DNA from: a virus
Taxonomy: Duplodnaviria > Heunggongvirae > Uroviricota > Caudoviricetes
IMG/VR virus record: IMGVR_UViG_2711768006_000005
Length of the DNA: 8,806 bases
Direction: 5' to 3' (one strand)
Positions 1-8,806 of the stretch are shown here, piece after piece. The notes below the pieces were generated by a model. That model saw nothing but the letters and a program-made list of their open reading frames with translations. It had not been told where the DNA came from and made no database searches. Both the position numbers and the translations under genes were made by a program. The stretch's first letter is position 1, and each line of letters starts with the position of its first letter.

Positions 1-83
1 AGGGACAGCTGATAGAAACAGAAGCCACTGGAGCACCTCAAAAACACCATCATACACTAAATCAGTAAGTTGGCAGCATCACC
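1..83 (-). mobile_element. IS1: IS1 terminal segment (outer ~83 bp including the left inverted repeat); body of the element lies beyond the left edge of the window
   Basis: Reverse complement of 1-83 reads GGTGATGCTGCCAACTTACTGATTTAGTGTATGATGGTGTTTTTGAGGTGCTCCAGTGGCTTCTGTTTCTATCAGCTGTCCCT, which I recognise from memory as the IS1 left end (IRL GGTGATGCTGCCAACTTACTGAT). Terminus at position 83, 15 bp from the stop of the adjacent head gene. Confidence 0.85.
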
Positions 84-98
84 TCATTCGTCTGTTCC

Positions 99-605
99 TT
101 AAATCTTCCAGGAAATTTCTGCATTGCCGTCAGCATCACCGGCACCTGTGAATTCAGCGTTGGTCAGCACCACGTTTTTGCCACTGACTGACGTGGACAT
201 GAATCCACCCAGCGGCACTTTGATGGATTCATCAGTGGAGACGACAACGTATACCGGATCGCCTTTTTTGATAGTGCTGGCATCAAAATCAGAACCGAGA
301 TTAACGGTCACGTAGCCACGCTTCATGGCGTCGCCCGGGAAGTTCTTGCCTGTTCCCACCTGGCGAACCATGTCCGGCTGCGACGTGGTCGGATAAGGGC
401 GCACGTAGATCCCCTTCACCTTGTCTGCGGTATCACCATCTGCCAGCGGCACGAAAAAACCGTCATCATCGTATTTACCAGCCAGGCCATAGGCAGCGAA
501 GGCGTTATCGGATTTAAGGACCACCGGTTCGACGGTTAAGTCCTGCGGGCGAGAGACAGCCCCGGCAATGCCAACAGGCATCCGGTACAGAAATACATTA
601 TTCAT
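99..605 (-). CDS. Small phage head-associated structural protein (168 aa), possibly decoration/cement-like; function not established
   Basis: Intact 168-aa ORF with ATG at 603-605, only 3 nt after the stop of the upstream gene (609-611), consistent with translational coupling in a head operon. Position immediately after a scaffold-like gene. No motif I can name with certainty. Confidence 0.65.
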   Translation of the reverse strand: MNNVFLYRMPVGIAGAVSRPQDLTVEPVVLKSDNAFAAYGLAGKYDDDGFFVPLADGDTADKVKGIYVRPYPTTSQPDMVRQVGTGKNFPGDAMKRGYVTVNLGSDFDASTIKKGDPVYVVVSTDESIKVPLGGFMSTSVSGKNVVLTNAEFTGAGDADGNAEISWKI

Positions 606-608
606 TTT

Positions 609-1829
609 TTACCCTTTACGGTTTGCCCAGAATTCAGCGTTTTGTTTGTTCAGGGAAGCGATACTGGTCATGCCCATGTTTAGGCGCTGTGCATCGCCGG
701 TGGTGGCGCGGGTGTTTCGCCCTTTGGCAACCTCAGACACGGCATTAAACGCCATGTCGACCGATTGTTTCGGTAATTTGCGGATATCCGCATCACCGAC
801 TATCTGGCGAACCAGCGTTTTGTCAGCAGAAGCCAGAACCTCGCGTTTGAACGCGGTCGGTTTCATCTTACGGCTCAGATCGATACCCGGAACGATAACT
901 TCGGCACGCCAGGCTGAGTCACCAGTAATCGTGGTTTCCTCTTCATCGTCCTCGCCGTCACCGGTCGGATTATCGTCAGGCTTATTATCGTTATCGCCCG
1001 TGGCATTTCTTTCCAGCTTAGCCAGCAGGGCTTTCAGTAATGTTTTGAGGTCATCATCACTGTCGCCGGTTGGATCTCCGCCCATCTCTGGTGCTTTGTC
1101 CGGTAGTGGTTGCTGCGGGGACAGGTTGATGTTGAGATTAACGCCCTGCGGCAAATCCCCCTCATCTCCTGTAACCGATGCGGGAGCCGACTCCACCAGT
1201 TCGTTCATGGTGTCGGCATCTCCTGTCTTGATGGCCGCACGCATGCGGTTCCACCAGTTTTTCTTTTGATTTGCCATTGTGTCTCTGTCTCCAATTGCAC
1301 AACGATTTCCGGCTCTGCCTTTAGGGACAAGAGCCACATGGTTTCCGGTAATATCGACCTGCTCGGCTTTACCTGGCTCGGTCTGCTCGTACTCCGCGTC
1401 ATAGCCGCACGACACTTCGCGCAGGCCATCTTCGATAAGCTGAATGGCGCTTTCGTCTTTGACGATAAGGTCAGCCAGCATCAAATCAGACTGCTCACCC
1501 GTCCCGCGCCGGACATTCTGGAGGTGCCCGACAGCAAGCTCTTTCCAGTTCTCGGGATTTACCAGCCGCACATTCCCGTTTTCATCTTCAGGATGCAGGA
1601 TCGTGATGCTCATCCCTTCGAATGAGGCAAGCGTGGCCGGATGGAATACCTGCTCAGGAGAACGCGTGACGACTATTTCACCGAACTTATCGGGTTTCAG
1701 TTTTGGCAGGTCATCAGCACCATAGAGCTGCTTACCTGTTCGTCCTATCGGCACGTCTTTGCACAGCAACGAGCCGTCAGCCAGGCGGTATCGGGTTTCC
1801 CCGAGCCTGGTCTCAAAAAAGTATTTCAT
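609..1829 (-). CDS. Phage head morphogenesis / scaffold-like protein (406 aa), DUF2213-like by recollection
   Basis: Intact ORF. ATG 1827-1829 lies 3 nt after the stop of the MuF-like gene (1833-1835). Central acidic low-complexity tract (e.g. DSDDDLKTLLKALLAKLERNATGDNDNKPDDNPTGDGEDDEEETT) typical of scaffolding proteins. Sits between MuF-like and small head protein genes. Confidence 0.6.
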   Translation of the reverse strand: MKYFFETRLGETRYRLADGSLLCKDVPIGRTGKQLYGADDLPKLKPDKFGEIVVTRSPEQVFHPATLASFEGMSITILHPEDENGNVRLVNPENWKELAVGHLQNVRRGTGEQSDLMLADLIVKDESAIQLIEDGLREVSCGYDAEYEQTEPGKAEQVDITGNHVALVPKGRAGNRCAIGDRDTMANQKKNWWNRMRAAIKTGDADTMNELVESAPASVTGDEGDLPQGVNLNINLSPQQPLPDKAPEMGGDPTGDSDDDLKTLLKALLAKLERNATGDNDNKPDDNPTGDGEDDEEETTITGDSAWRAEVIVPGIDLSRKMKPTAFKREVLASADKTLVRQIVGDADIRKLPKQSVDMAFNAVSEVAKGRNTRATTGDAQRLNMGMTSIASLNKQNAEFWANRKG

Positions 1830-1832
1830 GGG

Positions 1833-2615
1833 TTATGCTGCCCTTTTCATTGCGAATGGAACGCGAACAAACACGATCTCTTTATAGCAGCGGCAGTTTG
1901 GCAGCTCGCCCGCGTGGCCGGTCATGCCGTCCAAAGTTGGAGGTGAATCCCAGCGGACGAATTTACCTTTCATGTGATCGTGGGAATCTCGGACATCGCC
2001 ATCATCGGCTGTACGCCAAATATAACCATCCGAGCCAATAGCTATCGCTCGGGCCATATCCAGCGCGCCCGTTGCTCTTCCCAGTTCCGTTCGGGCAATC
2101 AGATCGGCCCTAGACTTAGCAACATCGCCGGTAGATGCAATCTCTTTAGCAAACTGCTCCGCCCGACCACCGGTGACAACAGCCTCTATCGCTTTGTTCT
2201 GGATGTCGTACACCCTGTCTGCGGCCTCGAGAGGCAGAGATTTGATGTACTTGACCTGTTCGGCGATGATGGATTGCATCACCTGGCCCACAGGAGCGCT
2301 TTCCACAAGATTGCGGAGCTCGCGACTGATGTTCTTGCTGTGTTGCCGCCAAACTTTCTCGTTCTGCCGGGTTAGGTCCGCAGTAAAGTTTTCCGCGACC
2401 TTTGTCGCCCAGGGGGTGATGATTTCACTGTAACGCTCCAGCGCCGCAATAATTTCCGTGATACTGTCATTTGAACCATCGTAGCGACCATTTACGATGT
2501 CTCCGACCGCCCTCGCTATCCTGCGTAGGCTGGTTCGATACCGGATTTCCGCCTGACGGCTCCTGCGGTTCGTCATCAGGTTCGCCGATGCCGGGCGGCG
2601 CTTCATCTTCGGCAT
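1833..2615 (-). CDS. Phage minor head protein, Mu F-like / SPP1 gp7 family (260 aa as given by the first ATG; true start uncertain)
   Basis: C-terminal region ...WRTADDGDVRDSHDHMKGKFVRWDSPPTLDGMTGHAGELPNCRCYKE resembles the conserved Mu F-like head-morphogenesis domain. Follows the portal gene as in Mu/SPP1-type head modules. The first ATG (2615) would overlap the portal 3' end by 149 nt, so the start may be an internal ATG (2606 or 2576) or a non-ATG codon. Confidence 0.75.
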   Translation of the reverse strand: MPKMKRRPASANLMTNRRSRQAEIRYRTSLRRIARAVGDIVNGRYDGSNDSITEIIAALERYSEIITPWATKVAENFTADLTRQNEKVWRQHSKNISRELRNLVESAPVGQVMQSIIAEQVKYIKSLPLEAADRVYDIQNKAIEAVVTGGRAEQFAKEIASTGDVAKSRADLIARTELGRATGALDMARAIAIGSDGYIWRTADDGDVRDSHDHMKGKFVRWDSPPTLDGMTGHAGELPNCRCYKEIVFVRVPFAMKRAA

Positions 2616-3933
2616 TCTCGATGTCCTCGTCGGTAATGGATGCCCCGATGCCGGTTACGTCAGAATTTTCTCGCAAATCAGTCATAGCGGCTTTCAGTGT
2701 CATCAGACCATCACCCAGCGCCGTACTGATTGCGTTGGTGGTGTTTAACGCCACCGTTGAGCGATCGACATCAGACATTTGCCAGAGCGGGTTAAACTCA
2801 AACGTGAAATCGTCCGGCAGCGGCTTGCCAAGTTCCGAACGATGCATGATGTCCAGTATCCGCCGCACCGGAAGACGTAAACGCCTCTCCTGCAACGAAC
2901 TGATGCGATCGTAATAGTTGGCAAGGTCTGCATCACCGGTAGAAAATCCTTTCGGGGACTGTCCGAACAACCGCACCAGTGGGATACCAACAGCGCCACT
3001 AATCTGTTCTACAAACTGCGAAAGGATGTCATCCAGACCACTGAAGCTGTACTGATGGGTTTCAAACTTATCCCGCGAGTCCATGAGCGTCATGCCTTCA
3101 TTACTCTGGAACTGTCGAATCAGGTCGATATTCTTCAGCAACGCTTCATACGCAGGACCACCAAGTGCGATAAGCTCGCGTAGCTTCTCCACGCTGTAGG
3201 TACGCAAATGCGCCTTGTAGACCAGCTGCGCCGCGCCGACAGTAGCGCTGTCGAACGCGGTAAGACGATCCCAGATACGCTCTACAACCGACATTCCCCA
3301 TTCGTTCTCGGTCATCTTCTGCTGAAATGGCAACGTGACGCCATCAAAGCGAATCAGGCGACTGTGATGAATGCGCCAGGCAGGAATTCCCGTTGCTGTG
3401 GTCACCACATCGTAAAACTCAGGTTTACCCAGGTCCGGCCCCATATCTTTAATGCGGCGGGTCAGTGCCGGGTCGACCATCCAGCGGTCGAGCGGGAGAA
3501 TCCCCTTAAACTTGCCCTTACCGATGGTTTCGGGTCGCAGCGGGGTCATTGGTGCCTACCCCTCAATCATGATGAAACCCACCGCGCCGCCGTAGAGGCG
3601 CGACCATTTCAGCACGTCATTCAGCGCATCCCAGATTTGCAACTCATCCAGTTGTGATTCGAGAATGCCACGATCTTTTGCATCAATTTCCGAAGTGATG
3701 CGAATGCCTTTGCGGGTCATATCATCCGGGATAGCATCGACTGCTTCGCCGATGATCTAGGATGAACGATAGGACCATTCCACCAGCATGCGGTTACGAC
3801 TGGTGAAATTAGCCCGGTAGGTGGATGCTGAGTGCTGGTTAGGTGTCTGCATCCCTACGCGGGCAATAAAATTCTCATAACCATCAGCTGTGGCCTGCAC
3901 AGTTCGCCGCAGGGCTTGTTTGTTTCGTGCCAT
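2467..3933 (-). pseudogene. Phage portal protein gene interrupted by two in-frame TAG (amber) codons (minus-strand codons at 3757-3759 and 3556-3558)
   Basis: ATG at 3931-3933 overlaps the terminase stop (ATGA). I translated by hand: MARNKQALRRTVQATADGYENFIARVGMQTPNQHSASTYRANFTSRNRMLVEWSYRSS-TAG-IIGEAVDAIPDDMTRKGIRITSEIDAKDRGILESQLDELQIWDALNDVLKWSRLYGGAVGFIMIEG-TAG-APMTPLRPETIGKGKF..., continuing in the same frame as the 360-aa ORF 2467-3549. Total about 488 codons, the size and position expected for a portal directly after terminase large subunit. No frameshift is needed to join the three segments. Confidence 0.75.
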
Positions 3934-5336
3934 CAGGCCTGTCTCCCCAGCTGTTCCCAGATATCCAGCGATGTATCGATTGGCGCGAAGGCCATAATGA
4001 ATGCATCAGCAACGTTTGGTGACGGTATCTCGCGTTTTGCGAGGTCTTTTTTACTTTCGACCATCACACGTCCGTTACGGTCGAAATCACGATGAGGTGT
4101 TGTCAGTTCCAGTTTCAGCTTTTCAAGCAACGGACAACGAGAATCTATGCTGATCAGCTCATCCACAGGATACTGTTCTCCGTTGTTAATGGCGTTAAAC
4201 GTATTTCTGAAACGGTCAGCCACCAGCCACCATGCCTGAGCCTTAAGATTTGCGAAAAAGTCTTTGTTGGGGATGCCGTTGTACTCGTCATCTGGCTCAT
4301 GCACACCAGCACCGGCGTTAAACCTCTGGTAATTCACACGTCGCGCGTATGCGTTCTCGCTCTTCCGGTCAGCGTTAATTTCAGAGAATTTAGCACCGGC
4401 AGACGCACCAACACCGATAGAGTCGTAAACAATATCTGCTTCACGCTCCAGCGCCGCCTGATAAGTACGCTGGCAGCTCTTCAGTAATTCATCTTCTTTG
4501 GCCTTCCATTCGTCGGCCCAGAAAACAACGGATCCGTGACGGTAAACGTTAGCGCACTTATCTGTACCACTGTCAGCCACGTCAAAGCCAATACGCTTTC
4601 TTCCACTGGGTTCGAAATTTAACGTTTTGTGCGCATCCACTGCGGCTTCTATCCAAGACAGTTTGATGATTGCCGCATCATCATCAGACTCCGGAACGCC
4701 CTCATACACATGTTTAAAACCATCCGGATCACGGCGTCGCGCCGCGTCGATAACCTTAAGCATGGTGTCAGACAGAAACGGATTTTCGTCATAGTTAATT
4801 TTGCGGATGAGAGTGCCTTCGGGCGGATCAACAACGAAGTTGCGCCAGACGAAATCAGTAACAAGTCCGGGGTTGAATATGAACCAGCATTCCGAACCCT
4901 CTTTACGGATCGTTGGCTCCAGAATTTTCCACTGGTATTCCGTCAGTGCGTGGGCTTCTTCCAGCCACAACACATCGATCCCCTCCAGTGACTTAATTTC
5001 TTCGATGTTGCGCCATAATCCATAAAAAACAAATTCCGAGCCAGTAACCCGGTTAATGATTTTGTTGTTCAGAATACGGAAACGGTGCCGCAGACCAAAC
5101 CTGTCTATCTGAATTTTGAGCAGGGTATACACCGACTCTTCGATTTTATTCTGGATCTGACGGGCACAACAAAAACGCAGGGTGTATTTATTCGACAGAA
5201 ATATGGCAATGCCAGCGGCATCCCATGATTTTGACGATGACCGACCACCATAAAGCACTTTGTTACGTGCCCGCATAGTCCAGAAACTACGTAAAGCCGG
5301 ATTCAGCGTCGGTTTGGATGTCAGAGTAGAAGTCAT
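3933..5336 (-). CDS. terL: Terminase large subunit, PBSX/Sf6-like family (about 467 aa from ATG 5334-5336)
   Basis: N-terminal P-loop-like YGGRSSSKSW, Walker B-like IDVLWLEEA, and a C-terminal half of nuclease-domain size. The ORF is open back to 5444, but the ATG at 5336 gives MTSTLTSKPTLNP... and about 28 residues before the P-loop, which I judge more typical. This start overlaps the small-subunit gene by about 50 nt. Stop TGA 3933-3935 overlaps the portal ATG. Confidence 0.85.
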   Translation of the reverse strand: MTSTLTSKPTLNPALRSFWTMRARNKVLYGGRSSSKSWDAAGIAIFLSNKYTLRFCCARQIQNKIEESVYTLLKIQIDRFGLRHRFRILNNKIINRVTGSEFVFYGLWRNIEEIKSLEGIDVLWLEEAHALTEYQWKILEPTIRKEGSECWFIFNPGLVTDFVWRNFVVDPPEGTLIRKINYDENPFLSDTMLKVIDAARRRDPDGFKHVYEGVPESDDDAAIIKLSWIEAAVDAHKTLNFEPSGRKRIGFDVADSGTDKCANVYRHGSVVFWADEWKAKEDELLKSCQRTYQAALEREADIVYDSIGVGASAGAKFSEINADRKSENAYARRVNYQRFNAGAGVHEPDDEYNGIPNKDFFANLKAQAWWLVADRFRNTFNAINNGEQYPVDELISIDSRCPLLEKLKLELTTPHRDFDRNGRVMVESKKDLAKREIPSPNVADAFIMAFAPIDTSLDIWEQLGRQA

Positions 5337-6051
5337 TGAGGTCACGCTCTCCATTGCCATCATCAATACCTGCATCACGGCGAAGACGATCAGCCTCCAG
5401 AGACACCTTATCAGTGGCGGCCTTGCGGTAGGCTGTATCAGCAAATATTTTTCCTACCGTCGCAAGCGTGCCAACGATGGACTCAATACGAACTGTATTG
5501 CGCATCATTGCTTTCTCGGCGGCGCTGATATTTTCAATCAGCATCTTCCTTTCCTGGTCCCCATTAGCATCTTCCAGCGACACCAACCACCGACCAATAT
5601 TCTCTGCAGCGACAAGGTTGTTAGCACGAAGGCGAAATAATTCGTCCTCGAGCGTCAACGCTTTAGCGTCCTCTATCACCTCATCTTTGAGCAGAAGGCG
5701 ACGGGCATAACCACCGTGTTTTAATGCCTGCTGGTTACCGGGTTGGAATGGGTTAGTCGGGGGATCGGTACGCATTCCGCGTATCGGTTTCGTATCCGGT
5801 GTAGATTCTGTTTTTAGTTGCGTACTTTTTTGTGTAAGGCCAGTAATGGCAGGCTTTCTGCTGGTACGCACTTTCCTTTTTTGCGTACCATTTTTGCAAA
5901 CCTGCGTACCGCCACTGCGTGCCCAACCAAGCTTTTTGGCCCTCTTCCTGATAGCCCCTTCTGTAACGCCGTATTTCTCGCCTATATCACGGAGGCTAAG
6001 GACTCCGGCCCGGTATGCCGATTCGATGGCCTCCCAGTCCGGTTTTGCCAT
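5287..6051 (-). CDS. terS: Terminase small subunit (254 aa) with N-terminal helix-turn-helix DNA-binding region
   Basis: Intact ORF immediately upstream of, and overlapping, the large terminase gene. N-terminal AIESAYRAGVLSLRDIGEKYGVTEGAIRKRAKKLGW looks like an HTH. GGAAG Shine-Dalgarno-like sequence 8 nt upstream of ATG 6049-6051. Stop is TAG. Confidence 0.7.
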   Translation of the reverse strand: MAKPDWEAIESAYRAGVLSLRDIGEKYGVTEGAIRKRAKKLGWARSGGTQVCKNGTQKRKVRTSRKPAITGLTQKSTQLKTESTPDTKPIRGMRTDPPTNPFQPGNQQALKHGGYARRLLLKDEVIEDAKALTLEDELFRLRANNLVAAENIGRWLVSLEDANGDQERKMLIENISAAEKAMMRNTVRIESIVGTLATVGKIFADTAYRKAATDKVSLEADRLRRDAGIDDGNGERDLNDFYSDIQTDAESGFT

Positions 6052-6165
6052 GATTATGCTTCCTGTGATTTACTGTTATCGCTGCCTGTCACAATAGGTT
6101 GCTTTAATTCTTCCTCATCACTCACTCCTGCGACGCTCCGTGGCAGGGCCCCCCACAGGAGTACC

Positions 6166-6195
6166 TTGTAAATGTAAGGTGTTTAAGCCTAAATT
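6166..6195 (+). promoter_or_regulatory. Candidate sigma70-type promoter for the plus-strand DedA-like gene (TTGTAA - 18 nt - TAAATT)
   Basis: TTGTAA at 6166-6171 and TAAATT at 6190-6195 with an 18-nt spacer, about 50 nt upstream of the ATG at 6249, in an AT-rich divergent intergenic region. Hexamer match only; no experimental support. Confidence 0.25.
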
Positions 6196-6248
6196 AAGTC
6201 GTATCACGGTTAAATAGCAAAGAAAAATTCACAGAAGGAAAGACATTG

Positions 6249-6758
6249 ATGGAGTGGATAAATGCTTTGATGAACTATTTTGTACTTCATCCATATCGCC
6301 TATGGGGGCTTCTTTTTATAATAGCGTTCACAAAATCCACTTTACTCATTTCGGCGATATTGCCACCAGCATCAATTATGATGGCCACTGTAATTACAGT
6401 CAGCAAGACGACTCTTTCACCATGGGAAGCTGGAATCACGGTCATGAGTGGCGCATGGTGCGGTACTATCGTTAATTACCATCTTGGTATAATAATTGGG
6501 CATATCCCTCAACTTGCATGTATAATATCAAGCCGTTCCAATACAATAGAACGGGTTCGCCTTCAGTTGCAAAATAACTCTGTGTCAATACTTTTCACTT
6601 CGCGCTTTATCGCCGTGCTGCGTTATATTGCTCCTTTGGTGGCAGGAATGTTGCAACTTCATCCAGTGAAAGTGTATACAGTGAGTCTGATTTCAGCTGC
6701 TAGCTGGTCAGCACTTTATGTTGGTAGTTTTAGCTTCGTGTTGCCTTTTTTTAGCTAA
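6249..6758 (+). CDS. DedA-family (SNARE-associated, PF09335-like) small inner-membrane protein, 169 aa, carried as an AT-rich moron
   Basis: Only convincing plus-strand gene. ATG 6249 is preceded by AAGGAA 6 nt upstream; the ORF track's 6246 start is a TTG three nt earlier. Mostly hydrophobic with several predicted TM segments. Contains DedA-like motifs GTIVNYHLGIIIG and SRFIAVLRYIAPLVAG (two Arg six residues apart followed by P..AG). Visibly lower GC than the flanking phage genes. Confidence 0.65.
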   Translation: MEWINALMNYFVLHPYRLWGLLFIIAFTKSTLLISAILPPASIMMATVITVSKTTLSPWEAGITVMSGAWCGTIVNYHLGIIIGHIPQLACIISSRSNTIERVRLQLQNNSVSILFTSRFIAVLRYIAPLVAGMLQLHPVKVYTVSLISAASWSALYVGSFSFVLPFFS

Positions 6759-6846
6759 ACTGCCCATAAAAAGCTCTTGCGAATCCAGCTTCCCCCATTC
6801 CTCTGACAACAGAATCTGATTTGAAGGATAATGAGTAAAATTACCG

Positions 6847-7317
6847 CTACCCCCCAAGGCATTGGATCCTGATGTACTCCTGAAGCATTCTCAATGCTGT
6901 CTGGTCGCTGATGATTCCGTCCCGGATACCGAGAACGTTTCGTCCAGCAACTGGAGAGAGTTCGACGGTGGCATCATTGCCCATGCCGGAGGCGCTGGAG
7001 GTTTCGGCTGAGGATGGCACAGAGCATTTTCCTTTGACGAGCACCCGACCACCATTATCAAGCTTGCGCCGAAGAGCATCATTTTCAGCTTTCGCATCAG
7101 CTAACTCCTTCGTGTATTTAGCATCGAGTGCATCAGCAGCACGCTGGCGCTGCTGCATGTCAGTAATGGTTGCGTTCGCCAGCTTCAGTTCTCTTGCGTT
7201 TTTGTCGCGCTGCTCTTTGTAGGTAATGGCGTTATCACGGTAATGATTAACAGCCCATGACAGGCGGACGATGATGCAGATAACCAGAGCGGAGATAATC
7301 GCGGTGACTCTGCTCAT
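6847..7317 (-). CDS. Rz: Rz-type inner-membrane spanin (i-spanin), copy 2, with a divergent C-terminal half
   Basis: From ATG 7315-7317, which overlaps the stop of the R remnant (ATGA): [59 protein letters not shown]... The N-terminal ~85 aa is nearly identical to copy 1 and lambda Rz; the C-terminal half is unrelated to copy 1. The ORF track shows a 12-nt longer ORF (7329). Stop is TAG. Confidence 0.8.
6891..7097 (-). CDS. Rz1: Rz1-type outer-membrane lipoprotein spanin (o-spanin), copy 2, embedded in Rz copy 2 in another frame
   Basis: 68-aa ORF wholly inside Rz copy 2 in a different frame. [23 protein letters not shown] has a signal peptide and lipobox (VVGC), followed by a proline-rich stretch [11 protein letters not shown]. 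Differs from copy 1 after the lipobox. Confidence 0.75.
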
Positions 7318-7405
7318 TGCTGCCCCCACAAACAGACTTCACGCTCAATCTCACGACGGGTCATCAGCCCTTTCCATTGCTTACCGCCAGCATATGTCCA
7401 GCGAC
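7314..7405 (-). pseudogene. 3' remnant of a second R-type endolysin gene (last ~30 codons), abutting the N run
   Basis: 7318-7405 is near-identical to 8205-8305 (the 3' end of R copy 1) and encodes ...[29 protein letters not shown]-stop. The few differences are synonymous (e.g. GGG vs GGT, CAG vs CAA). The 5' part is either missing or hidden in the N run. Confidence 0.7.
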
Positions 7406-7655
7406 NNNNNNNNNNNNNNNNNNNNNNNNNNNNNNNNNNNNNNNNNNNNNNNNNNNNNNNNNNNNNNNNNNNNNNNNNNNNNNNNNNNNNNNNNNNNNNN
7501 NNNNNNNNNNNNNNNNNNNNNNNNNNNNNNNNNNNNNNNNNNNNNNNNNNNNNNNNNNNNNNNNNNNNNNNNNNNNNNNNNNNNNNNNNNNNNNNNNNNN
7601 NNNNNNNNNNNNNNNNNNNNNNNNNNNNNNNNNNNNNNNNNNNNNNNNNNNNNNN
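7406..7655. other. Run of 250 N: unresolved or masked sequence
   Basis: Directly visible. Flanked by the repeated R/Rz sequence on the left and by the start of an unknown minus-strand ORF on the right. Confidence 1.
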
Positions 7656-7697
7656 ACATCCACGCTTACGGCAGGCACGTGGGATTAGTGATGGCAT
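7656..7697 (-). CDS. 5' end of an unknown ORF downstream of Rz copy 1 (first 14 codons, MPSLIPRACRKRGC...), continuing into the N run
   Basis: ATG at 7695-7697 preceded by GAGG 6 nt upstream. Same strand as, and 40 nt downstream of, the Rz stop. The rest is hidden by N, so length and identity are unknown. Confidence 0.3.
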
Positions 7698-7739
7698 AAA
7701 TACCTCATACCCTGCGAAATGTTTACCACGATAAAAAGG

Positions 7740-8204
7740 CTACTTAATGCACTGAGTGCGGATATACTCCTGTGCCCCTTCCAGTTGCATCTGCATCGTC
7801 ATCAGCCGCTCTCTGAGGGTGAAATAATCCCGTTCAGCGGTGTCTGCCAGTCGGGGGCTGGTTGCATTATCCACGCCGGAGGCGGTGGTGGCTTCACGCA
7901 CTGACTGACAGACTGCTTTGATGTGCAACCGACGACGACCAGCGGCAACATCAGCGCGCAGAGTTTCATTTTCAGCTTTCGCATCAGCTAACTCCTTCGT
8001 GTATTTAGCATCGAGTGCATTAACATCACGCTGTCTCTGCTGCATGTCAGTAATGGTTGCGTTCGCCAGCTTCAGTTCTCTTGCGTTTTTGTCGCGCTGC
8101 TCTTTGTAGGTAATGGCGTTATCACGGTAATGATTAACAGCCCACGACAAGCAGACGATGATGCCGATAACCAGAGCGGAGATAATCGCGGTTACCCTGC
8201 TCAT
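7740..8204 (-). CDS. Rz: Rz inner-membrane spanin (i-spanin), copy 1, lambda-like
   Basis: [134 protein letters not shown]... closely matches lambda Rz as I recall it. ATG 8202-8204 overlaps the R stop (ATGA). Stop is TAG. Confidence 0.9.
7802..7984 (-). CDS. Rz1: Rz1 outer-membrane lipoprotein spanin (o-spanin), copy 1, embedded in Rz in another frame
   Basis: 60 aa, [60 protein letters not shown]: signal peptide, lipobox VVGC, proline-rich segment. Near-identical to lambda Rz1 as I recall it. Confidence 0.85.
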
Positions 8205-8698
8205 TGTTGACCCCACAAACAGACTTCACGCTCAATCTCACGACGGGTCATCAGCCCTTTCCATTGCTTACCGCCAGCATATGTCCAGCGACATAGCTGG
8301 TCACATGCGCCTTTGATATAGCCCTGGTTTATTTTGCGAAGAAGCGTCGATGTTCTGAAATTGCCAGCGCCCACGTTGTAAACGAACGAGTAAAGAGCGC
8401 CGCGCGTTGTTTCCGGTATATCGACTTTGATGTACGGGTTAATTTGTCTGGCGACAGTGGCAAGGTCTTTATTCAGGAGAGCTTTGCATTCTGCTTCGGT
8501 ATACGTTTTACCAGGCATGATGTCTTTTCCGGTGTGTCCGTGACATACAGTCCATACACCAATGATATCTTTGTATAGTATGTAGCTGACACCTTCCAGA
8601 CCATCGTTACCACCTGGGCCAGTGATTAACACAGATGCTATAGCAACAGCCCCGCCACCAATAGCAACTGCAACAGCCTTGCGTAATGATGGCGACAT
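8201..8698 (-). CDS. R: SAR endolysin (phage-21 R-type lysozyme, T4-lysozyme-like fold), 165 aa
   Basis: N-terminal Gly/Ala-rich weakly hydrophobic segment [20 protein letters not shown] typical of a signal-arrest-release domain. Catalytic E-x8-D-x5-T present in [18 protein letters not shown]. Overall close to P21 R / DLP12 RrrD-type lysozymes as I recall them. GAGAGG Shine-Dalgarno-like sequence upstream of ATG 8696-8698. Confidence 0.9.
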
Positions 8699-8720
8699 TA
8701 TTCACCTCTCGCAGCCTTAC
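8699..8720 (-). pseudogene. 3' remnant (last ~7 codons, ...KAARGE-stop) of a phage-21-type pinholin (S21-like) gene, truncated by IS2
   Basis: Minus strand reads GTAAGGCTGCGAGAGGTGAATAATG: ...K A A R G E then TAA overlapping the R start (TAATG). I recall the S21 pinholin ending ...RRKAARGE. Everything upstream is IS2 sequence. Confidence 0.55.
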
Positions 8721-8806
8721 TAGACTGGCCCCCTGAATCTCCAGACAACCAGTATCACTTAAATAAGTGATAGTCTTAATACTAGTTTTTAGACTAGTCA
8801 TTGGAG
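8721..8806 (+). mobile_element. IS2: IS2 left end (IRL and transposase-promoter region); element continues beyond the right edge of the window
   Basis: 8721-8806 TAGACTGGCCCCCTGAATCTCCAGACAACCAGTATCACTTAAATAAGTGATAGTCTTAATACTAGTTTTTAGACTAGTCATTGGAG matches my recollection of the IS2 left terminus, including the internal palindrome TATCACTTA-AA-TAAGTGATA (8753-8772). Confidence 0.8.

Follow-up and report, generated by a model that had tools for sequence, protein, structure and literature searches.

Two in-frame TAG codons interrupt the portal gene of an IS-bounded Shigella sonnei prophage remnant

Gene content and boundaries of the remnant

The window, by which is meant the whole stretch of 8,806 nucleotides analysed here (IMG/VR record IMGVR_UViG_2711768006_000005), appears to be what is left of the late genes of a cryptic E217/Pam3-like (SEN34-like) prophage of Shigella sonnei, lying between an IS1 and an IS2 element. 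Besides the portal gene, which is described in the next section, it contains the following features.

1..83, IS1 end, 100% identical to a second IS1 copy in locus L005, with insA starting just beyond
99-605, minus strand, cement-protein gene, intact, of the same length as in relatives
609-1829, minus strand, DUF2213/Pa193_gp24-like gene, intact, of the same length as in relatives
1833-2615, minus strand, MuF-like head morphogenesis gene, intact, of the same length as in relatives
3933..5336, minus strand, terL, PBSX-type large terminase, 467 aa as annotated in relatives, intact, its TGA overlapping the portal ATG
5287..6051, minus strand, gene of a 254-aa protein upstream of terL, presumed to be the small terminase (terS), intact, with a TAG stop
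6246-6758, plus strand, DedA/VTT-domain membrane protein gene, 170 aa, between Rz and terS
7406..7655, run of 250 N (scaffold gap or masked stretch), parting a repeat-switched piece from the true locus
8721..8806, IS2 end, a 100% match to the IS2 end in locus L001

The mechanical reading frame of terL reaches further upstream, to a TTG at 5444, while the 254-aa presumed small terminase matched no family in Pfam or NCBIfam. The genes of the window other than the portal have the same lengths as in intact relatives, and the statement of the preliminary description that the head genes around the portal are intact is therefore correct inside the window, but it does not extend to the complete S. sonnei genomes. 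In these, IS1 follows straight after the cement gene and is succeeded by the chromosomal genes for a lactonase, a LysR regulator and an aconitase, whereas the E. coli relatives continue after the cement gene with the major capsid, connector and tail genes. IS1 in S. sonnei thus takes the place of all that lies beyond the cement gene, the major capsid and tail genes among it, while IS2 interrupts the holin gene, next to the lysozyme gene on its upstream side, and further IS elements upstream of the holin replace early regions. The prophage is dead on several counts, and its erosion is a general one to which the portal lesions contribute; given the losses caused by IS1 and IS2, they do not decide the viability of the element.

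The DedA/VTT-domain gene is conserved in every copy of the prophage, whether from E. coli or from Shigella, and is likely a moron or cargo gene. It also holds position 6530, the sole S. sonnei-specific substitution outside the portal.

The lysis region of the window contains an assembly switch. Positions 8211-8806 (IS2 end and lysozyme) are identical to the S. sonnei locus, while the segment from 8210 down to 7656 carries Rz and the start of an HNH endonuclease gene from a different, HK97-like prophage and is 97.7% identical to a prophage in E. coli FDAARGOS_944; beyond the run of N, the sequence re-enters the true locus at the 3' end of the lysozyme gene. The complete S. sonnei chromosomes have one lysozyme-Rz pair at this place. 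The two Rz copies reported in the preliminary description are thus explained by the 250-N gap and a repeat-induced assembly switch, without a real duplication, the second Rz belonging to another prophage type. The ORF at 7314-7697 is spurious, as it spans the 250 N and is absent from the records. The 158-aa Rz ORF gave no match in exact look-up, for which its GTG start is the probable reason.

The portal reading frame and its identity

The portal frame runs on the minus strand from an ATG at 3933-3931 to a TGA at 2469-2467 and comprises 488 sense positions and the stop. Its features, together with the three ORFs into which a mechanical ORF list divides it, are given below.

2467..3933, minus strand, portal pseudogene (DUF1073 / PF06381 Phage_portal_3, TIGR01555 HI1409 family), ungapped against WP_000113499.1 and matching the Pam3 portal
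3757..3759, minus strand, amber 1, codon 59, TGG (Trp) to TAG, G-to-A on the coding strand at 3758, where relatives read TCC TGG
3556..3558, minus strand, amber 2, codon 126, CAG (Gln) to TAG, C-to-T at 3558 in the context GGGCAGG, where relatives read CAG
3011, minus strand, third S. sonnei-specific portal change, codon 308, GCA (Ala) to GTA (Val), C-to-T, from the alignment to relatives
3933-3757, minus strand, portal ORF 1, 58 aa
3720-3556, minus strand, portal ORF 2, 54 aa, starting at Met72
3549-2467, minus strand, portal ORF 3, 360 aa, starting at Met129

The two TAGs (3759-3757 and 3558-3556 in the direction of reading) lie 174 and 375 nt from the portal ATG, both distances being divisible by three, and no frameshift occurs between the segments. 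The preliminary description had reported exactly this arrangement, and it holds after the coordinates and the frame were re-read and the gene was aligned, ungapped, with the intact 488-aa gene. ATG codons follow both stops, that of Met72 36 nt after the first TAG and that of Met129 9 nt after the second. Because the frame of 1,467 nt aligns without gaps with the intact 488-aa gene and differs from it at three nucleotides, two of which make the TAGs, the joining of the three segments in one frame is, on the strength of this alignment, not a chance alignment of ORFs.

All three S. sonnei portal changes (3011, 3558 and 3758) create a TAG trinucleotide on the coding strand, by CTGG to CTAG once and by GCAG to GTAG twice, the one made by the change at 3011 being out of frame. 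This three-fold creation of TAG is probably a coincidence of G:C-to-A:T changes falling beside AG or GG.

Several lines of evidence identify the gene as a portal gene. PF06381 (Phage_portal_3) is recorded on the window's own fragments of 54 and 360 aa, and an intact relative with three residues different matches TIGR01555 (HI1409 family) with 255 bits against a cut-off of 196 (E = 1e-75). The portal translation with its stops reverted matches the Pam3 portal 8hds_A over residues 15-413 (E = 2e-37), with Trp and Gln in the aligned Pam3 portal at the sites of Trp59 and Gln126, and the portal also matches the E217 gp19 portal 8fvh (E = 1e-14). The position of the gene is that of a portal as well, directly downstream of terL, with the terL stop and the portal ATG overlapping at 3933, and followed by the MuF, DUF2213 and cement genes.

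Orthologues in E. coli (H18, H59 and H63) are labelled by PGAP as 'anti-CBASS protein Acb1 family protein' or 'DUF1073 domain-containing protein'. Judged by the homology to the solved portals of Pam3 and E217, these orthologues are misleadingly named where the Acb1 label is used.

Ancestral codons, distribution and reading of the stops

In a megablast search, 382 of the 5,426 complete E. coli genomes had the portal gene, the best three being 99.8% identical. The window aligns with these three closest E. coli prophages over 7,322 nt with zero gaps and 13-14 mismatches (99.8% identity), and the portal in all three is an intact 488-aa CDS (WP_000113499.1). Three mismatches fall inside the portal, namely G/A at 3758, C/T at 3558 and C/T at 3011. 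The codons TGG, CAG and GCx at positions 59, 126 and 308 are likewise found in E. coli P4, S. flexneri, vB_EcoM-689R2 and the Salmonella phage SEN34. As every relative compared reads TGG and CAG, both ambers are, by sequence comparison, derived single G:C-to-A:T transitions. The preliminary description had proposed an alignment to intact homologues as a check on which sense codons occupy the two sites, and the answer is Trp (TGG) and Gln (CAG). Its suggestion of C-to-T changes in CAG codons consequently applies to codon 126 but not to codon 59, where TGG became TAG at a Dcm site.

The same allele occurs throughout S. sonnei. All ten complete S. sonnei chromosomes inspected read TAG, TAG and GTA at codons 59, 126 and 308; in nine of them, which stem from independent projects, the portal region (1,467 nt) is 100% identical to the window, and in the tenth (L014) it differs solely by a 1-nt gap. 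Over 7,405 positions, the window differs from complete S. sonnei chromosomes at two, both in Rz. Exact look-up of the 360-aa fragment returned 2,576 blocks of the public collection, including the complete chromosome HE616528.1, and the sources name it Shigella sonnei, as in UniProt Q3Z426_SHISS (Ss046). In searches with 61-mers centred on each TAG, neither TAG was found in any of the 5,426 complete E. coli genomes; the matches, in 142 and 273 genomes, all have at least one mismatch, and none reaches 99% identity. The double-amber allele is thus fixed in what is a natural, clonal pathogen.

These observations bear on whether the TAGs are sequencing or assembly errors. The record is a draft, with a gap of 250 N and a repeat-induced mis-join in the lysis region, which lends some plausibility to such error, but its portal agrees with complete chromosomes to the extent just described, and the fragment proteins are present on more than 1,000 contigs; error as the source of the TAGs can in practice be discounted. 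Since the same allele is seen across independently sequenced S. sonnei, namely in ten of ten complete chromosomes and in the 2,576 blocks of the collection, both base-calling error and descent from a laboratory amber-mutant stock, which had been raised in the preliminary description, are excluded.

One record might place the second amber outside S. sonnei. The protein EGI96254.1 of S. dysenteriae 155-74 is the 360-aa fragment with Ala308, and, judged from the protein record, may represent a TAG126 allele in that species. The 360-aa ORF of S. dysenteriae Sd197 has a different cause and is not a shared amber, as it is due to an IS1 at portal nt 308, and codon 126 there is CAG.

It could further be supposed that the TAGs are read through by a suppressor tRNA of the host or a phage, or that the element derives from an amber-mutant phage propagated on a suppressor host, a full-length portal still being made in either case. 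Both stops are indeed TAG, and a Gln-inserting suppressor would give back the wild-type residue at codon 126. Against this, TAG terminates terS and both Rz frames in the window, TGA ends terL, lysozyme and portal, and TAA ends the others, so that TAG is neither avoided as a terminator nor enriched across the genes, and in-frame TAGs are confined to the portal. ARAGORN found no tRNA in the window and no tRNA with a CTA anticodon in 12 related loci, among them the 21-kb S. sonnei loci and the E. coli tRNA arrays; across the window and the S. sonnei and E. coli loci, the tRNAs are limited to Met/Ile, Arg, Thr, Gly, Val and Lys. The conclusion of the preliminary description that the codon has not been reassigned agrees with both the terminators and the tRNA search. 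Moreover, the allele occurs in natural clinical isolates from many laboratories, related prophages and phages have sense codons at both sites, and a restored portal would be useless in a remnant without major capsid and tail genes. Readthrough is accordingly regarded as exceedingly improbable, and the TAGs would be read as stops, with full-length portal not made.

The E. coli relatives carry an array of four tRNAs (Met/Ile-CAT, Arg-TCT, Thr-TGT, and Gly-TCC or Val-TAC) between a Q-like gene and the holin gene, of which S. sonnei keeps just the first tRNA, beside an IS. The arrays were considered as a source of a phage suppressor tRNA and rejected, as those of the relatives comprise Met/Ile-CAT, Arg-TCT, Thr-TGT, Gly-TCC, Val-TAC and Lys-TTT, with no suppressor. 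The positions of the tRNAs in the loci are as follows.

Locus L002, 985-1295, tRNA array in an E. coli relative
Locus L003, 1376-1683, tRNA array in an E. coli relative
Locus L008, 2320-2393, tRNA site

Mutational origin, decay of the prophage family and comparison with known systems

When the substitutions were polarised with E. coli and S. flexneri, four were derived on the S. sonnei branch in 7.3 kb (6530, 3758, 3558 and 3011), all of them G:C-to-A:T. Codon 59 lies in TCC TGG ATC, which contains the Dcm site CCTGG (gene nt 173-177), and the mutated base, G176 changed to A, pairs with the inner C of CCTGG, the cytosine methylated by Dcm. There are three Dcm sites in the portal gene, giving six methylated positions among 794 G/C positions. 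Codons 126 and 308 both changed from GCAG to GTAG, and neither is a Dcm site. We take dcm to have been present and active in the S. sonnei ancestor, as is general in E. coli and Shigella, and with this assumption deamination of 5-methylcytosine at the Dcm site is the most likely route from TGG to TAG at Trp59, while the Gln126 amber and Ala308Val, the third transition, would have arisen by ordinary C-to-T change. Amber hotspots classically arise by deamination of 5-methylcytosine at CCWGG (Coulondre, Miller et al. 1978, reviewed in PMC12606429).

The concentration of changes in the portal calls for some caution. Three of the four S. sonnei-specific substitutions fall in the portal, which is 20% of the 7.3 kb, and two of these three are nonsense, compared with about 6% expected per G:C-to-A:T change (49 of the 794 possible changes in the portal, or 6.2%, give a stop, and 28 of the 49 give TAG). 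Under uniform neutral mutation, this excess of nonsense in the portal has a probability of about 1e-3 at face value, and the placing of three of the four changes in 20% of the sequence is nominally improbable too; both come from a post hoc count of four events at a locus picked for looking odd. Shigella reference genomes have no fewer than 199 pseudogenes apiece, and across an S. sonnei collection 719 CDS are inactivated in one place or another (Hawkey et al. 2020, PMC7373316). The excess over the neutral model is not compelling, because it is a post hoc pick from a genome with hundreds of pseudogenes, and little can be read into four events, one of them at a hotspot, at a locus selected as odd among the many pseudogenes of Shigella.

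Exact look-ups also returned a 125-aa N-terminal fragment (stop at Gln126 only), a 417-aa protein (stop at Trp59 only) and a full-length protein with Val308, which could be taken as single-amber intermediates or as homoplasy. These were traced to seven Logan contigs, L020-L026 (SRR17313989, SRR1185302, ERR6005742, ERR6005182, ERR6006227, SRR1184664 and SRR1185284), which show nearly every combination of the three portal sites. When complete S. flexneri loci are set beside them, each contig passes back and forth between the S. sonnei and the S. flexneri state at all the sites that vary, several times per kilobase. These sites are 1540, 1681, 2647/2631, the three in the portal, 3859 and the deletions of 7 bp in terL and of 17 bp in the cement gene. 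Two contigs also break close to a variant, L024 starting 30 nt before codon 59 and L021 ending 1 nt before codon 126. The apparent intermediates, each on one to three contigs, are thus rejected as chimeric assemblies with a sonnei/flexneri patchwork, which imply mixed or cross-contaminated read sets. The 125-aa, 417-aa and full-length Val308 proteins are phantoms that such contigs have introduced into the protein collection, and chimeric short-read contigs should not be used for ordering mutational events.

Other lineages of the prophage family have decayed in different ways. S. flexneri retains an intact 488-aa portal ORF, while its terL carries an IS and a 7-bp deletion and its cement gene a 17-bp deletion. 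S. dysenteriae Sd197 has the IS1 inside the portal gene, and in E. coli FDAARGOS_943 the lesions are an IS2 within terL and a stop inside the MuF gene. The decaying lineages do not converge on the portal, since the other lineages lose different genes. In the S. flexneri chromosomes (L027-L032), the portal lies at 6673-8139 of the loci, the chromosomal site is a different one, near dcuC, pagP, cspE and crcB, and an IS is found shortly after the major capsid gene.

A further explanation is that inactivation was selected, the loss of the portal or of its N-terminal fragment being favoured in the S. sonnei ancestor as the product expressed from a cryptic prophage was toxic or was sensed by a portal-sensing defence of the Avs4 type; on this view, the second amber would have been selected for shutting off product that leaked through or was re-initiated. 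The share of lineage-specific substitutions that fall in the portal, and of nonsense among them, speaks for this explanation, and Met129 and Met72, so close behind the stops, make re-initiation products conceivable. However, the count is the post hoc one of four events discussed above, and one of the ambers coincides with a known hotspot of mutation; other genes are lost, and the portal ORF is kept, in S. flexneri and E. coli FDAARGOS_943; a defence gene was not seen in the loci; and the contigs that suggest recurrent mutation at the amber sites are chimeras. Selection is for these reasons considered very unlikely.

Ordinary neutral decay, one of the options offered in the preliminary description, is very probably the explanation, in which two spontaneous transitions killed the portal of an IS-eroded cryptic S. 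sonnei prophage. It accords with single transitions in an IS-eroded remnant and with sense codons in all relatives. According to this reading, the portal was inactivated by two independent spontaneous G:C-to-A:T transitions, and all three portal changes would have been fixed before the common ancestor of the sampled S. sonnei. The prophage may have been non-functional already, or have been becoming so, in which case there would have been no selection against the stops.

The portal fragments themselves are already known, having stood in public S. sonnei annotation for years (UniProt Q3Z426, Ss046), while a search of the literature on nonsense pseudogenes in S. sonnei prophages found nothing specific to the portal locus. 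The ORFs of 58, 54 and 360 aa, which gene callers and older annotations of S. sonnei enter individually as 'bacteriophage proteins', all belong to a single dead portal gene. Beyond annotation, the locus matters little; it offers a neat natural case of an amber at a Dcm site and shows that the copies of one prophage family in S. sonnei, S. flexneri, S. dysenteriae and E. coli carry unlike lesions.

Pseudogenes and IS-eroded cryptic prophages of Shigella are reportedly described with the Ss046 genome by Yang et al. in 2005. The portal resembles these, where genes that have ceased to be needed are lost through nonsense changes, IS insertions or deletions, and there is no difference in kind; what is particular here is two nonsense changes in one gene, without an IS or indel. 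The Trp59 change is also similar to the amber hotspots of lacI (reviewed in PMC12606429), where G:C-to-A:T change at the methylated inner C of CCWGG gives TAG. The lacI ambers come from CAG in CCAGG on the coding strand, whereas in the portal CCTGG is read on the other strand and TGG becomes TAG. The Gln126 amber differs from the Dcm hotspots of lacI, as it is not at a Dcm site.

Phage late genes in which TAG is read as Gln, with a phage suppressor tRNA, are said to have been reported by Borges et al. in 2022. The portal is similar to these in having in-frame TAG in a late structural gene, once at a Gln position, but it has two TAGs in one gene, genuine TAG stops in its neighbours and no suppressor tRNA found, its relatives all use sense codons, and the host has the standard code.

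In gene content, the remnant resembles the myovirus head module of the E217/Pam3 type and of SEN34 (Brunovirus), which has the same order of terS, terL, portal, MuF, DUF2213, cement and major capsid genes. The portal DNA is 97-98% identical to that of vB_EcoM-689R2, -611R5, -683R1 and -606R2 and 85% identical to that of SEN34. SEN34 and the E. coli phages are complete genomes with an intact 488-aa portal, whereas the window is a remnant that has been truncated and whose portal gene is dead.

Follow-up and report, generated by a model that had tools for sequence, protein, structure and literature searches.

A small DedA-type membrane protein with lysine in place of a hairpin acid, carried as a moron between the lysis and packaging genes of a lambdoid prophage

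Why should a lambdoid prophage of Shigella and Escherichia coli carry, on the strand opposite to its late operon, a gene for a DedA-type membrane protein, and what could such a protein do if the acidic residues on which its relatives depend have been replaced? The question is raised by a stretch of 8,806 nucleotides of Caudoviricetes origin (IMG/VR record IMGVR_UViG_2711768006_000005; this whole stretch is called the window below), in which the first-pass annotation had noticed a divergent DedA gene in a prophage moron slot. That observation was confirmed. The K-type mini-DedA coding sequence occupies 6249..6758 of the plus strand (TAA stop, 6756-6758) and is documented by Pfam VTT_dom, RefSeq and an AlphaFold2 model. 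It lies between Rz/Rz1 and terS in the orientation opposite to that of the late operon, as had been described: the Rz spanin gene that ends the lysis cassette (6847..7329, minus strand; Pfam Phage_lysis, 103.5 bits; phrog_13) is convergent with it and embeds Rz1 (6891-7097, minus strand; Pfam Rz1, 75 bits), and terS, for the terminase small subunit (5287..6051, minus strand; phrog_370, E 7.5e-95), is divergent from it, with terL beyond (3933-5444, minus strand; Terminase_3, 131 bits). It is also the sole plus-strand gene, every other plus-strand open reading frame (ORF) being antisense inside a supported minus-strand gene. The possibility that the lysis genes are tandemly duplicated in the window was considered and rejected, a scaffold join across an N-run being preferred.

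The ORF encodes 169 residues from the ATG at 6249, or 170 from the TTG at 6246, which is where the RefSeq entry (WP_011069285.1, 'DedA family protein') places the start; ATG 6249 is the likely start because the homologues begin with MEW. The proposed Shine-Dalgarno sequence is present (AAGGA at 6235-6239, 9 nt before the ATG). The candidate promoter of its own that had been ascribed to the gene did not withstand a consensus scan, which gave no sigma70-like site 5' of the ORF; of the candidates picked manually, the best (TTGTAA-17-TAAATT, 6167-6195) agrees with the consensus at 8/12 positions, and the other phage copies do not share it. A sigmaE-like GGAACTT seen in other cassette copies was discarded, being wrongly placed there and absent from the window. 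The promoter/terminator scan revealed no terminator-like site after the DedA stop codon, and a search of the window against Rfam, upstream block included, matched no RNA family. The upstream block itself (6166..6248, plus strand), the presumed promoter or 5' UTR, holds the Shine-Dalgarno sequence and travels with the gene: about 75 bp are conserved, and the block is kept in the phage copies and in those of C. meridianamericanus/L104, but not in Kosakonia. The opposite orientation and the conserved upstream block suggest that the DedA gene may be transcriptionally autonomous, although the scan gave no consensus promoter or terminator for it.

The unit that moves extends slightly beyond the gene. 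The mobile cassette, or moron unit, spans 6166..6768 on the plus strand and consists of the ORF with about 83 bp upstream of it and about 10 bp beyond its stop codon; nucleotide homology (82%) to two unrelated phage backbones is limited to 6174-6768 in one (L003) and to 6166-6768 in the other (L111). On its left, homology ends in the backbone-specific junction between the terS start and the cassette edge (6054..6165); on its right, the junction to the Rz stop codon (6769..6846) contains no terminator-like hairpin. The AT-richness that had drawn attention to the gene is real, with a GC content of 0.418 and GC3 of 0.382 versus 0.49-0.55 and 0.50-0.61 for its neighbours, and of 0.405 for the cassette (6166-6768) versus 0.517 for the remaining window. 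The same terS was found in 112 E. coli genomes, mostly at 95-99% identity, and more than 100 such prophages are without the cassette; among the non-carriers listed, homology stops at position 6053 of the window, where terS begins. Three relatives were examined, PEC422, ST540 and Klebsiella phage GZ7; each has an empty site, with the lysis genes immediately followed by terS. Carriage is rare in complete E. coli genomes (6/5426), and at least 1000 Shigella and E. coli contigs encode the identical protein. When repeats were sought at the cassette boundaries, only short, chance-like matches turned up. A nucleotide search of a phage collection gave no match to the cassette gene, and tblastn against 50,697 phage records gave nothing above 30% identity, the hits being mostly host DNA in 'phage' records.

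Three lambdoid backbones that are unrelated to one another (with Terminase_3, GpA/Nu1-like and Terminase_2/6 packaging genes) have the cassette in this slot and orientation and with the same limits. In a fourth locus (L089) the DedA gene and a lysis segment are joined to a divergent packaging module. An empty site, deviant composition and the same unit in unrelated phage genomes, all three seen here, are marks of a moron (concept as in PMC3594210). The adjacency to Rz/Rz1 in every phage copy, and the joint occurrence of DedA gene and lysis segment beside a different packaging module in L089, could be taken to mean that the protein times or modulates lysis together with the holin, endolysin and spanin cassette. 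This we regard as highly improbable: the opposite orientation, by which late transcription runs antisense to the DedA gene, disfavours it, the accompanying lysis cassettes are mutually unrelated (RrrD+Rz, GH19 endolysin, lysozyme+DUF2514), and the chromosomal homologues have no lysis neighbours.

Assignment of the product to the DedA family was borne out by the HMM check (PF09335, VTT_dom, 52.4 bits, E 9e-14 with a cut-off of 33.9; profile positions 3-121/123). A profile built from the subfamily described below scored 43-59 bits against the five E. coli paralogues of COG0586 (YabI, YqjA, DedA, YghB and YohD) versus at most 12.6 bits against YdjX, YdjZ and YqaA of COG0398 and COG1238, so that, among the three DedA subfamilies, the closest affinity is to COG0586. 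Identity to the host paralogues is 16-22%. The cut-offs of the NCBIfam equivalogs (PRK10847 DedA, and UptA of Bacillus and Staphylococcus) were not reached, the scores being 31/236, 19.9/250 and 16.3/300 bits. The protein is short, as had been stated: in the alignment, YqjA, YghB and DedA extend about 45 residues past the end of its 169-residue chain, because it lacks their C-terminal helix.

The core of DedA proteins is an inverted repeat of an amphipathic helix, a re-entrant hairpin and a transmembrane helix (PMC7818093, PMC10127716), and extra transmembrane helices flank it on either side (PMC7818093). The AlphaFold2 model (pLDDT 78.7, pTM 0.74, from a 92-sequence alignment; a 15-sequence alignment gave pLDDT 58.5) fits this arrangement twice over, with predicted helices at residues 2-13, 15-29, [32-35, coil, 42-52], 58-84, 87-109, [111-118, coil, 124-134] and 139-168. 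The predicted model thus contains the inverted-repeat core of the DedA/VTT superfamily and has no additional flanking transmembrane helix at the C-terminus, a feature that is usual and not strictly required. A sequence search of the PDB and Foldseek searches against PDB and BFVD produced no significant match, and no solved DedA structure was found.

The hairpins are where the departure from the family lies. In COG0586 proteins, the acidic residues of hairpin 1 are thought to bind protons and the arginines of hairpin 2 the phosphate of undecaprenyl phosphate (UndP) (PMC10127716). In YqjA, E39, D51, R130 and R136 are essential and are located centrally in the lipid site of a dimer; for UptA, an AlphaFold model shows bonds of E32 with R118 and W146, and mutation of these residues lowers C55-P binding. 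The alignments place the first re-entrant hairpin of the mini-DedA at residues 27-45 (FTKSTLLISAILPPASIMM; 6327..6383, plus strand). The suspicion that its acidic positions hold Lys and Ala was correct: in a MAFFT alignment with the authentic K-12 sequences and in the HMM alignment, K29 (codon 6333-6335) is opposite YqjA E39 and A41 (codon 6369-6371) opposite YqjA D51; S42 is opposite YqjA S52. The second re-entrant hairpin (residues 115-135, LFTSRFIAVLRYIAPLVAGML; 6591..6653, plus strand) carries the expected signature of two arginines six residues apart, R119 (codon 6603-6605) and R125 (codon 6621-6623), opposite YqjA R130 and R136, and the segment resembling GxxVNYxxG is recognizable as G72-x4-Y77-x2-G80. 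By homology with the published YqjA and UptA models, K29 would lie near R119 and R125.

The two replacements differ in weight. Lysine for glutamate is unique to the group to which the protein belongs, hereafter the K-type subfamily: each of the 19 matches with Lys in the E39 column belongs to the subfamily, and Glu is found in 126 of the other 128 informative matches. Loss of the D51 equivalent alone is ordinary, the nearest relatives having A, S, T or V. The Asp of the TM2 'GD' of the nearest relatives has also gone, being Thr or Ser in the K-type group, in which no alignment column is acidic in at least 50% of sequences versus two in the nearest E-type relatives. The K29/A41 pair and the absence of any acidic column make the protein a derivative of the COG0586 lineage and not a canonical member of it. 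Residues K29, S30, T31, S35, P39, P40, A41 and S42 of hairpin 1 are subfamily-invariant. In hairpin 2, R119, F120, R125, P129 and G133 do not vary in the 12-sequence alignment, and across 92 DedA sequences the invariant set is R119, F120, R125, P129, A132 and G133; the Arg pair is constant in every alignment made. A122, V123 and Y126 are subfamily-specific, and such changes cluster in both hairpin tips.

The K-type subfamily is sharply delimited, with 12 cluster representatives among 1.84 billion at E<1e-30. The K/A state was indeed present and proved not to be peculiar to the phage, since KST...LPPAS recurs in all of about 70 species loci except one, which is partial; as far as these sequences can tell, it is an old trait of the subfamily. 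Similarly, the suggested association with prophages holds for one clade, which is phage-borne, the rest being chromosomal in Enterobacter, Arsenophonus, Morganella and Kosakonia. The gene is chromosomal in every Enterobacter species locus recovered, and mgtE is adjacent to it in Enterobacter, Lelliottia, Huaxiibacter and several Arsenophonus loci. The chromosomal copies look vertically inherited, with a GC content near that of the flanks in Enterobacter, Arsenophonus and Morganella and a tree that agrees with taxonomy. The gene has been kept in Arsenophonus symbiont genomes of 0.85-0.94 Mb, a persistence suggesting that it probably does something important. In the tree, the phage copies group together in a single clade, which falls among chromosomal copies of Citrobacter and Kosakonia. 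Taken together, the significant DedA-domain match, the loss of the acids and the existence of a phage-borne clade uphold the original reading of the locus as a moron with a divergent DedA gene.

Within the phage clade dN/dS is 0.24-0.38 versus 0.11-0.21 for the chromosomal copies; it is thus somewhat higher, and the Shigella allele is on a long branch. This relaxation, the rarity of the gene in complete E. coli genomes and the lack of a recognizable promoter or terminator might indicate a functionless passenger, namely a chromosomal fragment acquired by illegitimate recombination and carried neutrally. We consider this a long shot, as dN/dS is still well below 1, all the subfamily-invariant residues are kept, the cassette boundaries are the same in the three unrelated backbones, and the ORF is intact and of full length in 18/18 near-identical copies while the neighbouring genes have acquired IS insertions and nonsense mutations (an IS interrupts terL, amber stops occur in the portal gene, and in some loci IS elements bracket the DedA gene). 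The related idea that the K/A state reflects pseudogene decay in the phage was rejected because of the subfamily-wide invariance and the purifying selection.

The explanation that we favour, with a probability of about one half, is that the locus is a moron encoding a lysogen-expressed inner-membrane DedA protein that handles an anionic lipid without proton coupling and was captured once by a phage. In this view the gene belongs to a minor and ancient side branch of the COG0586 lineage (the UndP-flippase type), which has kept the phosphate-binding Arg pair of hairpin 2 and the conserved Trp; its ancestral form is chromosomal and in many species lies beside mgtE. A single allele of Citrobacter/Kosakonia type was captured once and has moved among unrelated backbones since then, always into the slot between lysis cassette and terS and on the opposite strand. 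The result is an AT-rich single-gene cassette of about 600 bp that lies within the late operon of a Shigella/E. coli lambdoid prophage and antisense to it. Transcription in the lysogen would start from the gene's own upstream block, and late read-through would oppose it. The product is predicted to be a minimal DedA core (two re-entrant hairpins with their partner helices and no C-terminal flanking helix) that would reside in the inner membrane and probably dimerize. There it may bind or translocate an anionic lipid head group, most likely that of UndP or a related phospho-lipid, at a site formed by K29, R119, R125, Y126 and Ser/Thr residues. The absence of the proton-binding acids would make the step equilibrative and independent of the proton motive force (PMF), and the outcome would be an extra or back-up route of envelope-lipid recycling for the lysogen. 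UndP is our best guess for the lipid, suggested by the conserved Arg pair, Trp and Ser; the mgtE linkage might alternatively point to divalent-cation physiology.

YqjA E39A/D51A was folded but reported to be non-functional, so that a DedA protein without acids might be an inactive transporter that acts in some other way. One such way would be as a dominant-negative or modulatory partner that forms heterodimers, by way of the hairpin interface, with YqjA, YghB or DedA and damps or re-tunes their PMF-driven activity. The lack of the C-terminal helix in the mini-DedA would also suit a protein of this kind; however, crosslinking has tied that helix to YqjA oligomerization, and without it heterodimers may not form. 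The low identity to the host paralogues (16-22%) also speaks against such a partner, and conservation on chromosomes across family-level divergence, under strong purifying selection at dN/dS values of 0.11-0.21, fits an autonomous activity better than a poison. A dominant-negative role is thus quite improbable.

We find it rather unlikely, too, that the cassette is there for superinfection exclusion or another anti-phage activity, by which the inner membrane or UndP-linked glycans would be altered so as to block adsorption or DNA injection. According to the literature, membrane-protein morons expressed in lysogens often act in this manner, and several temperate phages have the gene in the same place, where it is still found in prophages that are decaying. 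However, no family of the PADLOC defence models matched at E up to 1, and the close relatives are vertically inherited genes of housekeeping style, some of them beside mgtE. These vertical relatives, and the retention of the gene in the Arsenophonus genomes, argue for a cellular function of its own. Exclusion is compatible with the preferred reading, that of lipid handling in the lysogen, if it is a by-product of altered UndP flux.

A bolder form of the lipid-handling explanation can be envisaged, in which the K-type proteins are a fourth functional class of DedA proteins, with a net-cationic, proton-independent site for, as an example, undecaprenyl pyrophosphate (Und-PP), or for PMF-free flipping of UndP, spread by phages as lysogenic conversion. 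The site (Lys, two Arg and Tyr/Ser/Thr) would then accommodate a lipid more highly charged than UndP, the gene would be disseminated among Shigella, Citrobacter and E. coli by temperate phages, and the lysogen would be changed in the throughput of its envelope glycans, in its phage susceptibility, or in how well it tolerates bile or antimicrobial peptides. To our knowledge, the Und-PP flippase is still unidentified. In a review, newly made Und-PP is described as being flipped to the outer leaflet, without a protein being named as responsible. We hold the fourth-class version to be improbable by a wide margin.

The literature search found no publication on this protein, whose accession and locus tag appear in no paper, and the study of UndP recycling in S. 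flexneri by Qin et al. (2025) mentions neither DedA nor prophages. DedA proteins as a family have been tied to lipid-carrier recycling, alkaline tolerance and polymyxin resistance, and an Enterobacter DedA has been linked to colistin resistance. Enterobacter, a carrier genus of the K-type gene, includes clinically important species. If the UndP economy were altered in Shigella, O-antigen or enterobacterial common antigen output, antibiotic tolerance or phage sensitivity could be affected. By keeping the arginines and exchanging Glu for Lys, the subfamily offers a natural test of the COG0586 model in which acids couple and arginines hold. For phage biology, the gene represents a new kind of moron cargo that is found in at least three phage backbones and outlasts prophage decay.

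Among the known systems, the nearest are the COG0586 proteins (YqjA, YghB, DedA, YabI and YohD of E. coli; UptA of B. subtilis; PA4029 of P. aeruginosa), which are PMF-linked transporters of UndP or phospholipids. The mini-DedA shares with them the VTT domain, the same core, the hairpin-2 pattern R-F-x4-R-x3-P-x3-G, a Trp that corresponds to UptA W146 and a Ser at the place of YqjA S52. It differs in the changes of E39 to K, of D51 to A and of the TM2 Asp to T/S, in the remodelled hairpin tips (G to S35, G to P40, G-P to A122-V123 and a new Y126), and in the missing C-terminal helix, its length being 169 versus 192-254 residues. The lack of hairpin-1 acids is a trait of COG0398 (E. coli YdjX/YdjZ; eukaryotic TMEM41B/VMP1/TVP38), the members of which are proposed to be energy-independent scramblases (PMC10127716) and provide the analogy in function for a DedA protein without acids; however, these have lost one or both of the hairpin-2 arginines (PMC10127716), which the mini-DedA retains, and sequence affinity to them is negligible (12.6 and -2.4 bits). 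The combination of residues thus lies outside the three published DedA subfamilies.

As to the locus, the same slot between Rz and the packaging genes is occupied by bor in phage lambda. In contrast to lambda bor, the cargo is here a polytopic DedA-type membrane protein and not a lipoprotein, and a promoter and terminator are unidentifiable; as with bor, it is a single opposite-strand gene directly downstream of Rz/Rz1, and, as with bor-type morons, it has deviant composition and is absent from otherwise near-identical relatives. The sole PHROG match, phrog_33251 (31.5 bits, E 3.4e-7), is a weak one to a 219-position profile of a phage family with a DedA-like profile, and it indicates that DedA-like genes occasionally occur in phage genomes.

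The DedA gene (plus strand; ATG at 6249, stop codon at 6756-6758; 169 aa in the ORF listing) is the only plus-strand ORF of the window that is not antisense inside a well-supported minus-strand gene. This agrees with the first-pass annotation, which had described the sole plus-strand gene as an AT-rich moron placed between Rz/Rz1 and the terminase genes. Rz (6847-7329), with Rz1 embedded in it (6891-7097), lies on one side, and the small terminase gene terS (5287-6051; phrog_370) on the other, that of the large terminase gene terL (3933-5444; Terminase_3) and of the portal gene. Base composition is also as described (GC, 0.418, GC3, 0.382, versus 0.49-0.55 and 0.50-0.61 in the neighbours). RefSeq starts the ORF at the in-frame TTG 6246, but ATG 6249 is the more likely start codon, because the homologues all begin with MEW. 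Of the expression signals proposed earlier, the Shine-Dalgarno sequence was confirmed (AAGGA, 9 nt 5′ of the ATG), whereas no sigma70-type promoter was found upstream by consensus scan, which also found no terminator downstream of the ORF.

Membership in the DedA family is established by the Pfam search, in which PF09335 (VTT_dom) matched over nearly its full profile with 52.4 bits (cut-off, 33.9). The NCBIfam equivalogs remained far under their cut-offs (DedA, 31 versus 236 bits; UptA, 20 versus 250), and by these scores none of the named DedA proteins is judged to be its orthologue. Sequence and fold searches matched no solved structure, in agreement with the reported absence of experimental structures for DedA proteins. 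The helix pattern of the AlphaFold2 model obtained from a 92-sequence alignment (pLDDT, 78.7; pTM, 0.74) fits the published DedA core, in which an amphipathic helix, a re-entrant hairpin and a TM helix occur twice (PMC7818093, PMC10127716). The C-terminal helix of YqjA, YghB and DedA is absent from the window protein in the MAFFT alignment.

MAFFT and HMM alignments with the eight paralogues of E. coli K-12 (from NC_000913.3) agree in setting K29 opposite YqjA E39 and A41 opposite D51, the substitutions that had been read by unaided alignment, and R119 and R125 opposite R130 and R136, so that the expected arginine pair is retained, along with P39, S42 (YqjA S52) and W153 (UptA W146). Within the best 150 cluster representatives, a Lys opposite E39 occurs nowhere but in a K-type subfamily, to which the window protein belongs: all 19 Lys-bearing matches are its members or fragments, and the 128 other informative matches have Glu (126), Asp (1) or Gln (1). 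The nearest relatives mostly lack the D51 acid, with A, S, T or V in its place; their second conserved acid is the ‘GD’ Asp of TM2 (95% D/E), which is lost in the window protein, and acidic residues reach 50% in no column of the K-type alignment. The subfamily-specific substitutions are concentrated in the tips of the first (K29, T31, S35, P40, S42) and second hairpin (A122, V123, Y126). With the K-type profile, the five E. coli paralogues of COG0586 scored 43-59 bits and those of COG0398 and COG1238 at most 12.6 bits, values that place the subfamily as an offshoot of the COG0586 lineage. Of the three acidic positions, two or more survive in each of the E. coli COG0586 paralogues and none in the window protein. 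Many of the nearest Glu-type relatives (P0041, P0042, P0046 and others of the profile search) are approximately 630-720 aa long, with the DedA core N-terminal (residues 1-160) and a large fused C-terminal part.

The K-type subfamily is small. Only 12 of 1.84 billion cluster representatives matched its profile at E<1e-30, and scores fall from approximately 126 to approximately 86 bits on passing to ordinary Glu-type DedA proteins. With one genome per species, the gene was found in about 70 species: Shigella/E. coli (100% identity), Citrobacter (57-78%), Kosakonia (72%), about 25 Enterobacter species (approx. 50%), Lelliottia and Huaxiibacter, Arsenophonus (approx. 40%), Morganella (37%) and Proteus myxofaciens (34%), with KST...LPPAS in every one except for one partial Arsenophonus match. 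The gene adjoins mgtE in Enterobacter, Lelliottia, Huaxiibacter and several Arsenophonus, closely resembles its flanks in GC content (Enterobacter, Arsenophonus and Morganella), yields a distance tree that mirrors taxonomy, and has not been lost from Arsenophonus symbiont genomes of 0.85-0.94 Mb, all of which is typical of an old gene that is passed on vertically and is in use. The mgtE arrangement spans two bacterial families (e.g. 6512-8537 of the Enterobacter-type locus L109 and 8001-10050 of the Arsenophonus locus L008), and the divergent mgtE-DedA intergenic region of L109 contains an M-box Mg2+ riboswitch (RF00380, 112 bits; 7574-7743, minus strand). Such a neighbourhood might indicate a connection with Mg2+ or divalent-cation physiology, which has also been reported for Klebsiella DedA proteins. 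The chromosomal, symbiont-retained homologues speak for a cellular function rather than for superinfection exclusion by the phage-borne protein, which is possible, although no PADLOC defence model matched it. Conceivably, the protein joins host DedA dimers as a dominant-negative partner, but this fits poorly with long-term chromosomal conservation and with the absent C-terminal helix.

In Shigella and E. coli, the gene invariably has a holin-RrrD-Rz cassette on one side and terS on the other, in constant Rz-DedA-terS order; the prophage is lambdoid, and its late region is of the contractile-tail type. A C. youngae allele with 78% identity is placed and oriented alike in another phage (GpA/Nu1-like terminase, lambda-type portal, GH19 endolysin), and a 75% identical one the same place in a third backbone (Terminase_2/Terminase_6, lysozyme and DUF2514 spanin). 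At another locus (L089), the same DedA-plus-lysis segment is joined to a divergent packaging module. The three backbones share nucleotide homology only over window positions 6166/6174-6768 (82%), from approximately 80 bp 5′ of the ATG to approximately 10 bp beyond the stop codon, and the block upstream of the gene is conserved among phage copies. The slot is that used by lambda for bor. The terS of the window is shared by 112 complete E. coli genomes, in most of them at 95-99% identity. Among the matches listed, those from non-carriers lose homology at window position 6053, the terS start codon, and PEC422, ST540 and Klebsiella phage GZ7 have terS immediately after the lysis genes, with no DedA gene between. 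From these junctions, the cassette is recognized as an insertion into a contiguous late operon, and the moron interpretation, with its phage association, holds. In the distance tree, the three alleles from phages group as a single clade within the chromosomal Citrobacter/Kosakonia alleles, which points to a single capture from the chromosome followed by spread among phages. A role in lysis timing is disfavoured, the gene being antisense to late transcription and the accompanying lysis cassettes mutually unrelated. On IMG/VR contig L104 (4179-7101), a Mu-like pair of transposase and repressor genes is approximately 0.9-1.8 kb away from a copy of 73% identity, which has SRAP, SMEK and macro-domain genes after it and is situated in either that Mu-like element or flanking host DNA. 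Between its Q-like region and its lysis cassette, on the upstream side of the holin gene, the Shigella/E. coli prophage also has a cluster of four tRNA genes, for Ile, Arg, Thr and either Gly or Val (L001, 14607-14917; L002, 10118-10424).

Within the phage clade dN/dS was 0.24-0.38, compared with 0.11-0.21 elsewhere, and all 18 near-identical Shigella/E. coli copies are intact. The surrounding prophage decays: IS2 splits terL, IS911 replaces the terS side, and IS3- and IS110-family elements bracket the gene in L101. The intact ORF, purifying selection and repeated occurrence disfavour a neutral passenger. In the window, the portal gene (2467-3933, minus strand; 489 codons) has two in-frame amber stops, at codon 59 (TAG versus TGG in L001) and codon 126 (TAG versus CAG in L001), both shared by L098 and L091; the allele is intact in L001 and L093. 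This copy of the prophage can probably not make particles. Other Shigella/E. coli genomes have prophages riddled with IS elements (L001, 8498-11237; L002, 4786-7992; L101; L102, 6598-9876), with IS911 and IS600 close to the DedA gene; in L102 the DedA segment (window 6059-6914) lies between inverted IS3-family copies, as in a composite transposon. The exact protein is found, under automatic names throughout, on at least 1000 contigs of S. flexneri, S. sonnei, S. dysenteriae and E. coli. The cassette is carried by 6 of 5426 complete E. coli genomes. The window contains a run of 250 N (7406-7655), to the left of which it equals IMG/VR contig L098 (1-7405, 99.97%). To the right are a second Rz (7740-8216), Rz1 (7802-7984) and lysozyme gene (8201-8698); the lysis genes of 7656-8806 are only 95% identical to those of L098, with a different Rz C-terminus. 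A tandem duplication was rejected, complete genomes having a single cassette beside the DedA gene, and the two regions are most simply a scaffold or gap join of two paralogous prophage lysis regions.

For COG0586 proteins, proton binding has been assigned to the hairpin-1 acids and binding of the undecaprenyl phosphate (UndP, C55-P) phosphate to the hairpin-2 arginines (PMC10127716). In YqjA, residues E39, D51, R130 and R136 are indispensable and occupy the middle of the lipid site of a dimer, and in the UptA AlphaFold model E32 bonds R118 and W146, mutation of these residues reducing C55-P binding. With the Arg pair, Trp and Ser kept, Glu replaced by Lys, Tyr, Ser and Thr added and no acid left, the window protein should still bind an anionic head group, but the proposed proton relay is not available to it. 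What these residues most simply suggest is equilibrative, PMF-independent transport or binding of UndP or another anionic lipid, with expression in the lysogen proposed from the cassette's own upstream region, because late transcription is antisense to the gene. That the cassette is a mobile moron encoding a functional, divergent COG0586-derived DedA is held with high confidence; proton-independent transport of UndP or other anionic lipids is a tentative assignment, somewhat short of an even chance, and we put the combined statement at a probability of roughly 0.5.

In the literature searched, no publication was found describing a phage-borne DedA, the accession of the window protein or a Lys-for-Glu DedA subfamily, and databases name the protein only ‘DedA family’ or ‘VTT domain-containing’. 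K-type DedA proteins offer a natural test of the proton-coupling model, and the cassette could be a phage-spread envelope trait in Shigella. Three residue combinations have been described for bacterial DedA subfamilies (PMC10127716), and the basic hairpin 2 with a non-acidic, Lys-bearing hairpin 1 of the window protein matches none of them. The gene is not a categorically new system, but a variant of DedA proteins and of lambdoid morons, both of which are known.

Follow-up and report, generated by a model that had tools for sequence, protein, structure and literature searches.

An IS2 element sits in the holin gene (S) of a decayed lambdoid prophage of Shigella sonnei, and the analysis leads us to regard it as very probable that the endolysin and spanin genes R-Rz-Rz1 beyond it have been orphaned by this insertion and are drifting neutrally. 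The window, by which we mean the whole stretch of 8,806 nucleotides that was analysed, is the entire draft scaffold CWVL01000165.1 of S. sonnei assembly GCA_001252095.1. Ten long S. sonnei assemblies match it at 99.97% identity over positions 1-7405 and at 100% over positions 8211-8806. The features to which the following sections refer are:

1-83, minus strand: IS1 end at the opposite end of the scaffold, truncating the prophage after its head 'cement' gene (alignment to 17811-17729 of S. sonnei locus L002)
6847-7317, minus strand: Rz i-spanin, 156 aa, with the embedded Rz1 o-spanin at 6891-7097 (PF03245, 103.6 bits; PF06085, 75 bits)
7314-7405, minus strand: the R 3' end that is truly linked to the downstream genes (continuity in S. 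sonnei complete genomes)
7406-7655, no strand: 250 consecutive N, most likely a gap in the scaffold, beginning at the equivalent of 8293, which is the R136C SNP
7656-8210, minus strand: foreign segment of HK97-like prophage type, with the 5'-terminal 42 nt of a gene for an HNH endonuclease (7697-7656), Rz and Rz1
7740-8204, minus strand: second Rz i-spanin, 154 aa, with an embedded Rz1 o-spanin at 7802-7984 (PF03245, PF06085)
8201-8698, minus strand: R, SAR endolysin, GH24 lysozyme, 165 aa, with an intact ORF (PDB 3HDE/4ZPU, PF00959)
8698-8720, minus strand: 3' remnant of a phage-21-type class II (pinholin-like) holin gene, K66-A-A-R-G-E71 and stop, carrying the GAGG ribosome-binding site (RBS) of R
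8716-8720, no strand: one copy of the target-site duplication, CTTAC on the window strand and GTAAG on the R-sense strand
8721-8806, plus strand: IS2 left end, comprising the 42-bp IRL and the leader to just before orfA (IS2A alignment)

IS2 in the last codons of the holin gene

The original prediction had assigned 8721-8806 to IS2, and alignment to the annotated IS2A of E. coli K-12 MG1655 bears this out, with 85 of 86 positions identical to its nucleotides 1-86 and the sole difference at 8752. From 8721 onward the sequence begins 5'-TAGACTGG, the IRL end of IS2 as described in PMC3299598, and the pattern by which an IS2 IRL is recognised (5'-TAGACTGG...TTAA, 42 bp) is present in the segment. 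A base-by-base check found the same IS2-holin junction in nine of the ten long S. sonnei assemblies, which shows that it is neither a chance resemblance nor a chimera. In these nine the junction leads into a full IS2 of 1,330-1,331 bp, 99.2-99.7% identical to IS2A (1320-1327 of 1331 positions), whose ORFs encode HTH_Tnp_1 (orfA) and rve (orfB) domains. Gene maps place the transposase genes on the strand opposite to R, in agreement with the earlier statement that they read away from the lysis genes. The pentanucleotide CTTAC flanks both ends of the element in nine S. sonnei loci (L002-L008, L010 and L011), and the 5-bp duplication that had been proposed as a check at the far end of IS2 is hence present. 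A 64-codon ORF on the minus strand (8607-8801) starts within the IS2 IRL and crosses the junction in a frame different from that of R; it is most likely spurious.

On the other side of the junction, 22 nt (8699-8720) separate IS2 from the start codon of R, and the TAA of the holin shares one base with the ATG of R. Translation of the minus strand of 8698-8721 gives S-K-A-A-R-G-E-stop, confirming to the base the approximately 22 bp encoding ...KAARGE-stop that had been noted earlier. Over its 23 nt, the remnant at 8698-8720 agrees exactly with the 3' end of the intact 71-aa holin gene of E. coli FDAARGOS_944 (L001 11728-11750), and the alignment of the window to this locus terminates exactly at 8720. 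The prophage of FDAARGOS_944 is the same one, at 99.8% identity, and its 71-aa holin, MYQMEK...IREDKRKAARGE, is uninterrupted; it thereby provides the intact P21-like S-R junction with which a comparison had been suggested: it is identical over 8698-8720 and continues without interruption. This intact holin scores 121.4 bits on PF04971 ('Bacteriophage P21 holin S', cut-off 26) and the IS2-fused S. sonnei allele 118 bits on the same family, so that the identification of the interrupted gene as a phage-21-type, pinholin-like gene stands; NCBIfam assigned the holin to no family. Its translation shows Met1 and Met4, a putative dual start, and two hydrophobic stretches that may be transmembrane segments, and the comparison with S21 itself is based on Pfam PF04971 and the S21 sequence.

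The claim that did not survive is that IS2 had replaced the holin gene and the late promoter. Holin codons 1-66 are intact directly beyond IRR in nine long S. sonnei assemblies, that of 53G (L007) among them. Because these codons lie on the far side of the element and the 5 bp are duplicated, the insertion took place without replacement: it is a simple transposition with target duplication, and neither the holin nor the promoter was replaced. Nothing but IS2 is seen upstream of the remnant in the window because the scaffold stops inside the repeat, and the lesson is that a contig stopping inside an IS cannot tell a 'replaced' neighbouring gene from an 'interrupted' one. The S. sonnei ORF beyond IS2 consists of holin residues 1-66 followed by 28 IS2-encoded residues, and this fusion already has a public annotation, 'lysis protein S [Shigella sonnei]'. 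The holin residues lost to IS2 are the last five, AARGE. In S21-68 the C-terminus can be truncated stepwise without loss of pore formation until K56 (bioRxiv 10.1101/2021.04.20.440580), a residue which corresponds to K59 of the holin studied here, 7 residues before the insertion point. As only AARGE is lost from a region that is dispensable in S21-68, the main damage is the uncoupling of the genes and not a loss of the membrane part of the holin. The locus is an example of an IS that removes only five holin residues and yet uncouples the endolysin-spanin unit from the holin.

The endolysin and its spanin partners

The R protein matches the phage 21 lysozyme (PDB 3HDE) and RrrD (4ZPU) over its full length with approximately 94% identity (E ~1e-104), and scores 149 bits on PF00959; in NCBIfam R and Rz gave matches below threshold only, and Rz1 no family. 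The R protein in exactly this form is listed as 'lysozyme [Shigella sonnei]' and occurs on 892 contigs. Its catalytic motif, E-x8-D-x5-T, is present as E35, D44 and T50, which match the corresponding residues of 3HDE and 4ZPU and do not vary among 100 homologues, and its Gly/Ala-rich residues 8-26 align without gaps to the SAR segment of R21, with conservative changes only. The earlier description of the SAR endolysin as intact is therefore right for the ORF, the E-D-T triad and the SAR segment, but it passes over three differences from the FDAARGOS_944 orthologue, P41L, D127Y and R136C, all non-synonymous with none synonymous beside them, and all specific to S. sonnei. Among 100 homologue cluster representatives of 75-94% identity, all have D at position 127; 95 have R at position 136, where C does not occur, and 97 have P or A at position 41. 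The aspartate at 127 recurs in two distant GH24 structures (9kbs and 9kbq, ~35-40% identity). The direction of these changes is judged from a single E. coli orthologue together with the conservation in the family. Judging from these positions, R is an open frame that cannot be called demonstrably intact, and it appears doubtful that the S. sonnei enzyme is active, or lytic on release. With no more than three substitutions relaxed selection cannot be proved, and retention or decay is only weakly informative here because S. sonnei is a recent clone.

The description of the lysis genes as a headless R-Rz-Rz1 cassette proved half right: the normal upstream context of R is lost, but the Rz/Rz1 pair at 7740-8204 is probably not the true neighbour of R. 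Both pairs in the window have the embedded architecture, with PF03245 and, in another frame, PF06085. In nine S. sonnei loci (L002-L008, L010 and L011) the gene order is R, Rz (156 aa) and a VTT/DedA gene, which suggests that the true downstream partners of R are probably the Rz/Rz1 at 6847-7317. In all ten long S. sonnei assemblies there is a single cassette, with 7405 continuous with the equivalent of 8293. Positions 7324-7405 duplicate 8211-8292 (82 bp). The foreign segment at 7656-8210 shares 99.1% identity with another prophage of E. coli FDAARGOS_944, one that has HNH after Rz; positions 7656-8144 are identical to this HK97-like prophage. Against the S. sonnei complete genomes the segment has 15 differing positions, all of them at or before 8210. 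The Rz product of 7740-8204 was found on no other contig in a collection of 153 billion genes, and the Rz1 of 7802-7984 has matches only in E. coli HK97-like prophages. The second R-Rz-Rz1 cassette thus looks most likely to be a scaffolding or misassembly artefact, and is most economically explained by a misjoin, in the de Bruijn graph or during scaffolding, at the 82-bp repeat common to the two prophage R genes. A real tandem R-Rz, as a strain-specific recombinant, was considered and is less likely in view of the single cassette in ten assemblies, the SNP-bounded gap and the unique Rz. More generally, scaffold gaps beside repeated prophage genes can yield false tandem cassettes.

Two further observations concern the surroundings of these genes. 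Positions 8145-8210, adjoining the switch point at 8210/8211, have seven substitutions in 66 bp that are absent from all X-type and Y-type prophage copies compared; a third prophage allele, a gap-filling error and a mosaic consensus are candidates for their origin. Between Rz and the small terminase gene, on the opposite strand, a gene at 6246-6758 (plus strand) encodes a 170-aa DedA/VTT-domain membrane protein; it is conserved in the orthologous E. coli prophage and looks like moron-type cargo.

Prophage decay and the distribution of the insertion

At its opposite end the scaffold stops in positions 1-83, which we take to be IS1 IRL sequence; the aligned stretch of L002 (17811-17729) is the start of a gene with IS1 InsA/DDE_Tnp_IS1 domains. 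In the complete genomes IS1 is followed by chromosomal genes for a lactonase and a LysR-type regulator, and the major capsid gene and all tail genes of the prophage are therefore gone. The R protein is found mostly on contigs of 5-10 kb (690 of 852 index blocks), which is the pattern expected of a fragment bounded by IS1 and IS2 in short-read assemblies. The portal gene (DUF1073/Phage_portal_3; 2467-3933, minus strand) has two nonsense mutations, W59* (3758) and Q126* (3558), relative to its intact FDAARGOS_944 orthologue. Over the whole remnant there are 12 non-synonymous or nonsense and 3 synonymous differences from the E. coli FDAARGOS_944 orthologue, a ratio that by our own estimate would be close to neutral drift.

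The region upstream of the holin has also been altered by transposition. In S. sonnei 53G the stretch from the first tRNA gene downstream of Q to the holin contains an IS3-family element (L007 6582-8449), and a deletion of 374 bp between Q and the holin has removed three of the four tRNA genes of the phage. In the majority of the other S. sonnei assemblies an IS110-family element is found some 7 bp before the holin ATG (6450-8440 in L002, L003 and L008), and in these assemblies the Q region is rearranged, being inverted or displaced.

The insertion occurs throughout the sequenced S. sonnei genomes examined. A 91-nt query across the IS2-holin junction gave no spanning match in 5,426 complete E. 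coli genomes, three of which have the same prophage region with an uninterrupted S-R junction and no IS2 at the site. The exact 37-nt junction had no match in genome_contigs, where S. sonnei is probably without a species representative of its own. Both prophage types of the scaffold are found at 99-99.8% identity in E. coli FDAARGOS_944 (L001 and L014) and FDAARGOS_943, the latter having IS2 in its large terminase gene instead; the sole other close match among the 5,426 genomes is strain VL40, with the X-type prophage only. The feature can already be found, with annotation, in public S. sonnei genomes, and represents IS damage of an ordinary kind and not a new system. It matters little beyond annotation, but serves as a clean marker, present across the clone, of prophage decay in S. 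sonnei.

Transcription of R and the competing explanations

Expression of R had been predicted to depend on transcription reading outward from IS2, and for this we find no support. PMC9330008, citing Jaurin and Normark 1983, places the outward -35 of IS2 and other IS3-family elements in IRR, and the weak native promoter of IS2, PIRL, is situated immediately inside IRL and directs transcription inward (PMC3299598). The end of IS2 that faces R is IRL, and the classic IS2 'turn-on' through the -35 in IRR is therefore not applicable. A consensus scan of the R-sense strand detected no sigma-70-like site of at least 9/12 anywhere in IS2. At the laxer threshold of 8/12 there were 4 matches on this strand against 3.0 +/- 1.9 expected, which is no better than chance; one of them, TTAAGA-17-GATACT, falls in IRL. 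The holin remnant retains an intact RBS of R (GAGG), from which any read-through RNA could be translated, and read-through across IS2 into R, whether Q-modified or other, is possible. As SAR endolysins are released spontaneously at a low rate and may lyse without a holin (PMC9239132), the idea of a latent toxic gene is mechanistically legitimate. In the present case it appears counter-indicated by the lack of a detectable promoter together with the change at an invariant residue of the enzyme.

The sequences show that a full IS2 entered S after codon 66 of 71, duplicating 5 bp of its target. One side of the element holds S(1-66) fused to 28 IS2-encoded residues, and the other K66 (re-created by the duplicated GTAAG) to E71, the RBS of R and R-Rz-Rz1. 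According to the explanation we favour for its consequence, 1.3 kb of untranslated antisense IS2 would part R-Rz-Rz1 from S and the Q-dependent late promoter, as would one or two further IS elements upstream. The genes would thus most likely be transcriptionally orphaned and subject to neutral drift like the rest of the remnant, and would not constitute a poised toxic gene; the presumed silence of R is deduced from the layout of the locus and the lack of promoter-like sequences. R, Rz and Rz1 are still open frames and the RBS of R is intact, observations that speak against decay.

The model with which the analysis began, a deletion in which IS2 took the place of the holin and the late promoter and left R as a latent toxic gene transcribed from IS2, now appears improbable. 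It accounts for the window as it stands, where only IS2 lies upstream of the 22-nt remnant and the ORF, RBS and catalytic triad of R are intact, and it could draw on the ability of SAR endolysins to lyse holin-free (PMC9239132). Its replacement part is refuted by the full IS2, the 5-bp duplication and holin codons 1-66 in the complete genomes, and its transcriptional part meets an IRL facing R, an outward -35 located in IRR, no promoter motif above chance and D127Y at an invariant position. We consider it slightly less probable still that R-Rz-Rz1 has been domesticated, with low-level expression, by read-through or from cryptic promoters, that serves the host, for instance in peptidoglycan turnover or the control of vesicles. 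The three open frames and the identity of R on 892 contigs would fit such a role, and the S-R-Rz/Rz1 genes of DLP12 in E. coli K-12 offer a precedent (PMC7918800), but identity within a young clone says little on selection, all three changes in R are non-synonymous and at conserved positions, and neighbouring genes have nonsense mutations; the DLP12 operon, moreover, is intact with its holin, whereas that of S. sonnei is split by IS2. There is a slim chance, a shade below that of domestication, that R-Rz-Rz1 is still transcribed, by read-through or from a cryptic start in IRL, and that the endolysin with Y127, C136 and L41 is active, which would make it a holin-uncoupled module; if so, it could be a stress-triggered autolysis or vesiculation device of the kind proposed for the DLP12 module, and the upstream S(1-66)-IS2 fusion might likewise be a functional pinholin variant. 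To an assembly chimera at the scaffold end we give almost no credence. The scaffold does contain another probable misjoin (7406-8292) and has repeats at both ends, but over 8211-8806 ten long S. sonnei assemblies, complete chromosomes included, match it at 100% identity, and nine of the ten have the junction, the complete IS2 and the duplication. An IS2 insertion into S that orphaned R-Rz-Rz1 hence remains by far the preferred explanation.

As an insertion, the element closely resembles the IS2A copy in yaiX of MG1655, which is likewise 1,331 bp long, with the same IRL and IRR termini, orfA and orfB, and a 5-bp duplication, and which similarly splits its host gene into two annotated fragments. 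The duplicated target is ATTAC in the case of IS2A and CTTAC in the holin, and unlike IS2A the element studied here has as its target the final codons of a prophage holin gene, with its IRL facing the downstream genes. With phage 21 the locus shares the organization of the cassette, namely an S stop overlapping the R start, an embedded spanin pair and a 71-aa holin with Met1 and Met4 that ends in ...KAARGE. It differs from phage 21 in the interruption of S after codon 66, in the P41L, D127Y and R136C changes of R, and in its host prophage, which is without capsid and tail genes and has a nonsense-mutated portal gene. The essD-rrrD-rzpD/rzoD genes of DLP12 are comparable in being a phage-21-type S-R-Rz/Rz1 cassette within a defective prophage, and their product RrrD (PDB 4ZPU) is the best structural match to S. 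sonnei R. The DLP12 module is intact and expressed, with a reported effect on vesiculation (PMC7918800); its operon is uninterrupted, whereas S. sonnei R-Rz-Rz1 is uncoupled from S by IS2 and nothing suggests its domestication. The IS-driven erosion of Shigella genomes is well described (PMC8072062), and the locus, with IS1, IS2, IS3-family and IS110-family elements within about 12 kb and deletions and inversions that vary among S. sonnei lineages, is one instance of this general IS-driven pseudogenisation, from which it differs in nothing essential.
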